A stretch of DNA of 64,000 nucleotides from Dehalococcoidia bacterium (GTDB lineage: Bacteria; Chloroflexota; Dehalococcoidia; GIF9; AB-539-J10), in NCBI GenBank assembly GCA_003552125.1, contig PUON01000154.1, positions 21,965-85,964 of the forward strand. Reading direction: 5' to 3'. The position numbers and the translations under genes were made by a program. Shown here piece by piece: positions 1 through 64,000 of this stretch. The notes under the pieces were generated by a model. The model ran no database searches, was not told where the DNA came from, and saw only the letters and a list, made by a program, of their open reading frames with translations. How positions within the stretch are numbered: the stretch's first letter is position 1; each line of letters opens with the position of its first letter.

Positions 1-896
1 CGGTCCCCGTATCCGGCGTAGGCACTCTGAAACTCGAACACGAAGGTCCAAGCGTTCTCAATATCGGGGTAGACGGTCTCTACAAGTCCAAGTGTAGCCG
101 GAATCCCGTCAAACGCAAAAGTCGGGCTATTCCGTACGAAATCCTCAGCCATATCCCGTGCCGCATCCTCGTTCATCGAGATGAGCTGCTGCGCCAACAT
201 GTTCCACTTGCCGTCCATGACCGCTTCGACTATTTCCATCGTCTCCACTGTGACAACCACTCGATGGGGAGTAATAACCGGCAGCGTTACCAGATCAGAA
301 GTGTCGCCATAACCCGAATGGCGGCTGTCGAACTCGAACACGAACTCCCAACTGAACGGAGCTTCAGCATCGCGAGCCTCCACGAGATTGAGCGTATCGC
401 CCATGCCACTGGCGACAAAGGTAGGAGATGCTTCCACGAACCGCCGGGCAAGATCCGCAGCCAGTTCCCGGGTCATCTCCTGCATCTCGATGTCCTCACC
501 GACCGCGCCCCCAACGGCCTTCACCGTGCCTTCCCAGTACCATCCAAGCGTCGGATTTTTCAGTGTGATGGTGTAGGTCAGAAAGTCGGGAGCTACCACA
601 GCCCAGGACACATAGGCTTCCCATTCATCAGACACCAAGCGTTTTTGGGCTGCGCCCAGAAGCAGCTCTCCGTCCCCATTCGGAGCATCAGCGTCCACGA
701 CAATCCAGGAGATTCCCCGCTCAGGAGCGATATCCGGATATACTTCGCGCAACCATGTCAGCGCGGTCTCCACTGCATCTTCCGGCTCCAGGACCTTCGG
801 TTCGGGCTCCGATGCCTGCGCTTGCATGCACCCAACCGCAAGCAGAATCACCAACGTGAGTACGCTTCCAATTGTCGCCAGCATCTTCCTCTTCAT
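1..896 (-). CDS. Secreted lipoprotein with tandem ~90-aa repeats; 5' partial, runs off the window start.
   Basis: The reverse complement of 1..896 reads without a stop from ATG at 896 (MKRKMLATIGSVLTLVILLAVGCMQAQA...). It has a signal peptide with an LAVGC lipobox and a GGAGGT SD 5 nt upstream. Two repeats share a PTF..G...L.LVE....E..W.FVFEF.S...GYGD motif. It is missing from the ORF track only because no stop codon lies inside the window. Confidence 0.7.
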   Translation of the reverse strand, partial: MKRKMLATIGSVLTLVILLAVGCMQAQASEPEPKVLEPEDAVETALTWLREVYPDIAPERGISWIVVDADAPNGDGELLLGAAQKRLVSDEWEAYVSWAVVAPDFLTYTITLKNPTLGWYWEGTVKAVGGAVGEDIEMQEMTRELAADLARRFVEASPTFVASGMGDTLNLVEARDAEAPFSWEFVFEFDSRHSGYGDTSDLVTLPVITPHRVVVTVETMEIVEAVMDGKWNMLAQQLISMNEDAARDMAEDFVRNSPTFAFDGIPATLGLVETVYPDIENAWTFVFEFQSAYAGYGD

Positions 897-1053
897 TAGT
901 ACCTCCATATGGAGCCCGGCTATACCGGCTCCTCTTCTTCGTCATGTTTGGTTCATGCAGATATACGCCATCGTTTATGCAGTATCACACCCCGCCACGA
1001 AGACTTGTTGTCTCCTTCGCACGTGGGGACATGTTATGCTCTACTCACAGGGC

Positions 1054-1722
1054 ATGGATGAGCGACAGGTGCGGGCAATCGAGCTTCTCGCAGAGGAGTA
1101 CGACTATGGCCGCGGGTCGCTTCACGCACACAAAGTGGCTGAACTCGCTGCCTCCCTCTTCGACCAGATTCAACACCTCGGACTATACCCAGGACTCAGC
1201 CTCTCCGATCGTCGCACACTCGTAGCAGCATCTTATGCCCACGATCTGGGCGCGTCTCCGCGCGCGTTTCAAGACGCCATGCCAGTTCTCAGCCGGTCTG
1301 CCGAGCCAGCCGACAACCCGGACCTAGGAACGATCTCCTATCTGGCGTTGCGGTCACGCTTGGATGACCCTTCATCAGCATTCAGCAGCATCCCGCTCAC
1401 TCCAGAGGATCGATCTGTGCTGTTGCAGTCGGTCTTCTGGCTGACGTCCTCAACGACCTACAGTCCCGAAATGGACGTGCTCGCGGACGAGCGCAAGACT
1501 CGTCTCTTCGCAGGCATACTCCGCATCGTCGACGCACTGGATTTCCGACTTCGTCTCAGGGTGCGCAGCATCAAACTGCATGGTGCCTCTGCGTGGCTTC
1601 GAATTCTTGTGCGCATGTCGGCAACGGCCGACGAAGAGATTGACCGTGCACACCGAAACACCGGTCTCCTCGGAGACACTCTTCGCTTGCGCATCTTCAT
1701 ACAGGAGGTCATCGAAGACTGA
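1054..1722 (+). CDS. HD-domain phosphohydrolase-like protein.
   Basis: It carries an H..VA..A..L...L... and AASYAHDLG HD motif. The track ORF starts at 826 but would overlap the divergent lipoprotein start, so ATG 1054 (MDERQVRAIELL) is preferred. The start is uncertain. Confidence 0.55.
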   Translation: MDERQVRAIELLAEEYDYGRGSLHAHKVAELAASLFDQIQHLGLYPGLSLSDRRTLVAASYAHDLGASPRAFQDAMPVLSRSAEPADNPDLGTISYLALRSRLDDPSSAFSSIPLTPEDRSVLLQSVFWLTSSTTYSPEMDVLADERKTRLFAGILRIVDALDFRLRLRVRSIKLHGASAWLRILVRMSATADEEIDRAHRNTGLLGDTLRLRIFIQEVIED

Positions 1723-1875
1723 AGGAGCAGGTTCTGTTGCACGCCATGTGTAAGTGCGTCCCCACACGCTCATCTGCTATTCTTGCTCACATTCGTGAAC
1801 CAGACGGAGTCGCTGACAAACACTGCGGCGTTCCGCCTGAAGGGAGGGCGTGTGAAGCTACCGGAACCAAGAGAT

Positions 1876-2439
1876 ATGAGTCACGTATCGCTTGAGGAGG
1901 CGATACGAAGGCGCCGCTCGGTGAGGGCCTATAAGGATGGCTCCGTGACATTGAACGAGGCAGCTCAGCTTCTCTGGGCGGCTCAGGGCATCACCGGGAA
2001 GGATGGCCTCCGCGCTGCGCCATCCGCCGGCGCAACATACCCGCTGGAGACGTACCTCGCAGTCGGCGATGTAGCTGGACTTGAACCCGGGCTGTATCAT
2101 TACGAACCAGAAACCAATTCGTTGTCACTCGTCAAGCAGGGCGAGTTGCAATCCGAGCTTTCGGCGGCATCTCTTGATCAGCCCTGTGTGCGCGATGCGG
2201 CGATTATCATCATACTGACTGCGATCTATGAGAGAACCACTGAACGGTATGGTGACCGGGGGAGAATGTACGTCCACATGGATGTTGGGCACGCAGCAGA
2301 GAACGTGCTGCTGCAGGCAACCGCCCTTGGATTGGGTGGGGTGCCGGTAGGCGCCTTCAGGACCCGGACCGTTGCCCAGTTGCTCGGACTGCCGGAATCC
2401 GAGATTCCTCTCTACCTCCTGCCGTTGGGGAGGCTCTAG
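1876..2439 (+). CDS. Nitroreductase-family protein with a SagB-type dehydrogenase domain.
   Basis: RRRRSVRAY lies near the N-terminus. The signature APSAGATYPLETY...GLEPGLYHY is present. ATG 1876 is chosen over the upstream TTG 1783. Confidence 0.75.
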   Translation: MSHVSLEEAIRRRRSVRAYKDGSVTLNEAAQLLWAAQGITGKDGLRAAPSAGATYPLETYLAVGDVAGLEPGLYHYEPETNSLSLVKQGELQSELSAASLDQPCVRDAAIIIILTAIYERTTERYGDRGRMYVHMDVGHAAENVLLQATALGLGGVPVGAFRTRTVAQLLGLPESEIPLYLLPLGRL

Positions 2440-2790
2440 GTGAGTTCACCGCACGTCGTGGTAATCCTGGTAACTACCTCAGGTGAGGAGGAGTCCGAGC
2501 GCATCAGCCGCGCCCTGCTGGAAAGAAACCTGATCGCCTGTGCCAACATAGTTCCCCAGGTTCGCTCGCTGTTCCGCTGGGAAGGAGAGGTTGAGGATGA
2601 GAACGAGTCTCTCCTGATCCTGAAGTCAACCGCTGACGCGCTACACCTGGTGGACGAGTGCGTCCGCCAGGTCCACAGCTACGACGTCCCCGAGGTTATC
2701 GCACTGCCCGTCACAGGAGGCAGTCTGGCATACCTCTCCTGGGTCGGTGAGGAAGTCCTTTCCGAACGTTCAGGTCTCACCCGGGATTAA
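2440..2790 (+). CDS. cutA: Divalent-cation tolerance protein CutA.
   Basis: CutA1 motifs are present: IACANIVPQVRSLFRWEGEV ... HSYDVPEVIALPVTGGSLAYLSW. The start is GTG. Confidence 0.85.
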   Translation: MSSPHVVVILVTTSGEEESERISRALLERNLIACANIVPQVRSLFRWEGEVEDENESLLILKSTADALHLVDECVRQVHSYDVPEVIALPVTGGSLAYLSWVGEEVLSERSGLTRD

Positions 2791-2925
2791 GAACGCATTG
2801 ACGTAATCTCTTTTCCCATCTAGACTGTCTCCGACCAGCAGGCATTCGCTGGTCACTGCCCTTCTCCTCCTATTATTGACAGTCTCCTCAGTGGATCTAC
2901 TGAATTGTGAAAGGGGTGATTCCAA

Positions 2926-3591
2926 GTGATGTTCAGCAGTGACAAAGAGTTGTTTGACGCCATGGAGCAGAAGCTCTACTCCTCTGTGATCTCCGATATC
3001 GTCGATCAGTTAGGCTACCGGCACCAGGCGATGCGGGCGGACATCAATCCGATGTGGCAGGGAGCCGTGGTGGCAGGCAGGGCCCACACACTCCTCAGCG
3101 TGGACATCTTCGAAGTCAAAGAGAACCCTTACGAGAACGAGATAGCCGCTGTGGATTCTCTGAAGCCAAACGATGTGCTGGTGGCAGGCACGAACCGCTC
3201 CACGGAGACAGCCATGTGGGGTGAGTTGCTCTCTACGGCATCACGTGCTCGGGGTGCACGCGGAGCGATCATTGACGGCTACACTCGCGACATCGGACTC
3301 ATAGCGGAGATGCGCTTCCCCGTCTTCGCGACCGGAACCAGGCCACTTGACTCCAAAGGCAGGAGCATCGTCATGGAGTACGGCCGTCCCATACGATGCG
3401 GCGAAGTGCTGGTACATGAGGGTGATATAGTCCTGGCCGATATCGATGGCGTTGTGGTTATACCGCAGGCTATCGAGGATAAGGTCATAGAACTGTCCTT
3501 TGAGAAGGTCAAGGCCGAGGACACGGTGCGGGAGGAACTGCTGCAGGGCGCGTTGCTCGGCGACGTGTTCAGGAAGTACGGCGTACTATAA
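2926..3591 (+). CDS. RraA-family protein (RraA-like aldolase/decarboxylase fold).
   Basis: Family-level similarity only, e.g. GTNRSTETAMWGELLSTASRARGARGAIIDGYTRD. It is the first gene of a sugar-acid cluster. Confidence 0.7.
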   Translation: MMFSSDKELFDAMEQKLYSSVISDIVDQLGYRHQAMRADINPMWQGAVVAGRAHTLLSVDIFEVKENPYENEIAAVDSLKPNDVLVAGTNRSTETAMWGELLSTASRARGARGAIIDGYTRDIGLIAEMRFPVFATGTRPLDSKGRSIVMEYGRPIRCGEVLVHEGDIVLADIDGVVVIPQAIEDKVIELSFEKVKAEDTVREELLQGALLGDVFRKYGVL

Positions 3592-3654
3592 CGCTACAGT
3601 CACGGATCGAAATCTGTACGTTCAGCTTCAAGTGCTCGCATCAGGAGGGAAGAG

Positions 3655-4776
3655 TTGAAGATCACAAGTGTTGAAGCAATTGAACTGCGCCTGCCCGAGG
3701 ACCAGATAGAGGACAAATGTTCATCGGGACAGGACGCCCTCATCGTGAAGATACATACCGATGAGGGAATCACCGGCATAGGAGAGATAGACTCGTCCTC
3801 AAGGGTTGCCAAGGCTGCCATTGAGGCTCCTTTCAGCCATAGCGTGACGTCGGGACTTGCACGTCTGCTGATTGGGGAGAACCCTCTCGACGTACGTGTC
3901 CTCCATGAGAAGATGTACCAGGCGACCTTCTATTACGGCCGCCGGGGGGTCGTCATACACGCAATGGGTGGCATCGACATGGCCTTGTGGGACATCGCCG
4001 GGAAGTACTACAACAAGCCCATCTACCAGCTCCTGGGTGGAGCGTTCCACAACAGTATCCGCGCCTACGCCAGTATCCTCTTCGGAAGTGATGGAAATGA
4101 GACGGCTGAGATTGGCCGACGATGGGTGAGCGAGGGCTACACGGCGGTGAAGTTCGGATGGGGTCCCATGGGGCAGAGCGAGAAGGTGGACCTCGATCTC
4201 GTCGAAGGCGCCCGCCGCGGCGTGGGCCCGGACAAAGACGTGCTTATCGATGCCGGCTGCTGCTGGGATACGCTTACTGCCATCAAACGAGCGCGCCAAT
4301 TCGAGGAGTTCGGCATCATGTGGCTCGAGGAGCCGCTCCAGCAGGACAACCTGGAGGGCTATATGCGGCTCAGCAGCCTCTCACGTATTCCCATCGCTGC
4401 AGGTGAGGGCGACGCGGGCAGGTACGCGTGGAAAGACCTGGTCGACCGTGGCGGTATCCACATCGCTCAGATCGACCTAGCGCGCAACGGATTCACGGAC
4501 TCAATGCGTATCGCGGATTACATCGAGGACAAGAGTCTGCGGGTGGTCAACCACTTTTACACCACGGGAATCAACCTCGCCGCCGGGCTCCATTTCCTGG
4601 CCGCACGCAAGTCCACCTTCATACTGGAGTATTGCGTCGAGGAAACGCCAATGCGTTGGGACGTGACCAAACAGAAGATGAAGATCGACAGCGAGGGATA
4701 TGTACAGGTTCCCGAAGGGCCGGGACTGGGCATCGACCTCGATGACGATACGGTCGACAGGTTTCGCATCTCCTGA
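3655..4776 (+). CDS. Enolase-superfamily (mandelate racemase / muconate lactonizing enzyme) sugar-acid dehydratase or cycloisomerase.
   Basis: N-terminal capping domain MKITSVEAIELRLP and a TIM-barrel region ...KFGWGP...DAGCCWD...WLEEPL. TTG start with an AGGAGGG SD. Confidence 0.8.
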   Translation: MKITSVEAIELRLPEDQIEDKCSSGQDALIVKIHTDEGITGIGEIDSSSRVAKAAIEAPFSHSVTSGLARLLIGENPLDVRVLHEKMYQATFYYGRRGVVIHAMGGIDMALWDIAGKYYNKPIYQLLGGAFHNSIRAYASILFGSDGNETAEIGRRWVSEGYTAVKFGWGPMGQSEKVDLDLVEGARRGVGPDKDVLIDAGCCWDTLTAIKRARQFEEFGIMWLEEPLQQDNLEGYMRLSSLSRIPIAAGEGDAGRYAWKDLVDRGGIHIAQIDLARNGFTDSMRIADYIEDKSLRVVNHFYTTGINLAAGLHFLAARKSTFILEYCVEETPMRWDVTKQKMKIDSEGYVQVPEGPGLGIDLDDDTVDRFRIS

Positions 4777-4801
4777 GACCTGGCAGAAAAGGAGAGGGAA
4801 A

Positions 4802-5095
4802 ATGGCACTAGAGGCAATCATGTTCGACCCCACGGACAACACTGCAGTTGCCCTCACGGACCTTCCCGAGGGCAAGACCGTGAAGCTCACTGCGGGCAGA
4901 GAGACCAGAGAGGTTACCCTCACAGAGGCTATCACCTACCAGCACAAGTTCAGTACGATGCCCGTCGCGAAGGGCGACAGGATACTGAAGTATGGCCAGG
5001 TCATTGGTGAGGCGACCGCCGACATCAAGACTGGCGAGCACGTGCATATTCACAACATGGCTGGCCTTCGTATCAAGGCTGCAGGAAAGGCGTGA
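4802..5095 (+). CDS. UxaA-family dehydratase, small N-terminal (SAF domain) subunit.
   Basis: MALEAIMFDPTDNTAVAL...GEHVHIHNM is the typical altronate/galactarate dehydratase N-domain. A strong AAGGAGAGGG SD precedes it. Confidence 0.75.
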   Translation: MALEAIMFDPTDNTAVALTDLPEGKTVKLTAGRETREVTLTEAITYQHKFSTMPVAKGDRILKYGQVIGEATADIKTGEHVHIHNMAGLRIKAAGKA

Positions 5096-5103
5096 AAGGA
5101 GTC

Positions 5104-6267
5104 ATGAACATGGAATTCTGGGGTTTTCCTCGGCAGAATGGCAGCGCAGGTACGAGGAACTACATCGGCGTCATATCCAGTGCCGCGTGCACGAACGACC
5201 CGGCGGTTTGGATTTCGAACGCGGTTGAAGACGCGAAACTCTTCACTCACAAGCAGGCGTGCGGCCTGATCTCTCCGGACAAGGAAGTCGTCGAGCGCAC
5301 CCTTGTGAATCTCGGCAGGAACCCGAACCTTCACGGCGTTCTCGTAGTCGGCCCTGACTGTGCAGACTCGGACCCCGATAGCATTGCACAGCGCATCGCT
5401 GAGGCAGGCAAACCGGTCGACGTATGCAAGGCACACACGGAAGGCGGTGTCATGGTCGCCGTACAGCGCGGCATTGATACCGTCCGCAAGATGGCTGCCG
5501 ACGCGTCGCGCCTCCGCAGAGAACCAATGCCTCTCTCGAAGCTGCGCCATGGGGTAGAATGCGGAGGTTCGACTCCGCTATCCGGTGCGGTAACCAATGC
5601 GGCCCAGGGACACGCACTCGATCTGGTTATCAAACATGGTGGCAACGGGGGCTTCAGTGAGACGACAGAGATCATAGGTGCCGAACATCTGATTGCCGCG
5701 CGGGCTATCAACGACGAGGTCGGCCAGAAGATGCTGCAGGTCGTGCGCGACTTCGAGGCATGGCTGATGAAGGCAGGGCTGGACTTCCTCAAGTCGAATC
5801 CCGATGGACAGAACGTCGAGGACGGAATAAGCTCAATCGAGGAAAAGGCGCTCGGCGGCATGCATAAGGGTGGCACGACACCGCTTACCGAGGTCGTTGA
5901 CTATGCTGAGGTGCCCGAAGGCAAGGGCATGTGGTTCATGAATACTCCGGGGAATGACCTTATGTCCGTCACCGGACTGGCAGCCGGAGGCTGCAACATC
6001 ATTACGTACTCGACAGAAGGAGCCTGTCCGTATGGGTTCCCCTGGGTTCCTGTCATCAAGATGACTGCGCGGAAGGATCACTTCCGGAAGTTCCCCGACA
6101 CACTCGACTACCTCGTCGACGTCGATGAAGCTATCCTCAACATCGATGCGGTCGCTGAAGATCTGTTCAACCTGATGATCGAGGTCGCCAACGGCCGCAA
6201 GGTTCAAAGTGAGATACTCGGCTACACCTGTGCCCAGGACATCTGGCGCAAAGTTCCGGCCACCTAG
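5104..6267 (+). CDS. UxaA-family (altronate/galactarate) dehydratase, large subunit.
   Basis: Family-level similarity to the UxaA/GarD C-terminal catalytic domain. AAGGAG SD. It overlaps the end of the small subunit. Confidence 0.75.
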   Translation: MNMEFWGFPRQNGSAGTRNYIGVISSAACTNDPAVWISNAVEDAKLFTHKQACGLISPDKEVVERTLVNLGRNPNLHGVLVVGPDCADSDPDSIAQRIAEAGKPVDVCKAHTEGGVMVAVQRGIDTVRKMAADASRLRREPMPLSKLRHGVECGGSTPLSGAVTNAAQGHALDLVIKHGGNGGFSETTEIIGAEHLIAARAINDEVGQKMLQVVRDFEAWLMKAGLDFLKSNPDGQNVEDGISSIEEKALGGMHKGGTTPLTEVVDYAEVPEGKGMWFMNTPGNDLMSVTGLAAGGCNIITYSTEGACPYGFPWVPVIKMTARKDHFRKFPDTLDYLVDVDEAILNIDAVAEDLFNLMIEVANGRKVQSEILGYTCAQDIWRKVPAT

Positions 6268-6292
6268 AGTCCCTTACACCGGACAAATCACA

Positions 6293-6330
6293 GGGCGGCG
6301 GCATCAGTGATGCCGCCGCCCCTTTGTATT
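6293..6330. terminator. Bidirectional intrinsic terminator between the convergent uxaA-large and GGCT genes.
   Basis: Perfect 14-bp inverted repeat GGGCGGCGGCATCA/TGATGCCGCCGCCC, followed by CTTTGTATT. Confidence 0.6.
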
Positions 6331-6341
6331 CATGCGCAACC

Positions 6342-6743
6342 CTACAAGAGGCCCCAGTCACGGTACCCTTCGCGGATCACCGCCAGGTACTCCTTCGATG
6401 GAGGGTTCTCCGGATGCCGGCCCTTCCTGTAATACGTCACCGCCTCCACCGCATCTCCGAGATCGTTGAACACGATGACGTTCATTCGATCGTACTCAGT
6501 CGGATATCCCTCATACCGGTCGAGTGCCCGCAGGCAGGCGGCATCGATCTCATAGACGCCTCCCAATACGCGTTCGCCATTCTGCAGGCGTATGGTCGCC
6601 GTTCCGCCACCCGCAATGCGCGATCTGCCGGCAAATACCAGTGCCCAGTTCGGCAAACGGGCGCTGTACAGGCGTTGCGCCTGTGGGCACCGCTGCTGCA
6701 TCTGGCGCAGGCTTAGATTCGAACCATACGCGAAGTACTTCAT
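6342..6743 (-). CDS. Gamma-glutamylcyclotransferase (AIG2/GGCT-like) family protein.
   Basis: MKYFAYGSNL...YEGYP motif. Confidence 0.8.
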   Translation of the reverse strand: MKYFAYGSNLSLRQMQQRCPQAQRLYSARLPNWALVFAGRSRIAGGGTATIRLQNGERVLGGVYEIDAACLRALDRYEGYPTEYDRMNVIVFNDLGDAVEAVTYYRKGRHPENPPSKEYLAVIREGYRDWGLL

Positions 6744-6813
6744 GCAACCCTGTAAGCTTTGACGGCCTCATGCACGAAACTCGCACACGCCTTTGACGAG
6801 TTGCCCATACCCG

Positions 6814-7113
6814 TCAACACTGTAGCTTATCGGTGATTTCGGCGAACTCTTCGATGGGAATCACTGTCCAAGTCTCAGTCTGAATTGCCGAATCAAGATA
6901 CGAGATCGAGAGAGGAACGCTCGCAGCCTTCTCCTCGCTGGGCGCCTCGTACACGAATGCCATGTCGTATGGTCCCAGGATCCCGTACGAGCCCAACAGT
7001 TTGATACCGAGGCCCTCAATTCGCTTCGCGCTGTCCTGCCATTCCTTGCAGAAACTGGAGATGCCCCGTGCCTCCTGATGCGTGAATCGCACCATCGTCA
7101 TATACATCGCCAT
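6814..7113 (-). CDS. GYD-domain protein.
   Basis: ...GSYGILGPYDMAFVYEAPS. The start is set at the internal ATG, 8 nt after a GAGGAGG SD. Confidence 0.7.
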   Translation of the reverse strand: MAMYMTMVRFTHQEARGISSFCKEWQDSAKRIEGLGIKLLGSYGILGPYDMAFVYEAPSEEKAASVPLSISYLDSAIQTETWTVIPIEEFAEITDKLQC

Positions 7114-7245
7114 CGTCAATTCCTCCTCTCTGCTTCAGTAAGCACCCCGTATCACAGCAGGATACCTTGTCCAATCTGACTGTCACGTCGACAGTTCCTC
7201 TGCGCATCGCCACGGTTCACGCCTCGCATTAGGATCGTCGTGCGC

Positions 7246-7386
7246 CTATCCGGCAACGATGAGTATCACCCCGACAAGAATGAAGTATATACCCACAAGG
7301 TAGTTGAGGATCTTGGGGAATATCATCACGATAATACCGAACACCAGGCTTGCGATCCCAAAGAACAATCCTGCTCCAGTCATCAT
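7246..7386 (-). CDS. DUF3096-like small membrane protein.
   Basis: MMTGAGLFFGIASLVFGIIVMIFPKILNYLVGIYFILVGVILIVAG. An AAGGAGGAAGAAGGT SD sits immediately upstream. Confidence 0.6.
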   Translation of the reverse strand: MMTGAGLFFGIASLVFGIIVMIFPKILNYLVGIYFILVGVILIVAG

Positions 7387-7467
7387 ACCTTCTTCCTCCT
7401 TATGCCTGAACCTCTCCACATTGTGCAGAAGGTGTTCGGCAGACAAACCTTCCCACGCGTTTCAAAC

Positions 7468-8448
7468 CTAAGTGCCCTCATCCCACACCAGAGCCGCGGC
7501 TCCAAGCAACGGAGAATCATCTCCGAGCCGGGCCATGATGATGTCCACGTCACACGCCGAGGTGACATATGCACGCTCACGAGCTGTCGCGAAGGCCGGA
7601 CCCAGCAATGCATCGCCAATCTTGGTCAGCCCCCCGCCGACTACCACTACTGATGGATTGAAGATGTTGATAAGATTGCCAAGGCCAACTCCCACATAGA
7701 ATGCAGTGACGCCGATCATCTCCTGCGCCAAAGCGTCCCCCTGCTGTGCTGCGATTGAGACCACCTGGGCATCAACCTTGGCCATGTCGCCACCCACGAG
7801 TTCGCCGATAATACTCGGCTCACCTTGATCCAGTCGATGCACCGTTCTGGCTGCCAGCGCTGTTCCAGACCCAAGGGCCTCCCAACAGCCAGTCCTGCCA
7901 CACGCACACCGAGGGCCATTGACTTCAATAGTCATGTGGCCCACCTCGCCACCTGCACCACAGGAACCCTCAAGAAGCCTGCCTCCGCAGATTATCCCAC
8001 CACCGATGCCGGTACTCACTGTCACGTACACCAGGTCCTGGACCGCTGCGCCGACACCGAACTGCCATTCTCCCAGTGCAGCAAGCGTGGCGTCATTTCC
8101 CAGCCTCACCGGAATGCCGAGCCGATCACCGAGCATCATCTTCAGCGGCGTCCGACGCAGCGCAGTCACGTTTGGCGAATACACAACAACGCCATCGTGT
8201 ACGTTGACGATGCCAGCGCAGGAGACACCGAGCGCCGCCATATCCGTCGTCCGTGCGTCGATCGATGACAACGCCTCTCCGGCAACACGCGCAACCGCGT
8301 CAACAAGTTCCTGGTCATCGTCCGAATCGGGACTGGCGCCGCGCGCCCTTGACACCACTTCTCCGCTCGGCGCAACAACAGCCGCAGCGATTTTGGTCCC
8401 CCCTATATCGACGGTGAGCACTGGCCTGTCCGGTCTCTGGTTCATCAT
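7468..8448 (-). CDS. glk: ROK-family sugar kinase (glucokinase).
   Basis: LTVDIGGTKI ATP-binding motif. ROK zinc motif GHM...CxCGxxGCxE. Confidence 0.85.
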   Translation of the reverse strand: MMNQRPDRPVLTVDIGGTKIAAAVVAPSGEVVSRARGASPDSDDDQELVDAVARVAGEALSSIDARTTDMAALGVSCAGIVNVHDGVVVYSPNVTALRRTPLKMMLGDRLGIPVRLGNDATLAALGEWQFGVGAAVQDLVYVTVSTGIGGGIICGGRLLEGSCGAGGEVGHMTIEVNGPRCACGRTGCWEALGSGTALAARTVHRLDQGEPSIIGELVGGDMAKVDAQVVSIAAQQGDALAQEMIGVTAFYVGVGLGNLINIFNPSVVVVGGGLTKIGDALLGPAFATARERAYVTSACDVDIIMARLGDDSPLLGAAALVWDEGT

Positions 8449-8535
8449 AGTGTTAGCATACTACGAGTGCGCAAGCATTATTGTCAATGTTGCCATAAGC
8501 CATTACAATACATCGTAATGATAAGGTTCGATGAG

Positions 8536-9726
8536 ATGCGCAAGCTGTCCCAGGTGACGCCGTCCAAGATCGTACTTCTCGTGATGGACGGGGTGGGCGG
8601 ATTGCCCGACGACGAGACTGATAAGAGCGAACTTGAGACCGCCCGGTGCCCCAACCTTGACCGCCTGGCCGCAGAGGGTATTTGTGGGCTTACCTACACA
8701 GTCAGCCCGGGAATAACCCCGGGGAGTGCCCCGGGACACATGGCACTTTTCGGTTACGATCCTTCCAGTTATGATCTTGGCCGAGGCATCGTTGAGGCAC
8801 TGGGGCTCGATGTAGAAGTGAATCCCGGAGATGTTGTGGCCCGTGGCAACTTCTGTACTGTCGATGATAATGGCCGTATCACGGATCGCAGGGCCGGCCG
8901 CGTCCCCACCGAGACTACGCGAGAACTCTGTGCTTTGCTTGGCGAGCATGTGCGCGTTTCACAGGCGGAGGTGACCTTCTTCCCGGGCAAAGAGCATCGC
9001 TTCGTGATGCGTTTCCGCGGCGAGAACCTCTCCGCAAACATAGGGGACACCGATCCGCAACACGAGGGCATGGAGCCGCTGGAGGCACGCCCACTCGATG
9101 AATCAGCCAGTGACACCGCTGCAATGATCAACGATGCCGTCAGTCAGGCAGCCAGCCTGCTCGCAGACAAGCATCCCGCGAACATGCTACTACTGCGAGG
9201 CTTCTCTCAGCACCCGGATTTCCCGTCCGTTTCCGATGTCTTCCATTTGACTCCGGCATGCATCGCCACTTACCCCATGTACCGCGGCGTGGCCCGTGTT
9301 GTTGGCATGGACATTCTTCCTGCAGGAGAGTCGCTACAGGATCAACTGGAGACCCTGAGGGAGAACTGGGACAGCTACGACTACTTCTTCGTCCACTACA
9401 AGAAGACCGATGCCCGCGGAGAGGACGGCGATTTCGGGGGCAAAGTCCAGGCGATCGAAGAGTTCGACGCTGCACTACCTTCCATACTCGAGCTCAAACC
9501 CGACGTACTTATAGTCACAGGAGACCATTCCACTCCCGCTGCTCTGGCGATGCATAGCTGGCATACCATACCAGTCGTGCTGTGGGCCAAGTACTGTCGC
9601 CGTGACAGAGTGACGGAGTTCTCGGAGCCCTCATGTCTTCAGGGTGGACTCGGTCAGCTTCACGCAGTTGAACTCATGCCCCTGGCAATGGCCAACGCGT
9701 TGAAACTGAACAAGTACGGGGCCTAG
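8536..9726 (+). CDS. apgM: Archaeal-type cofactor-independent phosphoglycerate mutase (ApgM).
   Basis: KIVLLVMDGVGG... alkaline-phosphatase-superfamily iPGM. The alternative start at 8518 is not excluded. Confidence 0.75.
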   Translation: MRKLSQVTPSKIVLLVMDGVGGLPDDETDKSELETARCPNLDRLAAEGICGLTYTVSPGITPGSAPGHMALFGYDPSSYDLGRGIVEALGLDVEVNPGDVVARGNFCTVDDNGRITDRRAGRVPTETTRELCALLGEHVRVSQAEVTFFPGKEHRFVMRFRGENLSANIGDTDPQHEGMEPLEARPLDESASDTAAMINDAVSQAASLLADKHPANMLLLRGFSQHPDFPSVSDVFHLTPACIATYPMYRGVARVVGMDILPAGESLQDQLETLRENWDSYDYFFVHYKKTDARGEDGDFGGKVQAIEEFDAALPSILELKPDVLIVTGDHSTPAALAMHSWHTIPVVLWAKYCRRDRVTEFSEPSCLQGGLGQLHAVELMPLAMANALKLNKYGA

Positions 9727-9727
9727 C

Positions 9728-12001
9728 CTAGGGCTCTCCCTCCGGGCGTTGCTGCTCAACAGCGCCATCCTCGGGTGTTGGCGCCTCCTCCATTTCGAGT
9801 TGCTCCATAATCCGTGCTGCCCGGGGATAACCTATCCTGAGGCGCCGCTGCAGAAATGAGGCCGATATCTGCGAGTGCTCCGAAGCCAGCTTCCGCGCCT
9901 CAGCAAGCATCGGATCCGCCGTCACGCCCCTCTGTCCGGTGGCATCCGGACTGTCAACCTCGCTGAGATCGACGATCGCCTTTTCCTTTCGCCGCTGGCC
10001 AGCCCAGAACTGCACCAGGCGCTCCATCTCGACGTCCGAGACGAACGTGCCCTGCAGCCGCTTCGGCCGACCGGCCTCGCTCGGGAGGTAGAGCATATCG
10101 CCACGTCCAAGCAGTTTCTCCGCACCGACCGTATCTAGAATGGTTCGCGAGTCCACTTGTGAGGTCACGGCAAAACTCATACGTGTAGGAAAATTCGCCT
10201 TGATGAGACCCGTGACCACATCAACCGAAGGTCGTTGGGTGGCCACGATAAGGTGTATGCCCGTCGCACGCGCGAGTTGTGCCAGTCGACACAACGAGTG
10301 CTCGACCTCATCGAACGCTGCCATCATCAGATCGGCGAGCTCATCAACGATGAGCACAAGATAAGGCATCGATTCACCCGGCGCGCGATCTCTATTGTAT
10401 CCCTCGATGTTACGGGCTTTTACCTTCGCAAACTCTCTATAGCGCCGGTCCATCTCCATGTTGAGCCACCGCAACACCCTGACCGCCTTGTCTGTTTCAA
10501 CCACCACCGGAAAGGCCAGGTGAGGGATCTCCGCAAACGACACCAGTTCTACGCGTTTCGGATCAACCAGAAGCAACCGCAGGTCATCCGGGCTGTTGTG
10601 CATCAGGAGACAGCAGATAATCGAGTCCAGACACACCGTCTTCCCGCTTCCGGTGGATCCCGCGATGAGCAGGTGCGGCATCTTGGCAAGATCACCTGCA
10701 ATCGATTCACCACCGGCGCCTTTGCCCAATCCTAAGGACAGTTTCGTCTTCGCGTGCATCTTCTGGAAAGAGGTGCTCTCAATGACGCTTCTGAGCGACA
10801 CTGAGCCGAACGCTGAGTTCGGGACTTCCACGCCAACCATCGACTTACCTGGAATTGGTGCCTCAATTCGTATGCTCGGCGCCGCCAGTGCGAGTGCGAG
10901 GTCGTTCGAAAGTGCCGTAATGCGATCAACGCGTATGCGGGTCCTCGATACCTCCTCCTGCCTCTCTGCACCGTGTTCGTCAGTTACTTTGCGGTACTTG
11001 CGCACCCAACCGGGTTCAACCCCGAATTGCGTAACGGTGGGACCGGTGTTGATCTGGACGACCTTGCCTTCGACACCGTAGCTCTCCAGTGCCTCCTCAA
11101 TGAGGCGGGCTCGCTTATCGATCTCTTCCCGGTTGAGCTCCAGTTCCTTGGGTTTGTCGAGTACATCGATTGGCGGTATTTGCCATCCTCCCATCGTCAC
11201 TACCGGCTCGCGTATCGGCTCAATCGCCTGCACAGCCAGCGGCTCCGCTGGTTCCGGGTCCTTGCGGCCAAGACCGAAGGGGCGTTTCTTCTGGGGCATG
11301 ATGTCGGGCAGCGTATCGGGGGCCTTCATCGGTTCTGCAGGAGCAGAAGCGCCGCGTCGATCACTCTTCGCTGCAGCATCCTCTGATGAGACCGATCGTG
11401 AGCCTGTCGCAGACGGTCCACGATCGTGGCTGAATGGCACAGACGGTCGCTCCGCACGAGGCCGGGGCCTCGTAAGCCATCGAGTGATACGCAGCAGGGG
11501 TTGCGGTGCGATGAGGATCAACCCCACAATCAAGAGGGCTCCGACTCGCACCAGTCCCCAGGTCTCTGAGGGTCCAAGTATCGCCTGACCAACCCTCCCA
11601 CCCATCGTCACCGTCCAGAACACTGTACCCGGGGGCCGCACAAGTGCAAGAAGCCCCCAAATGCCCATACTCAGCAGAATCGCACCAAGGAACACGTTCC
11701 AGTGCTTCTGGAGCGGGCCGAAACCCTTCCAGATCATGCGTATGAGTACTGCAAGGGCGACCACGAGCAGGACAAGGCCAAGCCCGAAAGAGATAATGAG
11801 TCGATCCCACAGTTCCGCAGCCCCGGAGATCAACCGCGGCCCGAACAGGACCGCACCAACGCCGATGGCGACGACCACCACCAAACGCAGCACCACACGC
11901 AGGATGGAGCCAGCACTTGGACGCGCCTTCGGGTGCCACTCGGCCCCACGGCTGCTCCTCCCCTTCTTATACGCATTTCTGCCTGATCGCCGTTTGACCA
12001 T
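9728..12001 (-). CDS. ftsK: DNA translocase FtsK/SpoIIIE.
   Basis: N-terminal TM helices. Walker A GSTGSGKT. ...HLIVATQRPSVDV... A C-terminal gamma winged-helix domain is present. Confidence 0.9.
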   Translation of the reverse strand: MVKRRSGRNAYKKGRSSRGAEWHPKARPSAGSILRVVLRLVVVVAIGVGAVLFGPRLISGAAELWDRLIISFGLGLVLLVVALAVLIRMIWKGFGPLQKHWNVFLGAILLSMGIWGLLALVRPPGTVFWTVTMGGRVGQAILGPSETWGLVRVGALLIVGLILIAPQPLLRITRWLTRPRPRAERPSVPFSHDRGPSATGSRSVSSEDAAAKSDRRGASAPAEPMKAPDTLPDIMPQKKRPFGLGRKDPEPAEPLAVQAIEPIREPVVTMGGWQIPPIDVLDKPKELELNREEIDKRARLIEEALESYGVEGKVVQINTGPTVTQFGVEPGWVRKYRKVTDEHGAERQEEVSRTRIRVDRITALSNDLALALAAPSIRIEAPIPGKSMVGVEVPNSAFGSVSLRSVIESTSFQKMHAKTKLSLGLGKGAGGESIAGDLAKMPHLLIAGSTGSGKTVCLDSIICCLLMHNSPDDLRLLLVDPKRVELVSFAEIPHLAFPVVVETDKAVRVLRWLNMEMDRRYREFAKVKARNIEGYNRDRAPGESMPYLVLIVDELADLMMAAFDEVEHSLCRLAQLARATGIHLIVATQRPSVDVVTGLIKANFPTRMSFAVTSQVDSRTILDTVGAEKLLGRGDMLYLPSEAGRPKRLQGTFVSDVEMERLVQFWAGQRRKEKAIVDLSEVDSPDATGQRGVTADPMLAEARKLASEHSQISASFLQRRLRIGYPRAARIMEQLEMEEAPTPEDGAVEQQRPEGEP

Positions 12002-12056
12002 AGGTCATAATCCTACGGACCTGTCAATCCTTCCCGGTCCGAACGCCGTACCCGCC

Positions 12057-13799
12057 TCAGATTCCAGTAACCACGGGGATAATCACGGGCCGTCGATGCG
12101 TCTTCGCGAAGAAGTACTTCGCGAGTGCCTCACGCGCCTGAGATTCAAGCGCCGCTCTATCCTTGGCAGTGCGACGCCCCTGTCCCACAGCGGACATAAC
12201 CGCCTCCTGCGCTCCACGCATTATGTCTCCATCGCCGCGAGTATCTACAAAACCCTTGCTGACTATGGCCGGTTCTCCCATGAGCGTTCCTTTCTTCGGC
12301 ACAAACGGAAGCGTCACCACCACGACACCGTCCCGCGAGAGCAGCCTGCGATCACGCAGCATGTTCGGATCGAGAGGCCCCATCATCGGCCCGCTGGCCA
12401 CAATGTCGCCCGCCGACACTCTGCCAACAACCTTACCAACTGATTCCGTCAATTCCAGTACATCCCCATTGTTCAGCACGAAAACGTCTTCCCTTGCGAC
12501 GCCCATCTGCTGCGCGAGCTTTGCGTGTCTCGACAGGTGGCGATACTCGCCATGAACCGGCACAAAGAATCGAGGTCTTACAAGATTCAATATCGTCTTG
12601 AGCTCCTCTTGGCTACCGTGTCCGTGCACGTGGACCCTCGATTGAAAGCCGTACACTACGTTCGCGCCCAGCCGAAACAGATTGTCGATGGTCCGGCTCA
12701 CCAGTTCATCGTTGCCGGGTATCGGGGTTGCAGACATAATCACCGTGTCCCCAGATACGATACGCACCTGTGGATGCTCCCTGTTCGCCATCCGCACCAA
12801 CGCAGACGTGGGCTCGCCCTGTGTCCCCGTTGTAAGGATAACGACTTTGTCATGGGGAAGGTTGTGTATTTGTTCATACTTTCCGAGCGTCTTGGGCGGA
12901 ATTCTGAGGTAGCCAGCATCTGATGCCACCTTAACGATGTTCTCCATGGAGCGACCTGTGATCAGCACTTTGCGATCGCTCTTCGCCGCGATATCGAGCA
13001 CCTGCTGAATCCTGCCCAGCAGGGACGAAAACGTGGCTATAATCACTCGGCCGGGAGCGTCCGAGATGATGCGTTCCAGGCTCTCGGCCACCGTCCGCTC
13101 AGAGGGTGTGTACCCTGGAAGCTCTACGTAGGTAGAATCGGACATGAGCAGCAACACCTGCTGCGTACCAAGGAGTGCCAGGCTGTGAAGATCGGTAGGC
13201 TGACCGATTACGGGCGTATGGTCCAGTTTGAAGTCGCCCGTGTGCACCACGGTACCAAGCGGAGTGTTGATGATAAGGCCCATGGCATCCGGAATACTGT
13301 GACAAACGGCGAAGAACTCCACCGAGAGAGAGCCCAGGTTGATCCGCTCTCCTGCATTCACCTCGCGAAGATCAAGCTTGCTCTTGGCGCCCCTCTGCTT
13401 CACCCCCGCTGAGATGAGTCGTGCACTCAGTTTCGAAGCATAAACTGGCACATGAAGAGATTGGAGTAGATACGGAAGTGCACCGATATGATCCTCGTGC
13501 CCGTGGGTAATCACCACGCCTCGCACTTTCTCCCGGTTCTCGAGGAGGTAGGTGAAGTCCGGCACGAGAAGGTCTACACCCAGTAAGTCCTCGCTCGGGA
13601 ACATCAAGCCTGCATCGATGACGACAATGTCGTCGCCATACTCGACGGCCATCATATTCTTCCCGATCTCCCCCAGTCCGCCGAGAGGTACTACTCGGAG
13701 TTTGCGAGCAGCCTTCCTGCGTGCGCCGCGCCTTCTGGAGGAACTCCGTGAAGATTTCCTCCCGTGTGTCGAGTTCGTCTGTGTATTGATTTCGGACAT
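12057..13799 (-). CDS. rnj: Ribonuclease J.
   Basis: The metallo-beta-lactamase motif HGHEDHIG, a beta-CASP domain, and an Arg/Ser-rich N-terminus. Confidence 0.9.
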   Translation of the reverse strand: MSEINTQTNSTHGRKSSRSSSRRRGARRKAARKLRVVPLGGLGEIGKNMMAVEYGDDIVVIDAGLMFPSEDLLGVDLLVPDFTYLLENREKVRGVVITHGHEDHIGALPYLLQSLHVPVYASKLSARLISAGVKQRGAKSKLDLREVNAGERINLGSLSVEFFAVCHSIPDAMGLIINTPLGTVVHTGDFKLDHTPVIGQPTDLHSLALLGTQQVLLLMSDSTYVELPGYTPSERTVAESLERIISDAPGRVIIATFSSLLGRIQQVLDIAAKSDRKVLITGRSMENIVKVASDAGYLRIPPKTLGKYEQIHNLPHDKVVILTTGTQGEPTSALVRMANREHPQVRIVSGDTVIMSATPIPGNDELVSRTIDNLFRLGANVVYGFQSRVHVHGHGSQEELKTILNLVRPRFFVPVHGEYRHLSRHAKLAQQMGVAREDVFVLNNGDVLELTESVGKVVGRVSAGDIVASGPMMGPLDPNMLRDRRLLSRDGVVVVTLPFVPKKGTLMGEPAIVSKGFVDTRGDGDIMRGAQEAVMSAVGQGRRTAKDRAALESQAREALAKYFFAKTHRRPVIIPVVTGI

Positions 13800-13807
13800 G
13801 TTCGCCT

Positions 13808-14413
13808 CTAGAAGAGTGTCAGTTGCTGAGCATCCCCTCCCGTCACGTTCGGCTCATCGGTCGACTTCAGCGTGCCAAGAATCTCCGGGAGCCGACGAAT
13901 ATCCGCCTCGATGATGCTTCTCAGACTGCCCTGGTGCAGTGCAGCCGCTGGATGGTACATGGGGAAACAGACCACTTCACCCACTTGCCTCGGCTTGCCA
14001 TGCACCTTGCTGATGCTTTCGTTGGGGAGGAAGCGGGAGAGGGAGAACCGGCCCAGTGTCACGATTATCTTCGGCTCTATGATCTCGATCTGTCGGTCAA
14101 GCCAGGGCTTACACGCCACTATCTCACCCGGCAGAGGATCTCGATTGCCGGGAGGCCGGCACTTGATCACGTTGGCTATGTACACGTCCTTGCGGGTCAA
14201 ACCGATGGACGACAGCAATTCATCGAGGAACGAGCCTGCGGCTCCCACAAACGGACGCCCCAGGCGATCTTCATTGTAACCGGGAGCCTCGCCGATAAAG
14301 ATGATATCGGCGCGCTCTGTCCCTTCTCCAGGCACGACCTGCGTTCGCTGATGGGACAGGTCACATGCATGGCAAGCCGCCACCTGGCGGCAGAGGTCAC
14401 TGAGGGCCGACAT
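13808..14413 (-). CDS. udgA: Family-4 uracil-DNA glycosylase (Fe-S type).
   Basis: CxxCxL...GEAPG..ED..G.PFVG.AG ... KCRPP.NR.P motifs. Confidence 0.85.
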   Translation of the reverse strand: MSALSDLCRQVAACHACDLSHQRTQVVPGEGTERADIIFIGEAPGYNEDRLGRPFVGAAGSFLDELLSSIGLTRKDVYIANVIKCRPPGNRDPLPGEIVACKPWLDRQIEIIEPKIIVTLGRFSLSRFLPNESISKVHGKPRQVGEVVCFPMYHPAAALHQGSLRSIIEADIRRLPEILGTLKSTDEPNVTGGDAQQLTLF

Positions 14414-14446
14414 TCAAATTGATAGTACCATCAGTATTGTGAGCGG

Positions 14447-15304
14447 TCAATTGCGGCCGTAGTCCTGTTCTTCGTCCTCGTCATCCTCGTCACCCTCATC
14501 TTCCTCTTCCCCCGGGTTCTGTTCCCAGATCGGCTCGGTGAACTGATCGATATATGCAGCCGTGGCCTGCTTTGATATTACGTCCATCTCCAACTCGGAC
14601 TGTCGGGATACCCCCTCAAGCTCATCGGTATCGATCTCAATATCCAGCATCTCGGCGAGTACGCTCAGTACGGCAAGAGCCGCCTTCGGATGTGCCATCT
14701 GCGTGGCAAATCCAGGCACCTCTCCCAACAGGCATAATCCATCGATGCCCCGCTCCTTTGCCCTTCCCAGAATGAGCCCGTTCAGCCCCGCGATCCGGAG
14801 CGTTCCTCGCAGTACGATCTTGTACCTGCTGAATTCCTCCAGCAGCTCGGGGCGTGTCGCCACGCCCCACACTTTCGTCTCCTCCGAATAATGAATCTTA
14901 GTCACTGCGGCGGCACAACTGTAGATACGGCTCACACCAAGTTGCTCTGCGGCATCGAGCACCGTTTCGACCATCTCGTATCCCCTCGGTCGTGGCTGTT
15001 CCTCCCCAATGAACAAGACGAGCCCGAGGCTCTTGTCCTCTTTCTCCCAGTAGTAGAACTTGCTCTCCGGGAACCTGGGTTCCTCAACAACGTTCTCTCT
15101 AACCATTACACCTACAGGCTCGAAGAAATGCACGGGGTCGATCTCCCCCACCTCACGTGCATCCAGCTTCTCTTTCAGATAACGTGCAAGGATGAGCGAC
15201 ACATTACCGATGCCCGGCCACGAAGCCAGCATGACACACCGGTCTACCTTTGGTGTCTCGGTAAGACTTATAGACACTCCCTTTTGCCCTCTGTGTTCCT
15301 TCAC
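14447..15304 (-). CDS. PAC2-family (proteasome-assembly-chaperone-like) protein with a poly-acidic C-terminal tail.
   Basis: N-terminal LASWPGIGNVSLILARYL G-rich motif typical of PbaA/PAC2. C-terminal EEEDEGDEDDEDEEQDYGRN. Start GTG 15304 lies 6 nt after AGGAGG and 1 nt after the pmbA stop. Confidence 0.7.
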   Translation of the reverse strand: MKEHRGQKGVSISLTETPKVDRCVMLASWPGIGNVSLILARYLKEKLDAREVGEIDPVHFFEPVGVMVRENVVEEPRFPESKFYYWEKEDKSLGLVLFIGEEQPRPRGYEMVETVLDAAEQLGVSRIYSCAAAVTKIHYSEETKVWGVATRPELLEEFSRYKIVLRGTLRIAGLNGLILGRAKERGIDGLCLLGEVPGFATQMAHPKAALAVLSVLAEMLDIEIDTDELEGVSRQSELEMDVISKQATAAYIDQFTEPIWEQNPGEEEDEGDEDDEDEEQDYGRN

Positions 15305-15306
15305 GC

Positions 15307-16617
15307 TCAACCTCCTGTGGCGGACACCGAGACTCCCTGGCACAGCAGCGACGGGGTCCACAGGCTGCCGCCCACCCAGCGAGCATCGTTGCCGATAATC
15401 ACCGAAACGCCCATTGTCTCGAGGAGGTTTCCGGCAATCATCGTGTCCTTGACCCTGCCAACTATTTGCCCATCCTCGACCTTATAGCCGAGCAGCACGT
15501 TGCCACCAAAATCGCCCGCCAGAAGGTTTCCCTGACCGGCGCCGATAAGCTCCTCCACCACAAGGCCTTCCTTGATCCCGGCAAGCATCTCCTCGAAGGT
15601 CGCCTCTCCTGGCTCGATCACAAATGCGCTCATGCCGGGCCGGACCTGGCTGCGCGCATCGGCCCTTCTTCCACTGCCCGTGCTTTCGACTCCGGCAAGG
15701 GCTGCGGTCTGCAGGTCATACATGAATTCACCCACAACTCCGCGCTCGGTCAGGCTAATCCGTCGGGAACGAGTACCCTCGGCATCGCACGGGGCACTGG
15801 CGGTACTCTCTCCCAGCGTCGCATCGTCCCGCATCGTCAGACTGACATCAAATACGCGCTCACCCTCTCGACCCGCAAGCCGCGAAGCCTTTTCCAGAAC
15901 GTTCTTTCCATTGAAGGCTACGGCAAGAGGCATGAGCAGGGCTGCTCCCACTCCATGCGGAGTGAACAACACCGGGTATGTACCTGTTGATATCACTGCA
16001 CCCTGCGACGCTCTTTCAAGCTGCCGCAGCATTGTCTGCGTCAATTCATCGACATCCGTGAAAAGGTGTGTGGATCTCATACTGTCGCCAATGAACAGCA
16101 TGTCGGTCCCGTTGACACGCACACCTTCCAGCGCGACGCCAAGACCCGTCTTATGGTACGAGTTGTCGAGACCGGAGCTATTGGCAATTCGGACATGGCC
16201 TGTGCTCGCCGTCACCATTCCCTCGCACTGAAGCTGTGGGTCACGTGCAGTCACTCGCTCAATAACCCTGCATCCCATTCCGATCATAGTATCCGTATCG
16301 AGGGCAACAACCCTCTCATCGTACGTCGGCACCTCGGGCAGCATCTCTTCGCCACCGAAATTCCACCCGGCCAGTGCACCAAACGCAGCGGTCTGAACCG
16401 CCATCTGCACGAGACGGTCAACATCAATAGCACCACCTGCTGACGCGAAGCCTACTCTGCCGTTTCTCACGATTCTGAGCGCCACGCTGCTGCTCTGGCG
16501 ACTCTCCACCTGCTTCAGTCGATTGGCCTCAAAGTGCACAAGGGTGCTCTCCGAGCGAACTGCGAACACCTCGGCCTGTTCAGCTTCTCTCGTCGCAGCC
16601 TCAAGGAGACGTTCCAT
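15307..16617 (-). CDS. pmbA: TldE/PmbA-family metalloprotease subunit.
   Basis: Family-level similarity to PmbA/TldE. The start ATG overlaps the tldD stop (TAATG). Confidence 0.8.
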   Translation of the reverse strand: MERLLEAATREAEQAEVFAVRSESTLVHFEANRLKQVESRQSSSVALRIVRNGRVGFASAGGAIDVDRLVQMAVQTAAFGALAGWNFGGEEMLPEVPTYDERVVALDTDTMIGMGCRVIERVTARDPQLQCEGMVTASTGHVRIANSSGLDNSYHKTGLGVALEGVRVNGTDMLFIGDSMRSTHLFTDVDELTQTMLRQLERASQGAVISTGTYPVLFTPHGVGAALLMPLAVAFNGKNVLEKASRLAGREGERVFDVSLTMRDDATLGESTASAPCDAEGTRSRRISLTERGVVGEFMYDLQTAALAGVESTGSGRRADARSQVRPGMSAFVIEPGEATFEEMLAGIKEGLVVEELIGAGQGNLLAGDFGGNVLLGYKVEDGQIVGRVKDTMIAGNLLETMGVSVIIGNDARWVGGSLWTPSLLCQGVSVSATGG

Positions 16618-17984
16618 TACCGACCTCCTACCACGCACCGGCTGATTCGGATGTGGGGACTGCCGTTGGAGACCGGAAGTGGAGACTGACCCCCCTTTCC
16701 ACAACCTCCGCCCTGGTTCATATCCAGTTCATTGCCAATGGCATCGATACGCTCCAACGTGGTGAACACGTTCCCGGTCAATACGACGGGACGAAGCATT
16801 TCCGCCACCTCTCCGTTCCGAATCATGTACGCCTCTCCGGCGGAGAAAGTGAACATCTCGAGACTTGTCTGTCCACCATACCAGTCCTTGACGTACACGC
16901 CCTCTTCGATGTCTGCAAGCATGTCTGCCAGAGATACGTCCCCCGGCTCGATGTACGTGTTACTCATACGCACTATGGGCCCATGCCGATAGCTGATCGC
17001 CCTCGCATTGCCGGAGAATGGTTCTCGCATGCGCGCAGCAGTCTCACGTGAATGCAGCCTTCCTTCCAGAACGCCATCGTGTATGAGGGCAGTCCGTTGA
17101 CCTGGTGTTCCCTCATCATCGTAGGCGTAGCTGCCACGCAACGACGGCAGCGTGGCGTCGTCGACGATATTGAGGTGGCGTCCTCCAAACCTTCGACCCA
17201 GTACCATCAACTCCCTCAACTGTGGGTTGTGATACACAAGGTCTGCCTCGGACAGGTGTCCAAAAGCCTCGTGAGTGAACACGCCGGCCAGCACAGGATC
17301 AAGCACTACCGTGTACTCGCCACCTTTCAGGCTGTATGCATTGAGCAGGGATGCAGCACGTTGGGCCACATCGTGCGCCTGATCATGAAGCATCATAACG
17401 GGACCGAGATCTCCCACCGTGCCGACGCTCACGCCAGACTGCTGAACCTCATCTCCATCTCTTGCAATCGCAGTGAGTCTGAGAGACAGGTCGGGGACTT
17501 TCTGCTCGATGTAGGTGCCATCGGAAGACGAGTAGCGAACTGTCCTGTCGGTATCTCCATAGAGGATGTGTGAACTCTGAATGCGCGGGCTGGACATAAT
17601 GATGTCGTTGTACTCATCCAGCATCTGCTTCTTCTGCTCAAGCGACACCTGCGAGATGCTCACTGCGGGCAACGAGGTGACACTTGCCTCAACAGGCTCA
17701 CGTTCGGGCAATGACAGATGGTCCCCACTCGAATAGCGCGCTTCAGCGACTGCCTTGCGCACGCTGGCTTGAAGCGAATCCAGGTCGTTGAAGCTCGCGA
17801 ACCCCCATCCCCCATTCACCAGCGCACGGACGCATCCGCCACTGTCGCTCAGTATGCTGGCCTCCTCCAGTGTCCTACCACGATAGGAGATACGCGTGAC
17901 CATCCGCTCTTCCACACGGATGTCAACATGGTCGGCGCCATGACTTCGCAAAGCTTCGAACAGATGGTCTCTCATGGGGGTCAA
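16617..17984 (-). CDS. tldD: TldD metalloprotease.
   Basis: HEAFGH zinc motif. Family-level similarity to TldD. The start is either TTG 17984 or ATG 17975. Confidence 0.85.
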   Translation of the reverse strand: MTPMRDHLFEALRSHGADHVDIRVEERMVTRISYRGRTLEEASILSDSGGCVRALVNGGWGFASFNDLDSLQASVRKAVAEARYSSGDHLSLPEREPVEASVTSLPAVSISQVSLEQKKQMLDEYNDIIMSSPRIQSSHILYGDTDRTVRYSSSDGTYIEQKVPDLSLRLTAIARDGDEVQQSGVSVGTVGDLGPVMMLHDQAHDVAQRAASLLNAYSLKGGEYTVVLDPVLAGVFTHEAFGHLSEADLVYHNPQLRELMVLGRRFGGRHLNIVDDATLPSLRGSYAYDDEGTPGQRTALIHDGVLEGRLHSRETAARMREPFSGNARAISYRHGPIVRMSNTYIEPGDVSLADMLADIEEGVYVKDWYGGQTSLEMFTFSAGEAYMIRNGEVAEMLRPVVLTGNVFTTLERIDAIGNELDMNQGGGCGKGGQSPLPVSNGSPHIRISRCVVGGR

Positions 17985-18163
17985 CGCACTAGAATCAACG
18001 AGGGTGACCCATTGTACCTTAACCGGTGTCAGTGGAGCAAAGAATGCAGAGGCACAGACGACTATGTGACCGGCACCATCGTACCTCTAAAACATGACCT
18101 TTGAGGGATGGACAGGACACAGATTCTAGAGCTACAGTCAGTTGACAACAGGTGTAGTGAGGA

Positions 18164-18389
18164 AATGACAAGACGACAGATCGTTCCACAGAATCCACCG
18201 GGACTCCTGACGACAGCTCAGGCTGCGAACCTCCTTAATGTTCACCCCAATACCGTGCGCAACTGGGCCGATGCAGCATTGCTTCCCTCCTATCGAATAG
18301 GTCCGCGTCGAGACCGCAGATTCCGCCGCGATGACGTGGAATCGCTACTAACGGACCATCTGGGCAATCCTGCCAGTCTTCCGGATTAG
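18164..18389 (+). CDS. BldC-like / excisionase-family (MerR-type) helix-turn-helix DNA-binding protein.
   Basis: LLTTAQAANLLNVHPNTVRNWADAALLPSYRIGPRRDRRFRRDDVESLL is a Xis-family HTH. ATG 18164 with a GTGAGGAA SD. Confidence 0.65.
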
Positions 18390-18541
18390 CCCCATTAACG
18401 TCCCCTTGCATGTTTGCAGGTCGCTGGGCTTGGATCACCCTTTGCGGTATACTTTGCATGAGGGCGAGCGGGTGCAGCCCAACTTTGTCCGCCAGCGATT
18501 AAGGCCGACGCCCCAACGACACAGATAAGGAGGCCGTGTGG

Positions 18542-18799
18542 ATGAGGTCCAGTCTGATCGGTAAGATCGAGAAAGCCAGAAGATACGCAAAGGAACCGGG
18601 CCGTGTGACACTGACAAGTCTCACGGCCAATTTTCATGGCGAGAATGCCGACCACAGCGTCAGCTATGCCGGCGGACAGTGGTCGTGCAGCTGCGGCTTC
18701 TTCGGACAGTGGGAAACCTGCAGCCACGTGATGGCGCTCCAGGAGATGTACCGTACCGAGCTGCCTTCCGAGGCGCTGGAATCCTTCCCGGAGGAGTAG
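18542..18799 (+). CDS. Mini SWIM zinc-finger protein.
   Basis: CSCGFFGQWETCSHVMAL fits the CxCx(n)CxH SWIM pattern. An AAGGAGG SD lies 8 nt upstream of the ATG. Confidence 0.5.
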   Translation: MRSSLIGKIEKARRYAKEPGRVTLTSLTANFHGENADHSVSYAGGQWSCSCGFFGQWETCSHVMALQEMYRTELPSEALESFPEE

Positions 18800-18828
18800 C
18801 TGCAATCCAGCTGGCGAAATGCGGGACG

Positions 18829-20190
18829 TTATGTCCGCTTCGCAGGCCAGTCCGATGCCGCTGTGGCGTCGCTTTGCCACCATCGCAGGATGTCGGCGAC
18901 AAGGAACAATGAGCCAGCCACGCAGACTGAACCGGCCGCACCTGCCATCTTCCGCGCCCATCCTAACGCCTCCAGAGGATCTTCCTCACAACATAATGGA
19001 AGCCCCAAGTCACTGACCCGCTGCGCAATTTCACACGGACTGAGGGCTCGCGATTGGCTTGAACGGGTGAGTATGATTCGGCCGCCGAGCGGCAGCAGCT
19101 CTCTGATCGTCCCTCTGACATCCTTGTCACTTGAGAACCCGATCACGAACACAACGTCATTCACAATACCAAGCCTCGCCATGCTCTCAGCCAAACGACG
19201 CATAGATGCCGGATTGTGGGCACCATCCAGCACGAGCAGCGGGTGCAGTGCCAGTATCTGGAACCTTCCCGGCCAGCGTGTCTCCGCAAACCCTTGAGTC
19301 ACACATGCATGTTCCAGCTTCAGTCCTTCATCAGTAAGTGCCTCGAGTGCAGCCACCGCCGTGGCTGCGTTCTCCGCCTGAAACGATCCACACAGCGAGG
19401 TGCGGTACTCACGCTGACCACTGGCCGTCCGAACCTTGAGTAGTTGCCCGCTGAGAGAGAGTTCTTCCACTTGAAATGTCACGTCTGCCCCCACTCGCAC
19501 CAGTCGTGCGCCGCTACGGGAACACGCAGCCGCAATCACCCGCATGGCGCCAGGATCCTGCGGCGCACTCACCACCACCGCACCCGGCTTGATGATACCC
19601 GTCTTTTCTCCGGCAATTGCTTCGATGGTATTGCCAAGCACCGCCGTGTGCTCCAGACTGATCGGCGCGATGACACATACATGCGGCCTCACCACATTGG
19701 TCGCATCGAGCCGTCCTCCCAGTCCCACTTCTATCACTTGTGCCTCCACGCCTCTCGCGCGAAAGTACAAGAACGCGAGAGTAGTGACCACCTCGAAGTA
19801 CGTGAAACGCCGCCATTGGCCCTCGGACTGCATCGCTTCCAGGTGCGGCAGCGCCAGGTCCAGCATTTCGCTGAGCTCTGTCGGGGTGATGCACTCGCCA
19901 TCAACCTGGATGCGCTCTCCCAAGTGGACCAGATGCGGCGACGTGTACAGGCCGGTCTTCAGGCCGCACGCGCCCAGACCACCGGCAGTCAGTGCGGAGA
20001 TGCTGCCCTTGCCCTTGCTTCCCGCCACGTGAATAGTGACGGGTCCCAGGTGAGGATCTCCGAGCCGACGCAATAACTCACGCACGTGGCTGAGATCATA
20101 ACCGGCATCAGCGAAACCGAAACCCGGGATGGTTTCGTAGTTGGCGTACAAAGCGAGCCGACGCTCAATTGTGGAGAAGTCCTCGATCAT
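18829..20190 (-). CDS. folC: Bifunctional folylpolyglutamate synthase / dihydrofolate synthase.
   Basis: VAGSKGKGS P-loop. Mur-ligase fold. The start is trimmed to ATG 20190 to avoid overlapping the divergent MaoC gene. Confidence 0.8.
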   Translation of the reverse strand: MIEDFSTIERRLALYANYETIPGFGFADAGYDLSHVRELLRRLGDPHLGPVTIHVAGSKGKGSISALTAGGLGACGLKTGLYTSPHLVHLGERIQVDGECITPTELSEMLDLALPHLEAMQSEGQWRRFTYFEVVTTLAFLYFRARGVEAQVIEVGLGGRLDATNVVRPHVCVIAPISLEHTAVLGNTIEAIAGEKTGIIKPGAVVVSAPQDPGAMRVIAAACSRSGARLVRVGADVTFQVEELSLSGQLLKVRTASGQREYRTSLCGSFQAENAATAVAALEALTDEGLKLEHACVTQGFAETRWPGRFQILALHPLLVLDGAHNPASMRRLAESMARLGIVNDVVFVIGFSSDKDVRGTIRELLPLGGRIILTRSSQSRALSPCEIAQRVSDLGLPLCCEEDPLEALGWARKMAGAAGSVCVAGSLFLVADILRWWQSDATAASDWPAKRT

Positions 20191-20281
20191 TTCCGGCGCA
20201 CCAAAGAATTCGCGGCAGAAATCCTTGCAGGCTGGAGTAACGGCACCTACAATACCATAGCACGCGCTCTGGAGGGATACG

Positions 20282-20719
20282 GTGAACCAGCAGGTATACT
20301 TTGACGACGTTTCCGTGGGTGACGAAATCCCGTCGCTGAGGAAGCACCCCACCCGCCGTCAGCTCGTCATGTGGGCAGGGGCATCCGAGGATTACTACGA
20401 GATTCACTACGACACCGAGTTCGCGAGGAAGAACAGGCTCGACGACGTGGTCGTACATGGCCGATTGAAAGCGGCGTTCCTCGGACAACTGCTTACCACG
20501 TGGATCGGCCCTGAGGGAATGCTGAGGTCGATGAGTTGTCGCTACACGAACACAGACCCGGCAGGCGACGATATTGTTCTCCGAGCTACGGTAACAGCCA
20601 AACGCATCGAGGACCCCGATCATCTGGTTGATCTCGATATCTGGAGCGAGCGTCCGGACGGCACCAAGACGACGCAGGGAACGGCCACAGTATCCCTGCC
20701 GGAAGGGTCTGCCTGTTGA
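20282..20719 (+). CDS. MaoC-family (R)-specific hydratase/dehydratase, catalytic HadB-like hot-dog subunit.
   Basis: GASEDYYEIHYD...VVHG hydratase motif. GTG start 5 nt after GGAGGG. Confidence 0.7.
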   Translation: MNQQVYFDDVSVGDEIPSLRKHPTRRQLVMWAGASEDYYEIHYDTEFARKNRLDDVVVHGRLKAAFLGQLLTTWIGPEGMLRSMSCRYTNTDPAGDDIVLRATVTAKRIEDPDHLVDLDIWSERPDGTKTTQGTATVSLPEGSAC

Positions 20720-20764
20720 TATCGCAGCCAGGCGTCCACGCGATACGACGGAGGAGGACACGAC

Positions 20765-21250
20765 ATGAGCGAAGAGCTACTTACATTTGAAGACATGCAG
20801 CAGTTCATTGGGTCTGAATCCACGCCTCATGTGCTGCAGGTAGAGAATGAACTCGTGCGACGCTTTCTCGAGGCGGTCCAGGACAGCAACCCACTCTGGT
20901 GTGATGACGACTATGCGCGTGACACGCACTTCGGTGGCAGGATTGTCCCGCCGCACATCTTCTGCGCCATCATGACCATTGCCAGATGCAGCCCGGAGGC
21001 GGGGCGCGTTCCCGTTCCCCTTCCGGAGGTTCCTTTGCCACGCGAAAACGTGCTTGAAGGCGAAGAGAATTGGCAGTTCTTCGCGCCATTGCGACTCGGC
21101 GACACCATCACTTCGCACGTACGTCTTGCGGATGTCAAGCGCAGGGAAGGGCGCCTCGGGGAGATGTTCATTCTCACGTACGAAGCCGAGACGGTGAACC
21201 AGCACGGGAAGCTGATCGCGAAGAGCACCAACACCATCGTCAATTACTAG
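20765..21250 (+). CDS. MaoC-like N-terminal hot-dog protein (HadA-like partner subunit).
   Basis: Family-level similarity to the FAS1-like dehydratase N-domain. Adjacent to the MaoC gene. Confidence 0.6.
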   Translation: MSEELLTFEDMQQFIGSESTPHVLQVENELVRRFLEAVQDSNPLWCDDDYARDTHFGGRIVPPHIFCAIMTIARCSPEAGRVPVPLPEVPLPRENVLEGEENWQFFAPLRLGDTITSHVRLADVKRREGRLGEMFILTYEAETVNQHGKLIAKSTNTIVNY

Positions 21251-21265
21251 GGGAGGTAACAGTAC

Positions 21266-22066
21266 GTGGAATTTGGACGCAAGCTGCGCGAGGCCGTCGT
21301 CCGCAACAACAGCCTGCTGTGTGTGGGCCTTGACCCCAATCCGCAACATCTCCCCGCCAGCGTGAGCATCACGCAGTTCAATCGCGAAATCGTGGCGGCA
21401 ACCCATGATCTCGTGTGCGCCTACAAGCCTAACTTTGCCTTCTACGAGGCACGGGGGATCGAGGGCATGCGTGCCCTCGAAGAAACGGTGTCGTGCATCC
21501 CCTCAGATATACCTGTCATTGGAGATGCCAAACGCGGCGACATTGGAAATACCGCGAAGCAGTACGCGAGAGCATTGTACGATTCCTTCGGGTTCGATGC
21601 TGCCACGATAAGTCCCTATCTCGGTTTCGATTCCGTTGAGCCTTTCATTGCGTACGCGGAAAAGGGAGTATTTCTCCTGTGCCGCACTTCGAATCCAAGC
21701 GCCAAAGACTTTCAGGATCTGGTTGCAGAGGGCAAGCCGCTTTATGAGCATGTCGCCCTCAAGGCGATGGAATGGAACGCCCACGGCAATGTGGGGCTTG
21801 TTGTAGGCGCCACCTACATACACGAGCTCGCGCGTATCCGCGAGTTATGCCCGGGGATGAACCTGCTCGTGCCCGGCATTGGAACGCAGGGAGGCGACAT
21901 AGAGGCAGCCGTGCGTCGTGGCACTGACAGCACTGGAGCGGGAATCATTCTCAACGTTTCAAGGGCGGTCATCTTCGCCTCACCGAACTCCGATTTCGCC
22001 GAGGCGGCAAGGTTGAGTGCATCACAGCTGCGAGACGACATTAACCGGCATCGGGCCAGTCTATGA
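21266..22066 (+). CDS. pyrF: Orotidine-5'-phosphate decarboxylase (type 2).
   Basis: [10 protein letters not shown] motif. Long-form PyrF. GTG start after GGGGAGG. Confidence 0.85.
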
Positions 22067-22290
22067 ATGAAGATACAGATGGCCGGGATGCGGCTTCGCT
22101 GCACGTCAGTACCGGAGACACGGTAGAGCTACGCAAGTTGCATCCATGCGGCAGCAGACATTGGGAGGTCACACGTACTGGCGCCGATATTGGACTGAAG
22201 TGTTTCGGCTGCAGCCACGTCATCCTCCTGCCCCGTCACGAGTTTCGCAGAAAACTGCTTCGCGTGATCTCGCAAGAAGTCCCGAGATAA
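22063..22290 (+). CDS. DUF951-family small zinc-ribbon protein.
   Basis: [45 protein letters not shown] overlap with the pyrF stop. Confidence 0.6.
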
Positions 22291-22353
22291 GCGACTGAAT
22301 CGTCGGCCTGACGTTATGTTGCGACCGCTTTCCTGTAACTCTACAATCATACG

Positions 22354-23541
22354 GTGACTCGTTTCATATTCCACGTTGATCTGGATGCGTTCTTCGTTGC
22401 GGTGGAGCAGCTTCACAATCCATCGCTGCGAGGAAAGCCAGTCATCGTTGGAGGCCAACCGGGCTCCCGCGGCGTCGTGTCGGCGGCTTCATACGAGGCA
22501 CGGGAATACGGAGTTCGCTCTGCAATGCCACTCATACAGGCGCAGCGACTCTGTCCGCAGGCGGTATTCCTCCCCGTTCACTACTCGCGCTACGCACAGG
22601 CATCGAAACAGTTCATGATGCTGCTGGAAACACTGTCGGCCCGATTGGAACCCCTCGGCCTCGACGAAGCGTTCCTCGATGTGTCTTCCGTGGTTACAGG
22701 CACCGGGGAAGCAGCTGCACTCGCCCAGGCTCTGAAGCGACGCGTCAGTGACGAGCTAGGTCTCTGCTGCTCCGTAGGAGTGGCTACCTGCAAGACTGTG
22801 GCAAAGGTCGCCTCGGATTTCGACAAACCGGATGGTCTCACTGTGGTCCCCCCGGGTGAGGAGGCCTCCTTTCTTGCTCCGCTGGAGATTCGAAAACTAC
22901 CCGGCGCAGGAAGGAAGACAGCAGAATGCCTCGGAGACCTGGGGGTGCACACCATAGGTCAACTGGCAAGTCTTCGGGAAGGCGTCGTACGGAACAAGCT
23001 CGGCAGATACGGCGATCTGCTGCTGCAGCACGCCAGAGGAATCGATACCAGCGAAGTCGAACCTCGCGGTGAACCGCGCTCAGTGAGCCGGGAGACGACG
23101 TTTCAAATCGACTCGCGAGATATCACCACGCTGTACTCAGTGTTGCGGGCTATGAGCGAGGAGGTGGCTCAAGACCTGCGAACTCATCGAAAGCGTGCGG
23201 GCACTGTCACTCTCAAGCTGCGCTACCAGGACTTCCAGACAGTTACACGCCAGACCACGCTCAAGAAGCACTCCGCCGATGCGAACGAGTTCTTTCTGGC
23301 CGCGAGAGATCTGCTGCAGAGACTCCTAAGCGTCGATGAGCGACTCGTCCGGCTCATAGGCATTCGGACCTCCCGGCTCTGCGGACCGGAGCATCAGTTG
23401 GGCATGTTCTCTTCCGATGCAGCCAGGCTGCAGAATCTGGAGAGGGTTATTACCGAGATCCATGATCGGTATGGACCGGACTCCATTCGCCCCCTGAGTG
23501 ACCGCAAAAGGAGCCGGGATTCTTCTCCTCGAAAGACTTGA
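22354..23541 (+). CDS. dinB: DNA polymerase IV.
   Basis: IFHVDLDAFFVAVEQ...PVIVGG ... Y-family polymerase motifs. Confidence 0.9.
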   Translation: MTRFIFHVDLDAFFVAVEQLHNPSLRGKPVIVGGQPGSRGVVSAASYEAREYGVRSAMPLIQAQRLCPQAVFLPVHYSRYAQASKQFMMLLETLSARLEPLGLDEAFLDVSSVVTGTGEAAALAQALKRRVSDELGLCCSVGVATCKTVAKVASDFDKPDGLTVVPPGEEASFLAPLEIRKLPGAGRKTAECLGDLGVHTIGQLASLREGVVRNKLGRYGDLLLQHARGIDTSEVEPRGEPRSVSRETTFQIDSRDITTLYSVLRAMSEEVAQDLRTHRKRAGTVTLKLRYQDFQTVTRQTTLKKHSADANEFFLAARDLLQRLLSVDERLVRLIGIRTSRLCGPEHQLGMFSSDAARLQNLERVITEIHDRYGPDSIRPLSDRKRSRDSSPRKT

Positions 23542-23567
23542 CAGGCGACACCCGGGCCCTCTATTAT
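23538..23567 (+). promoter_or_regulatory. Sigma-70-like promoter for the ilv leader.
   Basis: TTGACA (23538-23543, overlapping the dinB stop), an 18-nt spacer, and TATTAT (23562-23567). The leader ATG is at 23584. Confidence 0.5.
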
Positions 23568-23583
23568 CTACAGTTAATACGAC

Positions 23584-23682
23584 ATGGAAAGCCTTGCATT
23601 AATAGTCTCCCCCGGTCTCATCCTTATTAGCATCATCATTATTGTGCGCACCGTGCGTGCGCCCGGGAGGCTGTTCGGCTAG
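23584..23682 (+). CDS. ilvL: ilvB-operon attenuator leader peptide, 32 aa.
   Basis: MESLALIVSPGLILISIIIIVRTVRAPGRLFG has 15 of 32 residues as Ile/Leu/Val, including four consecutive Ile codons. It is followed by an antiterminator segment and a terminator. Confidence 0.75.
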   Translation: MESLALIVSPGLILISIIIIVRTVRAPGRLFG

Positions 23683-23708
23683 TCCATACCATCAGATCAA
23701 CGACAAGC

Positions 23709-23746
23709 AGAGGGGCTCTCCCGGGTGGAGAGCCCCTCTCTTTTGT
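23709..23746 (+). terminator. Attenuator terminator upstream of ilvB.
   Basis: 12-bp perfect stem AGAGGGGCUCUC/GAGAGCCCCUCU with a CCGGGUG loop, then CUUUUG. The upstream CCCGGGAG (23662-23669) is complementary to CUCCCGGG (23718-23725), giving an antiterminator. Confidence 0.8.
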
Positions 23747-23788
23747 CCGCGCGAGAACAAGGCGTTACGACGAGAAGAAAGGAGCATC

Positions 23789-25474
23789 ATGAATAGGACG
23801 GGTGCACAGATCCTCTGCGAATCCCTGGTACGCGAAGGGGTAGAAGTGATCTTCGGCATCTCCGGTGGTACCGTCATTCCCCTCTACGATGCCTTCTCGG
23901 AGTATCCGCAGATTCGGCGGGTCCTCGTGCGCCACGAGCAGGCTGCAGCCCACGCAGCTGCAGGCTATGCGCGGACGAAGCAGAAGGCAGGCGTATGTGT
24001 CGCCACTTCCGGACCGGGTGCCACTAACCTTGTGACCGGCATCGCCGATGCCTACATGGACTCCACTCCGATGGTTGTCATTACCGGACAGGTTGCCACA
24101 AGCTTCATCGGTAAAGACGCCTTTCAGGAATGCGACATCACGGGAATCACTCTGCCAATCATCAAGCACAACTATCTGGTACACGACGTGCGGGATCTGG
24201 CGCGAATCGTCAAGGAGGCGTTCCACATTGCTCAGACAGGCAGGCCGGGGCCGGTACTCATCGACATCCCCAAGAGCGTCCAGATGGCGGTGACCGAATT
24301 CGAGTATCCGGATTCAGTGGATCTGCCGGGCTACAAACCCACTGCGGAACCGGACTACTCGCATGTCACCTGTGCAGCAGAACTGCTCAACAGGGCTGAG
24401 CGGCCGGTTATTATGGCGGGCAGGGGAGTGATCGTTTCGCAGGCATACGAGGAGCTGAGACAACTCGCCGAAATGTATCAGGCTCCGGTCGTTCACACGA
24501 TGCTGGGCCTCGGTTCGTTCCCTCCGCAGCATGATCTCGATCTGGGCATGATCGGTCACCACGGCACTGTGGCTGCCAACAAAACCGTGCAGGCTGCGGA
24601 TCTTGTCCTGGCAGTGGGGACACGTTTCGGAGATCGTGCCACGATGAGAACCAGAGATTTCGCTCCTCATGCGGTAGTGGTGCACATTGACATAGACCCG
24701 GCTGAGATAGGCAAGAACGTGATTCCGTTCGCATCTGTTGTAGGAGACGCAAAGACCGTGCTGAACATGCTGATTCCGCTGGTTCAGCCGGCAGTCAGGC
24801 CAGAATGGATACAGCAGATCCGCACGTGGCGGTCGACACATCCGCTCGTACCCTGCGCCCGGACCTCCAAGCTGTCCGCCCGCACGGTGATCAGGAACGT
24901 CTGTCGCTCCGCCGACAGCCATACCGTCATAGTAACCGGGGTCGGCCAGCATCAGATGTTTACGGCCCAGGAATACATGTCTCCAAGAACGAACGGCCTG
25001 ATATCTTCTGGAGGACTTGGGACCATGGGATTCGAGCTCCCTGCCGCGATTGGAGCACAGTTGGCTTCTCCTGAAGACGCAGTGTGGGTGGTCGCCGGTG
25101 ACGGTGGCTTCCAGATGACCATGCAGGAGCTGTCAACCGTCGTACAGGAAGGTCTCTCCATCAAGATCGCCATTATCAGTAATGGATACCTGGGCATGGT
25201 GCGACAATGGCAGGATCTCTTCCAGCAACGCAACTACGTTGATGTGGCACTCCACGCGCCGGATTTTGTCAAGCTTGCCGACGCCTACGGCATCACCGCG
25301 ATGCGTGTCGAGACGGAGGAGGAGATTGGTCCTGCGCTGAGGAAAGCGAACGAACACAGTGGGCCGTTTCTGATCGACTTTGTAGTCGATGCCGAGGAAA
25401 ACGTATATCCGATGGTCGCGCCCGGAGCAAGCCTCGACTGTATTATCGAATCACCTGAGAAGGTCGCAGCTTGA
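23789..25474 (+). CDS. ilvB: Acetolactate synthase large subunit.
   Basis: ThDP-enzyme motifs. N-terminus MNRTGAQILCESLVREGVEVIFG. AAAGGAG SD. Confidence 0.9.
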   Translation: MNRTGAQILCESLVREGVEVIFGISGGTVIPLYDAFSEYPQIRRVLVRHEQAAAHAAAGYARTKQKAGVCVATSGPGATNLVTGIADAYMDSTPMVVITGQVATSFIGKDAFQECDITGITLPIIKHNYLVHDVRDLARIVKEAFHIAQTGRPGPVLIDIPKSVQMAVTEFEYPDSVDLPGYKPTAEPDYSHVTCAAELLNRAERPVIMAGRGVIVSQAYEELRQLAEMYQAPVVHTMLGLGSFPPQHDLDLGMIGHHGTVAANKTVQAADLVLAVGTRFGDRATMRTRDFAPHAVVVHIDIDPAEIGKNVIPFASVVGDAKTVLNMLIPLVQPAVRPEWIQQIRTWRSTHPLVPCARTSKLSARTVIRNVCRSADSHTVIVTGVGQHQMFTAQEYMSPRTNGLISSGGLGTMGFELPAAIGAQLASPEDAVWVVAGDGGFQMTMQELSTVVQEGLSIKIAIISNGYLGMVRQWQDLFQQRNYVDVALHAPDFVKLADAYGITAMRVETEEEIGPALRKANEHSGPFLIDFVVDAEENVYPMVAPGASLDCIIESPEKVAA

Positions 25475-25491
25475 CTGCCGGGAGGAGCACC

Positions 25492-25995
25492 ATGGAAGAG
25501 AAGCTGCACACCCTCGTCGCACTCGTTCAGGACGAACCAGGAGTCCTGACGCGCATCGCGGGACTGTTTCGCCGCAGGGGATTCAATATAGAGAGCCTCT
25601 CAGTGGGGCACTGCGAACAACACCGTCTGTCGCGCATGACCATCGTAGTTAAGGGGGATGATGCAGAAGTCGACCAGGTGACCAGGCAACTCGACAAGCT
25701 GATAAACGTCGTGAGTGTCACCGACATCACTCGTTGCGACATGGTCGCAAGGGAACTCGCCCTGATTAAGGTGACAGCCACATCTGAGGATCGCAGCGAA
25801 ATCATGCAGATGGTCGATATCTATCGCGCGAAGATAGTCGATGTTGCCCCTGACTCAGTCACCGTGGAGATTACCGGGGGGGAAGACAAGATCGACTCTC
25901 TTCTCACTTTGCTCAGGCCCTTTGGGATCACTGAAATGGCGAGAACCGGACGAACGGCGCTCATCAGGGGCGCCAAATCCAGTATCAATAATTAA
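25492..25995 (+). CDS. ilvN: Acetolactate synthase small (regulatory) subunit.
   Basis: ACT domain [30 protein letters not shown]. Confidence 0.9.
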
Positions 25996-26015
25996 GCGGA
26001 TTGGAGGATTTCGAC

Positions 26016-27008
26016 ATGGCCAAGGTTTACTACGACAGCGACGCCGATCTTTCTCACTTGAAGGGAGGCGTCATAGGCATCGTTGGTTACGGCAGCCAGG
26101 GACACGCCCATGCGCAGAACCTAAGAGACAGTGGCTGCGAGGTGGTGGTGGCAAGCAGGCCCGGCGGTGCCGGCTGGAAAGCGGCCGAGGCTGATGGCTT
26201 TGCCGTCATGAGCGTCGCACAGGCGACGAAGAAGGCGGACATCCTGACGCTGTTGGCGCCCGACAATCAGCATGCCGCGATATATACTGAGTCGATCGAG
26301 CCGAACCTGACGGCGGGTAAGACGCTCATGTTCGCTCATGGCTTCAACGTTCATTTCTCCCAGGTTGTGCCTCCCCGGGATGTAGACGTCAGCATGGTGG
26401 CGCCGAAGTGTCCCGGACACATGCTTCGGGCAATATACACGGAAGACGCAGGCCCTCCGGCCATCATGGCCGTGTATCAGGACGTCTCCGGCAAGGCGAA
26501 GGAGGTGGCCCTGGCGTACGCCAGGGGTCTTGGCTGTACTCGTGCGGGCGTCATCGAGACGACGTTCGCGGAGGAGACCGAGACCGACCTGTTTGGTGAA
26601 CAGACCGTGCTCTGTGGCGGAGTGACCGCCCTGATCAAGGCAGGATTTGACACGCTTGTCGAAGCTGGTTACCAGCCGGAGATCGCCTACTTCGAATGCC
26701 TCAACGAGTTGAAGCTTATCGTTGACCTCATCTACCAGGGTGGAATGAAGTACATGCGCTACTCGGTTAGCGATGTCGCCGAGTTCGGCGACTACACCCG
26801 GGGACCACGCATCATAAATGAGTCAGTCCGCGAGGAGATGAGAAAGGTACTCAAGGAAGTCAAGGATGGCACGTTCGCTCTCGAATGGGTCGTGGAAAAC
26901 CAGGCGGGTCGGCCTCATTTCAACGCCATGAAAAGAAACGAACAACAGGAGCTCATCGAGGTAGTCGGTGAGCAATTGAGAGGAATGATGCCATGGACGA
27001 AGAAGTAG
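26016..27008 (+). CDS. ilvC: Ketol-acid reductoisomerase.
   Basis: [13 protein letters not shown]...[17 protein letters not shown]. Confidence 0.95.
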
Positions 27009-28636
27009 ACATTACGAGGGAGAGGTGCGGACAGGAACCGCCCCCTTCGCCCGTTCTCAGATCAGTACCCGACACCGTTATCATCTTCGATACAACCCTG
27101 CGGGATGGAGAGCAGGCTGCAGGCACGAGCCTCACCGCGAAGGAGAAGCTCACCATCGCGCGACAACTCGACACTTTGGGTGTCGATGTCATCGAAGCGG
27201 GCTTTCCGATAAGCTCGCCGGGCGATTTCGAGGCTGTGCAACTCATCGCCCGGGAAGTACGTCGGCCGGTCATCTGCGCCCTGGCGCATTGCAGACCAGC
27301 TGCAATCGACCGGGCATGGGAGGCGCTCAGAGAGGCCCCTCACCCGCGCATCCACGTCTTTCTGTCCGCCTCGGACGTACAACTCGCCCACATGCTCAAG
27401 AAGAGCCGTCAGGAGGCTCTGGAACTGGCACGTGAGATGGTGGCAAGGGCAAAGACCTACACAGACGACGTGGAGTTCTCCCCGATGGACGCCACACGTG
27501 CCGAGCCGGAGTTTCTGAACCAGTTGCTTGCAGCAGTCATTGATGCCGGAGCTGTCACCGTGAACATCGCCGATACCGTCGGCTATAGCACGGTAAACGA
27601 GTTCTCCTCGCTGATACATGGAATCACGAAGAATGTAGCGAACATCGACAGCGCCTGCATCAGCGTCCACTGTCACGATGATCTCGGCCTGGCAGTTGCG
27701 AATAGCCTGGAAGCTGTGCGAATGGGAGCCAGGCAGGTTGAGTGCACCATAAACGGCATCGGTGAGCGCGCCGGCAACGCTGCACTGGAAGAAATCGTAA
27801 TGGCGTTGCGAACACGGGCAGATACGTTCTCCGTGGCAACAAACATAGACACCACTCAACTCTACAAGACAAGCAGGTCGGTGAGCGACCTCACCGGGTT
27901 CCTTGTACAATCGAACAAGGCAATCGTGGGTGCGAACGCGTTCAGACACCAGTCCGGCATACACCAGGACGGGATGGTTAAGGAGTCCTCCACATACGAG
28001 ATCATGGACCCGCGATCCGTCGGAATCCCCGCCAGCAGTCTTGTACTCGGGAAACTGAGTGGCAAGCATGCATTTCGTGAACGACTGGCCGAGCTGGGGT
28101 TTTCTCTCAGCGATGAGGCGTTGAGTCATTCATTCCAGGCGTTCAAGGAACTGGCCGACAAGAAGCGAGAGATACGGGACCGCGACCTGATATCGCTCGT
28201 TAGCGAAGAGCTCCGGCAGGAGACCCAGGTGTACCGGCTGGATCACGTCGATGTCTCCTGCGGCGACCACAGCCTGCACTCGGCAGCCGTGCGCCTCATC
28301 GGCCCGGAAGGCCAGATCCTTGCGGATGCAGCTCTTGGCACCGGACCGGTGGATGCCGTGTACCAGGTGATCAACCGGATCATCGGCATTCCCAACACAC
28401 TCGTAGAGTTCAGCATTAACGCGAATACCGAGGGATTCGATGCCATCGGAGAGGTGCTAATTCGCATCGAGAGCGAGGGCGGACTCTATACAGGCCGTGG
28501 CGCATCCACAGATATCGTTGTGGCCAGCGCAAAAGCGTACATGAACGCACTTAACCGGCTGATTCTCTCCCGGCAGGAACATGTGGATCAATCCGGGGCC
28601 GGGAACTACAATCGCGGTATGCACGAGGCATCGTGA
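26993..28636 (+). CDS. leuA: 2-isopropylmalate synthase (a citramalate synthase cannot be excluded).
   Basis: [11 protein letters not shown]. HxH metal site. A C-terminal LeuA-type regulatory domain is present. The start is uncertain. Confidence 0.85.
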
Positions 28637-29931
28637 TGGCCACCATCACAGAGAAGATTCTGGCAGCACACTCCGGGCGGGCCTTCGTCTCGCCCGGAGA
28701 TTTCGCCAATGTGTCGGTGGATATGGTGCTCGCCAACGACATCACCGGTCCTCTCGCCATCAGGGAATTCCGCAAGCTGGGTGTGACACGTGTGTTCAAT
28801 CCGGCGCGCGTGGTAATGGTGCCTGACCACTTCATACCCAACAAGGACATCCCATCGGCGATTCAGGCACAGGACATTCGCGAATTCGCGAGGGAGCAGG
28901 GTATCGTGTATTTCGAGGCCGGGAGGTCCGGAATCGAACACGTGTTGCTACCCGAGGAAGGTCTTGTCGGACCCGGGCACGTCGTCATTGGTGCCGATTC
29001 TCACACCTGCACCTACGGCGCCCTTGGTGCCTTCGCGACCGGCATGGGATCTACTGACATCGCTGCCGCCATGGCCACCGGGGACATCTGGATGAAGGTG
29101 CCTCCCACGATCAAGCTGGTGTTCCATGGGTCGCTCCAGCCCTGGACCAGCGGCAAAGACCTCATCCTGCACGCCATCGGCGACATCGGCATCGACGGGG
29201 CTCTGTATTCAGCCATGGAGTTTCACGGTGAGGCAATCCAGTTCATGGACATGGACGGGCGGTTCACGATGGCCAACATGGCCATCGAGGCAGGGGCAAA
29301 GGCCGGCGTATTCGAAGTCGATGCCACCACCGAAGAATACCTCGCCACACATCCTCAACGCGCGGGAACCGCACCCTGCCGGAGATACTTCACCGATTCG
29401 AACGCGGACTACTCGAGAATCATCGAATACGATGCCTCAACGATCGAGCCCGTGGTTGCGTTTCCACATCTCCCGTCAAACGTCAGGCCGGCGAGCACGG
29501 CCGGTGACGTGGTAATCGATCAGGTGGTCATCGGAAGCTGCACAAACGGCCGCCTGTCGGATCTGCGCATTGCGGCGCAGATCCTGCGCGGCCGCTCCGT
29601 CCACGAGTCGCTGAGATGCATCATAATTCCGGGATCGCAAAGGGTCTACCGGCAGGCAGTGGACGAGGGACTGGTCCACGTGTTCCTCGACGCGGGTGCG
29701 GTGGTCAGCACGCCCACCTGCGGCCCCTGCCTCGGAGGGTACATGGGAATCCTCGCGCCCGGCGAGCGTTGTCTCTCGACCACTAACCGGAACTTCGTCG
29801 GCCGGATGGGAAGTCCTCAGTCCGAGGTATACCTTTCCAGCCCGGCGGTCGCTGCAGCCACCGCAATCGCTGGCAGAATCTCACCGCCCGGGAACACATA
29901 CGGAGAGTCCAGGGAGGAAATCTCATGGTAG
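28633..29931 (+). CDS. leuC: 3-isopropylmalate dehydratase large subunit.
   Basis: Aconitase-family domain. Overlaps the leuA stop. Confidence 0.9.
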
Positions 29932-30431
29932 TGTTGCGTGGCAAAGCACACCTCTACGGCGCAGACGTGGACACAGACGCTATCATCCCGGCACGATACC
30001 TGAACGTCTCTGAACCTGCTCTCCTTGCAGAACACTGTATGGAGGATATCGATCCCGGGTTCCGTGAACGGGTGTCTGAGGGCGACGTAATCGTGGCCAC
30101 CACGAACTTCGGTTGCGGGTCGTCACGTGAGCATGCCCCTATTGCGATCAAGGCCTGTGGCGTATCGTGTATCATCGCCCATAGCTTCGCCCGCATCTTC
30201 TTCCGCAACGCGATCAATATCGGGCTACCCCTGCTCGAATGCCCCGAAGCCGTCTCCGGCTGCACGGACGGTGATATACTGGAAATCGACCTCATCGAAG
30301 GCAAGGTAACCAATGCGACGAGAGCACTGTCTTTCACCGCCAAGCCTTACCCACAGTTCATGATGGGCATTGTCAACGCCGGGGGTCTCATTGCATACAC
30401 GAAGCGAAGACTGGAGGAAATAGAGGCATGA
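29925..30431 (+). CDS. leuD: 3-isopropylmalate dehydratase small subunit.
   Basis: Aconitase swivel domain. Its ATG lies just upstream of the leuC stop. Confidence 0.9.
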   Translation: MVVLRGKAHLYGADVDTDAIIPARYLNVSEPALLAEHCMEDIDPGFRERVSEGDVIVATTNFGCGSSREHAPIAIKACGVSCIIAHSFARIFFRNAINIGLPLLECPEAVSGCTDGDILEIDLIEGKVTNATRALSFTAKPYPQFMMGIVNAGGLIAYTKRRLEEIEA

Positions 30432-31525
30432 GCTACAGAATCGCAGTGCTCCGGGGAGACGGAATCGGTCCGGAAGTGACTGTGGAGGCGCTCAAGGCAC
30501 TTGCTGCCATAAGGGAGCGATACGGACACGATTTCGCCTACGAGGAGGGACTTGTCGGAGGGGCATCAATTGACGAATTGGGTGTTCCCATGACCGATGA
30601 GACGCTGGCACTATGCCAAAGCTCCGATGCCGTCCTGTTCGGAGCGGCAGGAGGTCCAAAATGGGATGACGCCAGCACCGATTTTCGGCCGGAACAGGCA
30701 CTGTTTCGCCTCCGCAAGGAACTTAACCTCTTCGCCAACCTGAGGCCGGTACGATCCTATCCAATGCTCGATGAGATGAGTCCGCTGCGACCAGAGGTGG
30801 TGAAGGGGGCGGACATCATCTTCGTGAGAGAACTCACGGGCGGCCTCTATTTCGGACAGCCAAAAATGCGATGGGAGACTCCTGAAGGGAGACGCGCAGT
30901 TGATTCGGAGGACTATTCAGAACAAGAGATCGCCAGGGTGGTCCGTGTCGCATGCGAACTGGCCAGGAAACGACGCAGAAAGGTTGTGTCTGTAGACAAG
31001 TTCAACGCCCTCATTTCGTCCCGGCTCTGGCGACAGGTCGCGACTGAGGTCGGTGCGGAGTACCCCGATATCGACCTTACGCACATGCTGGCCGATACGT
31101 TTGCGATGCAACTCATCGTGCGTCCGACCCAATTCGATGTAGTCGTCACCACCAACATGTTCGGGGACATATTCACCGATGAGGCCGCTGTGCTTGCGGG
31201 TTCGATGGGCATGCTTCCCTCTGCGAGTCTTTCAGGGCTGCCCTCCGGAAGGACGCTCGGCCTCTACGAACCGATTCATGGCTCCGCTCCTGATATCGCC
31301 GGACAGGGTATAGCCAATCCGCTTGCCTCGATACTCTGTTGTGCACTACTTCTCAGGTACTCCCTGGGACTCGAGGAAGAGGCACGAGTTGTGGCTGATG
31401 CCGTCACGACGGTACTTGAGGAGGGATACCGGACGAGCGATATTCACTCGGAGGGAACGAGCAAGGTAAGCACCCAAGAGATGGGAGATCTGGTTGCTGC
31501 CAGAATTCGTGAGCCGAGGGGTTGA
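30428..31525 (+). CDS. leuB: 3-isopropylmalate dehydrogenase.
   Basis: IAVLRGDGIGPEV ... ATGA overlap with leuD. Confidence 0.9.
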   Translation: MSYRIAVLRGDGIGPEVTVEALKALAAIRERYGHDFAYEEGLVGGASIDELGVPMTDETLALCQSSDAVLFGAAGGPKWDDASTDFRPEQALFRLRKELNLFANLRPVRSYPMLDEMSPLRPEVVKGADIIFVRELTGGLYFGQPKMRWETPEGRRAVDSEDYSEQEIARVVRVACELARKRRRKVVSVDKFNALISSRLWRQVATEVGAEYPDIDLTHMLADTFAMQLIVRPTQFDVVVTTNMFGDIFTDEAAVLAGSMGMLPSASLSGLPSGRTLGLYEPIHGSAPDIAGQGIANPLASILCCALLLRYSLGLEEEARVVADAVTTVLEEGYRTSDIHSEGTSKVSTQEMGDLVAARIREPRG

Positions 31526-31577
31526 CACTGTACTACCGGCTTCTTACAATGTTAGCTTGTCGGCTGGAAGGTTGCGA

Positions 31578-31679
31578 ATGATAGCTCCAGTGGTACTTGT
31601 GACAATCGTGGTGGCAGCTGCGATCCTTATCGTGCGCACTGATGGTGCGCACGGGAGGATTCTTCAGCCGGCAAGATAG
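31578..31679 (+). CDS. Second BCAA attenuator leader peptide, 33 aa, upstream of ilvE.
   Basis: MIAPVVLVTIVVAAAILIVRTDGAHGRILQPAR has 14 of 33 residues as Val/Ile/Leu. A GGAAGG SD lies 6 nt upstream. Confidence 0.75.
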   Translation: MIAPVVLVTIVVAAAILIVRTDGAHGRILQPAR

Positions 31680-31708
31680 GCAGATACAGCAAGTCCGATA
31701 AGAGAAAC

Positions 31709-31742
31709 GAAGAAGCCTCCCGAGGGAGGCTTCTTCTTATTC
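31709..31742 (+). terminator. Attenuator terminator upstream of ilvE.
   Basis: Stem GAAGAAGCCUCCC/GGGAGGCUUCUUC with a GAG loop, then UUAUU. The upstream GGGAGGAUUCUUC (31653-31665) can pair with the 5' arm as an antiterminator. A perfect pause hairpin GUGCGCAC-UGAUG-GUGCGCAC lies at 31632-31652. Confidence 0.8.
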
Positions 31743-31872
31743 GGGGGATGCGACGGGAAGACAGGGAGGAATGGTAGAGGCCGGCAACTGGTACGACACC
31801 CGTCCCCGGGCGAAACGCAGCGCCGCGGAGCCGGGGAGATGACCGAAGACTTATGACAGGAGGAATGCGACA

Positions 31873-32790
31873 TTGGAACCCTATGCCTTTTTCAAAGGAG
31901 AGTACATGCCTCTCAAGGATGCCAAGATTGGCATCCTGACTCAGGCGCTGCACTACGGCACCGCATGCTTCGGCGGAATACGCGCGAACTGGGACGCCGA
32001 GAGAGAGCAGTTCTGCATATTCCGGCTGAAGGATCACTACCGCCGTCAGCTCGATGCGTGCAAGATCCTGAACATTGAACTGCCGTATGACGAGCACGAT
32101 CTTGCCGGGTTCACCGTGGAAACCTTGAAGCGGGCCGGCTTCAGGGAGAATCTCTACTGCAGGCCGCTCGCCTACAAGTCCTCGGAGGCGATCGGGGTGA
32201 AGCTACACGACCTCGAGGACGATTTCTTCGTCATCGTAACCCCTCTTCCCCCGTACCTGGGCACCGGCGGAATCAAGTGCTGTACGTCATCCTGGCGGAG
32301 AGTGAGCGACAGCCAGATATCGCCCCGGGGAAAGATCACCGGCATCTACGTCAACAGCGCGCTCGCGAAGACCGACGCCAACAGAACAGGCTTTGATGAA
32401 GCCATCATGCTGAACGAAAAGGGACACGTATCCGAGGGAACTGGCGAGAACATCTTTGTAGTCATCAAGGGACAGCTCATCACTCCTCCCTCCTATGACA
32501 GCATCCTGCTCGGAATCACCCGGGATAGCGTGATGCAACTGGCGCAGAACGAATTGGGTCTGCAGACTGTTGAACGCAGCATCGACCGAAGTGAGCTGTA
32601 CGTGGCGGATGAGGCGTTCTTCACGGGTACCGCGACCAATGTCGCGCCAATCGTGTCGGTCGACCTGCGGACGATCGGCAACGGCGAAACCGGTCCGATT
32701 ACAGCAAGGCTTCAGGAATTGTATGCAGAGGTGGCACTGGGACGCAATCCGAAGTACTCTGAGTGGTACACGATTGTGAAGCAGGACTAG
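31873..32790 (+). CDS. ilvE: Branched-chain amino-acid aminotransferase.
   Basis: ...KGEYMPLKDAKIGILTQALHYGTACFGGIR. TTG start after ACAGGAGGA. Confidence 0.9.
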   Translation: MEPYAFFKGEYMPLKDAKIGILTQALHYGTACFGGIRANWDAEREQFCIFRLKDHYRRQLDACKILNIELPYDEHDLAGFTVETLKRAGFRENLYCRPLAYKSSEAIGVKLHDLEDDFFVIVTPLPPYLGTGGIKCCTSSWRRVSDSQISPRGKITGIYVNSALAKTDANRTGFDEAIMLNEKGHVSEGTGENIFVVIKGQLITPPSYDSILLGITRDSVMQLAQNELGLQTVERSIDRSELYVADEAFFTGTATNVAPIVSVDLRTIGNGETGPITARLQELYAEVALGRNPKYSEWYTIVKQD

Positions 32791-32959
32791 CCCTCAGCTA
32801 CCTGACTGCCCGAATGCGTCCGGCTTCATATTGCCGTCGAAGACGGTACCCGAGTTGGCAGCCCACAATTGGGCAGGGTCGCCTGCCACTGCGGTGGCAG
32901 GTGCACCGCAACAGTCGCTGCGCAATCCATTGCCTCAGGACTGCAGGAGGACAGGCCCC

Positions 32960-33238
32960 CTAGCTGGAAGTAGTTGCGCTCAGGGCATTCGCCTTCTTCA
33001 CAAGGCGGGACTTCAGCCGCGCAACCTTGTTCTTGTGGTACAGGTTCTTTGTTACCGCGCGATCCAGTGTGGATACCGCACGGGCAGTAGCTGGTGACGC
33101 ATTGTCAGCATCGCCTGATGCAACGGTCTGCCTCGCCTGCTTCAGAACGGTCCTGGTCCGGTTACGCAACAGGCGGTTTCGCAGGCGCCGTCTCTCCTGC
33201 GCCCTGACGGCTTTATTTGGTGACTTGCTCCCTGACAA
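32960..33238 (-). CDS. rpsT: 30S ribosomal protein S20.
   Basis: KSPNKAVRAQERRRLRNR... TTG start lying 26 nt inside the 3' end of rel. AAGGAG SD. Confidence 0.75.
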   Translation of the reverse strand: MSGSKSPNKAVRAQERRRLRNRLLRNRTRTVLKQARQTVASGDADNASPATARAVSTLDRAVTKNLYHKNKVARLKSRLVKKANALSATTSS

Positions 33239-35396
33239 TTGAATCTCCTTTTCGCACTACGCTGATAACACTCCATAATGACTGGAGTTTGGCTACAAGC
33301 TTGCTGAGCTGAGACGTACTGGTGACCTCCACATCAATGTGAAGAGATGCCATACCCGCATCCTCGCGGGAGAAATCCACGTCGGTAATGTTAACCCCTG
33401 CCTCGGCAATGACCGCACTGATATCCCGCAGTAAGGCAGTCCGATCCCAGGCGTCGATCTGAAGCTTGACGGGATAGACCTGCGCCACATCTCCCCAGTC
33501 CACGGCCACCAGCCGCTCTTTCTCTGCCTCGTTAACTACATTGATGCAGTCGCGGCGGTGCACCGTGACACCACGGCCCTGCGTAATATACCCGATTATT
33601 TCCTCACCCGGCAAGGGATTACAGCAATTCGCCATCCTGGTGTACAGGTCCCCCACTCCCAGGACGCGAATGCTTCCCGGGCTCACTCGTTTGGAAGCCG
33701 ACACTTCGATCTTCTTATCAGGGGCCTCAAGATCAGAGCTCAGTTTGACCGCCACCTGAGACACCGTAAGATTGCCTCTTCCAACCGCGAGGTAGAGGTC
33801 GTCCGGGTGTCCGTATCCGAGCTTGCTGGCGAGCTTCTCAGCTCGCGGCACGGTCACTGCCAGTCGCTTCAGGCCGCTCTCGAGCATCTGTCTGCCGGTC
33901 TCGATACTCTGGCTGCGCTCCTGCTTATTGAACCATTGCCGCACCTTGTTCTGCGCATGTGATGTGCGTACGTAGCCCAACTCCGGATTCAACCAATCCA
34001 GGCTTGGTCCTCGCTCGGTCTTTGCGGCGACGATCTCCACAACATCGCCATTGTTGAGGGGTTGGTTAAGCTGCACGAGTTTTCCGTTTACCTTGGCGCC
34101 AATGCACCGATAGCCCAGGTCCGTGTGGATCCTGAAGGCGAAGTCCAAAGGGGTCGCCCCCTTCGGCAGATCCTTGATCTCTCCCTTCGGCGTGTACACG
34201 AACACCTGATCAGTGAGGACGTCGGTCTTGAGCGATTCGATAAACTGTTCCCCATCGAGCTCATCTTCGTCTCTTCGCTCGGCCAGTTCCTGCAGCCAGG
34301 CGATGCGCGGATCCATCGAGCGTTCGTGTCGACCGCCCTCCTTATAGTGCCAGTGCGCCGCGACTCCGAATGTGGCCACCTGGTTCATCTCGTGCGTCCT
34401 GATCTGCACCTCTATCGGAGTCGTCCCATAGCAGAGTACGGTGGTGTGAAGCGACTGATAGCCATTGTCCTTCGGGTTGGCGATGAAGTCGTTGAATTCC
34501 TCGATGATCGGATGCCAGAAGTTGTGCACCACACCAAGCGCCTTGTAGCAATCAGCTACCGTATTCACAAGCACTCTCAGCGCGAACAGGTCGTGGATAT
34601 CACCAACGCTCTTGCCCTGTTCCGCGTAACGTTTTGCCTTCAGATACGTACTGTAGATGTGCTTCGGCCTTCCCAGCACCCGTGCCTCCACTCCCTGTCG
34701 ATTTAACTCCTCGCTGAGAGAGCTGATCGCATCCTCAACGAATCCCTCTCGTTCCGCACGTTTCGTGGCGATCAACCGCGAGAACCGACGGTACTGTTTC
34801 GGTTCCAGGTACCGGAACGCCAGGTCTTCCAGCTGCCACTTGGTCCGACGCAAACCCAGGCGGTGCGCCAAGGGCGCGTACACGTCGAGCGTCTGTTGTG
34901 CGATAGCGCGGCGTCGTGCCAGCGGTAGCGCGCCCAGCGTCCGCATGTTGTGCAGCCTGTCGGCCAGCTTGATGAGCACCACCCGAAGATCCTCCGCGGT
35001 TGCCAACAGCAGCTTACGAAGGTTCTCCGCCTGAGTCTTGGAATCGAATTCTTTCTGCTCGCTCTTGCTCGCCAGTCGTTTCAGCTTGGTCACACCATCG
35101 ACAAGTTTCGCTACCTCAGAACCAAATCGAGATGAGATGTCGGCGAGCGACACATCGCAGTCCTCAACCACATCGTGCAACAGCGCAGCTGCGATCGACT
35201 CGGCATCCAACTGGTACTCAACCAGGGTCAGCCCCACATTGAGCGGATGCTCCAGATAAGGCTCACCGGAGGCACGCACCTGGCCGTCGTGCGCCTTAGC
35301 AGCAAAGGCGTAGGCCGAACCTATGAACTCCAGCTTGTCCGAAGGTAGATAGGCCCCAGCCTCTTTGAGCAGGGTCTCGACATCCATAGCTGGCAT
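33213..35396 (-). CDS. rel: Bifunctional (p)ppGpp synthetase/hydrolase Rel.
   Basis: N-terminal HD domain. Central RelA/SpoT synthetase domain. TGS and ACT domains. Confidence 0.9.
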   Translation of the reverse strand: MPAMDVETLLKEAGAYLPSDKLEFIGSAYAFAAKAHDGQVRASGEPYLEHPLNVGLTLVEYQLDAESIAAALLHDVVEDCDVSLADISSRFGSEVAKLVDGVTKLKRLASKSEQKEFDSKTQAENLRKLLLATAEDLRVVLIKLADRLHNMRTLGALPLARRRAIAQQTLDVYAPLAHRLGLRRTKWQLEDLAFRYLEPKQYRRFSRLIATKRAEREGFVEDAISSLSEELNRQGVEARVLGRPKHIYSTYLKAKRYAEQGKSVGDIHDLFALRVLVNTVADCYKALGVVHNFWHPIIEEFNDFIANPKDNGYQSLHTTVLCYGTTPIEVQIRTHEMNQVATFGVAAHWHYKEGGRHERSMDPRIAWLQELAERRDEDELDGEQFIESLKTDVLTDQVFVYTPKGEIKDLPKGATPLDFAFRIHTDLGYRCIGAKVNGKLVQLNQPLNNGDVVEIVAAKTERGPSLDWLNPELGYVRTSHAQNKVRQWFNKQERSQSIETGRQMLESGLKRLAVTVPRAEKLASKLGYGHPDDLYLAVGRGNLTVSQVAVKLSSDLEAPDKKIEVSASKRVSPGSIRVLGVGDLYTRMANCCNPLPGEEIIGYITQGRGVTVHRRDCINVVNEAEKERLVAVDWGDVAQVYPVKLQIDAWDRTALLRDISAVIAEAGVNITDVDFSREDAGMASLHIDVEVTSTSQLSKLVAKLQSLWSVISVVRKGDSIVREQVTK

Positions 35397-35452
35397 AATA
35401 ACTCAGGGCTGATGGTCACGCAAACGGTAGAGCGCAGGCGTTTCCTGGCCGG

Positions 35453-36205
35453 ATGCTATTATCCTTAGCAGCGATGTCTACATTGCCTCGTCTCGTAGAG
35501 GGCCTTGCCGCACTGGACTTCCATCTCAGTTCAGCGCAGTTAGCCACGTTCGAAACCTATCGACAGGAACTGCTCCGTTGGAATCAGCACACCAATCTCA
35601 CGGCGATAATCGACCCGGTTGAGATCGAGGTCCGGCACTTCCTCGATTCGCTGACCATTCTCCAGGCGCTGAGGGATACGAATTACCACAATGAAATGAG
35701 AATCATCGATGTCGGTACTGGAGCGGGCTTTCCGGGCATTCCGTTGAAGGTGGTCCTCAACAACGCCCGGCTCGTGCTGCTGGAAGCAACGGAGAAGAAG
35801 GCGGCGTTTCTCTCACATGTAATAGAGGTGCTCGGCCTGGGTAATACAACGGTCCTTCATGGCAGGGCAGAGAAGCTGGCCCACGATCCCGCACACCGCG
35901 AGGCATACGATGTCGTCGTTTCGCGCGCAGTTGCGCCGCTAACCACACTGGCTGAGTTCTGCCTTCCCTTCACCTCTGTGGGCGGGCGGTTCATCGCACC
36001 GAAGAAAGGAGATGTGGGTACCGAGACTGCCGCTGCTCATTACGCCATTGACCTGCTTGGCGGAGGCAATCTGCAACTCATCGAAGTTCGCCTTCCGCAA
36101 TTGACCGACGGCCGGACGCTCGTAAGTGTTACCAAGTTGGCAACCTCACCCGGGCGTTATCCGAGACGCGACGGGATGCCGGCGAAACGCCCCCTTGAGG
36201 CCTGA
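35453..36205 (+). CDS. rsmG: 16S rRNA (guanine527-N7)-methyltransferase.
   Basis: GidB family. IDVGTGAGFPGIPLK. Confidence 0.85.
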   Translation: MLLSLAAMSTLPRLVEGLAALDFHLSSAQLATFETYRQELLRWNQHTNLTAIIDPVEIEVRHFLDSLTILQALRDTNYHNEMRIIDVGTGAGFPGIPLKVVLNNARLVLLEATEKKAAFLSHVIEVLGLGNTTVLHGRAEKLAHDPAHREAYDVVVSRAVAPLTTLAEFCLPFTSVGGRFIAPKKGDVGTETAAAHYAIDLLGGGNLQLIEVRLPQLTDGRTLVSVTKLATSPGRYPRRDGMPAKRPLEA

Positions 36206-36310
36206 CTCCTGCATCAGACAAGCCGTCGTGTTCATGACCACCGCCTTGCTGACTGAACCGCCCGGGCAAATGTGGTACGATACGGGCACACTTCAGGAAG
36301 GAGCGTTCGT

Positions 36311-37075
36311 ATGCAGCCGACACCGTTCTCTCTCGAGGGCAAAGTAGCGCTCATCACAGGCGGGGGAGGAGGAATAGGCAGACAGACTGCACTCTCAGTG
36401 GCAAAGGCTGGCGCCCATGTGGTACTTGCCGATATCAGCGACAACCTGGAATCAGTTGCCGAGGAGGTCAGGGCTCTTGGTCGGAATGCGCGCGCCATGC
36501 GCGTGGACGTGTCAGAGAATCCACAGATCTACGAAGCCGTCGCGGCCGCACAAGCGGAATTCGGCAGGATCGATATACTGGTCAACAACGCTGCGATGCA
36601 TCTCGTCGAGCGTTTCTCGGAAGGCTCACCTGAAAACTGGGACAAGTGCCTTCGCATCAACCTCCTGGGACAGATCGTCTTCTGCCACGCTGTCATGGGC
36701 GGCATGATAGAGCGCCGATCCGGCAAGATAGTGAACGTCGCCTCAGACGCAGGGAGGGTGGGGAGCCTGGGACAGGCGGTGTATGGCGCCTCCAAAGGGG
36801 GGCTCATCGCCTTCACGCGGAATCTGGCTGTGGAACTGGCGCGCTATCACATCAACGTCAACTGCGTCTCTCCCGGGCTCGTCAACACCGAGATGTGGAA
36901 CTCGACCCGCCGCGACAACCCCAAACTGGCTCACGCATACGAGAACACCGTCCTCTGGAAGCGACTGGGCGAACCCGAGGAGATTGCCGCGGCCATACTA
37001 TTCCTCGTGTCGCAGGAAGCAGAGTACATCACCGGTCAGACGTTGAGCGTTAACGGCGGAGTGTTCATAGCGTAG
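36311..37075 (+). CDS. SDR-family oxidoreductase (FabG-like).
   Basis: ALITGGGGGIGR Rossmann motif and a YxxxK catalytic motif. GGAAGGAG SD. Confidence 0.8.
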   Translation: MQPTPFSLEGKVALITGGGGGIGRQTALSVAKAGAHVVLADISDNLESVAEEVRALGRNARAMRVDVSENPQIYEAVAAAQAEFGRIDILVNNAAMHLVERFSEGSPENWDKCLRINLLGQIVFCHAVMGGMIERRSGKIVNVASDAGRVGSLGQAVYGASKGGLIAFTRNLAVELARYHINVNCVSPGLVNTEMWNSTRRDNPKLAHAYENTVLWKRLGEPEEIAAAILFLVSQEAEYITGQTLSVNGGVFIA

Positions 37076-37143
37076 GGCCGCCCCTTGCTCCGGAAGCAGC
37101 GGCTCCTGCAGATCGAGTCAATAGGCAAGGAGGAACGCGTCGC

Positions 37144-38001
37144 ATGGACATCAGGAGCATCGGTGTAGTTGGCTGCGGCTTGATGGGCTCTGGTATTGCG
37201 GAGATATCGGCCCGTGCCGGCTACCAGGTTGTCGTCACCGAGGTAACCGACGAGTTTCTGAAAAAGGGACTCGCCCGGATTGAAGCTTCGACACAGAAGG
37301 CCGTCGACAAGGGCAAATCAACCGCCGAAGAACGCGCGGACACCCTCTCCCGCATCAAAGGGTCGACCAGTCTTGAGGACCTCCAAGGGTGCCATCTCAT
37401 CATCGAGGCTGCCATCGAGCGGATGGATGAGAAGAAGAGGATCTTCAGCACCCTTGACAGCATCTGTCCGCCCGAAACCATACTGACAAGCAACACCTCG
37501 TCGCTCTCGATTACGGAAATAGCCGGCGCCACCACACGTCCGGATAGAGTTTTGGGACTGCATTTTTTCAGCCCGGTTCCCGTGATGAAGCTGCTTGAAG
37601 TGGTACGAACCTTGATGGTGAACGAAGACGTCGTCAATACGGGTGTTGCCTACGGCCAGGCCGTCGGCAAAGAGACGGTCGTCTGCAAGGATGCTCCGGG
37701 GTTCATCGTGAACCAACTCTACCTCCCGTATACGCTCGTTGCTGTCCGCCAGTGGGAGCGCGGGCTCGCCTCCAAGGAGGATATCGACAAGGCCATGATG
37801 CTGGGACTGAACTACCCCATGGGCCCGTTCACGCTCATGGATTTCGTGGGACTCGATATTCACTACAACGCGTGCATGGCCATTTACGAGGAGACACGGG
37901 ATCCCGCGTATTTCCCTCCACCGGTGCTCAAGAAGATGATTCAGGCGGGCCACCTGGGTCGCAAGACCGGCAAGGGGTTCTACGACTACAGCAGCAAATA
38001 G
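37144..38001 (+). CDS. hbd: 3-hydroxybutyryl-CoA (3-hydroxyacyl-CoA) dehydrogenase.
   Basis: IGVVGCGLMGSGIAE NAD-binding motif and a C-terminal 3HCDH domain. Confidence 0.85.
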   Translation: MDIRSIGVVGCGLMGSGIAEISARAGYQVVVTEVTDEFLKKGLARIEASTQKAVDKGKSTAEERADTLSRIKGSTSLEDLQGCHLIIEAAIERMDEKKRIFSTLDSICPPETILTSNTSSLSITEIAGATTRPDRVLGLHFFSPVPVMKLLEVVRTLMVNEDVVNTGVAYGQAVGKETVVCKDAPGFIVNQLYLPYTLVAVRQWERGLASKEDIDKAMMLGLNYPMGPFTLMDFVGLDIHYNACMAIYEETRDPAYFPPPVLKKMIQAGHLGRKTGKGFYDYSSK

Positions 38002-38053
38002 GAATCCGGCAGCGAAATCTGCGGCCGGATGAAGGAAGGAGTCAGTAACTAAT

Positions 38054-39469
38054 ATGACTGGAATAGTATCGTATGCAACCTATCTGCCAATGTATCGCCT
38101 CAGCCGTTCCGAGATCGGTCGCGCCTGGGGCACGGGAGGCAAGGGAGAGAAGGCCATAGCCAGCCATGACGAGGACAGCCTTACCATGGCCGTGGCCGCT
38201 GCACAGCAGTGCCTTGCGGGCCTGGACGCCAGCAAGGTCGATGGTGTCTACTTCGCCTCGACGACCGCCCCTTACCACGAGAAGCAGTCTGCCGCCACCA
38301 TCGCCGCCGTCCTCAATATGAATGCCGAGGTGTGCACCGTTGATTTTGGCAGATCTCTCAGATGTGGGACCAATGCACTGAGAGCAGCGGCCGATGCAGT
38401 CAGGAGCGGGTCCCTCAAAAACGTGCTGGTCCTCGTTGCGGATTGTCGTCTCGGACAACCGAACGGCGCCAACGAAATGGCTTTTGGCGATGGCGCCAGC
38501 GCGCTCCTCATAGGATCCGATAACGTGATCGCTTCGCTCGACTCAATGTACACATTAGCCGACGAGATCATTGACGTGTTCCGCTCCGACAAGGATCGTT
38601 TCGTGCGCACGTGGGAAGCGCGCTTCGTCCGAGACGACGGACACGGGCGCGTGGTTCCGCAGGCCCTGAAGGCCGCCATGGATAGAACCGGACTTTCTAT
38701 GGCGGATTTCGCCAAACTGGTTATGTACTCACCCGACCAGCGACAGCTTCAGGCGGTCAGCAAGTCGATGAAGCTGGATGCCGAGATCGTGCAGGATACT
38801 CTGTACAATCAGTTTGGCGACACCGGGGCTGCACAGGTATTTATCTCCCTGTGCGCAGCCATGGAGCAAGTGAAGGATGGCGACCGGATCCTGCTTGCAT
38901 CCTACGGAAATGGTGCCGACGTCATCACACTGACCGCCCAATCCGGTATCGCCTCTCGGAAACCTGCCCGGGGTATTGAGTACTACCTCAACACCAAGCT
39001 CATGATACCCACATACGAGAAATACCTTCGATGGCGCCAGATCATCGAGCTCGAGCCGCCGGCGACCGCCCCCATGGAACAACCTTCTCCGGTCGCGCTA
39101 TGGCGTGATAACAAGAGCGGACTGGACCTGCACGGAGTGAAGTGCCGCGCGTGCGGAACGCCGCAGTATCCGGCACAACGCGTGTGCATGGAGTGCGGCT
39201 CAAAGGATGACTTCGACGACTACGCGTTTTCAGACAAAGCTGCAGTTCTTGCTACATTTAGTCACGACAGCCTGGGTATCAGTGCGGATCCACCAACCAC
39301 TGTGGCAGCAGTCGATTTCGAGGGCGGCGGCAGGATCACCTGCGACATGACCGACCGCGATCCCTCGGAGATTCGAATCGGGATGCCGGTCGAGATGGTC
39401 TTCAGGGTGCTCAGGTACATCGGCGGGTTCTACACCTACTGGTGGAAGGCCCGACCGAAAAGGGATTAG
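38054..39469 (+). CDS. Archaeal-type HMG-CoA synthase-like condensing enzyme fused to a C-terminal DUF35 (Zn-ribbon/OB-fold) domain.
   Basis: N-terminus MTGIVSYATYLPMYRLS...DEDSLTMAVAAA (HMGCS fold). C-terminal ~120 aa CRACGTPQYPAQRVCMECGS...ITCDMTD resembles DUF35. Confidence 0.75.
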   Translation: MTGIVSYATYLPMYRLSRSEIGRAWGTGGKGEKAIASHDEDSLTMAVAAAQQCLAGLDASKVDGVYFASTTAPYHEKQSAATIAAVLNMNAEVCTVDFGRSLRCGTNALRAAADAVRSGSLKNVLVLVADCRLGQPNGANEMAFGDGASALLIGSDNVIASLDSMYTLADEIIDVFRSDKDRFVRTWEARFVRDDGHGRVVPQALKAAMDRTGLSMADFAKLVMYSPDQRQLQAVSKSMKLDAEIVQDTLYNQFGDTGAAQVFISLCAAMEQVKDGDRILLASYGNGADVITLTAQSGIASRKPARGIEYYLNTKLMIPTYEKYLRWRQIIELEPPATAPMEQPSPVALWRDNKSGLDLHGVKCRACGTPQYPAQRVCMECGSKDDFDDYAFSDKAAVLATFSHDSLGISADPPTTVAAVDFEGGGRITCDMTDRDPSEIRIGMPVEMVFRVLRYIGGFYTYWWKARPKRD

Positions 39470-39496
39470 GAACGTTAGCCTGATACGAGGTGAGAC

Positions 39497-40687
39497 ATGG
39501 AAGGAATCAAAGACAAAGTCGCAATCATCGGCATGGGCTGCTCCAAATTTGGAGAGAATTGGGACAAGAGCGCAGATGACATGATCATCGACGCCGTATA
39601 CGAAGCATACGAGGATGCGGGCATCGAATCGAAAGATATTGGTGCGGCCTGGCTCGGAACCTACGTTACCGAATGGACGGGACAGATGCTGTCACGGGCG
39701 CTTAAGCTTGATTACGTACCTGTGACACGGGTCGAGAACGCGTGTGCAACTGGGTCGGACGCATTGAGAAACGCCTGTTATGCAGTCGCGTCCGGTGCAT
39801 GCGATATCGCACTTGCGGTCGGTGTCGAGAAGCTCAAGGACTCGGGCTATACCGGACTGCCGGATTTCGAGTTGTTGCGCCGACAGAGCAACACGTATCG
39901 CACGAGAACGTACAGCCCTCCGGGACACTTCGCCATGATGGCGACGAAGTACTTCGACAAGTACGGGCTCGATCCCGAAGAGGGGAAGAGGATCATTGGG
40001 GAGATCGCCGTGAAGAATCATCATAACGGCGCCCTGGCCCCGAAGGCCCATTTCCAGTCCGAGACCACACTTGAGAAGGTGCTCGCGGCTCCGATGGTCG
40101 CCTGGCCTCTCGGCCTGTTCGACTGTTGTGGGGTGAGCGATGGCGCAGCGGCGGCAATCGTCACTCGGGCTGATCTGGCGGAGAAGTTCCGCGCAGATCC
40201 AGTCTACATCAAGGCGTTACAAATTGCCGTCGGCCCCTACGAGGGGTACATGAGCCCGAAGTACGACTGGGTTCACGTGGAGGAAACGGCACGCGCTGGA
40301 GAGCGTGCCTACGCTGAGGCCGGGATCAAAAACCCCCGCGAGGAAATCAGCATCGCCGAGGTGCACGACTGCTTCACCATCACCGAGCTCGTGATCATGG
40401 AGGATCTCAAGTTCAGCGAGCGCGGCAAGGCCGCCGATGACGTCAGAAGCGGCTTCTTCCACCTCGACGGAGGCCTGCCTGTGAACACGGATGGCGGACT
40501 GAAGTGCTTCGGCCACCCCATTGGTGCGAGCGGCCTGCGTATGATGTACGAGGTGTACAAGCAGCTGCAGCAAAAGGCGGACAAGCGGCAGATCAAGAAT
40601 CCGCGACTCGGATTGACGCACAACCTTGGGGGGACGCCCGCCACCTGTAGCGTGAGCGTCATCATCGCGGGCAACGAGAAAGGCTAG
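39497..40687 (+). CDS. Archaeal-type thiolase (acetyl-CoA C-acetyltransferase, SCP-x-like).
   Basis: [13 protein letters not shown]...[11 protein letters not shown]-terminal GHPIGASG motif. Confidence 0.8.
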
Positions 40688-40722
40688 AAGACAATCGCTA
40701 TCGTCAGAGAATGAATAGCGAA

Positions 40723-40750
40723 GGGGCCGCTGGTAGCAGCGGCCCTTTTG
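40723..40750 (+). terminator. Intrinsic terminator after the thiolase gene.
   Basis: GGGGCCGCUG-GUAG-CAGCGGCCCU then UUUUG. Confidence 0.7.
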
Positions 40751-40783
40751 TCGCAATATCACCACCATCCTTCGCGCATACCT

Positions 40784-40812
40784 TTGCGTCCGGGGGAGAC
40801 CTGACCTATAAT
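40784..40812 (+). promoter_or_regulatory. Putative pdxS promoter (leaderless).
   Basis: TTGCGT, a 17-nt spacer, then a perfect TATAAT (40807-40812) 6 nt before the ATG at 40819. Confidence 0.4.
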
Positions 40813-40818
40813 ACGACC

Positions 40819-41700
40819 ATGGAGAAGAGTACGTTCCGTACGAAGAGTGGCCTCGCTCAATCCCTTAAGGGCGGGGTTATCATGGACGTGGTAACGCCGG
40901 AGCAGGCACGTATCGCCGAAGATGCAGGTGCGTGTGCGGTTATGGCGCTTGAACGGGTTCCTGCCGATATACGGGCTGCAGGTGGCGTGGCGCGAATGGC
41001 CGATCCGACCGTCATTACAGCGATCATGGAGACAGTGAGCATTCCGGTCATGGCTAAGTGCCGGATCGGGCATTTCGTGGAAGCACAGATACTCGAAGCA
41101 CTAGGGGTCGATTTCGTCGACGAATCGGAGGTGCTCACTCCAGCTGACGAGAGTTTCCACGTGTGGAAGCACGATTTTCGGGTCCCGTTCGTGTGCGGTT
41201 GCCGTGAGCTTGGTGAGGCGCTGAGGCGGATTGCCGAAGGGGCAGCTATGGTGCGGACCAAGGGCGAAGCCGGCACAGGGAACATCGTGGAGGCAGTGCG
41301 CCACATGCGCACGGTTCAGGACGGCATACGAAAGGTGAAGGGGCTTCCGAAGGAAGAACTGGTTACCGAAGCGAAGTCGCTTGGCGCCTCTCTGCAACTC
41401 CTCATTGACCTTCACGAATCCGGATCCCTGCCAGTGGTCAACTTCGCCGCCGGTGGCGTGGCCACCCCGGCCGATGCCGCTCTCATGATGCAGCTCGGCG
41501 CTGATGGAGTATTCGTCGGCTCTGGAATATTCAAGTCGAGCAACCCTGGGGCCAGGGCCAAGGCAATTGTGGAGGCAGTGACCCACTATCGCGACCCGGA
41601 GATACTCGCCAGAGTCTCAAGGAACCTCGGAGAGGCGATGCCCGGAATCGAAATTGCAGCCATCCCACAGCAGGATTTGCTCGCCTCGAGGGGCTGGTAG
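40819..41700 (+). CDS. pdxS: Pyridoxal 5'-phosphate synthase, synthase subunit PdxS.
   Basis: KGGVIMDVV...AKCRIGHF...[14 protein letters not shown]. Confidence 0.9.
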
Positions 41701-41708
41701 GAAGGGGT

Positions 41709-43130
41709 TTGCGACAGGTAGTAGCCGACAAACTGGACGCGCTCCTCGAGGTGCTGCCGCCCCACATACGTGAACTCTTGACTGAGCAGGCACGCATCAA
41801 CGATCTGCTTGAGGTCGTCATGGATCTCGGTGCTCCCCCGGAAGCCCGTTTCCCCCAAGGTGAGGTTATCATAAGCGACAAGGAGGTCGACCAGCACGAC
41901 ATCGCCTTCGTCGTCGGCCGGATAGGCGAGTTTACCTCTGACAACAGGGCGGGCATTGAACGGACGCTGCATCGAATCTCCGCAATGCGCAACCGCCGAG
42001 GTACGATTGTCGGGCTTACCTGCCGCGTCGGGCGCGCAGTGTTCGGGATGGTCGACATGATAGCCGACCTTATTGAATCGGGACAGAACATCCTGCTCCT
42101 GGGCAGGCCGGGGGTTGGTAAGACAACGATGCTTCGAGAATCTGCGAGGGTGCTCGCCGATTCAGCAAGGAAGAGAGTGGTCGTCATCGATACCTCAAAT
42201 GAGATCGCCGGAGATGGCGATATCCCGCATCCCGCAATAGGCCACGCCAGGAGAATGCAGGTGCCGACACCCGAGAGGCAGCATTCGGTGATGATCGAGG
42301 CGGTGGAAAACCATATGCCGGAGGTTATCGTTATCGACGAGATCGGCACTGAGCTTGAGGCACAGGCGGCCCGGACCATCGCAGAGCGGGGAGTGCAACT
42401 CATCGGCACCGCACATGGTAACAATCTCGAGAATCTTATACTAAATCCAACGCTGTCCGACCTCGTGGGCGGCACTCAGTCGGTTACTCTTGGCGACGAA
42501 GAGGCGCGCAGGCGCCATACGCAGAAATCCATTCTTGAACGCAAGGCTCCGCCGACATTCGATGTTGTGGTCGAGATACTCGGCTTCTACCGCGTGTCGG
42601 TACATACAGATGTGCAGGAGGCGGTGGACGGCATTCTCACCCGGAAGCCGACACGAACTGAATCGCGCTGGGTTGAGAGTAACGATGAGGTCCGTAAGGA
42701 GACCGTGCTCTCTTCGCACACAGGCGCCGCCACAGCGCAGGAAGAAGAGCTTGTACCTCCGAGCTCGCCACGCGACCGTGCAGTGAAGGTGTTTCCCTTC
42801 GGCGTTAACCGTAATCGGCTTGAGACCGTTGCAAGGCGGGAGCGCACCAATATTCAGATCGTAGACGATCTGGATGCATCCGATCTCTTTCTGACTACCC
42901 GGACTCACTATCGGCGTAAGCCACAGCGGGTTCGGGATGCCGAAGCGCTCGGGATCCCGATCTATGCCCTGAAAGGGAATGACCTCCACCAGATGCGACA
43001 ATGCCTTCATGCGGTTGCTCCGGGACTCTCCCGCTCCAGCTATGTCCACCAGTTGCAGGAACTGCTGAACGAGGGCAAGGGCGAAGGAGAGAAACGACCG
43101 CGGACGAAGAGCCCAAGGAGGGGCGGCTGA
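41709..43130 (+). CDS. SpoIIIAA/ycf45-like P-loop ATPase with a C-terminal R3H-like nucleic-acid-binding region.
   Basis: Walker A GRPGVGKTT. Walker B VIVIDEIGT. ...LIGTAHGNNLENL... The TTG start is tentative. Confidence 0.6.
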   Translation: MRQVVADKLDALLEVLPPHIRELLTEQARINDLLEVVMDLGAPPEARFPQGEVIISDKEVDQHDIAFVVGRIGEFTSDNRAGIERTLHRISAMRNRRGTIVGLTCRVGRAVFGMVDMIADLIESGQNILLLGRPGVGKTTMLRESARVLADSARKRVVVIDTSNEIAGDGDIPHPAIGHARRMQVPTPERQHSVMIEAVENHMPEVIVIDEIGTELEAQAARTIAERGVQLIGTAHGNNLENLILNPTLSDLVGGTQSVTLGDEEARRRHTQKSILERKAPPTFDVVVEILGFYRVSVHTDVQEAVDGILTRKPTRTESRWVESNDEVRKETVLSSHTGAATAQEEELVPPSSPRDRAVKVFPFGVNRNRLETVARRERTNIQIVDDLDASDLFLTTRTHYRRKPQRVRDAEALGIPIYALKGNDLHQMRQCLHAVAPGLSRSSYVHQLQELLNEGKGEGEKRPRTKSPRRGG

Positions 43131-43133
43131 CTC

Positions 43134-43778
43134 GTGGGGCTGTTCATCTCTTTCGAGGGATGCGAGGGATGCGGCAAGAGCACGCAGGCGAAGCGCCTGG
43201 CTGCGGAGTTGCAGCGGCAGGGTTACCCGGTGACGCGCACCTACGAGCCGGGGGGGACCCCTCTTGGCGCCCAGTTGCGTCGCTATCTGAAGAGAGCCAG
43301 TGATTCGACCATCTCGCCCGAGGCCGAGTTGCTGTTGTTTACCGCAGCCAGGAGCCAGCTTACCAGGGACATTATTCTGCCTGCACTTGAGCAAGGCCAC
43401 ATCGTAATCTGCGACAGGTATTCCGATTCCACTGTAGCGTACCAGGGCTATGGGCGCGGTCTGTCCCTCGATACGATAGCCGTGGTCAACCAATTAGCCA
43501 CGAACGGCCTCCGGCCGGACCTGGTGCTGTTGCTCGATATGGATCCGTTTTGCGCGCTACAACGAAAGAAGATGCCGAGAGACAGATTCGAACACGAGGT
43601 GCTCGACTTCCACCAGCGGGTGAGAAACGGCTACCTTCGGCTCGCGCGCGAGGACCCGTCGCGCTGGGTTGTCCTCGATGCCTCCCACTCCTTTCCAGGC
43701 ACAGCCCGGACCATCCAACAGGTAGTGTCGTCGTTGGTGAAGAGCACCGGCATTCTGCAACAACTGTCCGAACACTAG
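43134..43778 (+). CDS. tmk: Thymidylate kinase.
   Basis: FISFEGCEGCGKST P-loop. DRY motif. GTG start. Confidence 0.9.
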   Translation: MGLFISFEGCEGCGKSTQAKRLAAELQRQGYPVTRTYEPGGTPLGAQLRRYLKRASDSTISPEAELLLFTAARSQLTRDIILPALEQGHIVICDRYSDSTVAYQGYGRGLSLDTIAVVNQLATNGLRPDLVLLLDMDPFCALQRKKMPRDRFEHEVLDFHQRVRNGYLRLAREDPSRWVVLDASHSFPGTARTIQQVVSSLVKSTGILQQLSEH

Positions 43779-43812
43779 TACAATTCGGCGCGGGCTCCAG
43801 GGAACCGCAACC

Positions 43813-44889
43813 ATGAAGCAACGCGTTGCAGTCGCTCTCAGTGGAGGAGCCGATTCGGCGATCGCAGCATCGCTGCTCGCAGCTCAGGGCTACGACGTGA
43901 TCGGCATTCACCTCTTGATGACCCGCTCACAGCAAGCGGCTACACAGGCGGAACGCGCCCGGCGTGTGGCCACACACCTCGGTATTGGGTTCGAGACAAT
44001 GGATGTCGCCGACTCTTTCGAAGCAGGAGTAATCACGCCGTTCTGTGAAGAGTACGCGGAGGGAAGGACTCCGAATCCCTGTGTAAGATGCAACCGGGAG
44101 ATAAAGTTCGGCATCCTGCTGCAGGAGGTACTGGCACGAGGCGCTGAGCTGCTCGCGACCGGCCACTATGCGAGGGTTGCCACAGAAGGAGATCGTTTCC
44201 TGCTGCAGAAGGCAGTCGATCGCAGAGCGGATCAATCCTACTTCCTGTACGCCATTCCTCAATCGTGCCTACCCAGACTGGCTATGCCACTTGGAACCGT
44301 GTCTCGCGGAGAGGTCAGGCTGCGAGCGGCGCAAATAGGGCTTAACCCCTCGGAGTCCAGCCAGGATATCTGTTTCGTCGGCGAGCGGGGCTATCGGAGC
44401 TTTGTGGAAAAGCGCATACTGGCCTCACCAGGAGACATCGTCGATGCCAAGGGAGTGGTGCGAGGGCACCACATAGGCTTACCATACTACACGGTGGGAC
44501 AGCGACACGGGCTGGGTATCGCGCTTGGCGAGCCAGCATATGTGGTCCGACTCGATGTGGGGATGAACAGGGTCATGGTGGGAGATGCTGATCTCCTGCT
44601 TGCCCGAGCGGCAATGGTGCGCGAACTGAACTGGCTTAGCGCCACGCCTGCGACAGTAGAATTCGACGTCCAGGCACGTATTCGATACCGTGCACCATGT
44701 ACTAACGCGGGAGTCTCGCTCCGGACGGACGGTGCGCTGGTGCGCTTCGAGGATCCACAACGTGCAGTTACTCCGGGACAGTCGCTTGTATTCTACGATG
44801 GTGATACGGTACTCGGTGGCGGCATCATAGTAGAATCTCTCAAGGACAAGGCAGATGCAGAAACGGATAGTTCGGCCGAACTGGGATAG
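43813..44889 (+). CDS. mnmA: tRNA-specific 2-thiouridylase.
   Basis: VALSGGADS PP-loop. C...CN motifs. Confidence 0.9.
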   Translation: MKQRVAVALSGGADSAIAASLLAAQGYDVIGIHLLMTRSQQAATQAERARRVATHLGIGFETMDVADSFEAGVITPFCEEYAEGRTPNPCVRCNREIKFGILLQEVLARGAELLATGHYARVATEGDRFLLQKAVDRRADQSYFLYAIPQSCLPRLAMPLGTVSRGEVRLRAAQIGLNPSESSQDICFVGERGYRSFVEKRILASPGDIVDAKGVVRGHHIGLPYYTVGQRHGLGIALGEPAYVVRLDVGMNRVMVGDADLLLARAAMVRELNWLSATPATVEFDVQARIRYRAPCTNAGVSLRTDGALVRFEDPQRAVTPGQSLVFYDGDTVLGGGIIVESLKDKADAETDSSAELG

Positions 44890-45496
44890 GGAACGGAATC
44901 TGCGCGAACAGGGATTCTGGCCGGTAGCAGGAGTAGATGAGGCGGGTAGGGGCGCAATCGCAGGCCCAGTCGTTGCTGCGGCAGTAGTTGCAGACTGGTC
45001 GATCCCCCGCACCTGGCACGAATCGGTCCGCGACAGCAAACAACTCTCCGCGGTTCAGAGGGAACGGGTCTTCGAGCACATATCGGCAGATGCTGTCGCA
45101 GTGGGCACTGGCATCGTGCCGTGCCAGGTTATCGACCGGATCGGCATCGCCGCAGCCTCCCGCAGGGCCATGCATGAGGCGCTGCAATCTCTCTCCGTAA
45201 CCCCTTCGTGGGTGCTAATAGACTGGTTCACGCTACCGTCGTTGCGGATGAGACAGGAAGGCGTGCCCGGAGGAGATAGCGCCTGTATCTCCATCGCCTG
45301 CGCATCGATAGTAGCTAAAGTGACGCGCGACCGCCTTATGGAAGAGTTCGATGCTGTATACGATGGCTATGCGTTCGCTCTGCACAAAGGATACGGCACC
45401 ACGGCACACTTGCGCTTTCTTGCTGAGCGCGGAGTGTCTCCTGTGCATCGGGTCACCTTCGAGCCGGTGCGCCGCATCGTAGGAGCGTTGCTGTGA
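44855..45496 (+). CDS. rnhB: Ribonuclease HII.
   Basis: AGVDEAGRGAIAGPVV motif. It overlaps the mnmA end by 35 nt, so the start is uncertain. Confidence 0.8.
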   Translation: MQKRIVRPNWDRERNLREQGFWPVAGVDEAGRGAIAGPVVAAAVVADWSIPRTWHESVRDSKQLSAVQRERVFEHISADAVAVGTGIVPCQVIDRIGIAAASRRAMHEALQSLSVTPSWVLIDWFTLPSLRMRQEGVPGGDSACISIACASIVAKVTRDRLMEEFDAVYDGYAFALHKGYGTTAHLRFLAERGVSPVHRVTFEPVRRIVGALL

Positions 45497-45861
45497 ACTA
45501 CGCCGACGTGGGCCAGCGGGGCGAAGAAATCGCCCGCAAGCTCCTCAGGAAGCGCGGCTACAGGATACTGGAAACCAACGTCCGAGGGCACTTTGGCGAG
45601 ATAGATATTGTCGCACGACAGCAGCGCTGCCACGTGTTTGTCGAAGTGAGAACGAAAACGGGGGATTCCTTTGGCACACCGGAGGAGTCGATCACGCAGC
45701 ATAAGAAGCACAAGCTGGTTACCTGTGCGCTGGCGTATGTTGCGTCACATCCCGAGCTGCACGAAGCGGAATGGCGCATCGATGTCGTCGCCATAGAACT
45801 TGACGAGAACGGACGGCAGGTACGCGCCGAGATCATTGAGTCGGCTGTCCCAACAGATTGA
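45493..45861 (+). CDS. yraN: YraN-family (UPF0102) endonuclease.
   Basis: GEEIARKLLRKRGYRILETNVRGHFGEIDIVA. GTGA overlap with the rnhB stop. Confidence 0.8.
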   Translation: MNYADVGQRGEEIARKLLRKRGYRILETNVRGHFGEIDIVARQQRCHVFVEVRTKTGDSFGTPEESITQHKKHKLVTCALAYVASHPELHEAEWRIDVVAIELDENGRQVRAEIIESAVPTD

Positions 45862-45917
45862 TGTCTTCGTTGGGTTATAATGGGCTGCAACCACCCGGAG
45901 AAGAGGAGGTAACACAC

Positions 45918-46886
45918 ATGAAAGTGTACGTTTCGTTCTGGCTCCCAGAGGCCCCGTTGAACGCACTCAGGGAGAAGCATGACGTGACAATCAACGACAA
46001 GGAAGAGTTGCCGTCGGCAGATGACCTGGCCGCGCAACTCTCCGATGCCGATGCGTTCCTCTGCGTGGGCAGCAGGGTGGACCGCGCGGTGCTCGACCGG
46101 GTAGGCGATCGCCTGAAGATCATCGCCAACTGGGGGGTGGGCTACAACAACATCGACGCCGATTACGCTGCGCAGAAGGGCATCATGGTCACTAATACGC
46201 CCGACGTGCTGACGGAGACGACCGCCGACATGGCGTGGGCGCTGCTCATGGCGGTTGCGCGCAGGGTTGTCGAGGCCGACACGTATGTGAGGGCGGGAGA
46301 GTTTCAGGGCTTCAAACCGTTTGCCATGCTTGGGTCAGATGTGTGGGGCAAGACACTCGGAGTTGTAGGGTTCGGCCGCATCGGACAGGCGGTCGGCAGG
46401 CGTGCACTCGGATTCGGCATGAAGGTGCTGTACTACGATGCCGTCAGGCTCTCTCCTGAAGCAGAAAGGGAAATCCCGGCCACTTATGTGGATCTCGATA
46501 CACTCGTCAAGGTATCCGACTTCGTGTCGCTTCACGTCCCGCTGGCAGAGGATACTCGACATCTGATCGATGCGGCCCGATTATCAACGATGAAACCCTC
46601 CGCCTTCCTCGTGAACGCGGCGAGGGGGCCGGTTGTCGATGAGCAGGCACTGCTCGAGGCACTAAGGGACGGCACGATAGCCGGAGCCGGTCTCGATGTA
46701 TTTGAGCGTGAACCGGAGGTAACTCCGGGACTGCTGGATCTCCCCAACGTGGTGCTCACGCCTCACACCGGCAGCGGCACGTGGGAGACAAGAACGAACA
46801 TGGCGCACGTCGCGGTGAACAACATACTCGCTGCACTCGATGGAGGGACGCCCCCTAACCTGGTCAACAAGCCAGCCACAAGATAG
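45918..46886 (+). CDS. D-isomer-specific 2-hydroxyacid dehydrogenase (glyoxylate/hydroxypyruvate reductase).
   Basis: GVVGFGRIGQAVGRR NAD motif. GGAGGT SD. Confidence 0.8.
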   Translation: MKVYVSFWLPEAPLNALREKHDVTINDKEELPSADDLAAQLSDADAFLCVGSRVDRAVLDRVGDRLKIIANWGVGYNNIDADYAAQKGIMVTNTPDVLTETTADMAWALLMAVARRVVEADTYVRAGEFQGFKPFAMLGSDVWGKTLGVVGFGRIGQAVGRRALGFGMKVLYYDAVRLSPEAEREIPATYVDLDTLVKVSDFVSLHVPLAEDTRHLIDAARLSTMKPSAFLVNAARGPVVDEQALLEALRDGTIAGAGLDVFEREPEVTPGLLDLPNVVLTPHTGSGTWETRTNMAHVAVNNILAALDGGTPPNLVNKPATR

Positions 46887-46919
46887 CGTCCTTAAGTCGG
46901 CACGGATCAATTAACGGCC

Positions 46920-46946
46920 GAAGGGCGGGATTGAATCCCGCCCTTC
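46920..46946. terminator. Bidirectional terminator between convergent genes.
   Basis: GAAGGGCGGGA-UUGAA-UCCCGCCCUUC then UUCGUCUCUU. Confidence 0.65.
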
Positions 46947-46968
46947 TTCGTCTCTTAACAAAGACCTC

Positions 46969-48678
46969 TCAAGCGGTCTCGATGCCGGCTGCCTTCTCCA
47001 GACCCAGTTCCTTGATCGCCACCTCTCGCATCTTGAACTTCTGTATCTTCCCGGTGACGGTCATGGGGTACTCGGTCACGAACTTAACGTATCGCGGTAT
47101 CTTGTAGTGGGCTATCCTGCCCTTGCAGAACTCCCGTATCTCCTCCTCGGTCGCCGTCTCGCCTTCCCGGAGCTCTATCCACGCCTGGATCTCCTCACCG
47201 TATTTCTCGTCCGGCACGCCGATGATCTGGACGTTCTTGATCTTGGGGTGGGTAAACAGAAACTCTTCGATCTCCCTCGGGTAGATATTCTCGCCACCGC
47301 GAATGATCATCTCTTTCGCGCGTCCCGTGATTCTGCAGTAGCCTCTCTCGTCCATGGTCGCAAGGTCGCCGCTGTGGAGCCAGCCAGCTTCGTCGATGGC
47401 CTCGCTCGTACCCTCGGGGTTGTTGTAGTAGCCACGCATAATGTTGTAGCCCCGATAGCAGATCTCCCCCTGTGCGCCGCACGGCACTATGGCGCCTGTT
47501 TCCACATCGATGACCTTCAGTTCAACGTGCGGTGATGCCCGGCCAACGGTACCCGTGCGATCTTCGATCGACGCATCCACGGATGTCTGGGTCGCGATGG
47601 GAGAAGCCTCGGTCTCACCATAGCCGATCGTCACCTGTGATGCATGCATCTTAGTGATCACCTTCTTCATAACCTCGATCGGGCAGGGTGCGCCAGCCAT
47701 GATGCCGGTGCGCAGTGATGACAGGTCGAAAGAGTCGAAGTCCTCGTGCTCCAGCTCGGCGATGAACATTGTCGGCACACCATGCAGCGCCGTGCAGCGC
47801 TCCTGCTGCACGGCCCGAAGCGTCGCCCCAGGATCGAAGCTCTCCGCGGGCAGCACCATGGTCGCCCCGTGGGTCATGCAGGCCAGGTTGGCGAGCACCA
47901 TGCCGAAGCAGTGGTAGAAAGGCACCGGGATACACAGGCGGTCCGTGTGCTTCAGCAGCATACCCTCTCCGGCAAAGAAGCCGTTGTTGAGAATGTTGTG
48001 GTGCGTCAGGGAGGCCCCCTTTGGCATTCCCGTGGTACCCGACGTGTACTGAATATTGATGACATCATCAACGTCGAGCGATGCCTGCCGCTCTTCCAAG
48101 TCACCATCCGCGATGTCATTGCCGAGCTCCAGGAACCGGTCCCAAGAATAGATGCCGGGGTGTTCTTCCTGCTCAAGCAGGATAGCCGCCTTCATGAGCG
48201 GCAGTTTCGCTGCCTTCAACTCCCCGGGGCTGGAGTCTTTCGTCTCGGGACAGACGTCATAGAACATGGAGACGTAGTTGGACGACTTGAACCGCTCGAT
48301 CAGGAACAGGGCACTCGTCTCGGAATTCCCCAGCGCGTATTCAAGCTCGTGCGTCCGGTACGCAGGATTGATATTGACGAGTACCGCTCCCATGATCGCC
48401 GTGCCGAACTGCACCAGCACCCACTCGGGATGATTGGTGGCCCAGATAGCGACACGGTCTCCGCGCTTAATACCGAGCTTCATGAGCGACTTGGCCACAC
48501 GCCGACAGTCATCCCTCAACTCCGCATACGTCCAGCGCCGACCAGAAGGCACGTCGACCAGTGCATCATTATCGGGGTGCTGCGCGACGATGCGGTCGAG
48601 ATAGTCCGGTATGGTATGGCCAATGAGCGGCGTCTCAGAAACGCCATGAGAATAGCTTAATGGGACCGATTGAGCCAT
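46969..48678 (-). CDS. AMP-dependent acyl-CoA synthetase/ligase (FadD-like).
   Basis: [14 protein letters not shown]-binding motif. AGGAGG SD. Confidence 0.85.
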
Positions 48679-48767
48679 GAGTATCTGCCTCCTTTGGTAC
48701 TGAGCGCTTCGGGGTTGCTCCGTGTCTGTACCATAGCACAGGGTGTGGTACCAGCGCTTCTAGATTC

Positions 48768-50009
48768 TCACATGTACCTGCTGAGCACCTCTGGCACGAG
48801 CACCGTGCCATCGACCTGCTGACAATTCTCCAGTATAGCGATGAAAACGCGCGGCAGCGCAAGCCCTGAGCCGTTCAGCGTGTGCGCAAATCGCGGTTTG
48901 GCGCCAGCTTCGGGGCGAAAGCGTATATTGGTGCGGCGCGCCTGGAAGTCGCCACAATTGCTGCATGAGCTGACCTCCAGCCATTCATTCGACCCTGGTG
49001 CCCAGACCTCGATGTCGAACGTCTTGCTCGAAGCGAATCCAAGATCGCCTATGCACAACTGCACGATCCTGTACGGCAGATCCAGACGCTTCAACACCTC
49101 CTCGGCGTCCGCAACGAGCCCATCAAGCTCCCGATCTGAGTCTTCCGGCACCACATACTTGTACAACTCCACTTTGTCGAACTGGTGGCCCCGCTTGATG
49201 CCACGGGTATCCTTGCCTGCGGCCATCTTCTCCCTGCGAAAGCATGGCGTGTACGCCGTGTAGAAGAGTGGAAGCATATCTCTGTCAAGAATCTCGTCTC
49301 GGTGCAGATTCGTCAGAGGCACCTCAGCCGTCGGCACGAACCAGTAGTCTTCCTCAGCATCGTGGTAGAGGTTGTCCGCAAACTTTGGCAGATTTCCGGA
49401 TCCCACCATGCACTCGCGGTGCAGCATAAACGGCGGGTACACCTCGCTGTAGCCATGTTCCTTCGTGTGAAGGTCCAGCATGAACGAGATAAGCGCCCGC
49501 TGCAGCCGTGCTCCCATTCCTTTGAGCACGTAGAACCGGCTGCCCGAGAGCTTCACCCCCCGACTGAAGTCTATGATGTCCAGCCGCTCTCCTATGTCCC
49601 AGTGCGGCAGTGGTTCGAAACTGAACTCGCGAACCTTGCCCCCGGAGCGAACGACTATGTTATCGCTCGCATCCGCTCCTTCCGGCACGCTTTCGTGCGG
49701 GAGATTGGGCAACTCGAGGAGAAGCGCGTCGACCACCTCCTTCGCCTCGCGAGTTTCGCGCTGCAGCTCCGCCACTCGTTCTCCAAGGGATCTTAGTTCG
49801 TCGAGCAGCTCCTGCGGCTTCTCCGTGGTTCGCCCCAGCTGCTTGCTCTCGTGGTTATGGCGCGCACGGAGGTCCTCGGTCTGGCGGAGCAGTTCGCGAT
49901 ACCGTTCGTCCGCTTCGACCACGGGACCCAATGCGTCGGATAATCCCCTGAGAGCCATTGCGCGCTCCACTCCGGCACGGTCTTCGCGAATGAGTCTGAT
50001 ATCAATCAT
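48768..50009 (-). CDS. serS: Seryl-tRNA synthetase.
   Basis: N-terminal coiled coil and a class II aaRS core. Confidence 0.9.
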   Translation of the reverse strand: MIDIRLIREDRAGVERAMALRGLSDALGPVVEADERYRELLRQTEDLRARHNHESKQLGRTTEKPQELLDELRSLGERVAELQRETREAKEVVDALLLELPNLPHESVPEGADASDNIVVRSGGKVREFSFEPLPHWDIGERLDIIDFSRGVKLSGSRFYVLKGMGARLQRALISFMLDLHTKEHGYSEVYPPFMLHRECMVGSGNLPKFADNLYHDAEEDYWFVPTAEVPLTNLHRDEILDRDMLPLFYTAYTPCFRREKMAAGKDTRGIKRGHQFDKVELYKYVVPEDSDRELDGLVADAEEVLKRLDLPYRIVQLCIGDLGFASSKTFDIEVWAPGSNEWLEVSSCSNCGDFQARRTNIRFRPEAGAKPRFAHTLNGSGLALPRVFIAILENCQQVDGTVLVPEVLSRYM

Positions 50010-51474
50010 CCCGCTTCCCCCTTAGTTGAGGAAAAAGTATGACATCGCGTATGGAATCCTGTCCGGTCAGCAGCATCACCAGTCGGTCGATACCGATGCC
50101 CAGCCCGCCGGTCGGAGGCATCCCGTACTCCATCGCCTCGAGGAAATCCTCGTCGGCCACCTGGACCTCTTCATCACCGGACCGGTCGCGAAGCTGCTTC
50201 TCCAAGCGCTGGCGCTGGTCGACAGGGTCGTTCAATTCGGTAAACGCATTTGCGAACTCGAGACCACAGATGAATGCCTCGAAGCGTTCCACCAGATGGT
50301 CGTTGCCTCTTTTCTTTTTGGGAAACGGCGACATCTCGACGGGGTAGTCGACCAGGAAGGTAGGCTGTTCCAGCTTCGGCTCGACGAACGTTGAGATCAG
50401 CTCGTCGATCAATCTGCCCCTGCCCGGCGTGCCCTCAATTCGCACACCCTCCTGCAGCAGGCGCTCGTGCAGGGACTCCGCATCGGGATAATCCTCGAAG
50501 TCCACTCCGCAGGCCTCCCGAATCGCCTCGCGGAGGGAAACCCTGGGCCAGGGTGGTGCGAGCTCCACGATTCGGCCGCGGAACTCCACCCGCGTAGTTC
50601 CGAGAACCTCTCCGGCCACCGATGCGAACATCCGCTCGGTGAGATCCATCATGTCCTCGTAATCGGCATAGGCACAGTAGCACTCCATGAGTGTGAACTC
50701 CGGATTGTGTCGCACCGAGATGCCCTCATTTCTGAAGACCCGACCCAGTTCGTAGACGCGGTCGATACCGCCGACGACGAGCTTCTTAAGCGGAAGCTCG
50801 AGGGCTATGCGAAGGTACAGGTCCTCATCAAGCGTGTGATGGTGTGTTACGAAAGGACGCGCCAGTGCTCCTCCAGCCGTCGATTGCAGCACAGGAGTAT
50901 CCACCTCGAGGTAGCCCTCTCCATCGAGAAACCGCCTGGTCGCACTGATTATCCTGCTGCGCAATGTGAATGTCCGGCGAGACTCTTCGTTGGATATAAG
51001 ATCCAGGTAGCGCTGGCGATAGCGAGTCTCCACGTCAACCAGTCCATGCCATTTCTCGGGCAGCGGGCGAAGCGACTTCGAGAGCAGAGTCAGAGATGCA
51101 ACCTCCACGGTGACCTCTCCCGTCTTCGTGAGGAACAGCTCGCCCTCGACTCCTACGAAATCTCCGATGTCGATGTTGCGGAGAACCCCATAGCACTTAT
51201 CGCCCAGTAGATCCTTGCGGAGGCTGACCTGCAACTTGCCCGAAGCATCTCTGACGTCGAGGAATGCCATCTTCCCCATCTTACGTTTCGCCATGACCCG
51301 ACCCGCGATGGAGATAACGGTGGTGCGCTCTCCCTCTCTCTCTAGCAACTCGCGTGCAGCACGTGTGGAACAGGACGGGCGAAAGATGTGAGGAAAGGGG
51401 TCCACTCCGTCCTCTCGGAGGCATGCGACGGTTCTGAGGCGTTCTTCAGTCACACGATCCAAGCGTGAGCCCAT
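50002..51474 (-). CDS. lysS: Lysyl-tRNA synthetase (class II).
   Basis: OB-fold plus a class II core. Start ATG 51474 after GGGAAGGGAAG; an upstream TTG 51510 is less likely. It overlaps the serS start by 8 nt. Confidence 0.85.
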   Translation of the reverse strand: MGSRLDRVTEERLRTVACLREDGVDPFPHIFRPSCSTRAARELLEREGERTTVISIAGRVMAKRKMGKMAFLDVRDASGKLQVSLRKDLLGDKCYGVLRNIDIGDFVGVEGELFLTKTGEVTVEVASLTLLSKSLRPLPEKWHGLVDVETRYRQRYLDLISNEESRRTFTLRSRIISATRRFLDGEGYLEVDTPVLQSTAGGALARPFVTHHHTLDEDLYLRIALELPLKKLVVGGIDRVYELGRVFRNEGISVRHNPEFTLMECYCAYADYEDMMDLTERMFASVAGEVLGTTRVEFRGRIVELAPPWPRVSLREAIREACGVDFEDYPDAESLHERLLQEGVRIEGTPGRGRLIDELISTFVEPKLEQPTFLVDYPVEMSPFPKKKRGNDHLVERFEAFICGLEFANAFTELNDPVDQRQRLEKQLRDRSGDEEVQVADEDFLEAMEYGMPPTGGLGIGIDRLVMLLTGQDSIRDVILFPQLRGKRDD

Positions 51475-51527
51475 GATCTTCCCTTCCCGGCGCCGGGGGG
51501 CGCCACTCAAATGACGTGGAGGTCCTG

Positions 51528-51782
51528 CTACACAGGATCTTCAGGGCCATCGCTCTCAGCATCGTAGCTTTCGGCGAGCACGGCCCTGGCCTGCTCGTAG
51601 TACGCTTGGGGCACCAGTATCCTTACCTCGCCAAGTCCATCCACGGTCAGGCCATACACGACACCGGCGCTCTCGTAGCTGAGGGCAGTCGGAATGCCAT
51701 GGTCCTCAAGTCGTGCCTGAATAATCTGTGCGGCACCATGCACAGAAGTACACAGGACTACAAGCGCGCTACCATCAGTCAT
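51528..51782 (-). CDS. DUF2007-domain protein.
   Basis: MTDGSALVVLCTSVHGAAQIIQARLEDHGIPT... The start is taken at the internal ATG. Confidence 0.55.
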   Translation of the reverse strand: MTDGSALVVLCTSVHGAAQIIQARLEDHGIPTALSYESAGVVYGLTVDGLGEVRILVPQAYYEQARAVLAESYDAESDGPEDPV

Positions 51783-51906
51783 CGTGCTCTCGAGGTATTC
51801 TAACAGAAAGCGTAGCTGGCGCACACACACGAGGGGTTTGACACGGTTGTCACGGTGTGGTGGACTGTACCTGTAAGTCTTGCACATACCAAGGAGGATT
51901 CACTCG

Positions 51907-52989
51907 ATGACGATCAGAGTTGCTGCAGTTCAGGCATCCCCGGTCCTGCCGATCAACAGAGAAGCAACGGTCGATAAGGCGTGCTCGCTTATACGGGAGG
52001 CCGGCAGCAATGGCGCGCGGCTGGTGGTTCTGCCGGAGACCTTCATCCCGATGTACCCCAACTGGTCTATCGACCTCAGCAACCCGATGGAGTGGCCCAG
52101 GAACCTGCTGGCACTCACGCGTAACTCAATCCAGGTCCCGGGGCCGGAGACCGCCAGGCTCTGCGAAGCTGCGGGATCAGCACAGGCCTGTGTTTGCATC
52201 GGGGTAAACGAGTATCTGCCGCTCTACGAGGGGATGCTGTTTAACTCTCTCGTATTCATCGATGCCGATGGCACGCTGCTTGGAGTGCACCGAAAGCTCA
52301 CACCGTCGAATCGCGAGCGGTGCTTCTGGGCACGTGGCGACGGCACATCGCTTCGCGTCTACGATACAGCCGTCGGCCGTCTGGGAGGACTGATCTGCTA
52401 CGAGCATCTGCAGCCTCTCAACAAGTACTCGCTTATGGCGCAGGGAGAGCAGATCCATTGCACCTGCTGGCCGGGCTGGCCGAACTTCCCCAACGGCAGA
52501 ACGAACAAACACGTCTTCGATGTCCAGACGCGCTCGTACGCAATCGAGGGACAGTGCTTCGTAGTGGCTTCATCAATGTACATTAACCCTGCCGAAGGTG
52601 AGCGCGCCGGGCTCGGCAACGCCAGTTGGACGTTCTTCGGCGGCAGCATGATCGTGGGGCCGGAGGGCGACTATGTAGCGGAGCCGGTGTACGATAAGGA
52701 AGCCATTCTCTACGGCGACATCGATCTCGACCGCATCGTGCTACGCAAAGCAGCCGTCGACCTCACCGGAAAGGATCATCGCTGGGACGTGCTACGCATC
52801 GAAAACAACGCCCGTCCATATGCGCCGTTCACCGGCACCCACGGCAGCCAGATCTCTGCGGAGATGGGGATTAACCTCCCAGAGTGCGCGCAACGAGGCG
52901 GCGATGCCGGCGACCGGTTGCGGGTTGTGGAGGCCGAACTGCAACGGCTGAGAGAGCAGCTTGAAGGCGGTCAGCGTACGTTTTCTTGA
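51907..52989 (+). CDS. Nitrilase / carbon-nitrogen hydrolase family protein (paralog 1).
   Basis: IRVAAVQ...LVVLPE(T)...GLICYE gives the Glu-Lys-Cys triad. AAGGAGGA SD. C-terminal coiled-coil extension. Confidence 0.8.
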   Translation: MTIRVAAVQASPVLPINREATVDKACSLIREAGSNGARLVVLPETFIPMYPNWSIDLSNPMEWPRNLLALTRNSIQVPGPETARLCEAAGSAQACVCIGVNEYLPLYEGMLFNSLVFIDADGTLLGVHRKLTPSNRERCFWARGDGTSLRVYDTAVGRLGGLICYEHLQPLNKYSLMAQGEQIHCTCWPGWPNFPNGRTNKHVFDVQTRSYAIEGQCFVVASSMYINPAEGERAGLGNASWTFFGGSMIVGPEGDYVAEPVYDKEAILYGDIDLDRIVLRKAAVDLTGKDHRWDVLRIENNARPYAPFTGTHGSQISAEMGINLPECAQRGGDAGDRLRVVEAELQRLREQLEGGQRTFS

Positions 52990-53014
52990 CCCCCCCCCCT
53001 CCTTGCTATACAAT
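52986..53014 (+). promoter_or_regulatory. Putative speH promoter containing a C10 homopolymer in its spacer.
   Basis: TTGACC (52986-52991), a 17-nt spacer made of C10 (52990-52999) plus TCCTTGC, then TACAAT (53009-53014). Confidence 0.4.
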
Positions 53015-53090
53015 TCCCTTTCGTGTGCCCAGCAGCGCTGGGCACTCTCTCTTACTTACGACTTCTAATGCTCCAAGGAGGGAAGGTGAT

Positions 53091-53468
53091 TTGTATGCGC
53101 TGGGAAGACATCTTCTTATAGAGCTAAAGGGCTGCAACACAAACCTGCTAGATGATCTCGAGTTCCTCAGCGAGTGCCTCCATTCCGCAGCAGTCCGATG
53201 CGGCGCCACAGTAGTCGGAGATTCGTTCTATCATTTCTCCCCACAGGGCGTGAGCGGCGTGGTGAACATCGCCGAATCGCACCTGTCCATTCACACCTGG
53301 CCTGAGTGTGGCTACGCCGCTGTGGACGTTTTCACGTGCGGAGACAAGGTTGAACCCGAGGAAGCAGCACGGGCGATCATGCAGTCAGTGGAGGCAACGG
53401 ATTGCTCTCTGGTCGAGCTTCGCCGCGGACTGCTCCAGGCGAGCCCGGCGCAGGGCGCACAAGTATGA
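53091..53468 (+). CDS. speH: S-adenosylmethionine decarboxylase proenzyme (SpeH type).
   Basis: MYALGRHLLIELKGCN... AESHLSIHTWPE processing motif. TTG start after AAGGAGGGAAGG. Confidence 0.8.
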   Translation: MYALGRHLLIELKGCNTNLLDDLEFLSECLHSAAVRCGATVVGDSFYHFSPQGVSGVVNIAESHLSIHTWPECGYAAVDVFTCGDKVEPEEAARAIMQSVEATDCSLVELRRGLLQASPAQGAQV

Positions 53469-54388
53469 ACGACAACTTACCTCCCAAACGTACCTGGTTC
53501 TACGATGCTCTGACCCCCGATCTCGGGATAGCGCATCGCGTCGATGACTTTCTGTATTCGGGAAGGAGCGACTACCAGGGTATCGAGATCATCCGGACAC
53601 GCAGTTTCGGCACGTGCCTGGTACTCGACGGCAAGATACAGTCGAGCGAGGCGGACGAGTTCATCTATCATGAGGCGCTCGTCCATCCGGCCATGATCGC
53701 TCACCCCCAGCCACGAAAGGTTCTCATCGCCGGGGGGGGTGAGGGAGCCACACTGCGGGAGATTCTGCGCCACCACTCGGTGGAGCAGGCAACGATGGTA
53801 GACCTGGACGAACAGGTAGTCGCCATCTGCCGCCAGTTCCTGCCTTCCTTCAGCGACGGAGCATTCCAGGACCCTCGAACGGAATTCATCGTCGGCGACG
53901 CGCGACGATTCGTCGAAGACAGCCCGCGTACGTTTGACGTCATAGTGATCGATCTGCCGGACCCCCTCGAAGTTGGCCCGGCACAGTTGCTCTACACCTG
54001 CGAGTTCTACTCTGCTGCAAGGAACCGACTGGCGCCCGGAGGCATCATCAGCGTCCAGACGGAATCCTCACGATGGTACGACCTCGATGCGTTCGTGGCA
54101 ATCGTCCGCACCATCCGCGAGGCTTTCCGATTCGTGGCACCATATCAGGTTCACGTACCCTCCTTCTCGAGCCTCTGGGGCTTCGTAACGGCGTCAGACT
54201 CACTGAGACCGGAGACGTTGTCGGTCGGAGAAGTCGACCGCCGCATCGCTCAGAAGCTGCGGCGCGAACTTCGCTCCTACGATGGGACTTCGCACCGAAG
54301 TATGTTCTCCCTTCCGAAGCACATACGAACCGCTGTCGACAACGCCGAAACGATAATCACCGACAACTCCCCCCTGTCGGTGTACTGA
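53465..54388 (+). CDS. speE: Spermidine synthase (polyamine aminopropyltransferase).
   Basis: ...VLIAGGGEGATLRE...VIVIDLPDP. ATGA overlap with speH. Confidence 0.85.
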   Translation: MNDNLPPKRTWFYDALTPDLGIAHRVDDFLYSGRSDYQGIEIIRTRSFGTCLVLDGKIQSSEADEFIYHEALVHPAMIAHPQPRKVLIAGGGEGATLREILRHHSVEQATMVDLDEQVVAICRQFLPSFSDGAFQDPRTEFIVGDARRFVEDSPRTFDVIVIDLPDPLEVGPAQLLYTCEFYSAARNRLAPGGIISVQTESSRWYDLDAFVAIVRTIREAFRFVAPYQVHVPSFSSLWGFVTASDSLRPETLSVGEVDRRIAQKLRRELRSYDGTSHRSMFSLPKHIRTAVDNAETIITDNSPLSVY

Positions 54389-54424
54389 CGACCTGCTTGT
54401 CGTTTCTCGTGGCTTCCGGCACGA

Positions 54425-54433
54425 TGGTATAAT
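54425..54433 (+). promoter_or_regulatory. Extended -10 promoter for pcrA.
   Basis: TGgTATAAT, 15 nt upstream of the pcrA ATG. Confidence 0.4.
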
Positions 54434-54448
54434 CGGCTGGTATCCATC

Positions 54449-56620
54449 ATGGACATCCTGTCAGCTCTGAATCCGGCTCAGCGCGAGGCCACGCAGACGT
54501 GCAGCGGTCCGCTGCTCATTATCGCCGGACCAGGCAGCGGCAAGACCCGCGTGATCACCAGTCGCATCTCTTATCTTCTGTCATCCTGCGGTGTCGATCC
54601 GAGATCGATACTCGCCGTCACCTTCACAAACAAGGCTGCGCGAGAGATGAAGGAGCGCCTGGAGCGTTCGCTGGAACACTCTGCAGCAGAGCTTACGATC
54701 GGCACGTTTCACGCCGTGTGCTGTCGCATCCTGCGGATCGACGGACAGGCGGTCGGCCTGAGCCGTGGATTCGTGATTTACGACGATGATGATCAGGTGA
54801 ACCTCATCAAGCAGTGTATGACCGACCTGGGGCTTGACCCCAAGCAGTATTCTCCCCGCCTCGTACAATCGGCCATCAGTGCGGCCAAGAGTCGGCTCCT
54901 CTCCGAGCAGCGACACGCAGAGGGAATCGACAGCTACTTCGAGGAGATTGTGCACAGGGTCTACCAGCGATACCAGTCCATATTAGAACACAGCGACGCT
55001 GTCGACTTCGACGACATTCTGCTGAAGACAGTGCGGCTTTTTGAGACGCGTCCCGACATCCTTGAGCGCTACCAGGAGCGCTTCGTCCATGTGCTGGTAG
55101 ATGAGTTTCAGGACACGAACCTTGCGCAGTTCGAGATCGTCAAGATGCTTGCGGCGAAGCACCGCAACCTCTGTGTCGTCGGCGATCCGGACCAGTCGAT
55201 CTACTCCTGGCGTTCTGCAGACCTTCGCAACATTCTCAGCTTCGAGAAGGAATTTCCCGATGCCAAGGTCGTAGTGCTGGAACAAAACTACCGCTCCTCC
55301 AAGACGATCCTCAAAGCGGCGACTCAGGTGATTACGGCAAACGCACTGCGCAAGGAAAAGGTCCTCTGGACCCATAACGAAGAGGGCAAGCCGGTCGTAC
55401 TAACCGAGTGTCTTAACGAAAAGGAAGAGGCTCAGTTCGTAGTTGAAACCATAGAGAAGCTGGTTCGCCGCGAGAAGCTTGGTTACGGCGATTGTGCCGT
55501 TCTGTATCGCATCAATGCACAGTCCCGCACTATTGAGGAGAGCCTCATGCGGTACGGAATTCCCTACAGGCTCATCGGAGGACCCCGCTTCTACCGGCGA
55601 CAGGAGATCAAGGACATCATTGCCTACCTCCGGGTGTTGAATAACCCTCACGACAGCATCAGTCTGTCGCGCATCATCAATACGCCGGGCCGGGGTATCG
55701 GACAGGGAACGCTTTCCAAGCTTCAGGCGTGGGCAACGGAACGCGGCATCTCCCTGTACGACGCATTGTCTCAGATGGTCCAGGAGAAAGATCTCGCAGC
55801 GAGAGCGAGCAACGCGCTCACGAGGTTCATCGACATACTTAACGGGCTGATTAAGAAGAGACACCACGCATCTTTGCCCGACCTGATCGACGAGATCCTA
55901 TTACAGACTTCGTATCGCACCTATCTTCACGAGAACGACGACGGGGAGGATCGCTGGCAGAACGTGATGGAACTGAGGAGTGTGGCCACCGAGTACGCCG
56001 ATCTCGCGCCCGATGAGGCGCTCGCGGCGTTCCTCGAGAAGGTCAGTCTGGTATCCGATGTCGACGAAATGGACTCATCCTCGGACGCCGTAACTCTCAT
56101 CACGCTTCACCAGGCAAAGGGACTCGAGTTCCCCGCAGTTTTCATCGTCGGCATGGAGGACGGTGTCCTGCCACATCGGAAATCGTTCGACGACCCTGCA
56201 GATATGGAGGAGGAGTGCAGACTGTGCTACGTCGGGATCACCAGGGCTCAGCGCTACCTGTTCCTCTCTCGGGCCCACCGGCGAAGCCTGTTCGGCAACG
56301 GCCTCGCCAACCCACCCTCCCGGTACCTCGAGCGCATCAGCCCGGACCTCATCAGCTCCCGTGGACTCTGGGAGGATGAAGAGGTCGGAATGGGCGGCGC
56401 CGTCTATCCGCAGCCGCTGGCCTTCGGCGTATCCGATGATGAGTTCAGGGTAGGCGACTGGGTATTCCATAAGAAGTTTGGCCAGGGCGTCGTCATGGAC
56501 TGTTTTCCAGACCGAAGCGACCTTGTCGTCACGGTCTCATTCGAGGAAACAGGCGTCAAGAGACTGTTGCTGAGCCTCGCGCACCTGGAGAAGGTGGAAC
56601 GATTCGACGGAATGGCCTGA
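54449..56620 (+). CDS. pcrA: ATP-dependent DNA helicase PcrA/UvrD.
   Basis: LNPAQREA...AGPGSGKT. SF1 helicase motifs. C-terminal Tudor-like tail. Confidence 0.9.
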   Translation: MDILSALNPAQREATQTCSGPLLIIAGPGSGKTRVITSRISYLLSSCGVDPRSILAVTFTNKAAREMKERLERSLEHSAAELTIGTFHAVCCRILRIDGQAVGLSRGFVIYDDDDQVNLIKQCMTDLGLDPKQYSPRLVQSAISAAKSRLLSEQRHAEGIDSYFEEIVHRVYQRYQSILEHSDAVDFDDILLKTVRLFETRPDILERYQERFVHVLVDEFQDTNLAQFEIVKMLAAKHRNLCVVGDPDQSIYSWRSADLRNILSFEKEFPDAKVVVLEQNYRSSKTILKAATQVITANALRKEKVLWTHNEEGKPVVLTECLNEKEEAQFVVETIEKLVRREKLGYGDCAVLYRINAQSRTIEESLMRYGIPYRLIGGPRFYRRQEIKDIIAYLRVLNNPHDSISLSRIINTPGRGIGQGTLSKLQAWATERGISLYDALSQMVQEKDLAARASNALTRFIDILNGLIKKRHHASLPDLIDEILLQTSYRTYLHENDDGEDRWQNVMELRSVATEYADLAPDEALAAFLEKVSLVSDVDEMDSSSDAVTLITLHQAKGLEFPAVFIVGMEDGVLPHRKSFDDPADMEEECRLCYVGITRAQRYLFLSRAHRRSLFGNGLANPPSRYLERISPDLISSRGLWEDEEVGMGGAVYPQPLAFGVSDDEFRVGDWVFHKKFGQGVVMDCFPDRSDLVVTVSFEETGVKRLLLSLAHLEKVERFDGMA

Positions 56621-56663
56621 GGGTCGTTGACTTTTTACACGCCACCGTGTAAACTCGCCTCCA

Positions 56664-58349
56664 GTGGAACTCCGTGTGCTTTCTCCCGACGTCGTTTCGC
56701 GCATCGCAGCCGGTGAAGTTGTCGAGCGCCCCGCATCCATCGTCAAGGAACTCGTCGAGAATTCCATCGATGCGGGAGCCGACAGGATCGACATTGAGTG
56801 CAGTGGTGGCGGTGCAGCACTCGTCTGCGTCGCCGATAACGGACAGGGCATACCTGCAGAGCAGGTCGACATGGCGTTCCTTCGCCACGCGACAAGCAAG
56901 ATCGCATCGCTGGATGATCTGGTAAATGTACATTCGCTCGGCTTCAGGGGGGAGGCATTACCAAGCATCGCGGCTGTTGCGGACGTCGAGGTCTCAACCA
57001 GCATCGGAGATGCAGTTCCCGGCACCTACCTCTACATGCGTGGAGGCACCATCCAGCACCACGAAAGCAGACCCCGGGCGAGGGGAACTACGATTGCGGT
57101 ACGGCGGTTGTTCCGGCACTTCCCGGCGCGACTCAAGTTCCTCAAGGCGGAGTCGACCGAGAACGGACATAGTGCGCAGGTGGTGAGCCAGTATGCACTG
57201 GCGTATCCGTCTCTTGCCTTCAGCCTCCTCCTTGAGGACCGGGTGGCACTGCGAAGCACTGGAAATGGAGACCTTCGCGATGTCGTAGCGGGCCTCTTCG
57301 GTGCCGAACTGGCGCGTGCCATGGTCCCGGTTGAGTACGCATCAGAACGGTTGAGCGTTGCCGGGCTTGCAGCCCCTGCTTCTCTTTCCAGGGCCGGACG
57401 GTCACACCAGAGCACGTTCATCAACCACAGATGGGTTCGCAGCCCATTGCTTCAGAGAGCGATCGACGAAGCCTATCGCGGGATGCTGCATGAGGGGAGG
57501 AACCCCATCGCCATTCTGAACCTGGATCTACCCCCGAACCGCGTCGACGTCAACGTGCACCCAAGTAAGGCACAGGTGAAGTTCGCCGATGAACAGGAGG
57601 TCTTCAGGGCCGTCCGCGAGGCGTTGAAGGGGGCTCTGGCGAGGACGAGCGTGGCGACTGACTCGCGGCATATCTCCCTGTCCTCAGGGGGTACCCAGGG
57701 CGCATGGCTCGTTGCCGAGGCTACGCAAGACAGCGCCTACCCGCCCGCTGCAGCAGAACCCACCACCGGCGCCGGATCTCTGCCTCCTTTGCGCGTCCTC
57801 GGACAGATACGTAATACCTACGTCGCTGCTGAGGGACCGGATGGGCTCTACCTCATAGATCAGCATGCAGCACACGAACGGGTAGTCTACGATCGCCTCA
57901 TCGGCAGGCGCACGGGACATGAGATCGAGGTCCAGGGATTGCTTGAGCCAATCGCCATTGAGCTGACACCGGCCGAGGATGCCACCCTCAGCACTATAAT
58001 GGACAGATTGACTGAAGTGGGCTTCGCAATCGAGGCTTTCGGCAGTCGAACCTATCTACTGCGGAGCTTTCCGGCCGTCATAGGAGAGGCGGACGTCGTC
58101 GACATTGTACACGACCTGCTGCGGGAGTTGACGGACGTCAACCAGCGGGGTGTATACGAACGACTCGCCACCTCTATCGCGTGTCATGCCGCGGTTCGAG
58201 CTGGCAAGCACCTCGCGACGGAAGAGATGCGGCACCTGATTCGGCAACTCGAGGCTTCCACGCAGCCGCGCACGTGCCCGCATGGCCGCCCCACTGTGGT
58301 GCGATTCGACGAGGCACAGCTCGAGAAGATGTTCGGTCGGCGCACCTAG
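56664..58349 (+). CDS. mutL: DNA mismatch repair protein MutL.
   Basis: RIAAGEVVERPASIVKELVENSIDAG GHKL ATPase. Endonuclease motif in the C-terminal domain. TTGACT-17-TAAACT upstream suggests a near-leaderless GTG start. Confidence 0.85.
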   Translation: MELRVLSPDVVSRIAAGEVVERPASIVKELVENSIDAGADRIDIECSGGGAALVCVADNGQGIPAEQVDMAFLRHATSKIASLDDLVNVHSLGFRGEALPSIAAVADVEVSTSIGDAVPGTYLYMRGGTIQHHESRPRARGTTIAVRRLFRHFPARLKFLKAESTENGHSAQVVSQYALAYPSLAFSLLLEDRVALRSTGNGDLRDVVAGLFGAELARAMVPVEYASERLSVAGLAAPASLSRAGRSHQSTFINHRWVRSPLLQRAIDEAYRGMLHEGRNPIAILNLDLPPNRVDVNVHPSKAQVKFADEQEVFRAVREALKGALARTSVATDSRHISLSSGGTQGAWLVAEATQDSAYPPAAAEPTTGAGSLPPLRVLGQIRNTYVAAEGPDGLYLIDQHAAHERVVYDRLIGRRTGHEIEVQGLLEPIAIELTPAEDATLSTIMDRLTEVGFAIEAFGSRTYLLRSFPAVIGEADVVDIVHDLLRELTDVNQRGVYERLATSIACHAAVRAGKHLATEEMRHLIRQLEASTQPRTCPHGRPTVVRFDEAQLEKMFGRRT

Positions 58350-59791
58350 CCATTGCGGGCCGCAAGCTCCCGATTCCTCCGCGAGTACCGCTCGAACCTG
58401 ATAGTGGATCTCGCCGCGTGCCGAATCGAGTTGTATACGGGAATACCCGCCCTATAGCATTTCTCACGGGCATGCACCAGCCAGTCATAGTGCTCGGGAA
58501 ACGTCACCATCTGGATCACCACAACCACCGGCTTCCCAAAATCACGGTATCCTCGCACCACATCGTCCACCAACTTGTCCCATATCTCCTCATGAAGCTC
58601 GGGTGGCCGCGCAATGAGTCCCACCGAGAAGTGCACTATTGAGAAGTCGATATCCCTGTACTCGCTGAAGACCTTGAGCACCGGGTAGTAGCCCACCGCC
58701 CATGCTTGCGCCGAGAGATCCATCGGATTGTTGATGATCGTGCCCGCCTCGGAGCCAAGCAGCCCGGCAGTGCGTCTGCGCATCTCCTCCGGGAACCCCG
58801 GGATCTCCAGTCCCTCATTGTTCGCCTCATCGCCAGCAAGCACGGTGGCCCCCCCGCCGAGACCAAGCAGCGCCACTTTCCTCCCCATGGGCTTCTTGAA
58901 GAAGCTGAACGTGACCGCCATATCGATCCACTCTTCGATGGTGTGCACACGAACAGCGTTCACCTGGTGCAGCAGGCCTTCCCACACCTTGTCTGCTCCG
59001 GCGAGGGAGCCGGTATGTGACGCCGCTGCCCGAGCGCCAGACTCGCTGGTGCCGACCTTCAACATGATAACCGGTTTTCGCCGCGCGGCACGCTCAAGTG
59101 CCTTCTTGAAGCGGAACCCGTCCTTCACACCCTCGATATACGCCATGATGATCCTCGTGTCGGGATCATCGGCCATGTACTCCATCAGGTCGGTTTCGTT
59201 CACATCGCTCGCGTTACCGTACGACACCACTTTGCTGAAGCGCACACCACGACGCGCAGCTTCGCGGGCAACATAGATAGCGTTGCCCCCACTCTGGCAG
59301 ATGGCACCGACCGGCCCACTCTCGTTGCAGAGGTCGGCGAGAAACGATATTCCGGATCCGGGACAGTACACACCCATACAGTTAGGGCCGATGACCCGAA
59401 TCCCGTACTGGCGCGCCACTGCGAGCACATCCTTCTCGAGTTGTATACCCTCGGGCTGCCCCAGCTCAGAGAACCCGGACGTAAAGAAGTGAATCGCTTT
59501 CACTCCCTTCGCGGCGCAATCGTTCGTCAACTGCAGTGCACCGGCAGCTGGTATTGAGGATATGACGTAGTCGACCGGACCCGGGATATCCCTAACACTC
59601 GGGTACACAGTGAGCCCCCGCATCTCTCCACCCCTCGGGTTTACCGGGTAGAGTTGCCCTTTGAACCCGCACCTCATCATCGCATCGAGATAACCATTGC
59701 CGCCCAACTGGCTGGGACCTGCTTTCGTAGAGACTCCCACGATTGCAATCGACCGTGGATTGAAGACGGCGTCGAGATTGGATGTGCTCAT
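58346..59791 (-). CDS. ADP-forming (NDP-forming) acyl-CoA synthetase, alpha-type CoA-binding/ligase protein.
   Basis: Succinyl-CoA-synthetase-like CoA-binding and ligase-CoA domains. Confidence 0.75.
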   Translation of the reverse strand: MSTSNLDAVFNPRSIAIVGVSTKAGPSQLGGNGYLDAMMRCGFKGQLYPVNPRGGEMRGLTVYPSVRDIPGPVDYVISSIPAAGALQLTNDCAAKGVKAIHFFTSGFSELGQPEGIQLEKDVLAVARQYGIRVIGPNCMGVYCPGSGISFLADLCNESGPVGAICQSGGNAIYVAREAARRGVRFSKVVSYGNASDVNETDLMEYMADDPDTRIIMAYIEGVKDGFRFKKALERAARRKPVIMLKVGTSESGARAAASHTGSLAGADKVWEGLLHQVNAVRVHTIEEWIDMAVTFSFFKKPMGRKVALLGLGGGATVLAGDEANNEGLEIPGFPEEMRRRTAGLLGSEAGTIINNPMDLSAQAWAVGYYPVLKVFSEYRDIDFSIVHFSVGLIARPPELHEEIWDKLVDDVVRGYRDFGKPVVVVIQMVTFPEHYDWLVHAREKCYRAGIPVYNSIRHAARSTIRFERYSRRNRELAARNG

Positions 59792-59805
59792 CGTGCTCCT
59801 TCCGG

Positions 59806-59838
59806 CATGTAGTATCCTTGCGCGGGAATTCTACTACA
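59806..59838. promoter_or_regulatory. Palindromic candidate operator in the divergent acd/asd intergenic region.
   Basis: ATGTAGTA-N17-TACTACAT perfect 8-bp inverted repeat with a GAATTC centre. Confidence 0.35.
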
Positions 59839-59965
59839 TCTCCTCGTGCGAGGGCCGATGCAAACGCCGACCGAAGAGCATCTGCGCCCCATGCCCGGTC
59901 GCTCACACGCACGACCTCGTATGCTACACTTGAGCGCTCATAGACCGTTTAGAGGAGGCGTCGCG

Positions 59966-61045
59966 ATGATCAGGGCGGCAGTCGTAGGTGCAACAGGAAT
60001 AGTGGGCCAGCAGTTCCTCGTCGCGCTTAAGAATCACCCCTGGATCGAGGTCAGGTCCCTTGCAGCCTCCGAGCGTTCGGCAGGGCAGAGCTACCGGCAG
60101 GCTATCACGGACCCCTCCTCTGGAGCCCTGCGCTGGTTCTGTGATGAACCGCCCGTGGATGAGGCCATGGAAATGCCGGTGGTCAACGCGGCGGACCTCG
60201 ACGTTGGGGATCTTGATGTCGTGTTCACCGCGATCGAATCCGATCCTGCGAAGTCCCTCGAGCCTCTGTACGCAGCCGACGTGCCGGTCATCAGCACCGC
60301 GTCCGCGTTCCGCTATGAGGATGATGTGCCGATTCTCATTCCCGGGGTGAACGCCAGCCATGCGCGCCTGCTGGAGACGCAAAGGAAGCGGCGTGGATGG
60401 AAGGGCTTCATCACGCCGATCCCCAACTGCACCACGTGCGGTCTTGCTATCACACTGAAGCCGCTGCACCAGGCCTTCGGCATCGATTCAGTCATCATGA
60501 CCTCGCTCCAGGCGATGTCAGGCGCGGGACGGAGTCCCGGTGTCATCGGCCTCGACATACTGGACAACGTCATTCCTTTCATACCGGGTGAGGAGGACAA
60601 GGTCGAAAAGGAGACCCAGAAGCTTCTCGGACAGGTGAGCGCTGATTCCATACTTCCGGCTGCCTTCAAGGTGAGCTGTACGTGCACTCGAGTCGCCGTG
60701 CTCGAGGGTCACACCGAGGCGGTGTTCGCGTCCACCCAACAGCCGTGTGATGTGGATTCAGCGGTCAAGGTTATGCGGGAATTCACCGGAGGAGACGATA
60801 TTGCGGGGCTGCCGTCTGCGCCGCAACACATGATTCTGGTAAACGATGATCCATTCCGGCCACAGCCACGACTTGACAGGGACAATGATGGTGGCATGGC
60901 CACCACGGTGGGACGTGTGCGACAGGAGTCGGTGCTTGAGAACGGCATCAAGTACGTGCTGGTCTCTCACAACACCAAGATGGGTGCGGCACGCGGCGCG
61001 GTACTTGTGGCAGAGATGCTGATGCGCGACGGCTACATCGCCTAG
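59966..61045 (+). CDS. asd: Aspartate-semialdehyde dehydrogenase, archaeal-type (a malonyl-/succinyl-CoA reductase cannot be excluded).
   Basis: AVVGATGIVGQ NADP motif. Catalytic Cys in IPNCTTCGL. GGAGG SD. Confidence 0.75.
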   Translation: MIRAAVVGATGIVGQQFLVALKNHPWIEVRSLAASERSAGQSYRQAITDPSSGALRWFCDEPPVDEAMEMPVVNAADLDVGDLDVVFTAIESDPAKSLEPLYAADVPVISTASAFRYEDDVPILIPGVNASHARLLETQRKRRGWKGFITPIPNCTTCGLAITLKPLHQAFGIDSVIMTSLQAMSGAGRSPGVIGLDILDNVIPFIPGEEDKVEKETQKLLGQVSADSILPAAFKVSCTCTRVAVLEGHTEAVFASTQQPCDVDSAVKVMREFTGGDDIAGLPSAPQHMILVNDDPFRPQPRLDRDNDGGMATTVGRVRQESVLENGIKYVLVSHNTKMGAARGAVLVAEMLMRDGYIA

Positions 61046-61052
61046 CGCCGTG

Positions 61053-62045
61053 TCAGAACTCCGCGAACTTCAGCGGCTCCATGCGTCGGCGATTCACCTC
61101 GAGGGAGAAGACGTCCGGCCGGGCATAGTGCCCCGCCACATCGAGCAATTCCTTCTCCTCAGGAATCCGGCCGAGGTCAATTTCCGCATAGATGATGGTT
61201 TCGCAGTCGTACACAGGCCCAGCCAGATAGCGGGCATCCGGACCGATTATCGCACTGCCTCCCAGGCACAGCTGCTCAGGGAAAACCTCCATTTCTTTGG
61301 CCAGGGGGAAGTCAGCGGGCAGCATAGACCTGGTAAGGTAGCTGGCAGCCGCCACAACGAAGACCTTGCCCTCGAACGCCATAGCCCGGCATGAGAGAAG
61401 AAAGGTCTCGGGAGCGCTCGGCCAGACCGCGGCGTGTACCTGTTCTCCCTGCGCGTAGAGGGTGTAGCGGGCCAGCGGCATCCAGTGCTCCCAGCAGACG
61501 AGTCCGCCGAGTCTACCGACTGAGGAGTCGAAGACCGACAGGGTCGATCCATCCCCCCTGCCCCATACCATCCGCTCGTGATACGTGGGGACGAGCTTCC
61601 GATGGGTGCCCAGAAGCGTTCCGTCGCTATCGATAAACAGCATTGAGTTGTATATCGTCCCCGTCGGCGAACGTTCGTTGATGCCCACTACGACTGTCAT
61701 CGAGTGCCTTTCCGCTGCCTCGCAGAGGCGCTCGACCGCCGGACTCGGGATCTCAACCGCATTGCGGTAAAACTGAGCGTACAGCTGTTTGGAAGGCCGA
61801 TAGTTCCAGCGCGAATCGGCATTGGTCCACACAGGGTATCCGGACACCCAGGTCTCAGGAAACACCGCCAGCTTCGCTCCAGCCGCCGCCGCCTCTGCGA
61901 TAAGGCCGCAGCCCTTCTCAACTGTCGCGTCCCTGTCCAGAAAGACCGGGGCCGCCTGAACCGCAGCTACCTTGAATGCGCCTGGCTGGTCGCGAGTTAC
62001 GGCCCCTCTGTGGGCGTTTCGTTCAGCAGACTGTTCCTGGTGTTC
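61053..62045 (-). CDS. Nitrilase / carbon-nitrogen hydrolase family protein (paralog 2).
   Basis: FKVAAVQ...LAVFPETW...GLVCWEH. The start is either ATG 62045 or the upstream ATG 62096. Confidence 0.75.
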   Translation of the reverse strand, partial: EHQEQSAERNAHRGAVTRDQPGAFKVAAVQAAPVFLDRDATVEKGCGLIAEAAAAGAKLAVFPETWVSGYPVWTNADSRWNYRPSKQLYAQFYRNAVEIPSPAVERLCEAAERHSMTVVVGINERSPTGTIYNSMLFIDSDGTLLGTHRKLVPTYHERMVWGRGDGSTLSVFDSSVGRLGGLVCWEHWMPLARYTLYAQGEQVHAAVWPSAPETFLLSCRAMAFEGKVFVVAAASYLTRSMLPADFPLAKEMEVFPEQLCLGGSAIIGPDARYLAGPVYDCETIIYAEIDLGRIPEEKELLDVAGHYARPDVFSLEVNRRRMEPLKFAEF

Positions 62046-62231
62046 CATATCCTGCGCCTTTCCATTCGGTACCCTGGTCCACCGGCTTCCGTCCACCCCG
62101 CACGTTCATGAGAGTATAGAGGTGCCACAACGAGTGGTCAATCTGAACCCGGAATGTACTCCGTTGTCCTCACCCGCCATCCGCGCGCTATAATGGCAAC
62201 GGCTTCGCACTCCCTGAGGAGCATGATTAGA

Positions 62232-62483
62232 GTGGATGATCAGGTAACCGTACAGATCAGGATTCCGCGGCAGGTACTTGCCGACGTCGAAGAACAGAGC
62301 CAGGCGCGAGGTGAGACTCTCAGCCAGTTCTTCTGCAGGGGGGCACAGACGTTGCTGCGCCGCCACAAGGAGCGACGCATGCTCGAGGAATACGTCGAGT
62401 CGCGCTCGAAGATGCCGGACCCGGCGGAAATCGAGGATGCCCGCAAAGTGCTGGAGGACGTAACCGACGAAGAGGATGCATAG
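62232..62483 (+). CDS. Ribbon-helix-helix (CopG/MetJ-like) DNA-binding protein.
   Basis: N-terminal beta-strand VTVQIRIP followed by two helices. GTG start 10 nt after GAGGAG. The start is uncertain. Confidence 0.5.
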   Translation: MDDQVTVQIRIPRQVLADVEEQSQARGETLSQFFCRGAQTLLRRHKERRMLEEYVESRSKMPDPAEIEDARKVLEDVTDEEDA

Positions 62484-62490
62484 TCAGATG

Positions 62491-64000
62491 CTAGTGGTAG
62501 AGTCGCGGGAGCAGCCGCGCGAGCACCTGCGGCAACTCTGATACCGAGTACGCCACCTCGCACTTCCCTGCACCATATAGCCCCTCCTGGGGCGCTGCTA
62601 TTGAAATCGTGAGTACATCTACACCCATTCTTCGTCCCAGTTCAAGCGCCTGGCGCACCACATATGAGTCTTTAGGATGACCGTCCGTGAAGTGTAGCAC
62701 AAGCTTGCGTTCGGCAGTCCTGCGTCGGAGCTCCAGCATCGCGGCGGCAATCGCCTCGCCGCTGGGCGTTCCTCCCTCCATCCACACTTCACGCAAGGAG
62801 AGAGGGGAGCCAGTCGACGCCAGTCTTGTCAGCCGTACCGGCGCGCCCTGTTGCAGCCCGGCGCTCGTATACGTCAATATCTCAAACCAGACGCGCGGCG
62901 CCAGCGGCCCCAGAGCCTCGGCCACCACGCATGAGGCACGATTGACTACCGGCATGTGAGAGCGCATCGACGCCGATACGTCAACGAGAAATACCAGCGC
63001 CAGAGAGCATCCCCCCCGACGATCGCGCCTCTTGAATACATGGTCCTTGCCCGCAGCTGCCTTGGTGAGGGCTCTTCCATCCAGCTTGCCCCGAGGCAGC
63101 CCGTAACGCCAGCGCGTCCGCGACTCTTCCAGTCGCGAGAACAGGTGCCTCACCGATTCTATCTCACGCGCCGTCTCGCGCAGTGCGCGTTCATGCTCGA
63201 TCGGGTCGTACCGGGCATGTCTGATCGCAGTGACGGCCGCTCGTACGCCCATCTCCCGCAGTTCTCCCGTCACAAACTGGACTTCATGGGATGATGCGCC
63301 TTCCTCCTCAGGCCAGTCGCCAGAGTGGTTAGCTGGAACAGGAGTACTGATTCCCGTCATATCCAGAAGACCCCCCGGGTCCGCCCCTCCCTGTGCGTTT
63401 CTGCGCAGTTGTCGCTGGCTCTCCAAAGTTTCTTCTTCCGCGAGAGGTCCTTCCAGCTCGTCGCACCATCTTCCCTCATGCGGCGAGGCATCGCGGGGAA
63501 GTCGGCTCAACCATTCCCACAGCTTTCCTGCCAACTCAACCCGCTTCAGTGAATCCCGCTCTTTGAGGTAAACTCTGGCACGGGTGTCGAGTTCCCCTAC
63601 CATGTCCCACACGTTTGCATCAGATTCTGCTCCCCGGGTCTCACCGTAGAGCCTCCATCCAACCCAGGCGCCCAATACCATGTTCCGTGAAGGGCACACC
63701 CCAGTATCGTTGGAACGCGCAGGATTCCGCCACGGCAGCAGCGTGCGCCGCATAGTCCGAAGGTATTCCACCAGAGTTGGTGATAGCCTCCGGAGTCTCC
63801 TTACGATGTACATCTCTTCCAGTGTATGGTGGAACCGGGCGAATTCGTTGCGACTCTCCTCATCGAGTTCCTCCCAACCCGACCATTCGGAGCTTGCTAC
63901 GGACAGCTCGCGCATGGCCGCCTGCCGAACTGCGATGCCGACGATACAATCCACCACGAGGCCCGGAATCGGTGCCGCGAATCCGCTCAGCAACCGCGGA
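62491..64000 (-). CDS. NorD/CbbO-like von Willebrand factor A domain protein; the 5' end probably lies beyond the window.
   Basis: C-terminal VWA with MIDAS LVFLVDVSASM ... LTYTSAG ... HFTDGHP. No stop between 63993 and the window end. Confidence 0.65.
   Translation of the reverse strand, partial: PRLLSGFAAPIPGLVVDCIVGIAVRQAAMRELSVASSEWSGWEELDEESRNEFARFHHTLEEMYIVRRLRRLSPTLVEYLRTMRRTLLPWRNPARSNDTGVCPSRNMVLGAWVGWRLYGETRGAESDANVWDMVGELDTRARVYLKERDSLKRVELAGKLWEWLSRLPRDASPHEGRWCDELEGPLAEEETLESQRQLRRNAQGGADPGGLLDMTGISTPVPANHSGDWPEEEGASSHEVQFVTGELREMGVRAAVTAIRHARYDPIEHERALRETAREIESVRHLFSRLEESRTRWRYGLPRGKLDGRALTKAAAGKDHVFKRRDRRGGCSLALVFLVDVSASMRSHMPVVNRASCVVAEALGPLAPRVWFEILTYTSAGLQQGAPVRLTRLASTGSPLSLREVWMEGGTPSGEAIAAAMLELRRRTAERKLVLHFTDGHPKDSYVVRQALELGRRMGVDVLTISIAAPQEGLYGAGKCEVAYSVSELPQVLARLLPRLYH

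Follow-up and report, generated by a model that had tools for sequence, protein, structure and literature searches.

Bacteria that are reported to have no proteasome widely encode PAC2-family proteins. Chloroflexota are the case studied here, and the largest related group is found in Planctomycetota. In the window that we analyzed, a 64,000-nucleotide stretch of DNA from a Dehalococcoidia bacterium, a PAC2-family gene is tightly packed behind tldD and pmbA/tldE on the minus strand. The latter two genes encode the subunits of TldD/E, a near-universal peptidase. Does this arrangement mark a working partnership between the PAC2 protein and TldD/E, as the initial annotation suggested? Translational coupling of PAC2 to TldD/E in one operon would offer an entry both to PAC2 function in bacteria and to the substrates and regulation of TldD/E. 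If PAC2 were a regulatory or delivery subunit of this peptidase, a proteasome-activator-type module would have been reused for a different self-compartmentalized protease, giving PAC2 its first function in proteasome-less bacteria and TldD/E its first known accessory factor. If the arrangement is mere gene order, the operon is an ordinary housekeeping one that happens to include a well-conserved orphan gene of chaperone-like type.

tldD, pmbA and the PAC2 gene form a predicted three-gene operon

From upstream to downstream, the locus carries the following features.

18011-18040, minus strand: predicted operon promoter, with -35 TTGCTC (18040-18035), an 18-nt spacer and -10 TACAAT (18016-18011)
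16617-17975, minus strand: tldD, 452 aa, HEAFGH at residue 235; catalytic subunit of the TldD/E zinc metallopeptidase
16630-16624, minus strand: Shine-Dalgarno-like TAGGAGG ahead of pmbA
15307-16617, minus strand: pmbA/tldE, 436 aa, without HExxxH; non-catalytic partner subunit
15311-15316, minus strand: Shine-Dalgarno AGGAGG of the PAC2 gene, within the last pmbA codons and 6 nt upstream of the GTG
14447-15304, minus strand: PAC2-family (PbaB-like) gene, 285 aa, GTG start (15304-15302)
14519-14542, minus strand: codons of the FTEPIWEQ motif, residues 255-262, at the end of helix 227-255
14450-14518, minus strand: codons of the disordered acidic tail, residues 263-285, ending DYGRN
14422-14450, minus strand: predicted promoter of the next unit, udg-rnj-ftsK, with -35 TTGACC overlapping the PAC2 stop, a 17-nt spacer and a TG-extended -10 TACTAT
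13808-14413, minus strand: family-4 uracil-DNA glycosylase gene (udg4; PF03167), first gene of the downstream unit and a neighbor outside the operon

The tldD stop codon (TAA, 16619-16617) overlaps the pmbA start codon (ATG, 16617-16615) as TAATG at 16619-16615, just as the initial annotation had read it. The pmbA stop codon (TGA, 15309-15307) is followed by two nucleotides (GC) and then by the PAC2 GTG; the AGGAGG noted ahead of this start is present at 15316-15311, and the gap is 2 nt rather than the single nucleotide first given. Homolog N-termini align upstream of an internal ATG, in keeping with the GTG start. For tldD, we found that the ATG at 17975 is kept as CCCCATGAGA in near relatives. 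The TTG at 17984, previously taken as the upper boundary, is the start of the maximal open reading frame, and we rejected it as the tldD start in favor of the conserved ATG.

Upstream of tldD, a TTTGCC/TTTGCT...TACAAT/TAGAAT pair recurs in the same place in most of 15 relatives while the surrounding sequence diverges. A simple scan missed this promoter because its -35 matches just three of six positions. The udg promoter was detected by the consensus scan and sits in the 33-nt PAC2-udg spacer. Across 20 relatives, TTGACC-N17-TAnnAT recurs in this spacer, whose sequence is otherwise variable; the exceptions in the -35 are TTGAAT in one locus (L022) and an unclear element in another (L073). The udg ATG (14413) lies 8 nt past the -10, so the udg mRNA would be leaderless or nearly so. 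A promoter scan of the minus strand found no promoter-like site inside tldD-pmbA-PAC2. Two class-wide conserved promoters thus bracket exactly these three genes, and udg-rnj-ftsK therefore has its own promoter. These signals indicate that tldD-pmbA-PAC2 is a discrete three-gene operon that ends where the udg-rnj-ftsK promoter begins. The minus-strand run into udg4, rnj and ftsK that was described earlier holds as to strand, but it is not continuous. A terminator scan gave nothing convincing between PAC2 and udg, so transcriptional read-through into udg may occur; its three matches inside coding sequence are fewer than in shuffled sequence. Rfam and tRNA scans of the window returned no matches.

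TldD and TldE belong to the PmbA_TldD family

The tldD product contains Pfam PmbA_TldD domains 1, 2 and 3 and matches E. coli TldD (5NJ5) with an E-value of 7.5e-47 over a region that includes HExxGH and the cysteine of the C-terminal CGK, with GGCGKGGQ aligned to E. coli CGKEGQ. It therefore combines the family domains with the HExxxH zinc motif and C-terminal Cys ligand of a metallopeptidase. Its best NCBIfam match is archaeal (NF040952), at 299 bits against a cutoff of 635, and it scores 161 bits against a cutoff of 513 for the enterobacterial NF008006; TldD is thus a family member that is an equivalog of neither curated group. The pmbA product contains PmbA_TldD domains 1 and 3, has no HExxxH and adjoins TldD, which identifies it as TldE.

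The PAC2 protein has a PbaB-like fold and a conserved C-terminal motif

The PAC2 family call was borne out by PF09754: residues 26-241 match profile positions 2-212 of 215 with a score of 143 bits, well above the cutoff of 25.8, and an E-value of 1.6e-41. Against two archaeal hypothetical equivalogs it stays below the cutoff, with 113.9 bits of 200 for TIGR00162 and 64.9 of 199 for TIGR00161, and it is related to these groups without being a member. An AlphaFold 2 model (mean pLDDT 80) shows the three-layer alpha/beta/alpha PAC2 fold with a long C-terminal helix (227-255). In Foldseek searches of the PDB, the top 41 matches were all of PAC2 type, including PbaB, PbaA, Rv2714, Rv2125 and human and yeast PAC1/PAC2-type chaperones. 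At low significance there is also a resemblance to nucleoside phosphorylases and MTAN, which makes an unrelated activity conceivable.

The N-terminal motif WPGIGNV and the tail GEEEDEGDEDDEDEEQDYGRN are as previously described. The protein ends ...EEQDYGRN, without the penultimate Tyr of a canonical HbYX motif. FTEPIWEQ is invariant in all 19 aligned homologs, and residues 256-285 are modeled with pLDDT below 50. Both the length and the end of the tail vary among homologs: a run of Asp/Glu closes the sequence in most family members, and the D[YF]GRN end occurs only in the nearest subclade. Conservation of PAC2 across loci is strong, with a median identity of 63% versus 49% for PmbA.

Linkage to TldD/E is confined to one Dehalococcoidia-centered clade

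Upstream sequence was sufficient for 68 Dehalococcoidia PAC2 loci, of which 56 retain the tldD-pmbA-PAC2 arrangement. Four have pmbA-PAC2 without tldD at the locus, and in eight PAC2 stands without either gene, a pmbA stump being left in four of these eight. Between the pmbA stop and the PAC2 start, 16 loci have a distance of -4 nt and 15 loci one of +1 nt, while most of the others have at most 16 nt; the junction overlaps or stays within ~16 nt among relatives with 60-94% PAC2 identity. A divergent lineage with a 47% identical PAC2 protein keeps the trio between different flanking genes. At a larger scale, collinearity across the class extends to tldD-pmbA-PAC2-udg-rnj-ftsK, and the order PAC2-udg-rnj is kept wherever downstream sequence is available.

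FTEPIWEQ and the acidic tail are identical whether tldD and pmbA are present, partial or absent, and on this ground we rejected co-variation of the tail with an adjacent TldD/E. In the three loci with a lone PAC2 gene that we read (L052, L057 and L075), a new promoter-like TTGCGT-N17-TAsAAT lies upstream of it.

In a sister clade outside this group, PAC2 has a related tail, T[VL]PLWER, and lies next to dnaN rather than TldD/E; another clade has it in a dnaK cluster (hrcA-grpE-dnaK-dnaJ-rsmE-PAC2-mtaB-lepA), and in Planctomycetota it is solitary. We found no TldD/E near PAC2 in the sampled contexts of other bacterial clades, namely the dnaN-linked sister clade and five further contexts; the profile search behind this sample was dominated by Dehalococcoidia, with several cluster representatives on ~1 kb contigs, and a metagenome scan with poor peptide patterns contributed only 2 loci. 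The gene linkage is thus real and confined to one Dehalococcoidia-centered clade, and it could be inherited gene order. The synteny anticipated in the initial annotation holds in most of the Dehalococcoidia loci, is broken in 12 of 68 and is absent from the other PAC2 clades sampled.

The PAC2 protein most likely acts independently of a proteasome

In archaea, the 20S proteasome is the target of PbaB and PbaA, the closest characterized relatives of the window PAC2 protein, and the window covers 64 kb of the genome; the protein might therefore assist or activate a protease whose genes lie outside the window, either a 20S proteasome or a different Ntn-hydrolase such as HslV or Anbu. We consider this very improbable. 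The HbYX motif is missing, and family members differ in how their tails end. Domain scans of 48 window ORFs gave no proteasome, HslV, Clp or Lon domain, which agrees with the earlier statement that the window holds no proteasome genes, and no proteasome or HslV domain appeared in the called neighbor genes of 23 other PAC2 loci. A tblastn search of 1.44 Mb of PAC2-flanking DNA plus the window gave no match to the proteasome beta of T. acidophilum or to HslV of E. coli, although this is a weak test. Chloroflexi have been reported to lack proteasomes yet to carry PAC variants (PMC5666114). Together, these data make proteasome independence most likely.

A PAC2 protein in a proteasome-less bacterium, presented as a surprise in the initial annotation, is partly old news, since PAC homologs in such Chloroflexi are already in print (Fuchs et al.). 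Our literature search found no published link between PAC2 and TldD/E. For TldD, TldE and proteasome together, it returned only a Thermus aquaticus genome paper, which we judged to be irrelevant.

A loose partnership with TldD/E is tentatively favored

We tentatively favor, at slightly short of an even chance, a proteasome-independent, PbaB-like chaperone or adaptor that is co-expressed with TldD/E and cooperates loosely with it. TldD and TldE would form the usual heterodimer, a hollow zinc peptidase by which unfolded polypeptides are trimmed. The role of the PAC2 product is extrapolated from PbaB, a 26% identical relative: it would act as an ATP-independent holdase or adaptor without a 20S proteasome, binding non-native polypeptides through C-terminal "tentacles" as PbaB does. 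Translational coupling would yield PAC2 in fixed proportion to TldD/E in the Dehalococcoidia lineage. Chaperoning and peptide clearance would then be co-regulated, and the two components may pass substrates to one another. We regard this cooperation as loose rather than obligatory because PAC2 appears to keep its sequence and expression where tldD and pmbA are gone from the locus.

A closer relationship, in which PAC2 is a dedicated subunit, cap or substrate-delivery adaptor that docks on TldD/E through FTEPIWEQ and the acidic C-terminus, draws on the same operon. Its boundaries are conserved; in most loci the pmbA and PAC2 stop and start codons overlap or nearly so, the style of coupling seen between the known partners TldD and TldE; the divergent lineage has kept the trio despite a change of both flanks; and pmbA-PAC2 remains coupled in the four loci that tldD has left. 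Biochemically the pair would also fit: the unfolded peptides on which TldD/E acts have to pass a narrow channel (PMC5810440), and unfolded proteins are what tails of the PbaB type bind (PMC3605417). We nevertheless judge a dedicated subunit to be quite unlikely. PAC2 is intact, with an unchanged C-terminal motif, in the 12 loci without tldD or both genes, and three of the eight that lack both have the promoter-like site upstream. The linkage belongs to one clade: the sister clade with the T[VL]PLWER tail adjoins dnaN, five other clade contexts have no TldD/E near PAC2, and we found no paper linking the two families. We also considered whether the PAC2 acidic tail might serve in trans as a "plug" of a basic channel mouth in TldD. 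We rejected this on alignment to E. coli TldD, whose basic mouth and acidic plug are not conserved in the window protein (the plug loop is absent, R305 is replaced by Leu and K446 by Asp).

The genes may instead be neighbors only, with a PAC2 function unrelated to proteolysis or even proteostasis, an inherited place behind pmbA and co-transcription as an accidental economy. The class-wide collinear block with its constant PAC2-udg-rnj order points this way, as do the heterogeneous, housekeeping contexts of other PAC2 clades, from dnaN and the dnaK cluster to solitary genes in Planctomycetota. M. tuberculosis Rv2125 (5UN0) and Rv2714 are likewise said to be without proteasome function. On the other hand, the conserved promoters divide PAC2 from udg and not from pmbA, tight stop/start coupling has been held over a large divergence, and it is the trio, not the larger block, that survives in the divergent lineage. 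On balance we hold mere neighborhood to be unlikely, though a contender to be reckoned with. A working PAC2-TldD/E partnership is thus a testable lead suggested by gene arrangement and not an established fact.

Comparison with known TldD/E and PAC2 systems

Window TldD/E shares HExxGH, the C-terminal Cys ligand and the domain order with E. coli TldD/TldE, the microcin-processing metalloprotease (5NJ5). The window TldD differs in lacking the 9-residue acidic "plug" loop of the E. coli protein, and two of the latter's three basic channel-mouth residues are not conserved. E. coli is not known to have a PAC2 gene or to carry tldD and pmbA in a common operon.

Eukaryotic PAC1/PAC2 (Pba1/Pba2) belong to the same Pfam family and fold as the window PAC2 protein, with Foldseek E-values of ~1e-9 to human assembly intermediates and 10-14% identity; unlike the window protein, they are heterodimers that bind the alpha-rings of nascent 20S particles. 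The PAC2 fold is also common to the actinobacterial proteins Rv2125 (5UN0), Rv2714 (2WAM), SAV PAC2 (3MNF), Cgl (2P90) and SCO1997 (3E35). These are 15-21% identical, come from proteasome-bearing hosts, have other tails and show no TldD/E linkage. To our knowledge, the M. tuberculosis PAC2 proteins are the only bacterial members that have been studied, with no proteasome role; the 2017 work of Bai et al. reportedly found Rv2125 and Rv2714 to be without proteasome function.

Archaeal PbaA (3WZ2/5Y9N) and Ta1441 (3GAA) have the same family and fold and are weaker matches than PbaB. Both are pentamers that have an HbYX motif and a C-terminal helix packed on the core (PMC3605417). The best solved relative is PbaB of Pyrococcus furiosus (3VR0), by phmmer (E = 1.6e-20, residues 6-271) as well as by Foldseek with the AlphaFold 2 model (E = 7e-22, TM 0.8). 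PbaB forms a homotetramer via its beta4-beta5 hairpin, binds the 20S particle in an HbYX-dependent manner and, by means of its C-terminal segments, acts as a holdase that needs no ATP (PMC3605417). The window protein is only 26% identical to PbaB and, in place of HbYX, has the invariant FTEPIWEQ and a longer acidic tail; its gene lies in an operon with TldD/E, in a phylum from which 20S proteasomes are reportedly absent. The two proteins share the three-layer alpha/beta/alpha core, the long C-terminal helix and the disordered acidic end, and the beta4-beta5 hairpin of the window protein (PESKFYYWEK...LVLFIG) aligns with that of PbaB, with the FYYW segment conserved.

Organization of the tldD-pmbA-PAC2 unit

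The minus strand between 14447 and 17984 carries three close-packed genes, bounded by two promoters that are conserved among aligned relatives while the flanking sequence diverges.

Features of the tldD-pmbA-PAC2 region
18011-18040, minus: tldD promoter; -35 TTGCTC at 18040-18035, -10 TACAAT at 18016-18011; conserved in relatives
16617-17975, minus: tldD; all three PmbA_TldD Pfam domains, HEAFGH at residue 235, C-terminal Cys motif GGCGKGGQ
second gene of the trio, minus: pmbA (tldE); PmbA_TldD domains 1 and 3, HExxxH absent
14447-15304, minus: PAC2 gene; Pfam PAC2 (PF09754), 143 bits (cutoff 25.8)
14422-14450, minus: udg promoter, in the 33-nt PAC2-udg spacer; -35 TTGACC at 14450-14445, 17-nt spacer, TG-extended -10 TACTAT at 14427-14422

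Judged by these domains and motifs, the first gene is TldD and the second its non-catalytic partner TldE/PmbA, and the family assignments made for all three proteins in the initial annotation agree with the Pfam results. The GGCGKGGQ motif aligns to E. coli TldD (5NJ5, E = 7.5e-47). The window TldD scores 299 bits with the NCBI archaeal TldD model versus 161 bits with the enterobacterial model, and at its residues ~199-200 it lacks the 9-residue acidic “plug” loop of E. coli TldD. Comparison of relatives places the tldD start at a conserved ATG (17975), ruling out an alternative TTG at 17984.

The tldD TAA (16619-16617) shares a base with the pmbA ATG (16617-16615), preceded by TAGGAGG, confirming the TAATG overlap noted previously. 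The PAC2 GTG (15304) lies 6 nt past its own AGGAGG (15316-15311), also as described, but 2 nt rather than 1 nt past the pmbA TGA (15309-15307). Homolog N-termini that align upstream of an internal ATG support this GTG as the start codon.

In the clade of the window the tldD leader is ~35 nt, while in a clade at ~63% identity (L016, L023, L029, L053, L060) the tldD start codon falls ~7 nt past the -10, which would make the tldD mRNA leaderless there. At the other end, the udg -35 overlaps the PAC2 stop codon and the udg ATG lies 8 nt past the -10. The pattern TTGACC-N17-TAnnAT recurs across the 20 relatives printed with varying spacer sequence, the -35 being weaker or unclear in two, and the udg-rnj-ftsK mRNA is probably leaderless or near-leaderless. 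Conserved promoters at both ends indicate that tldD-pmbA-PAC2 is a discrete unit and that udg-rnj-ftsK is under its own promoter. The initial annotation had described a minus-strand run continuing from PAC2 into udg4, rnj and ftsK; those genes do follow, but the promoter in the PAC2-udg spacer, conserved across the class, means that the run is not a single uninterrupted one. We found no terminator-like site between the PAC2 and udg units, so some read-through into udg is possible.

Divergent from the tldD promoter is a small HTH_17/MerR-like gene (18108-18389, plus strand), conserved in the nearest relatives only (L002, L003, L007, L014) and possibly a local regulator. It adjoins an 87-aa ORF (18536-18799, plus) that has a SWIM-like CxC...CxH pattern and matches no Pfam family. 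The window opens with two overlapping ORFs (264-1722, plus; 211 and 298 aa) that match nothing in Pfam at E <= 1e-5.

Conservation and loss of the linkage

A scan with one genome per species returned 208 PAC2 relatives, and we examined the best 80 of these 208 loci, all from Dehalococcoidia or Chloroflexota MAGs. The window belongs to a Dehalococcoidia (Chloroflexota) genome: the identical PAC2 protein is present in NCBI and Logan assemblies, and its near relatives are all Dehalococcoidia- or Chloroflexota-named. Among the 68 of these 80 loci with sufficient upstream sequence, 56 have the order tldD-pmbA-PAC2. The remaining 12, where synteny is broken, divide equally between pmbA-PAC2 without tldD (4/68), PAC2 behind a 45-67-codon 3' stump of pmbA (4/68), and PAC2 with pmbA wholly absent (4/68). 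The PAC2 start lies at -4 nt relative to the pmbA stop in 16 loci and at +1 nt in 15; in most others the distance is <=16 nt. Median identity to the window proteins is 63% for PAC2, TldD and UDG, 49% for PmbA, 58% for RNase J and 59% for FtsK; the order PAC2-udg-rnj is intact in all loci with downstream sequence available.

In the four loci that have pmbA but no tldD (L024, L028, L035, L062), an intact pmbA is still coupled to PAC2, and the 4-7 kb upstream contain no tldD; a divergent relA or thiolase-like genes are the neighbors there. TldD has moved elsewhere, or else PmbA has a role that does not need it. The eight loci with a stump directly upstream or no pmbA (L034, L056, L061, L071, L052, L057, L075, L077) keep an intact PAC2 and represent stepwise decay. 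FTEPIWEQ and the acidic tail are unchanged in these PAC2-only loci, and three (L052, L057, L075) have a promoter-like TTGCGT-N17-TA(G/C)AAT ~130 nt upstream of PAC2. Together, these features indicate that PAC2 is maintained in PAC2-only lineages and, to judge from the promoter-like site, is probably expressed on its own there. One MAG, CAZWDC01, has two PAC2 loci (L034 and L048), one with tldD-pmbA and the other with a pmbA stump only, which may mean that the bin mixes strains or that the locus is truly duplicated.

In a lineage with only 47% PAC2 identity (TldD 56%, PmbA 45%), tldD-pmbA-113 nt-PAC2 survives amid quite different flanks, with an ABC transporter on the upstream side and genes for HEAT-repeat, GNAT and aminotransferase proteins on the downstream side. 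Conservation of the trio as a unit, as opposed to the larger block, is best supported by this lineage. TldD/E was not found beside PAC2 in any other PAC2 clade sampled, where the contexts were as follows.

Gene contexts of other PAC2 proteins
dnaN-PAC2: a second PAC2 clade, carrying the related tail T[VL]PLWER; one member Dehalococcoidia-named
hrcA-grpE-dnaK-dnaJ-rsmE-PAC2-mtaB-lepA
PAC2 adjoining an uncharacterized 473-aa gene
L095 6444-9310: tandem PAC2 paralogs of 271 and 298 aa, then DUF3786; reminiscent of the archaeal PbaA/PbaB pair
Planctomycetota: solitary PAC2 genes

A PbaB-like fold with a distinct tail

The best solved relative of the PAC2 protein is P. furiosus PbaB (3VR0; phmmer E = 1.6e-20, residues 6-271). 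An AlphaFold2 model (mean pLDDT 80) shows the PAC2 core and a long C-terminal helix at residues 227-255, with residues 256-285 disordered at the end, and a Foldseek search with this model returned PbaB first (E = 7e-22, TM 0.8), then PbaA, Rv2714, Ta1441, Rv2125 and eukaryotic PAC2. The protein scores under the archaeal TIGR00162 and TIGR00161 equivalog cutoffs. It contains the WPGIGNV motif and the tail GEEEDEGDEDDEDEEQDYGRN, as first reported. Across 19 homologs (59-89% identity), ...AxxIDxFTEPIWEQ is invariant and the acidic run after it varies in length; the D[YF]GRN ending is confined to the nearest subclade.

Among 150 cluster representatives (P0121-P0270), the largest tail class has a different conserved C-terminal motif, ELDRxGVFxxYEDRFLDLF; it comprises 79 of them and is of Planctomycetota type by source names. 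Further classes terminate in FTVDYRD, IExFLK, hydrophobic-Asn/His or YIG (P0121-P0270; loci L087-L092, L102, L103), and 20 of the 150 are Asn-terminal. That the tails vary while the core stays constant suggests that bacterial PAC2 proteins dock to different partners.

Possible roles of PAC2

It is very improbable that PAC2 plays the classical role, serving a proteasome-like protease whose genes lie elsewhere in the genome. No proteasome, HslV, Clp or Lon domain was found in the 48 ORFs scanned in the window, bearing out the earlier remark that it has no proteasome genes, or among called neighbors in 23 further loci. A tblastn search with proteasome beta subunit and HslV queries, a weak test, gave no match in 1.44 Mb of flanking DNA. 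Proteasome-less PAC2 in Chloroflexota is already on record, as Fuchs et al. (PMC5666114) reported PAC homologs in proteasome-less Chloroflexi.

The partnership with TldD/E proposed in the initial annotation, whose observations stand with small corrections, is supported in part. That PAC2 is a dedicated TldD/E subunit or adaptor would fit the operon boundaries, the gene coupling, the trio in the divergent lineage and the pmbA-PAC2 pairs without tldD; however, the loss pattern of tldD and pmbA, the unchanged tail where they are gone, and sister clades in unrelated contexts make it unlikely. We also considered whether the acidic tail might act on the basic mouth of the channel described for E. 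coli TldD, and this idea is not supported: the window TldD has no acidic plug loop, and of the three basic residues at the mouth, two align with Leu and Asp. A merely inherited neighborhood, with PAC2 function unrelated, is somewhat unlikely. Our tentative preference is for the most economical reading: PAC2 would be a PbaB-like holdase or adaptor that works without a proteasome, and in this lineage its gene would share a transcript, and be translationally coupled, with the TldD/E peptidase genes. Cooperation with TldD/E, which takes only unfolded polypeptides via a narrow channel (PMC5810440), is plausible but looks non-obligatory; in computational terms, evidence that the partnership is real comes from one lineage only.

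The components belong to known families, and in the literature searched we found no publication treating both PAC2 and TldD or describing a tldD-pmbA-PAC2 operon. The arrangement is a good and inexpensive starting point for experiments on two protein families that are poorly understood. PbaB is a homotetramer whose flexible C-terminal segments bear the HbYX motif required for 20S binding (PMC3605417). Unlike PbaB, the window protein has no canonical HbYX at its C-terminus, as the initial annotation stated; the PbaB segments also hold unfolded proteins, independently of ATP (PMC3605417).

Follow-up and report, generated by a model that had tools for sequence, protein, structure and literature searches.

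A putative leader-peptide transcription attenuator upstream of the ilvBNC-leuACDB operon of a Dehalococcoidia bacterium

Which signal sets the expression of the ilvB-ilvN-ilvC-leuA-leuC-leuD-leuB operon (23789–31525, + strand) in a Dehalococcoidia bacterium? The question arises from the interval between dinB and ilvB in a 64,000-nucleotide stretch of DNA (the window) from the metagenome-assembled genome of this uncultured organism, where an initial annotation had described ribosome-mediated attenuation of an ilvBNC-leuACDB supraoperon. The gene order dinB, ilvB-ilvN-ilvC-leuA-leuC-leuD-leuB, ilvE agrees with that description according to NCBIfam equivalog matches (E-values of 1e-63 to 1e-228 for the operon genes), and neighbouring genes of the operon are separated by no more than 5 nt where they do not overlap. 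The interval contains (i) an ORF rich in codons for branched-chain amino acids (BCAA; Ile, Leu, Val), (ii) an intrinsic terminator, (iii) an antiterminator that excludes it, and (iv) a pairing of segments 1 and 2 that in turn excludes the antiterminator. Every sequence-testable feature of an attenuator is present in the window and conserved in all 16 other sequences compared, which supports the initial reading: the element is likely a ribosome-mediated (leader-peptide) transcription attenuator controlling this operon.

Promoter-like site and leader ORF

A sigma-70-like promoter (TTGACA-18-TATTAT; 23538–23567, + strand) agrees with the consensus at 11 of 12 positions, and the TGA stop codon of dinB (23539–23541) falls within its -35 hexamer, the arrangement originally proposed. 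The -35 hexamer is invariant in all 16 sequences covering the promoter region, including two in non-dinB contexts, and a 17–18 nt spacer and a TAnnAT -10 are likewise preserved in all of them. Promoter activity is predicted from this site, and transcription would start about 7 nt past the -10, near 23572–23575.

The leader ORF read from the window (23584–23682, + strand; MESLALIVSPGLILISIIIIVRTVRAPGRLFG) comprises 32 codons plus UAG (23680–23682). Its share of Ile, Leu and Val codons (15 of 32, 47 %) and its four successive Ile codons (23632–23643) are as first reported, and a share of at least 45 % Ile/Leu/Val occurs in only two of the 449 short ATG-initiated ORFs of the window, this one included. 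Minor codons account for 7 of the 15 BCAA codons (TTA, ATA, three ATT, two CTT). Codons 12–21 (LILISIIIIV; 23617–23646, + strand) form the regulatory BCAA run and the proposed ribosome stall zone; the last codon of this core (GUG, 23644) lies 16 nt 5' of segment 2. The ORF was not annotated by any gene caller in any of the contigs examined.

The leader has no Shine-Dalgarno (SD) sequence, and its ATG is located 16 nt past the -10, giving a predicted 5'UTR of only about 8–12 nt. Leader translation is assumed in the following, and its efficiency in particular, because of the missing SD sequence and the short 5'UTR, while the SD sequence of ilvB (GAAAGGAG, with the ATG at 23789; 23777–23791, + strand) is strong and invariant in the six sequences of alignment A1. 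This alignment (n = 6), which runs from the promoter to ilvB, placed the terminator loop incorrectly and was replaced by alignment A2.

Alternative RNA structures in the window

The terminator hairpin (AGAGGGGCUCUCC-CGGGU-GGAGAGCCCCUCU; 23709–23739, + strand) has a stem of 13 bp, nine of them G-C (23709–23721 with 23727–23739), a 5-nt loop and a folding energy of -27.4 kcal/mol. It is followed, 43 nt before the ilvB start, by the U-tract CUUUUGU (23740–23746, + strand), where the attenuated transcript is expected to end. Terminator and U-tract had been recognized initially, with a stem of 12 instead of 13 bp.

The 5' arm of the terminator together with its loop constitutes segment 3 (23709–23727), the 3' arm segment 4. 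Segment 2 (23660–23682, + strand; CGCCCGGGAGGCUGUUCGGCUAG) is the switch strand, reaching as far as the leader stop codon and having segment 1 or segment 3 as alternative partners. The complementarity of the 3' end of the leader to the terminator holds as initially noted (CCCGGGAG at 23663–23670, CUCCCGGG at 23718–23725), the latter covering the last four bases of the terminator stem and most of the loop. The proposed size of 8 bp, however, proved too small, since the antiterminator consists of an 11-bp core (23660–23670 with 23717–23727) plus four 3-bp extensions into the variable spacer (23683–23708, + strand), where the parts GAC and AGC (~23700–23707) lengthen the helix. Its energy is about -35 kcal/mol, and the stretch 23660–23730 folds to -36.4 kcal/mol.

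Two further structures are absent from the initial description. Segment 1 (23601–23611, + strand) pairs as 5' arm with 23665–23675 to give the 1:2 anti-antiterminator hairpin of the minimum free energy (MFE) structures (-30.6 to -34 kcal/mol). An inner hairpin (GCGCAC-N5-GUGCGC, 23646–23651 with 23657–23662; + strand), is located within the 1:2 loop directly 5' of segment 2; a guess would be that it acts as a pause or nucleation element. The pairings 1:2, 2:3 and 3:4 are mutually exclusive, and in the window the energies of the three corresponding structures are comparable, as are their ranges across 17 sequences (terminator -20 to -35, antiterminator -22 to -35, 1:2 hairpin -24 to -40 kcal/mol). 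The fold has a z-score of -3.1, with 1 of 200 shuffled sequences folding equally well. The duplex of segments 2 and 3 reaches -37.5 kcal/mol versus -18.8 ± 3.7 kcal/mol for shuffled segment 2 (0 of 200 as low).

Conservation and covariation among relatives

The window was compared with 16 other distinct sequences from uncultured Dehalococcoidia/Chloroflexota, i.e., the part recovered and examined of the group with IlvB ~66–87 % identical. In every one of the 16 the element lies 5' of ilvB. In two cases ilvB is a stand-alone locus whose gene context is unrelated and lacks dinB, and here promoter, leader and terminator accompany ilvB rather than dinB. These loci bear on the explanation that a chance ORF happens to precede the ordinary terminator of dinB. 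The hairpin does lie downstream of dinB on the same strand, but it follows a conserved promoter-like site, 168 nt beyond the dinB stop codon, the element is preserved as a whole before ilvB in loci lacking dinB, and both ORF conservation and covariation (see below) oppose chance. Such an explanation is already contradicted by the comparative data and has next to no probability.

Homologous leader ORFs of 28–34 codons are present in all 16 other sequences with ATG, frame, BCAA run and UAG preserved; hairpins conserved without the ORF, a case initially named as refuting the attenuator, were not observed. The distance from the ATG to segment 2 amounts to 69, 72, 78, 81 or 87 nt, all multiples of three (16 of the 17 sequences); the spacer, 23–32 nt in length, falls into all three classes modulo 3. 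The stop codon is UAG in every sequence and lies 15 nt past the start of GGGAGG (segment 2) in 16 of 17, and GGGAGGCU in segment 2 is nearly invariant. The BCAA core takes the form LILSI[VIL]I[IM]V or L.LVLV.V, alternating between Ile-rich and Val/Leu-rich versions. Its most variable codon (ATC, GTC, GTA, GTT, CTC, CTT or ACT) changes in first and third bases, the central U being retained in 13 of 14 comparable sequences. Start codon, frame, UAG, whole-codon length differences and BCAA core are all signs that the ORF is coding.

The RNA elements are conserved as well. All 17 sequences have a T-rich tract after the terminator stem, L082 and L169 showing the weakest. The nucleotides of the inner-hairpin stem are essentially invariant; variation is confined to the loop, with a loop codon for V, L, M, E or S, pointing to a constraint at the RNA level rather than the peptide level. 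The register GCGCAC-N5-GUGCGC fits every sequence but L174; the register GUGCGCA:UGCGUGC was rejected, as it is broken by L170 and L082. Two other candidate pairings, one between the invariant UUAGC and the GCUAG at the stop codon, the other between UCCUU and the ilvB SD sequence, were likewise rejected, showing neither covariation nor consistent MFE support.

Covariation was scored on a MAFFT alignment in whose fitting structure was not used. In the antiterminator 97.8 % of cells pair compared to 38–73 % with the partner slid by 1–3 columns, and 13 cells are changed on both sides, although such counts exceed the independent events behind them, since the 17 sequences are related; the observed score was reached by 0 of 500 shuffles. 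Three pairs show compensatory changes (23662:23725 as CG, UA and AU; 23663:23724 and 23664:23723 as CG and UA). The 3' partners are located in the terminator loop and the covarying 5' partners in a leader codon, and no other reason is evident for the loop to covary with this codon. Compensatory changes were found in the terminator and the 1:2 hairpin, too: 98.5 % of terminator cells are paired across the 17 sequences (four pairs with compensatory changes) and 77–89 % of those in the 1:2 hairpin (three pairs), eight such pairs being counted for terminator and 1:2 hairpin together. An imperfect MAFFT alignment of segment 1 leaves the 1:2 pairing less well supported than the remaining helices; the flanking extensions of this hairpin differ yet stay complementary (CUGACAG:CUGUCAG in L083, GCUGGUU:GGCCAGC in L001).

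The covariation also bears on a possible function of the peptide itself. Having a hydrophobic core and a basic tail, the leader peptide resembles a small membrane protein, and a trans-acting attenuator leader peptide, peTrpL, is reported for Sinorhizobium (PMC7298713). The hairpin could then be the mere terminator of a small gene, any effect on ilvB being incidental, or the peptide could act in trans. However, the C-terminal half is conserved in its nucleotides, third positions included, coinciding with the RNA helices, while the hairpin-loop codon varies freely. Covariation links a leader codon to the terminator loop, the element always adjoins ilvB upstream whatever the gene neighbourhood, and the ORF escapes the gene callers in every contig. 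A functional membrane peptide is thus very improbable.

An equally small chance is given to a switch operated by a T-box (uncharged tRNA), a riboswitch (e.g., for ppGpp) or an RNA-binding protein, with the ORF being fortuitous. T-boxes or ppGpp riboswitches do occur at ilvB or other BCAA genes elsewhere (PMC10272879; PMC2494555), and the invariant inner hairpin and UUAGC might be a binding site. Against this, a search of the whole window at Rfam gathering scores yielded no hit to any family, be it leader, T-box or riboswitch (leader families considered included Leu_leader, His_leader, Thr_leader, Trp_leader, Phe_leader and ilvB-OMG). A permissive search (E ≤ 10) of 23000–24300 and 31450–31900 returned sub-threshold terminator look-alikes alone (ctRNA_p42d, BjrC68, and Phe_leader with 21 bits versus a threshold of 55), and no T-box or riboswitch covariance model matched there even at E ≤ 10. 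Moreover, the RNA is too small and simple for a T-box, and the conserved start, frame and stop of an ORF varying in length by whole codons would not be expected of a fortuitous reading frame.

More distant loci of the Dehalococcoidales type (IlvB ~56–68 % identical) have ilvD directly upstream of ilvB and accordingly no element at that position. One of these loci (L086) carries an unrelated short Val/Leu/Ile leader and a terminator upstream of ilvD.

Predicted mechanism and known systems

Acting as a ribosome-mediated attenuator, the element would respond to BCAA supply in the following way, of which stall geometry, masking geometry and response are all inferred. After transcription start, a ribosome would translate the 32-codon leader. 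With charged Ile-, Leu- and Val-tRNAs plentiful, it would reach the UAG, its footprint covering segment 2 (23660–23675), so that segments 3 and 4 could pair to the 13-bp terminator with its U-tract and RNA polymerase would stop near 23745. With no ribosome engaged, segment 1 would pair with segment 2 and the terminator would form again. Scarcity of BCAA-tRNAs would stall the ribosome in the BCAA run (23594–23646, mainly codons 12–21), where it would separate segment 1 from segment 2 with its front edge short of 23660; the free segment 2 could then pair with the emerging 5' arm and loop of the terminator, forming the antiterminator and permitting read-through into ilvB. Exclusion of the 1:2 pairing by the stalled ribosome is a steric argument, because most BCAA codons lie outside segment 1, in the loop that separates it from segment 2. 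In the textbook trp attenuator, the regulatory codons are located inside segment 1.

A second predicted attenuator of the same design, also with a BCAA-rich leader, is located 5' of ilvE (31522–31739) and is a paralogous copy of the ilvB element.

The same RNA switch could operate coupled to translation, yet without specific sensing of Ile-, Leu- and Val-tRNAs, i.e., report general translation capacity or act mainly in ribosome loading or re-initiation, so that the signal would not reside in the hydrophobic codons. For Streptomyces coelicolor, mutation of candidate regulatory codons in the ilvB leader was without effect according to work cited in PMC1262725; leader-like anatomy is thus no guarantee of the classic mechanism. 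Leader genes have been proposed to play a wider part in re-initiation (PMC4833913), and the SD-less leader with its very short 5'UTR would suit a switch of this kind. On the other hand, the BCAA identity of the core is preserved in 17 sequences despite first- and third-base changes, the core alternates between its Ile-rich and Val/Leu-rich versions, minor BCAA codons are enriched, the products of the operon are exactly Ile, Leu and Val, and the paralogous ilvE leader is BCAA-rich, too. Translation coupling without BCAA sensing is therefore regarded as unlikely, and leader-peptide attenuation responding to BCAA-tRNA charging remains the preferred reading.

This model gives no reason for the inner hairpin and UUAGC to be invariant. 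It is doubtful, though conceivable, that both, together with the SD-less, near-leaderless start, whose distance from the -10 is fixed, represent an added layer of control. This layer could be a programmed pause of the polymerase until a 70S ribosome has loaded onto the near-leaderless mRNA, a site recognized by a protein or RNA factor, or a nascent-chain or trans-acting signal in the conserved ...VRTxRAxGRL peptide. As part of this reading, duplication of the element may also have generated a small BCAA attenuator regulon of ilvB operon and ilvE.

Attenuation of ilvB by a translated upstream ORF (uORF) is described as common across bacteria (PMC10272879); since it is already regarded as widespread, the general understanding is unchanged. 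The literature search returned nothing specific on leader-peptide attenuators in Chloroflexi/Dehalococcoidia; an earlier prediction for Chloroflexi is possible (Lopatovskaya et al. 2010, PMID 20198868, outside the search). The predicted mechanism is well known but the sequence family is new. It extends classic leader-peptide attenuation, with good covariation, to uncultured Dehalococcoidia (Chloroflexota) and, being clean and compact (17 sequences and the ilvE paralogue), lends itself to annotation. The element suggests that these Dehalococcoidia regulate BCAA synthesis via tRNA charging and not via a protein regulator, and the SD-less leader start near the 5' end offers a usable test case for transcription-translation coupling in Chloroflexota.

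Leader-peptide attenuators of Escherichia coli and Salmonella control ilvGMEDA (ilvL) and ilvBN (ivbL). They share with the present element a leader that is about 32 codons long and mixes Ile, Leu and Val codons (multivalent control), alternative 1:2, 2:3 and 3:4 pairings, and an intrinsic terminator directly before the BCAA genes, but no sequence or covariance-model similarity. The element of the window differs further by (i) an SD-less leader with a very short 5'UTR, (ii) the position of the BCAA run mostly between segments 1 and 2, (iii) the extra invariant inner hairpin and the use of the terminator loop by the antiterminator, and (iv) the control of a fused seven-gene ilv-leu operon by one element in a Chloroflexota genome.

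Outside the Proteobacteria, Staphylococcus aureus likewise has a leader-peptide attenuator before a combined ilv-leu operon; its leader is described as leucine-rich and acts alongside CodY (PMC5794164), whereas here Ile codons outnumber Leu and Leu outnumber Val, and no protein regulator is evident. The RNA motifs ilvB-OMG and ilvB (Leptospira), for which a reinterpretation as uORFs proposed to act by attenuation in several phyla has been given (PMC10272879), are also conserved RNAs 5' of ilvB with in-frame start and stop codons and BCAA-rich peptides; the present element is a separate sequence family, and all its Rfam matches (E ≤ 10) are terminator-like. The ilvBNC leader of Corynebacterium (IlvL/ilvB-II motif) belongs to another sequence family and phylum, has 15 amino acids (MTIIRLVVVTARRLP) in a regulatory region of 292 nt, and in C. 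glutamicum its uORF attenuation was verified by mutation, compared to comparative evidence here (PMC11857589, PMC10272879). Nevertheless, it shares the BCAA-rich uORF before ilvBNC, the three-hairpin logic of anti-antiterminator, antiterminator and terminator (PMC11857589, PMC10272879), and a leader start near the 5' end of the transcript, the transcription start site of C. glutamicum lying 1 nt from the start codon (PMC11857589).

Organization and folding of the ilvB leader region

Directly upstream of ilvB, a leader ORF of 32 codons (23584-23682, + strand; MESLALIVSPGLILISIIIIVRTVRAPGRLFG followed by UAG) contains 15 Ile/Leu/Val codons, including four successive Ile codons at positions 17-20. 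It is preceded by a promoter-like site (TTGACA-18-TATTAT, 23538-23567, + strand) matching 11 of 12 consensus positions, the -35 hexamer of which encloses the TGA that ends the preceding gene (22354-23541; DNA polymerase IV, dinB, by NCBIfam). The leader is followed by a terminator (23709-23721 pairing with 23727-23739; terminator scan) with 9 G-C pairs in the stem, a 5-nt loop and a subsequent CUUUUGU stretch. The start codon of ilvB (23789) is preceded by GAAAGGAG, and the downstream genes ilvN, ilvC, leuA, leuC, leuD and leuB follow with overlaps or gaps of ≤5 nt, while leuB and ilvE are separated by 347 nt. Thus, the leader ORF with its run of four Ile codons, the promoter-like site, the complementary segments and the ilvB-leu gene context described in the initial annotation were all re-found, as was the terminator hairpin with its U-tract, the stem of which comprises 13 bp rather than the 12 bp proposed there.

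These features exceed chance expectation: (i) the fold z-score of the 191-nt region is -3.1, (ii) of the 449 short ATG-ORFs in the window, no more than 2 contain at least 45 % Ile/Leu/Val, and (iii) the duplex between the leader 3' end and the terminator 5' arm plus loop has an energy of -37.5 kcal/mol, compared to -18.8 ± 3.7 kcal/mol with shuffled segment 2 (the leader 3' end). The second ORF at that level (7246-7386, - strand; 46 codons, MMTGAGLFFGIASLVFGIIVMIFPKILNYLVGIYFILVGVILIVAG) is very hydrophobic and resembles a small membrane protein more than a leader.

Folding, including the comparison of antiterminator and terminator energies proposed in the initial annotation, yielded three structures that exclude one another and are of comparable strength (-36.4 kcal/mol for 23660-23730 and -27.4 kcal/mol for the terminator). 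The 1:2 hairpin (23601-23611 with 23665-23675) encloses the run of branched-chain amino acid (BCAA) codons and an inner hairpin (GCGCAC-N5-GUGCGC, 23646-23662). The antiterminator (2:3) has as its core CGCCCGGGAGG (23660-23670) paired with UCUCCCGGGUG (23717-23727), i.e., with the last stem bases and the loop of the terminator (3:4), and is lengthened by four more 3-bp blocks into the spacer and the remainder of the terminator 5' arm. The 8-bp pairing of CCCGGGAG with CUCCCGGG, noted in the initial annotation, forms the centre of this far larger one. A T-box or riboswitch as the regulatory device is not supported, since no Rfam model reached its threshold in the window and neither class appeared even at E ≤ 10.

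Conservation and covariation of the element among relatives

The nearest IlvB proteins in a one-genome-per-species collection share 79-80 % identity and belong to MAGs titled uncultured Chloroflexia or Dehalococcoidia bacterium; in a large protein collection, every named protein carries the label "Dehalococcoidia bacterium". Identity declines continuously from 87 % to about 66 % and then steps down to about 62 %, the latter group being of the Dehalococcoidales type with ilvD immediately upstream of ilvB. From the 66-87 % group, sampled in part, 16 more distinct upstream regions were obtained from genome contigs, a metagenome scan and contig look-ups, and the same element is present in all 16. 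Most of these regions share the synteny pyrF-DUF951-dinB-[element]-ilvBNC-leuA. In two cases (loci L172/L173 and L174/L175), a stand-alone ilvB resides in a quite different neighbourhood, with promoter, leader and terminator still directly upstream; hence it is an ilvB element rather than a dinB element. A dinB terminator accompanied by a chance ORF is therefore excluded, being contradicted by these non-dinB loci as well as by the conservation data. The stand-alone copies lack downstream ilvN, ilvC or leuA, and one adjoins an ISL3 transposase; their cassettes are complete, with leaders rich in Val/Leu and poor in Ile. They may represent mobile or paralogous acetolactate synthase genes carrying their own attenuator.

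Gene callers annotated the leader ORF in none of the contigs. All 17 leaders (window and relatives) start with M[N/D/E], comprise 28-34 codons and end with UAG. A leader lost in relatives that retain the hairpins, named in the initial annotation as evidence against its reading, was not encountered: start, frame and stop are kept in the 17 sequences. In 16 of them, GGGAGG starts 15 nt before the stop codon. Segment 2 lies 69, 72, 78, 81 or 87 nt from the ATG in 16 of the 17 sequences, each distance being a multiple of three, whereas the spacer behind the stop (23-32 nt) represents all three modulo-3 classes. The 17th sequence (L174) has a divergent segment 2 with the pattern match out of register, its ORF nonetheless being open. 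The hydrophobic core reads LILSI[V/I/L]I[I/M]V, except in the divergent leaders of L083, L172 and L174, where it reads L.LVLV.V; the latter two belong to the stand-alone ilvB loci. In the most variable core codon (ATC, GTC, GTA, GTT, CTC, CTT or ACT), positions 1 and 3 are free and the central U is kept in 13 of 14 comparable sequences, a pattern of selection for the class of codon rather than for base pairing in the RNA. By contrast, the C-terminal half (VRTxRAxGRL) is constrained as RNA, since its nucleotides are invariant including third positions and it overlaps the inner hairpin and segment 2, while the sole codon in the inner-hairpin loop is free to change (V, L, M, E or S). Minor codons account for 7 of the 15 BCAA codons of the window leader; one of these, TTA, represents 0 % of Leu codons in ten neighbouring genes. 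Within the BCAA run, UUAGC (23627-23631; codons CUU-AGC, Leu-Ser) is nucleotide-invariant in the same columns of all 17 sequences, among which no supported helix was found for it; a similar (U/A)AGCA box lies immediately 5' of the terminator.

The most serious alternative is a translation-coupled switch that does not specifically read BCAA codons. Codon mutations in the ilvB leader of S. coelicolor were without effect (cited in PMC1262725). In the present family, the BCAA codons persist through sequence change, which speaks against this alternative.

Covariation was counted in a MAFFT alignment unfitted to any structure. The 11 pairs of the antiterminator core are standard in 97.8 % of cells, a percentage inflated by taking the structure from one of the 17 sequences (the compensatory changes are not), and sliding the 3' partner by 1-3 columns reduces it to 38-73 %. 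Pair 23662:23725 is C-G in 6, U-A in 4 and A-U in 4 sequences, 23663:23724 is C-G in 16 and U-A in 1, and 23664:23723 is U-A in 12 and C-G in 4. Altogether, 13 antiterminator cells are changed on both sides, not as independent events given the relatedness of the sequences, and none of 500 shuffles reached the observed covariation score. The 5' partners form a Pro/Ser/Thr codon of the leader and the 3' partners are situated in the terminator loop; apart from a predicted antiterminator helix, we see no other reason for such covariation. Column 23717 (U or C) is likewise informative: its antiterminator partner is always G, and in the terminator it covaries with 23731 (U-A or C-G). In the terminated conformation (1:2, inner hairpin and terminator), 90 % of cells are paired, with compensatory changes in 8 pairs. 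Segment 1 is the worst-aligned part, its flanks being complementary in per-sequence folds despite differing sequences. A functional small membrane peptide encoded by the leader ORF retains some residual plausibility, but would leave the nucleotide-level constraints and the covariation with the terminator loop unexplained.

A second, putative attenuator and leaders of other lineages

The profile of the 17 sequences also matches 31624-31738 between leuB and ilvE (nhmmer, E = 6e-5). The surrounding element (31522-31739, + strand) is evidently a second predicted leader-peptide attenuator, paralogous to that of ilvB. It comprises a promoter-like TTGACA-17-TACAAT (+ strand), an SD-like GGAAGG (31567-31572, + strand), a leader of 33 codons (31578-31679, + strand; MIAPVVLVTIVVAAAILIVRTDGAHGRILQPAR), an inner hairpin of the same type as in the ilvB leader (GUGCGCAC-UGAUG-GUGCGCAC), a segment 2 (CGGGAGGAUUCUUC) complementary to the terminator 5' arm with one mismatch, and a terminator (31709-31733; AAGAAGCCUCCC-GAG-GGAGGCUUCUU). 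No Rfam match was obtained for the ilvE attenuator. The -35 hexamers at 23538-23543 and 31522-31527 enclose the TGA with which dinB and leuB end, respectively, leaving zero intergenic space before either promoter.

Among the loci retrieved, BCAA-rich leader ORFs with terminators are also found upstream of ilvB or ilvD in many unrelated lineages, underlining the commonness of the strategy. Those of Bacteroidota and Ignavibacteriota (L016, L017, L020, L021, L024, L026, L030, L032, L033, L035, L044, L045, L056 and L061) comprise about 48-63 codons about 200-350 nt upstream of ilvB, have BCAA-rich ends (e.g., ...GIIIILGTLPGILSLTIVG) and appear to constitute a different leader-peptide family. Further leaders (L098:387-555; L097:407-560; L145:2183-2395, MLLLLVVVLVVLISLLLIGL...; L151:2236-2390; and Dehalococcoidales locus L086, about 680-780, upstream of ilvD) show no sequence relationship with the ilvB-leader family of the window, their ends being complementary to the 5' arm or loop of the following terminator. 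In L086, the leader (MNSQNVVLVLIVSNRNR) is followed by GCCGUCCCC-GU-GGGGACGGC-U9; from this locus, Dehalococcoidales with an ilvD-ilvB operon may possess an analogous device upstream of ilvD.

Attenuation model and comparison with known systems

The geometry of the element fits classic leader-peptide attenuation and, together with the conserved ORF and the covarying antiterminator, supports the mechanism initially proposed from sequence. With the ribosome at the UAG (23680), roughly 23665-23695, i.e., segment 2, would be masked, and the terminator would form. If the ribosome stalled with any of codons 12-21 in the A site, thus sitting between segments 1 and 2, it would extend no further than about 23659, and the free segment 2 could capture segment 3 during its transcription. 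In the absence of translation, segment 1 would pair with segment 2 and segment 3 with segment 4. The mixed Ile/Leu/Val leader suits multivalent control of an operon making all three amino acids.

The leader lacks a Shine-Dalgarno sequence, unlike ilvB with its strong and invariant one, and starts 15-17 nt after the -10 hexamer in 14 of 16 sequences, predicting a 5'UTR of about 8-12 nt. Such a leader near the 5' end is not without precedent, since the ilvL start codon of C. glutamicum lies 1 nt from the transcription start site (PMC11857589). For Chloroflexi or Dehalococcoidia, the literature searched, outside of which lies one relevant 2010 survey, contained no report of leader-peptide attenuation.

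The leaders of enterobacterial ilvGMEDA and ilvBN operate by leader-peptide attenuation. The window element probably shares its mechanism with these leaders and with the ilvBNC attenuator of Corynebacterium. The latter was verified by mutation (PMC11857589). uORF attenuation is considered a common control of ilvB by Breaker's group, who reassigned the ilvB-OMG and Leptospira ilvB motifs to this mode of control (PMC10272879). None of the curated Rfam models matches the window element, which is therefore a separate sequence family: new as a family, in a mode of ilvB control already known.

Follow-up and report, generated by a model that had tools for sequence, protein, structure and literature searches.

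Two homologous leader-peptide attenuators probably precede ilvBNC-leuACDB and ilvE in a Dehalococcoidia bacterium

Introduction

Leader-peptide attenuation is established for the ilvGMEDA (ilvL) and ilvBN (ivbL) leaders of E. coli and other enterobacteria, with the trp attenuator as its paradigm. We know of no recognisable homology and no shared invariant hairpin between ilvL and ivbL. T-box leaders, in turn, are one RNA scaffold placed before many amino-acid genes, which spread by duplication followed by a change of the specifier codon. A general model of leader-peptide attenuation has been described (PMC1183508), and further cases comprise the Corynebacterium ilvBNC attenuator or ilvB-II uORF motif (PMC10272879, PMC11109978, PMC11857589) and other actinobacterial leaders (PMC1262725). 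Until the work of Naville and Gautheret (PMC2965389), which added the Firmicutes, such systems were known only from Proteobacteria and Actinobacteria; the paralogous, highly similar His leader peptides before hisZ and hisS* of bacilli were attributed to duplication (PMC2965389).

The two leaders described here lie in a window of 64 kb, the whole stretch of Dehalococcoidia DNA that was analysed. They resemble ilvL and ivbL in having a short ORF with an Ile/Leu/Val codon run before branched-chain amino acid (BCAA) biosynthesis genes they are predicted to control, in the mutual exclusion of antiterminator and terminator, and in a stop codon that would let a non-stalled ribosome mask the antiterminator strand. 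They differ from them in belonging to the phylum Chloroflexota, in showing no sequence or Rfam similarity to them and in preceding the operons ilvBNC-leuACDB and ilvE alone; moreover, the ilvB- and ilvE-type leaders of one Dehalococcoidia genome are recognisably homologous, with an invariant hairpin in common. The Corynebacterium motif likewise combines an Ile/Leu/Val-enriched uORF before ilvB with antiterminator and terminator stems and also came from comparative genomics outside the Proteobacteria, but it is confined to a single operon in a single genus, has no core common to the leaders of other operons and differs in sequence and structure. As in the bacilli, two highly similar leader-peptide attenuators occur in one genome; there, however, gene and attenuator were duplicated jointly (the hisS paralogs) at unchanged amino-acid specificity, whereas the Dehalococcoidia scaffold stands before non-homologous genes (ilvB, ilvE, an acyl-CoA ligase/transporter operon) and its codon run varies. 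The likeness to T-boxes concerns the evolutionary pattern only, the T-box mechanism being tRNA binding and not ribosome stalling.

Results

The two look-alike stretches are found at 23641-23676 and 31629-31665 on the + strand, each with a single exact occurrence, in frame at the 3′ end of a short ORF rich in Ile/Leu/Val (23584-23682 and 31578-31679, respectively). They align without gaps in the same reading frame (IVRTVRAPGRLF versus IVRTDGAHGRIL) with 26/36 identities, and the best 36-mer reaches 29/36, whereas 300 dinucleotide shuffles average 19.2 and never exceed 23. When codons were resampled from local usage with both peptides kept fixed, peptide similarity by itself accounted for ~21.7 of the 36 identities, and P(≥26/36) was 0.017. 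The conserved nucleotide core that the original prediction had proposed for the two attenuators is thus confirmed against both null models. The pattern GTGCGCAC-N5-GTGCG-N3-GGGRGG has exactly 2 matches in the 64-kb window, where 0.07 are expected even at 3 mismatches, and no third copy was found there. Shared by both leaders is GUGCGCAC-N5-GUGCG(C)-N2-3-GGGAGG, a small hairpin followed by an antiterminator 5′ strand whose partner is the CCUCCC arm of each terminator.

Leader 1 precedes the ilvBNC-leuACDB operon and comprises the following features, the L numbers denoting loci of related genomes.

23538..23567, + strand: promoter-like site (TTGACA-18-TATTAT, 11/12), whose TTGAC(A)...TAnTAT arrangement recurs in relatives
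23584..23682, + strand: leader ORF 1, MESLALIVSPGLILISIIIIVRTVRAPGRLFG*, with orthologous ORFs before ilvB in L001, L003, L081 and further loci, and L144-L151
23603..23611, + strand: candidate region 1, a putative anti-antiterminator strand, AGUCUCCC, complementary to GGGAGGCU in MFE folds
23644..23662, + strand: conserved hairpin, GUGCGCAC (23644-51), loop CGUGC, GUGCGC (23657-62)
23662..23670, + strand: region 2, antiterminator 5′ strand, CCC-GGGAGG, pairing with 23718-23725
23709..23747, + strand: intrinsic terminator 1, 13-bp stem (23709-23739), loop CGGGU, CUUUUG tail
23718..23725, + strand: region 3, terminator 1 5′ arm and loop, CUCCCGGG
23789..31525, + strand: putatively regulated operon ilvB-ilvN-ilvC-leuA-leuC-leuD-leuB (NCBIfam equivalogs; synteny kept in relatives)

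The Ile/Leu/Val run of ORF 1, LILISIIIIV, spans about 23617-23646, and the stop codon UAG begins 9 nt past GGGAGG, a spacing of 9 nt that is found across the ilvB leaders. No obvious SD sequence precedes this ORF and only ~16 nt separate the -10 hexamer from the ATG, which renders translation of leader 1 uncertain. In the ilvB leaders, 5 bp of the hairpin are invariant (33/33) around a variable loop. The antiterminator fold of leader 1 is predicted at -35.3 kcal/mol (z -3.85).

In leader 2, which precedes ilvE, the -35 hexamer includes the leuB stop codon (31523-31525).

31522..31550, + strand: promoter-like site (TTGACA-17-TACAAT, 11/12)
31578..31679, + strand: leader ORF 2, MIAPVVLVTIVVAAAILIVRTDGAHGRILQPAR*, with orthologous ORFs before ilvE in ~25 loci
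31622..31663, + strand: extended 1:2 hairpin, GAUCCUU.AUC-GUGCGCAC-UGAUG-GUGCGCAC-GGGAGGAUU
31652..31665, + strand: region 2, antiterminator 5′ strand, CGGGAGG-A-UUCUUC, pairing with 31709-31722 (-23.7 kcal/mol)
31709..31745, + strand: intrinsic terminator 2, GAAGAAGCCUCCC-GA-GGGAGGCUUCUUC, then UUAUUC; stem 31709-31736
31873..32790, + strand: putatively regulated gene ilvE, a branched-chain aminotransferase

ORF 2 is preceded by an SD-like GGAAGG (31566-31571) and carries the regulatory codon run VVLVTIVV...ILIV. Its Ile/Leu codons and hairpin arm 1 are predicted to sequester arm 2 and GGGAGG in an extended hairpin of 20 bp (-31.7 kcal/mol, z -5.2); 80-100% of 20 ilvE leaders retain its 10-11 inner pairs, as invariant bases showing no covariation. 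UAG lies 18 nt past GGGAGG and only ~11 nt past the distal UUCUUC of the antiterminator strand. Terminator 2 has a weak U tract that lies partly within the stem; as its plus-strand tail has 4/8 U, a simple terminator scan flags this stem on the minus strand only. The original prediction placed the two cores upstream of different terminators, which applies to the basal stems, but the apical CUCCC(G)...GGGAG part is common to both because it is the partner of the shared GGGAGG.

Promoters and terminators were thus located for both leaders, which fold strongly (z -4.6 and -5.0). Each has a regulatory-codon ORF in the 5′ leader and an intrinsic terminator before the first structural gene, and the stop codon is near enough to the antiterminator strand for masking. 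The alternative antiterminator helix engages the terminator 5′ arm, and only one of the two, antiterminator or terminator, can form at a time. Alignments agree with these pairings, the terminator stem being paired in 95.7% of cells in the ilvB class and 91.5% in the ilvE class. The 9 pairs of the ilvB-class antiterminator are formed in 97.9% of cells versus 27-68% when the strands are slid, and 3 of them show double changes (AU/CG/UA/UG) in 21 cells, a number reached by 0/500 shuffles. The covarying positions are the three free bases before GGGAGG and the terminator loop. As these columns are N in the search pattern, there is no ascertainment bias in them. RNAalifold independently recovers both hairpin and antiterminator of the ilvB class. 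For the ilvE class, 84% of cells are paired (33-61% when slid) and covariation is weak. Covariation therefore backs the antiterminator bases adjoining GGGAGG, but not the GUGCGCAC hairpin, whose stem is essentially invariant and conserved in sequence beyond what a mere hairpin needs. Region 1 pairing is without statistical support in the ilvB leaders, where AGYCUCCC occurs 31-40 nt upstream of the core in ~22/33 members and is not significant per sequence; in the ilvE leaders it is invariant and not covarying.

Further copies, which the original prediction had suggested looking for elsewhere in the genome, for example before BCAA transporter genes, were found in related genomes. In the closest ones, L001 and L003 (fetched via LeuA), the exact core is present in both leaders. 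Among 8 loci fetched via IlvB homologs, the ilvB leader is present in 8/8 and the ilvE leader in 6/6 of those containing ilvE, with the small core variants GUGCGCAU and AUGCGCAC; all these loci were retrieved through proteins, with no DNA pattern used. Additional copies precede a second ilvE paralog (ilvE2), with a Met-rich leader, and an acyl-CoA-ligase/LivHM transporter operon (class C), with a Phe/Ile leader, so that at least four operon types in one group of Dehalococcoidia bacteria have this scaffold in front of them, and more than 60 distinct leaders keep the regulatory-codon ORF. The exact pattern served to retrieve the majority of the metagenome members, a subset in which invariance at the pattern positions follows from the retrieval itself.

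A covariance model, R1, was built from the ilvB (class B) leaders alone. It scores the window leaders at 117.9 bits (ilvB) and 33.1 bits (ilvE, E 7.9e-7), supporting the proposed paralogy or modular reuse of one element, and detects the ilvE leader in every relative, including those outside the exact pattern. Scores range from 28-50 bits for ilvE, 22-41 for ilvE2 and 24-37 for class C leaders, with full-length matches at E 1e-5 to 1e-12, while random matches to the exact pattern reach at most 13 bits. In 77 more distant Dehalococcoidia loci (L004-L080, ~1.3 Mb), which have no leader at all, R1 found nothing (best 11.7 bits, E 3.4). We propose a Dehalococcoidia 'GCGCAC-hairpin/GGGAGG' leader attenuator family, defined by an in-frame [GA][UG]GCGCA[CU]-N5-GUGCG-N3-GGGRGG at the leader ORF 3′ end and a CCUCCC-containing terminator 35-60 nt past this core; both window leaders match exactly. 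At gathering thresholds, Rfam gave 0 matches in the whole window, with Leu/Thr/His/Trp/Phe leaders, T-box, ppGpp and other riboswitches included, and in 23400-23900 only sub-threshold matches to unrelated families over the terminator hairpin. Our search of the accessible literature returned no paper on Dehalococcoidia leaders. Although the mechanism is textbook, the family is thus uncatalogued in both sources.

Discussion

We consider it likely, with a probability of roughly 0.8, that each stretch is the core of a classical ribosome-mediated (leader-peptide) transcription attenuator and that these cores are homologous, both units going back as paralogs to an ancestral scaffold which would have been copied before non-homologous genes prior to the radiation of this clade. 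From the arrangement of the elements we infer that both leaders function as attenuators, drawing the mechanism by analogy with the trp and ilv systems. Each unit consists of a sigma-70-like promoter, an Ile/Leu/Val-rich ORF of 32-33 codons, the hairpin, the GGGAGG strand and the terminator. The hairpin, GUGCGCAC-N5-GUGCG(C), is encoded by the final regulatory Val codon together with Arg-Thr-x-x-Ala and is followed by 2-3 free bases, GGGAGG and, 40-50 nt on, the terminator with CCUCCC in its 5′ arm. If charged Ile/Leu/Val-tRNA is scarce, a ribosome translating the leader should stall on the hydrophobic codon run and thereby keep the upstream pyrimidine-rich codons and hairpin arm 1 off GGGAGG; the freed N3-GGGAGG(+CUUCUUC) could then pair with the terminator 5′ arm and loop, giving an antiterminator and read-through by RNA polymerase. 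If these amino acids are plentiful, the ribosome would reach the stop codon and mask the GGGAGG strand, so that the terminator forms and transcription stops. Termination would also be expected when the leader is not translated, with the upstream CUCCC or AUCCUU codons sequestering GGGAGG. The invariant hairpin may serve as pause site, in helix stacking or as anti-antiterminator.

The likeness of the two cores could have other origins. Two independent Ile/Leu/Val attenuators might have converged on similar codons, a GC-rich hairpin and a terminator-complementary purine strand; leader-peptide attenuators are assumed to have originated repeatedly, a case for convergence between phyla has been made (PMC2965389), GGGAGG/CCUCCC is an obvious strong helix, and the peptides alone explain much of the identity. 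Any hairpin would do; nevertheless, dozens of genomes and four types of operon share the arms of 6-8 nt, the 5-nt loop, the spacing and the frame, identity exceeds the codon-resampling null, and the ilvB-only model detects all other classes at full length and nothing elsewhere. Since leaders are absent from the more distant Dehalococcoidia, convergence would lack a pool of independent ones to start from, and we regard it as improbable. The reading that only the nascent V-R-T-x-x-A-x-G-R peptide is conserved, as ribosome arrest peptide or sensor, would make the nucleotide likeness a by-product. Most members do keep this in-frame motif, but residues are free where bases are free (x = V/S/L/E/D/A/I/G; R/S/G at nGU; P/L/S/T/H/R/Q/F), variants such as GRT (class C), VRI and MRT occur, and codon choice is fixed (GUG CGC AC, GCG, GGG AGG), rarer codons included. 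The frame-shifted leaders of L150 (..VVVRRLCAPGGCQAS*) and ilvE2 (..LMMRPNARVGGCR*) lose the peptide but retain the hairpin, GGGAGG and the terminator, and the RNA model still gives them 22-71 bits; the constraint therefore acts on the RNA, and a peptide origin of the likeness is very improbable.

Unlikely, too, is a DNA operator or RNA site in the palindrome GTGCGCAC(-N5-GTGCGCAC) for a sequence-specific protein that sets read-through instead of or besides stalling, the shared core then reflecting a shared regulator. Such a site would account for a core kept beyond the needs of a hairpin and lacking compensatory changes, and for the perfect 8-bp palindrome, with two repeats, of leader 2. However, the second copy in the ilvB leaders is just GTGCG plus variable bases, the first copy in class C is GGGCGCAC, and the L149 ilvE2 leader keeps the hairpin with other bases (AUGCGC/GCGCGU); in addition, the site lies inside the putatively translated leader, ~60-75 nt downstream of the promoter, the adjoining bases covary as RNA and none of the linked genes is a candidate regulator. 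Hardly credible is an origin of the two cores, devoid of regulatory meaning, as a mobile element or dispersed repeat (REP/MITE-like) or through recent gene conversion. REP elements are typically palindromic and GC-rich, and unrelated tandem repeats containing GTGCGCAC occur in L105 and L112, but the window has two copies only, 1.9 Mb of related loci hold no stray ones, and all copies lie in frame within leader ORFs that have a terminator downstream. The ilvB leaders are much nearer to those of other genomes (98-118 bits) than to the ilvE leader found in the same genome (28-50 bits), from which it follows that the duplication is old and was not homogenised.

Two paralogous attenuators derived from one scaffold would extend classical leader-peptide attenuation to the Chloroflexota (Dehalococcoidia). 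With more than 60 distinct, alignable members and support from covariation, the family would be suited to deposition as an RNA family and could help to annotate BCAA regulation in uncultured Dehalococcoidia. It is also a clear case of paralogy, demonstrable by sequence, between attenuators whose genes within one genome are not homologous, implying that such regulators may spread by copying a working scaffold rather than by de novo origin. More tentatively, and in our view doubtful as a whole, the scaffold may have spread over unrelated operons and taken on new specificities through exchange of the codon run (Ile/Leu/Val at ilvB and ilvE, Met at the second ilvE-like aminotransferase, Phe/Ile at the acyl-CoA-ligase/LivHM uptake operon), a T-box-like modular evolution that would include a rare methionine-sensing leader peptide and give the GCGCAC/GUGCGC hairpin an extra sequence-specific role, e.g. 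as polymerase pause element or protein binding site. To our knowledge, such evolution has no earlier documentation for ribosome-mediated attenuators. If codon swapping did occur, the Met-rich and Phe/Ile-rich copies would represent natural experiments on the re-programming of attenuator specificity.

Two leader ORFs with a common 3′ end

The two putative Ile/Leu/Val leader-peptide attenuators of the window precede ilvBNC-leuACDB (leader 1) and ilvE (leader 2), and their surroundings read as follows, protein-coding genes being assigned by NCBIfam.

22354-23541, dinB
23538-23567, predicted leader 1 promoter, near-consensus, TTGACA-18-TATTAT
23584-23682, + strand, leader ORF 1, peptide MESLALIVSPGLILISIIIIVRTVRAPGRLFG then stop
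23709-23739, terminator 1, strong hairpin followed by CUUUUG
23789-25474, ilvB
after ilvB, to 31525 (end of leuB), ilvN, ilvC, leuA, leuC, leuD and leuB, in that order
31522-31550, predicted leader 2 promoter, near-consensus, TTGACA-17-TACAAT
31578-31679, + strand, leader ORF 2, peptide MIAPVVLVTIVVAAAILIVRTDGAHGRILQPAR then stop
31709-31736, terminator 2, strong hairpin followed by UUAUUC, a weak U tract
31873-32790, ilvE
after ilvE, convergent, relA/spoT

The original prediction was that the 3′ ends of the two leaders share a nucleotide core through paralogy or modular reuse of an attenuator. Both stretches lie at the 3′ ends of their ORFs and occur once each in the window, at 23641-23676 (+) and 31629-31665 (+). 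They align without gaps in a common reading frame, and their similarity is genuine: it withstands two null models and is greater than IVRT codons and GC richness alone would produce. The best ungapped 36-mer between the leaders reaches 29/36 identities, while among 300 dinucleotide shuffles the average was 19.2 and the highest value 23; with both peptides fixed and synonymous codons resampled from local usage, the observed 26/36 was matched in only 1.7 % of trials. In addition, the pattern GTGCGCAC-N5-GTGCG-N3-GGGRGG has exactly two matches within the 64 kb. A near-match at 19487-19513 (-) carries three mismatches and was treated as chance.

Leader ORF 1 lacks a Shine-Dalgarno sequence (23562-23586) and starts only about 16 nt past the -10 hexamer, as in its orthologs, so that a very short 5′ UTR or a nearly leaderless mRNA is predicted. 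Leader 2 has GGAAGG 6 nt ahead of its ATG. The leuB stop codon (TGA, 31523-31525) lies inside the -35 hexamer (TTGACA, 31522-31527) of the ilvE-leader promoter, and since the stretch between leuB and leader 2 has no terminator, transcripts that continue past the ilvB operon would cross attenuator 2 as well.

Folding and covariation of the shared core

Folds of the segment from hairpin arm 2 through the terminator 5′ arm give each leader a long-range antiterminator helix: CGCCCGGGAGGCU with GGCUCUCCCGGGUG at -35.3 kcal/mol (z -3.85) for leader 1, and CGGGAGG.UUCUUC with GAAGAAG.CCUCCCG at -23.7 kcal/mol for leader 2. Based on these folds, the shared core is predicted to combine a small hairpin with the 5′ strand of the antiterminator. 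The minimum free energy fold of leader 1 pairs the upstream AAUAGUCUCCC with GGGAGGCUGUU and nests the small hairpin within. In leader 2, a 20-bp hairpin (-31.7 kcal/mol, z -5.2) forms where arm 2 and GGGAGGAUU pair with arm 1 and the Ile/Leu codons. The terminators had been called different, which holds for their basal stems but not for their apical CUCCC(G)...GGGAG parts, alike in both because both have to pair with GGGAGG.

Comparison of 27 ilvB leaders supports the antiterminator. The search pattern left the three bases before GGGAGG free (N); their pairing partners lie on the 3′ side of the terminator loop, in the combinations CCC/GGG, CUU/AAG, UCU/AGA, CCU/AGG, ACU/AGU, UUU/AAA and UCC/GGA. 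The 9-bp helix is paired in 97.9 % of cells versus 27-68 % when slid, and both sides have changed in three pairs, amounting to 21 double-change cells, a number reached by 0 of 500 shuffles. RNAalifold on 33 ilvB leaders independently gives the hairpin and directly after it the antiterminator, the two helices abutting with no base between. In the ilvE class the antiterminator is 84 % paired versus 33-61 % slid, with little covariation; the terminators are paired in 95.7 % (ilvB class) and 91.5 % (ilvE class) of cells. The 5-6 central pairs of the core hairpin are invariant and thus uninformative on pairing either way, and its loop varies freely.

From this textbook arrangement we infer an attenuation mechanism for both leaders. 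A ribosome stalled on the Ile/Leu/Val run would leave N3-GGGAGG unsequestered and free to capture the CCUCCC arm of the terminator, allowing read-through, while an unimpeded ribosome at the stop codon (9 nt past GGGAGG in ilvB leaders) would mask this strand and let the terminator form. In the absence of a ribosome, GGGAGG would be bound by pyrimidine codons further upstream, AGUCUCCC for leader 1 and AUCCUU for leader 2, and termination would result. These upstream (region 1) pairings are plausible and lack statistical support: their test in ilvB leaders was not significant, and the extended helix between regions 1 and 2 of the ilvE leaders showed no covariation. The strong sequence conservation of the hairpin may reflect a role in pausing, coaxial stacking with the antiterminator helix or a trans-acting factor.

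Between terminator 2 and the ilvE Shine-Dalgarno sequence lies another conserved element, 31798-31845 (CCCGUCCCCGGGC-N6-GCAGCGCCGCGGAGCCGGGG), which recurs in most ilvE-class loci with the consensus CCNGGGC...GCAGCGCCNCGGAGGCGG; a AAAGGAGG-like box directly follows the terminator. One compensatory change in the related locus L102 hints at a hairpin, and RNAalifold with rough coordinates returned a 4-bp consensus only. The element may represent a second regulatory layer.

Constraint on RNA and age of the duplication

The constraint on the leader core appears to act on RNA, not on peptide or DNA. Codons are fixed wherever bases pair (GUG CGC ACn nnn nGU GCG nnn GGG RGG), and amino acids vary at the free bases: the nGU codon encodes R, S or G, the codon before GGG P, L, S, T, H, R, Q or F. 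Useful evidence comes from an ilvB leader variant in locus L150 (9836-9957), where a rearranged core GUGCGUCGUUUGUGCGCACCGGGAGG is shifted by 1 nt and the peptide ends in ..VVVRRLCAPGGCQAS before the stop, while hairpin, GGGAGG and terminator are retained. Leaders of a second ilvE paralog (ilvE2) have a 6-nt loop, placing GGGAGG in another frame, and leaders before an acyl-CoA-ligase/LivHM operon (class C) mostly read GGGCGCAC (Gly-Arg-Thr) in the core. A conserved peptide motif was rejected on account of these varying residues and the shifted frames of L150 and ilvE2. A DNA operator, as the palindromes might suggest, was rejected too, being weakened by the incomplete second palindrome of the ilvB leaders and by one ilvE2 leader that keeps the hairpin with other bases (AUGCGC/GCGCGU). 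A mobile repeat was considered and likewise rejected.

Homology was assessed with R1, a covariance model trained on ilvB leaders alone with hairpin and antiterminator as structure, searched against the window and all loci. R1 gives the ilvB leaders 98-118 bits (the L150 variant 70.9 bits). For a search space of 1.4 Mb on both strands, the ilvE leader of the window reaches 33.1 bits (E 7.9e-7); scores of other ilvE leaders, pattern-matching or not, lie at 28-50 bits, those of class C at 24-37 bits and those of ilvE2 at 22-41 bits. Chance sites matching the 19 specified bases stay at or below 13 bits. Among 77 distant loci the best score was 11.7 bits (E 3.4). Rfam gave no match at gathering thresholds for the whole window and nothing relevant at E<=10 for leader 1.

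The ilvB leaders are far more alike across genomes than ilvB and ilvE leaders are within one genome. Gene conversion, which would keep the two copies of a genome similar, was rejected on this ground, and the duplication thus seems to be old.

Range of the family

By a LeuA-based scan, each species being represented by one genome, the window belongs to Dehalococcoidia (Chloroflexota). Its gene order, dinB-[leader]-ilvBNC-leuACDB-[leader]-ilvE, recurs only in the two closest syntenic MAG loci (L001 and L003, LeuA 81 %), where both leaders are present with the exact core. Upstream of ilvB in 50+ other Dehalococcoidia loci at greater distance (IlvB identity 49-60 %), no ILV-rich leader ORF was found, so the family appears confined to a clade with IlvB identity of at least 66 %, delimited by a gap down to <=63 %; its taxonomic breadth is taken from MAG labels.

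Most metagenome members were found with the exact pattern itself, which matches 63 loci in the metagenome contigs scanned. Three kinds of leader ORF account for about 50 of them, 12 fall within long GC-rich ORFs, score <=13 bits with R1 and were treated as chance, and one (L123, 15.9 bits, without a CCUCCC terminator) was placed in no class. To avoid ascertainment by the pattern, eight loci were fetched through IlvB homologs (67-82 % identity). All eight carry an ilvB leader (seven exact, one the L150 variant), and all six that contain ilvE carry an ilvE leader, exact in one, in three as GUGCGCAU, where a C-to-U change creates a U.G wobble, and in two as AUGCGCAC. A relaxed scan (<=3 mismatches, 1.76 Mb of loci) yielded no true near-copies; its hits were the known palindromes read on the reverse strand, tandem repeats and chance sites. 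The repeats, GGTGCGCACGGCA-like units of ~13 nt with GTGCGCAC in them, are arrayed in tandem within long ORFs of L105 (~2940-2990) and L112 (~1590-1760); they have no relation to the leaders and are a source of chance pattern matches.

In one subclade (L083, L088, L092, L100, L118, L121, L139, L147, L150), ilvB alone follows a leader ..SLVLVAVRT.., without dinB upstream or ilvN, ilvC and leu genes downstream; the same attenuator is therefore predicted to control different operon architectures.

Further copies before other genes

Leader-peptide attenuation of ilv, leu and trp operons is well known (general model PMC1183508), with the Corynebacterium ilvB uORF as an attenuator of the same kind (PMC10272879, PMC11857589), further actinobacterial leaders (PMC1262725) and, in bacilli, duplicated His leaders together with hisS paralogs (PMC2965389). 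No specific description for Dehalococcoidia or Chloroflexi was found in the literature searched. The kind of regulation is thus known, and the twist appears to be the reuse of one scaffold before non-homologous operons with differing codon runs.

A search for further copies of the module before other genes, BCAA transporter genes among them, had been proposed. The window itself holds two only, and relatives carry additional ones upstream of ilvE2 and of a LivH/LivM-type transporter operon, at the following positions.

L146:19185-19313, ilvE2 module
L149:15468-15591, ilvE2 module
L125:1170-1293 (-), ilvE2 module
L137:2522-2645 (-), ilvE2 module
L084:6021-6182 (-), class C
L097, L098, L106, L132, class C
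L152:2870-3007, class C
L153:2860-2993, class C
L154:2852-2987, class C

The product of ilvE2 is about 63 % identical to IlvE, and L146 brings the count to three module copies in one genome. The ilvE2 leaders are Met-rich, with 5-6 internal Met in ~30 codons (for example MTMSRVLSMATIVAMMRTMCAHGRLLPKKG; a further form is ME(V/L)VR(T/Q)M..AAAMAMVHLMMRPNA..GGCR), and judging from these codons may be methionine-responsive attenuators of an aminotransferase in Met regeneration.

Class C leaders, hosted by AT-richer Dehalococcoidales, precede a 634-aa acyl-CoA-ligase-like gene, LivH/LivM-type permeases and a Peripla_BP_6 binding protein. In ..ELEKPKF(I/V)F(T/I)(G/V)RT.. the codon run is Phe-Ile/Val-Phe only, the core is mostly GGGCGCAC-N5-GUGCGC-N2-GGGAGG, and in the fold AUCUUU codons pair with GGGAGGU. 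All three loci fetched through the ligase, without use of the pattern, carry the leader, and since ligase homologs number in the thousands, class C may be large.

In L108:7490-7619 (-) and L101:1632-1731, a leader MASGALQMYVCMAVMIIVRTHSALGRLLT stands directly between dinB and ilvE; it has the position and tail of the ilvB type, yet ilvE follows downstream, suggesting that the module was rearranged or recombined here.

Follow-up and report, generated by a model that had tools for sequence, protein, structure and literature searches.

Does ilvE, the last gene of a cluster for branched-chain amino acid (BCAA) synthesis, have a transcriptional switch of its own? The question is raised by the spacer between leuB and ilvE in the genome of a Dehalococcoidia bacterium (Chloroflexota). 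Leader-peptide attenuators are the textbook switches by which genes of amino-acid metabolism are tuned to tRNA charging, and this spacer has the look of one. The window that we analysed is a stretch of 64,000 nucleotides, and all coordinates below are positions in it. Its + strand carries the cluster ilvB–ilvN–ilvC–leuA–leuC–leuD–leuB–ilvE, the gene identities of which are confirmed by NCBIfam:

23789-25474, + strand: ilvB (NCBIfam)
25471-25995, + strand: ilvN (NCBIfam)
26001-27008, + strand: ilvC (NCBIfam)
26993-28636, + strand: leuA (NCBIfam)
28633-29931, + strand: leuC (NCBIfam)
29925-30431, + strand: leuD (NCBIfam)
30428-31525, + strand: leuB (NCBIfam)
31873-32790, + strand: ilvE, branched-chain amino acid transaminase, 305 aa, TTG start (NF005146, 354 bits, cut-off 279; TIGR01122, 324 bits)

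The nearest kin of this ilvE are found in Dehalococcoidia metagenome-assembled genomes (MAGs). The leuB–ilvE spacer is 347 nt long and holds a promoter, a leader open reading frame (ORF) and a terminator, followed by ~130 nt before the ilvE Shine–Dalgarno (SD) sequence. We think it probable (roughly 0.8, judging from sequence comparisons) that this module is a ribosome-mediated, or leader-peptide, transcription attenuator dedicated to ilvE. The position before ilvE, and the phylum, are unusual for a switch of this kind; the mechanism is not new.

Elements of the leuB–ilvE spacer

The features to which we refer are as follows:

31522-31550, + strand: promoter P2, comprising -35 TTGACA (31522-31527), a 17-nt spacer and -10 TACAAT (31545-31550); 11/12 in a consensus scan
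31566-31571, + strand: SD-like GGAAGG, 6 nt 5' of the leader ATG (from the sequence)
31578-31679, + strand: leader ORF, 33 codons plus TAG (ATG 31578, TAG 31677-31679), encoding MIAPVVLVTIVVAAAILIVRTDGAHGRILQPAR
31622-31661, + strand: hairpin 1:2, the proposed anti-antiterminator and putative pause hairpin (minimum-free-energy (MFE) and centroid folds; inverted repeat)
31652-31665, + strand: region 2, CGGGAGGATTCTTC, the proposed 5' strand of the antiterminator and a duplicate of the terminator 3' arm (direct and inverted repeats)
31709-31741, + strand: predicted intrinsic terminator, comprising region 3, GAAGAAGCCTCCC (31709-31721), loop GA, region 4, GGGAGGCTTCTTC (31724-31736), and tail TTATT (repeat finder)
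31764-31769, + strand: GGGAGG, the window form of a conserved GAAAGGAGG box ~25 nt past the terminator (28 aligned ilvE 5' UTRs)
31800-31834, + strand: element H, a conserved stem-loop, CCGTC-C-CCG-GGC, a 10-nt loop with GCAGC, then GCC-G-CGG-A-GCCGG (recurrent in the MFE folds of individual sequences)
31858-31863, + strand: ilvE SD, AGGAGG, 9 nt before the TTG (invariant GGAGG column)

The -35 hexamer of P2 overlaps the leuB stop codon (TGA, 31523-31525), and transcription is predicted to start near 31557. By consensus scan, P2 is among the two best promoter matches in 18 kb, the other being the promoter of the attenuator that precedes ilvB. TTGACA is invariant, and TAnAAT conserved, in 12/12 genome-derived sequences. 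Coding constraint does not explain this, since P2 is kept also in relatives whose leuB ends earlier. In the window, the consensus scan found no sigma-70-like promoter from the terminator to ilvE, and no terminator occurs between leuB and the leader.

The leader peptide contains 14 BCAA residues in 33 (5 Ile, 6 Val and 3 Leu), and resembles a single transmembrane helix followed by a basic tail. Its SD is weaker in relatives, which have CAGGTTG at the same position. Inside the ORF lies a perfect 9-bp inverted repeat, CGTGCGCAC (31631-31639) and GTGCGCACG (31645-31653), separated by a 5-nt loop. This forms the core of hairpin 1:2. The 5' arm, region 1, consists of the codons CUU AUC GUG CGC AC, and in the lower stem CUU AUC pairs with the GGGAG of region 2, such that GGGAG is sequestered by CUU-UC. 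The arms of the terminator are 13/13 (100%) complementary and end in TTATT. Its GC-rich core, GCCUCCC/GGGAGGC, is followed by a U-rich run, UUCUUCUUAUU, and because C interrupts this run the efficiency of termination is uncertain; in some relatives the U-tract is poorer still (e.g. UUCCUGCUAUU).

These elements had in part been recognized in a first-pass annotation of the DNA, which described the GGAAGG, the 33-codon ORF with its 14 BCAA codons and the perfect hairpin, all at coordinates that prove right within 1 nt. Its further proposal, that GGGAGGATTCTTC following the hairpin duplicates the 3' arm of the terminator and can pair with the 5' arm, is borne out: GGGAGGATTCTTC (31653-31665) and GGGAGGCTTCTTC (31724-31736) are 12/13 identical, and 31652-31665 is 93% complementary to GAAGAAGCCTCCCG (31709-31722) by repeat finder. 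Folding, one of the checks that it had named, agrees. The 194-nt leader folds at -83.3 kcal/mol compared with -61.7 ± 4.3 for shuffled sequences (z = -5.1; 0/200 shuffles as good), and hairpin 1:2 is present in both the MFE and the centroid structures. A long-range helix in the MFE fold (31553-31566 with 31665-31678) we regard as incidental, 45.8% of its alignment cells being paired, which equals controls with slid partners. If region 1 is masked and region 4 left out, region 2 of the window pairs instead with 31709-31722 (13 pairs, -23.7 kcal/mol). On the + strand, the window contains exactly two copies of the 27-nt motif GTGCGCAC-N5-GTGCGC-NN-GGGAGG, one per attenuator, where 0.01 are expected.

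The spacer has the sequence features of a classical attenuator: a translatable ORF, codons for the end products over region 1, an intrinsic terminator, and a mutually exclusive 2:3 pairing. We envisage the following sequence of events. Transcripts would start at P2, overlapping the end of leuB, and read-through transcripts of the ilv–leu genes would enter the same region; as no terminator intervenes between leuB and the leader, these too would have to pass the ilvE gate. Val, Ile, Leu and Ala account for most of the last dozen leader codons ahead of the hairpin, and region 1 (CUU AUC GUG CGC AC) would form a strong hairpin with region 2 (GUGCGCAC GGGAGG...). When charged Val-, Ile- and Leu-tRNAs are plentiful, the ribosome would traverse regions 1 and 2, reach the stop codon at 31677 and occupy region 2; when the leader is not translated, the 1:2 hairpin would form and occupy region 2 in its place. 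In either case regions 3 and 4 could pair, and RNA polymerase would terminate at the U-rich run ending near 31741. A ribosome stalled on BCAA codons within region 1, or immediately ahead of it, would leave region 2 free. Region 2 (GGGAGGAUUCUUC) could then pair with region 3 (GAAGAAGCCUCCC), the terminator would not form, and transcription would continue into ilvE. We infer from the sequence the translation of the leader, the stalling, the role of 1:2 in pausing, the efficiency of termination and the amino acids sensed, and likewise the response to starvation for Val, Ile or Leu.

The first-pass annotation omitted promoter P2 and the conserved block between the terminator and ilvE, and placed the start of ilvE at ATG 31906. 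This placement has to be given up: the start is TTG 31873, which is preceded by the SD AGGAGG and falls in an alignment column that is ATG in relatives. Within the conserved block, we looked for a second small ORF after the GAAAGGAGG box; there is no start codon in range, either in the window or in the relatives examined. Element H has 82.6% of its cells paired compared with 37-55% for slid partners, and three compensatory pairs, a number matched by 27/500 shuffles; support from RNAalifold is weak. Applied to the whole intergenic alignment, RNAalifold also paired GGCAGCAGC of the leader with GCAGCGCC of the 5' UTR. We have not adopted this pairing because both sides are nearly invariant, and because stem H also needs the GCC.

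Conservation of the module and its pairings

A protein-anchored scan, limited to one genome per species, yielded 80 ilvE loci. In the 11 closest (ilvE 80-96% identical), ilvBNC–leuACDB–ilvE synteny is retained and the leuB–ilvE spacer is 368-407 nt long; the full module is present in all 11 of these syntenic, species-representative Dehalococcoidia genomes. The module is absent upstream of ilvE at the other 69, more distant Dehalococcoidia and Chloroflexota loci, where ilvE is not beside leuB. Four of these have a short BCAA-rich ORF, and 21 a simple hairpin followed by a T-run. At only one do an ORF and a hairpin occur close together, and the hairpin there is weak (locus L063; 6 bp, tail TGCTTCTG). 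A scan of metagenome contigs for exact copies of the motif returned 46 matches in 43 contigs; of these, 14 lie before ilvB, 20 before ilvE and 5 before a third operon, and 7 are at unrelated or unclear places. The genomes, together with the contigs found by the motif, provided 27 distinct ilvE-type sequences, which we aligned.

The relatives keep both the leader ORF and the alternative pairings, the two features whose loss had been named at the outset as counting against an attenuator. All 27 sequences share the aligned leader ATG, which is in frame with the hairpin at a distance of 48, 51 or 54 nt. The ORF encodes 29-33 aa in all of them, and every length difference is a multiple of 3. The N-terminus of the peptide varies freely, yet stays hydrophobic and BCAA-rich.

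Pairing is similarly maintained. The terminated conformation (1:2 plus 3:4) has 87% of its cells paired compared with 43-60% for slid partners, and compensatory changes at seven pairs, a number that 0/500 shuffles reach. For the terminator by itself (3:4), 93.7% of cells are paired and four pairs are compensatory. The core pairs of 1:2 are invariant, and the C-G, U-A and U-G pairs of its lower stem are kept in 21-27 of the 27 sequences. A simple four-region model does not require the sequence of the GUGCGCAC stems to be invariant.

The antiterminator, 2:3, has 88.6-93.1% of its cells paired compared with 48-74% for slid partners; column-wise covariation is weak. The GGGAGG/CCUCCC core never varies, a double change is seen at a single pair, and the covariation does not exceed the column-shuffle control. 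That pair is a UA-to-CG replacement in six sequences of the L005/L006 type, in which regions 2, 3 and 4 have changed together. Folded with region 1 masked and without region 4, 26 of 29 sequences of this attenuator have an MFE structure in which 9 nt or more of region 3 (10-22 nt) are paired with region 2; in the other three, 7/7, 7/14 and 11/18 nt of region 3 are paired. The duplex of region 2 with its own region 3 has an energy of -21.74 kcal/mol, against -20.6 ± 0.25 for permuted partners (0/1000), a result that is supportive rather than conclusive because the kinship of the sequences inflates such statistics.

Some loci depart from the common gene order. In two (L094 and L099), the module directly follows leuD, and leuB is missing. 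In a third (L098), the entire ilv–leu operon is absent and the order is dinB, promoter, leader, terminator, ilvE, the promoter being its own (TTGACA/TAGAAT). Judged by such arrangements, the module belongs to ilvE, and persists with ilvE when leuB or the whole ilv–leu operon is missing. The L098 leader is a mosaic: its N-terminus and terminator resemble those of the ilvE attenuator (attenuator 2), and its middle that of the ilvB attenuator (attenuator 1). A single crossover between the two attenuators does not explain this mosaic.

Probable paralogous attenuators and rival readings

Attenuator 1, the counterpart upstream of ilvBNC–leuACDB, has the following parts:

23538-23745, + strand: attenuator 1 (promoter, leader, motif and terminator)
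23538-23567, + strand: promoter (consensus scan)
23584 (ATG) to 23680-23682 (TAG), + strand: leader ORF, MESLALIVSPGLILISIIIIVRTVRAPGRLFG
23644-23670, + strand: motif
23709-23739, + strand: predicted terminator, then CTTTTGT

This attenuator is conserved in the same clade. It shares with the ilvE attenuator a TTGACA promoter, the order of parts, the core TTATYGTGCGCAC-N5-GTGCGC-NN-GGGAGG, a leader that ends in ..IVRTx.A.GRL.., and a terminator based on CUCC/GGAG. These likenesses support the proposal of the first-pass annotation that the two attenuators are paralogous. They differ in their terminator arms (AGAGGGGCUCUCC in the ilvB attenuator compared with GAAGAAGCCUCCC in the ilvE attenuator), and the ilvB attenuator, unlike its counterpart, has a clean U-tract, and the matching of its region 2 to region 3 is not significant. 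A third paralogue, with a leader of Phe and Ile codons (e.g. MFLARSNPENAKFIFTVRTGGAHGRF), precedes a Liv-type transporter/CoA-ligase operon that encodes an AMP-ligase, LivH, LivM, a periplasmic binding protein, an ABC ATPase and a PaaK-like ligase. In members of this group with GGGAGGU in regions 2 and 4, region 3 is ACCUCCC; in members of the ilvE group with GGGAGGC, it is GCCUCCC, a three-way match between the paralogues. The leaders differ, too, in the codons nearest the hairpin. Over the last 12 codons up to the Val of VRT, the 27 ilvE leaders have V 36%, A 23%, I 16%, L 9% and M 7%, such that Val, Ile and Leu together make up 61%. The Ala content (~23%) is conserved, and Ala is not an end product of the pathway. 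In the ilvB leaders, the last 12 codons have I 33%, L 24%, V 16% and S 15%.

Might something other than the ribosome read these leaders? A protein or RNA acting in trans, TRAP-, PyrR- or Bgl-like, could recognize the invariant GUGCGCAC-N5-GUGCGC hairpin, with translation of the leader secondary or absent. The stem sequence is identical in three groups of paralogues that have otherwise diverged, only one variant is found among 22 sequences retrieved without the motif, and selection for base-pairing alone would tolerate more covariation. That one variant, however, in attenuator 1 of locus L004, is GUACGCAC/GUGCGU, which represents a compensatory series from G-C to G-U to A-U, and so argues for RNA pairing and against a fixed recognition sequence. 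No candidate regulator gene is linked, and we rate a trans-acting reader low—quite improbable—because it needs neither the ORF signature (in-frame ATG in 27/27, indels of 3n, variable but BCAA-rich N-terminus) nor the way that the codon mix shifts with the operon controlled, from Ile/Leu to Val/Ala/Ile to Phe/Ile. It is unlikely that the hairpin GUGCGCAC-N5-GUGCGC-NN-GGGAGG of the three attenuators serves as the site of a trans-acting factor, or as a specific polymerase-pause or ribosome signal, and so adds a second, global input atop codon stalling, with stem-loop H and the SD-like boxes forming a post-attenuation layer. A DNA operator, suggested by the repetition of the GTGCGCAC palindrome at 13-bp spacing, we reject, since the repeat is inside a conserved ORF, ~75 nt into the transcript, and since the G-C/G-U/A-U series of L004 is of the RNA type.

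The ORF could also be a small gene in its own right, encoding a hydrophobic, single-helix micro-protein, with ilvE expressed by read-through or from an unrecognized promoter. The predicted helix and basic tail of the peptide would suit such a gene, as would the joint conservation of the ORF with its promoter and terminator, and that of the C-terminal half, LIVRTxGAHGRL, at the amino-acid level. But it is precisely the residues encoded by the RNA stems that are conserved; the codon in the loop is free to vary (D, Y, E, M, A, I, V), and substitutions of H by R or Q, and of R by G, occur where pairing permits them. Sequence conservation does not extend to the N-terminal half, and among these sequences we found no conservation of the peptide independent of RNA structure, the mark of a small membrane protein or type I toxin. 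Region 2, moreover, duplicates the terminator arm and tracks its changes, the paralogues always precede amino-acid operons, and the module travels with ilvE. We consider a free-standing gene very improbable, and attach next to no probability to the plainest reading of all, that the hairpin is an ordinary terminator at the end of ilvBNC–leuACDB, preceded by chance by an ORF and a promoter-like sequence. A hairpin 184 nt past the leuB stop, with a modest U-tract, might be taken for one, but conservation across the 27 sequences extends to the promoter, ORF and alternative pairing, the element still precedes ilvE in loci that lack leuB or the entire operon, and the same scaffold occurs before ilvB, where nothing needs terminating. 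These comparative data effectively refute it. A leader-peptide attenuator remains the reading that we prefer.

Relation to known systems

Among the closest counterparts are the ilvL, ivbL and leuL leaders of E. coli and Salmonella. Like the ilvE module, these consist of a leader ORF of ~30 codons, rich in Ile, Leu and Val, and a terminator with a mutually exclusive antiterminator. In E. coli, the ilvGMEDA leader has 32 aa with 15 BCAA, that of ilvBN 32 aa with 11, and that of leu 28 aa with 4 Leu (PMC6123439). The ilvE leader (33 aa, 14 BCAA) nearly matches the first of these in size and BCAA content (PMC6123439). The position of the gene differs: E. coli ilvE is internal to ilvGMEDA and has no attenuator of its own, whereas here it has a private promoter and attenuator after leuB. 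The phylum differs too, and there is no sequence or covariance-model similarity to the enterobacterial BCAA leaders. Searched with Rfam, whose amino-acid leader families include Leu_leader, Thr_leader, His_leader, Trp_leader and Phe_leader, the window and five related loci gave no hits at the gathering threshold, nor did any family attain its threshold when the locus was searched at E ≤ 10; the best sub-threshold hit, to Phe_leader (21.7 bits compared with a threshold of 55), covers the terminator hairpin only.

The T-box leaders of ilv–leu operons in Firmicutes resemble the module in placing a terminator/antiterminator switch that senses tRNA charging before BCAA genes. T-boxes bind uncharged tRNA directly, extend for >200 nt with a specifier loop, and need no ORF. 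No T-box hit was obtained in 31500-31920, even at E ≤ 10. Among Gram-positives, outside the Proteobacteria, BCAA-rich upstream ORFs followed by terminators have been described or predicted for ilvD of Staphylococcus aureus (PMC5794164), for ilvB of Corynebacterium (PMC10272879), and for ilvB of Actinobacteria (PMC1262725). These leaders are always at the head of the operon, unlike the ilvE module. In S. aureus, ilvE is described as controlled by CodY and not attenuated (PMC5794164), and it is under CodY control in S. mutans as well (PMC6123439). In Streptomyces, mutation of the ilvB leader codons had no effect (PMC1262725), so attenuator predictions of this kind can fail.

We found no ilvE-dedicated leader-peptide attenuator in the literature, nor any leader-peptide attenuator in Dehalococcoidia or Chloroflexi; one may be mentioned in the cross-phylum survey of Lopatovskaya et al. 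(2010). The pairing of one attenuator for ilvBNC–leuACDB with another for ilvE had been called unusual at first pass. This holds for the dedication of an attenuator to ilvE; it does not hold for the use of several attenuators with different codon mixes in one pathway, which E. coli does as well (PMC6123439).

If it works as we infer, the module would extend leader-peptide attenuation to the Dehalococcoidia, a largely uncultured class in which gene regulation has been little studied, and would imply that transcription and translation are coupled in these organisms, a subject of which we know of no study in the class. The paralogues also illustrate the evolution of such switches, in that one hairpin/terminator scaffold was duplicated and re-coded: for Ile and Leu at the ilv–leu operon, for Val, Ala and Ile at the transaminase, and for Phe and Ile at the transporter operon. 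The final transamination step would in this way be given an amino-acid input of its own. For annotation, the ORFs of ~30 codons would be better labelled leader peptides than hypothetical proteins, and the motif offers an easy way to locate operons regulated by amino acids in these MAGs. No new regulatory principle is involved; the module would be a first indication of leader-peptide attenuation in the class.

Promoter and untranslated region of ilvE

The ilvE promoter begins within the end of the preceding gene, and the TGA stop codon of leuB (window 31523–31525) forms part of its -35 hexamer, TTGACA (31522–31527). TTGACA is retained in relatives whose leuB terminates a few codons earlier, which shows that selection acts on the promoter rather than on the coding sequence. 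Members of the clade differ in gene order around ilvE. The cluster has no leuB in L094 and L099, where leuD adjoins the attenuator and ilvE directly; in L110 and L120, a second ilvE-like gene (63% identical) lies immediately 3' of ilvE. Two further conserved elements occur in the ilvE 5' UTR:

Window 31764–31769: box, a version of the conserved GAAAGGAGG, approximately 25 nt 3' of the terminator
Window 31800–31834: element H, a conserved stem-loop between the terminator and the ilvE SD

Element H displays some compensatory changes (CCG/CGG to CGG/CCG in L094; UUCUG/CAGAA in L002). No start codon follows the conserved GAAAGGAGG box, and neither element has a match in Rfam. They could represent a second layer of control, or a stability element.

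Probable attenuators at other loci

The attenuator scaffold recurs in further settings among the relatives and metagenome contigs compared:

L098:7300–9000, - strand: dinB, promoter, leader (MASGALQMYVCMAVMIIVRTHSALGRLLT), terminator and ilvE; also in L093 (truncated)
L090:9700–10000, - strand: third attenuator paralogue; also in L082, L091, L097 and L115

The lineage of L098 is more remote, its ilvE being 66% identical, and at this locus ilvBNC-leuACDB is absent from between dinB, the gene that precedes the ilvB attenuator in the window, and ilvE. The L098 leader is a mosaic, with features of both the ilvB attenuator and its paralogue between leuB and ilvE. Since the two attenuators are direct repeats, recombination between them may have removed the 8-kb operon here.

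The third paralogue has its own TTGACA promoter. Its leader reads M[FY][LF]ARSNPENAKFIFTVRTGGAHGRF or MQKTIFLGELEKQKFIFIVRTRGARGRYEGSI, the GTGCGCAC hairpin of the scaffold is present and identical, and the terminator is ACCTCCC/GGGAGGT. The operon downstream encodes an AMP-binding ligase, LivH, LivM, Peripla_BP_6, an ABC ATPase and a PaaK-like ligase; GC content in these contigs is lower (0.47–0.52). This arrangement suggests Phe/Ile-sensing control of an uptake operon for hydrophobic amino acids or aromatic acids.

Two high-GC metagenome contigs that also matched the hairpin-core motif were rejected as unrelated, the matches being due solely to tandem arrays:

L096:~1900–1990 and L101:~2140–2330, - strand orientation: 13-nt unit GGTGCGCACNNNN, with an inverted copy of the array also in L101

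Candidate ilvB leaders in other Chloroflexota

Within the 330 nt upstream of ilvB, candidate leader ORFs occur in four other Chloroflexota loci: L037 (a Leu run, ..VLLLLLLL..), L047 and L054 (..IPVVVAGGRAF..), and L075 (MRTDISIDASSTVANGGPLVMPVLLVLVLI). These candidates differ from the leaders of the attenuator scaffold, and their occurrence means that leader-peptide control of ilvB may be widespread across the phylum, using unrelated scaffolds.
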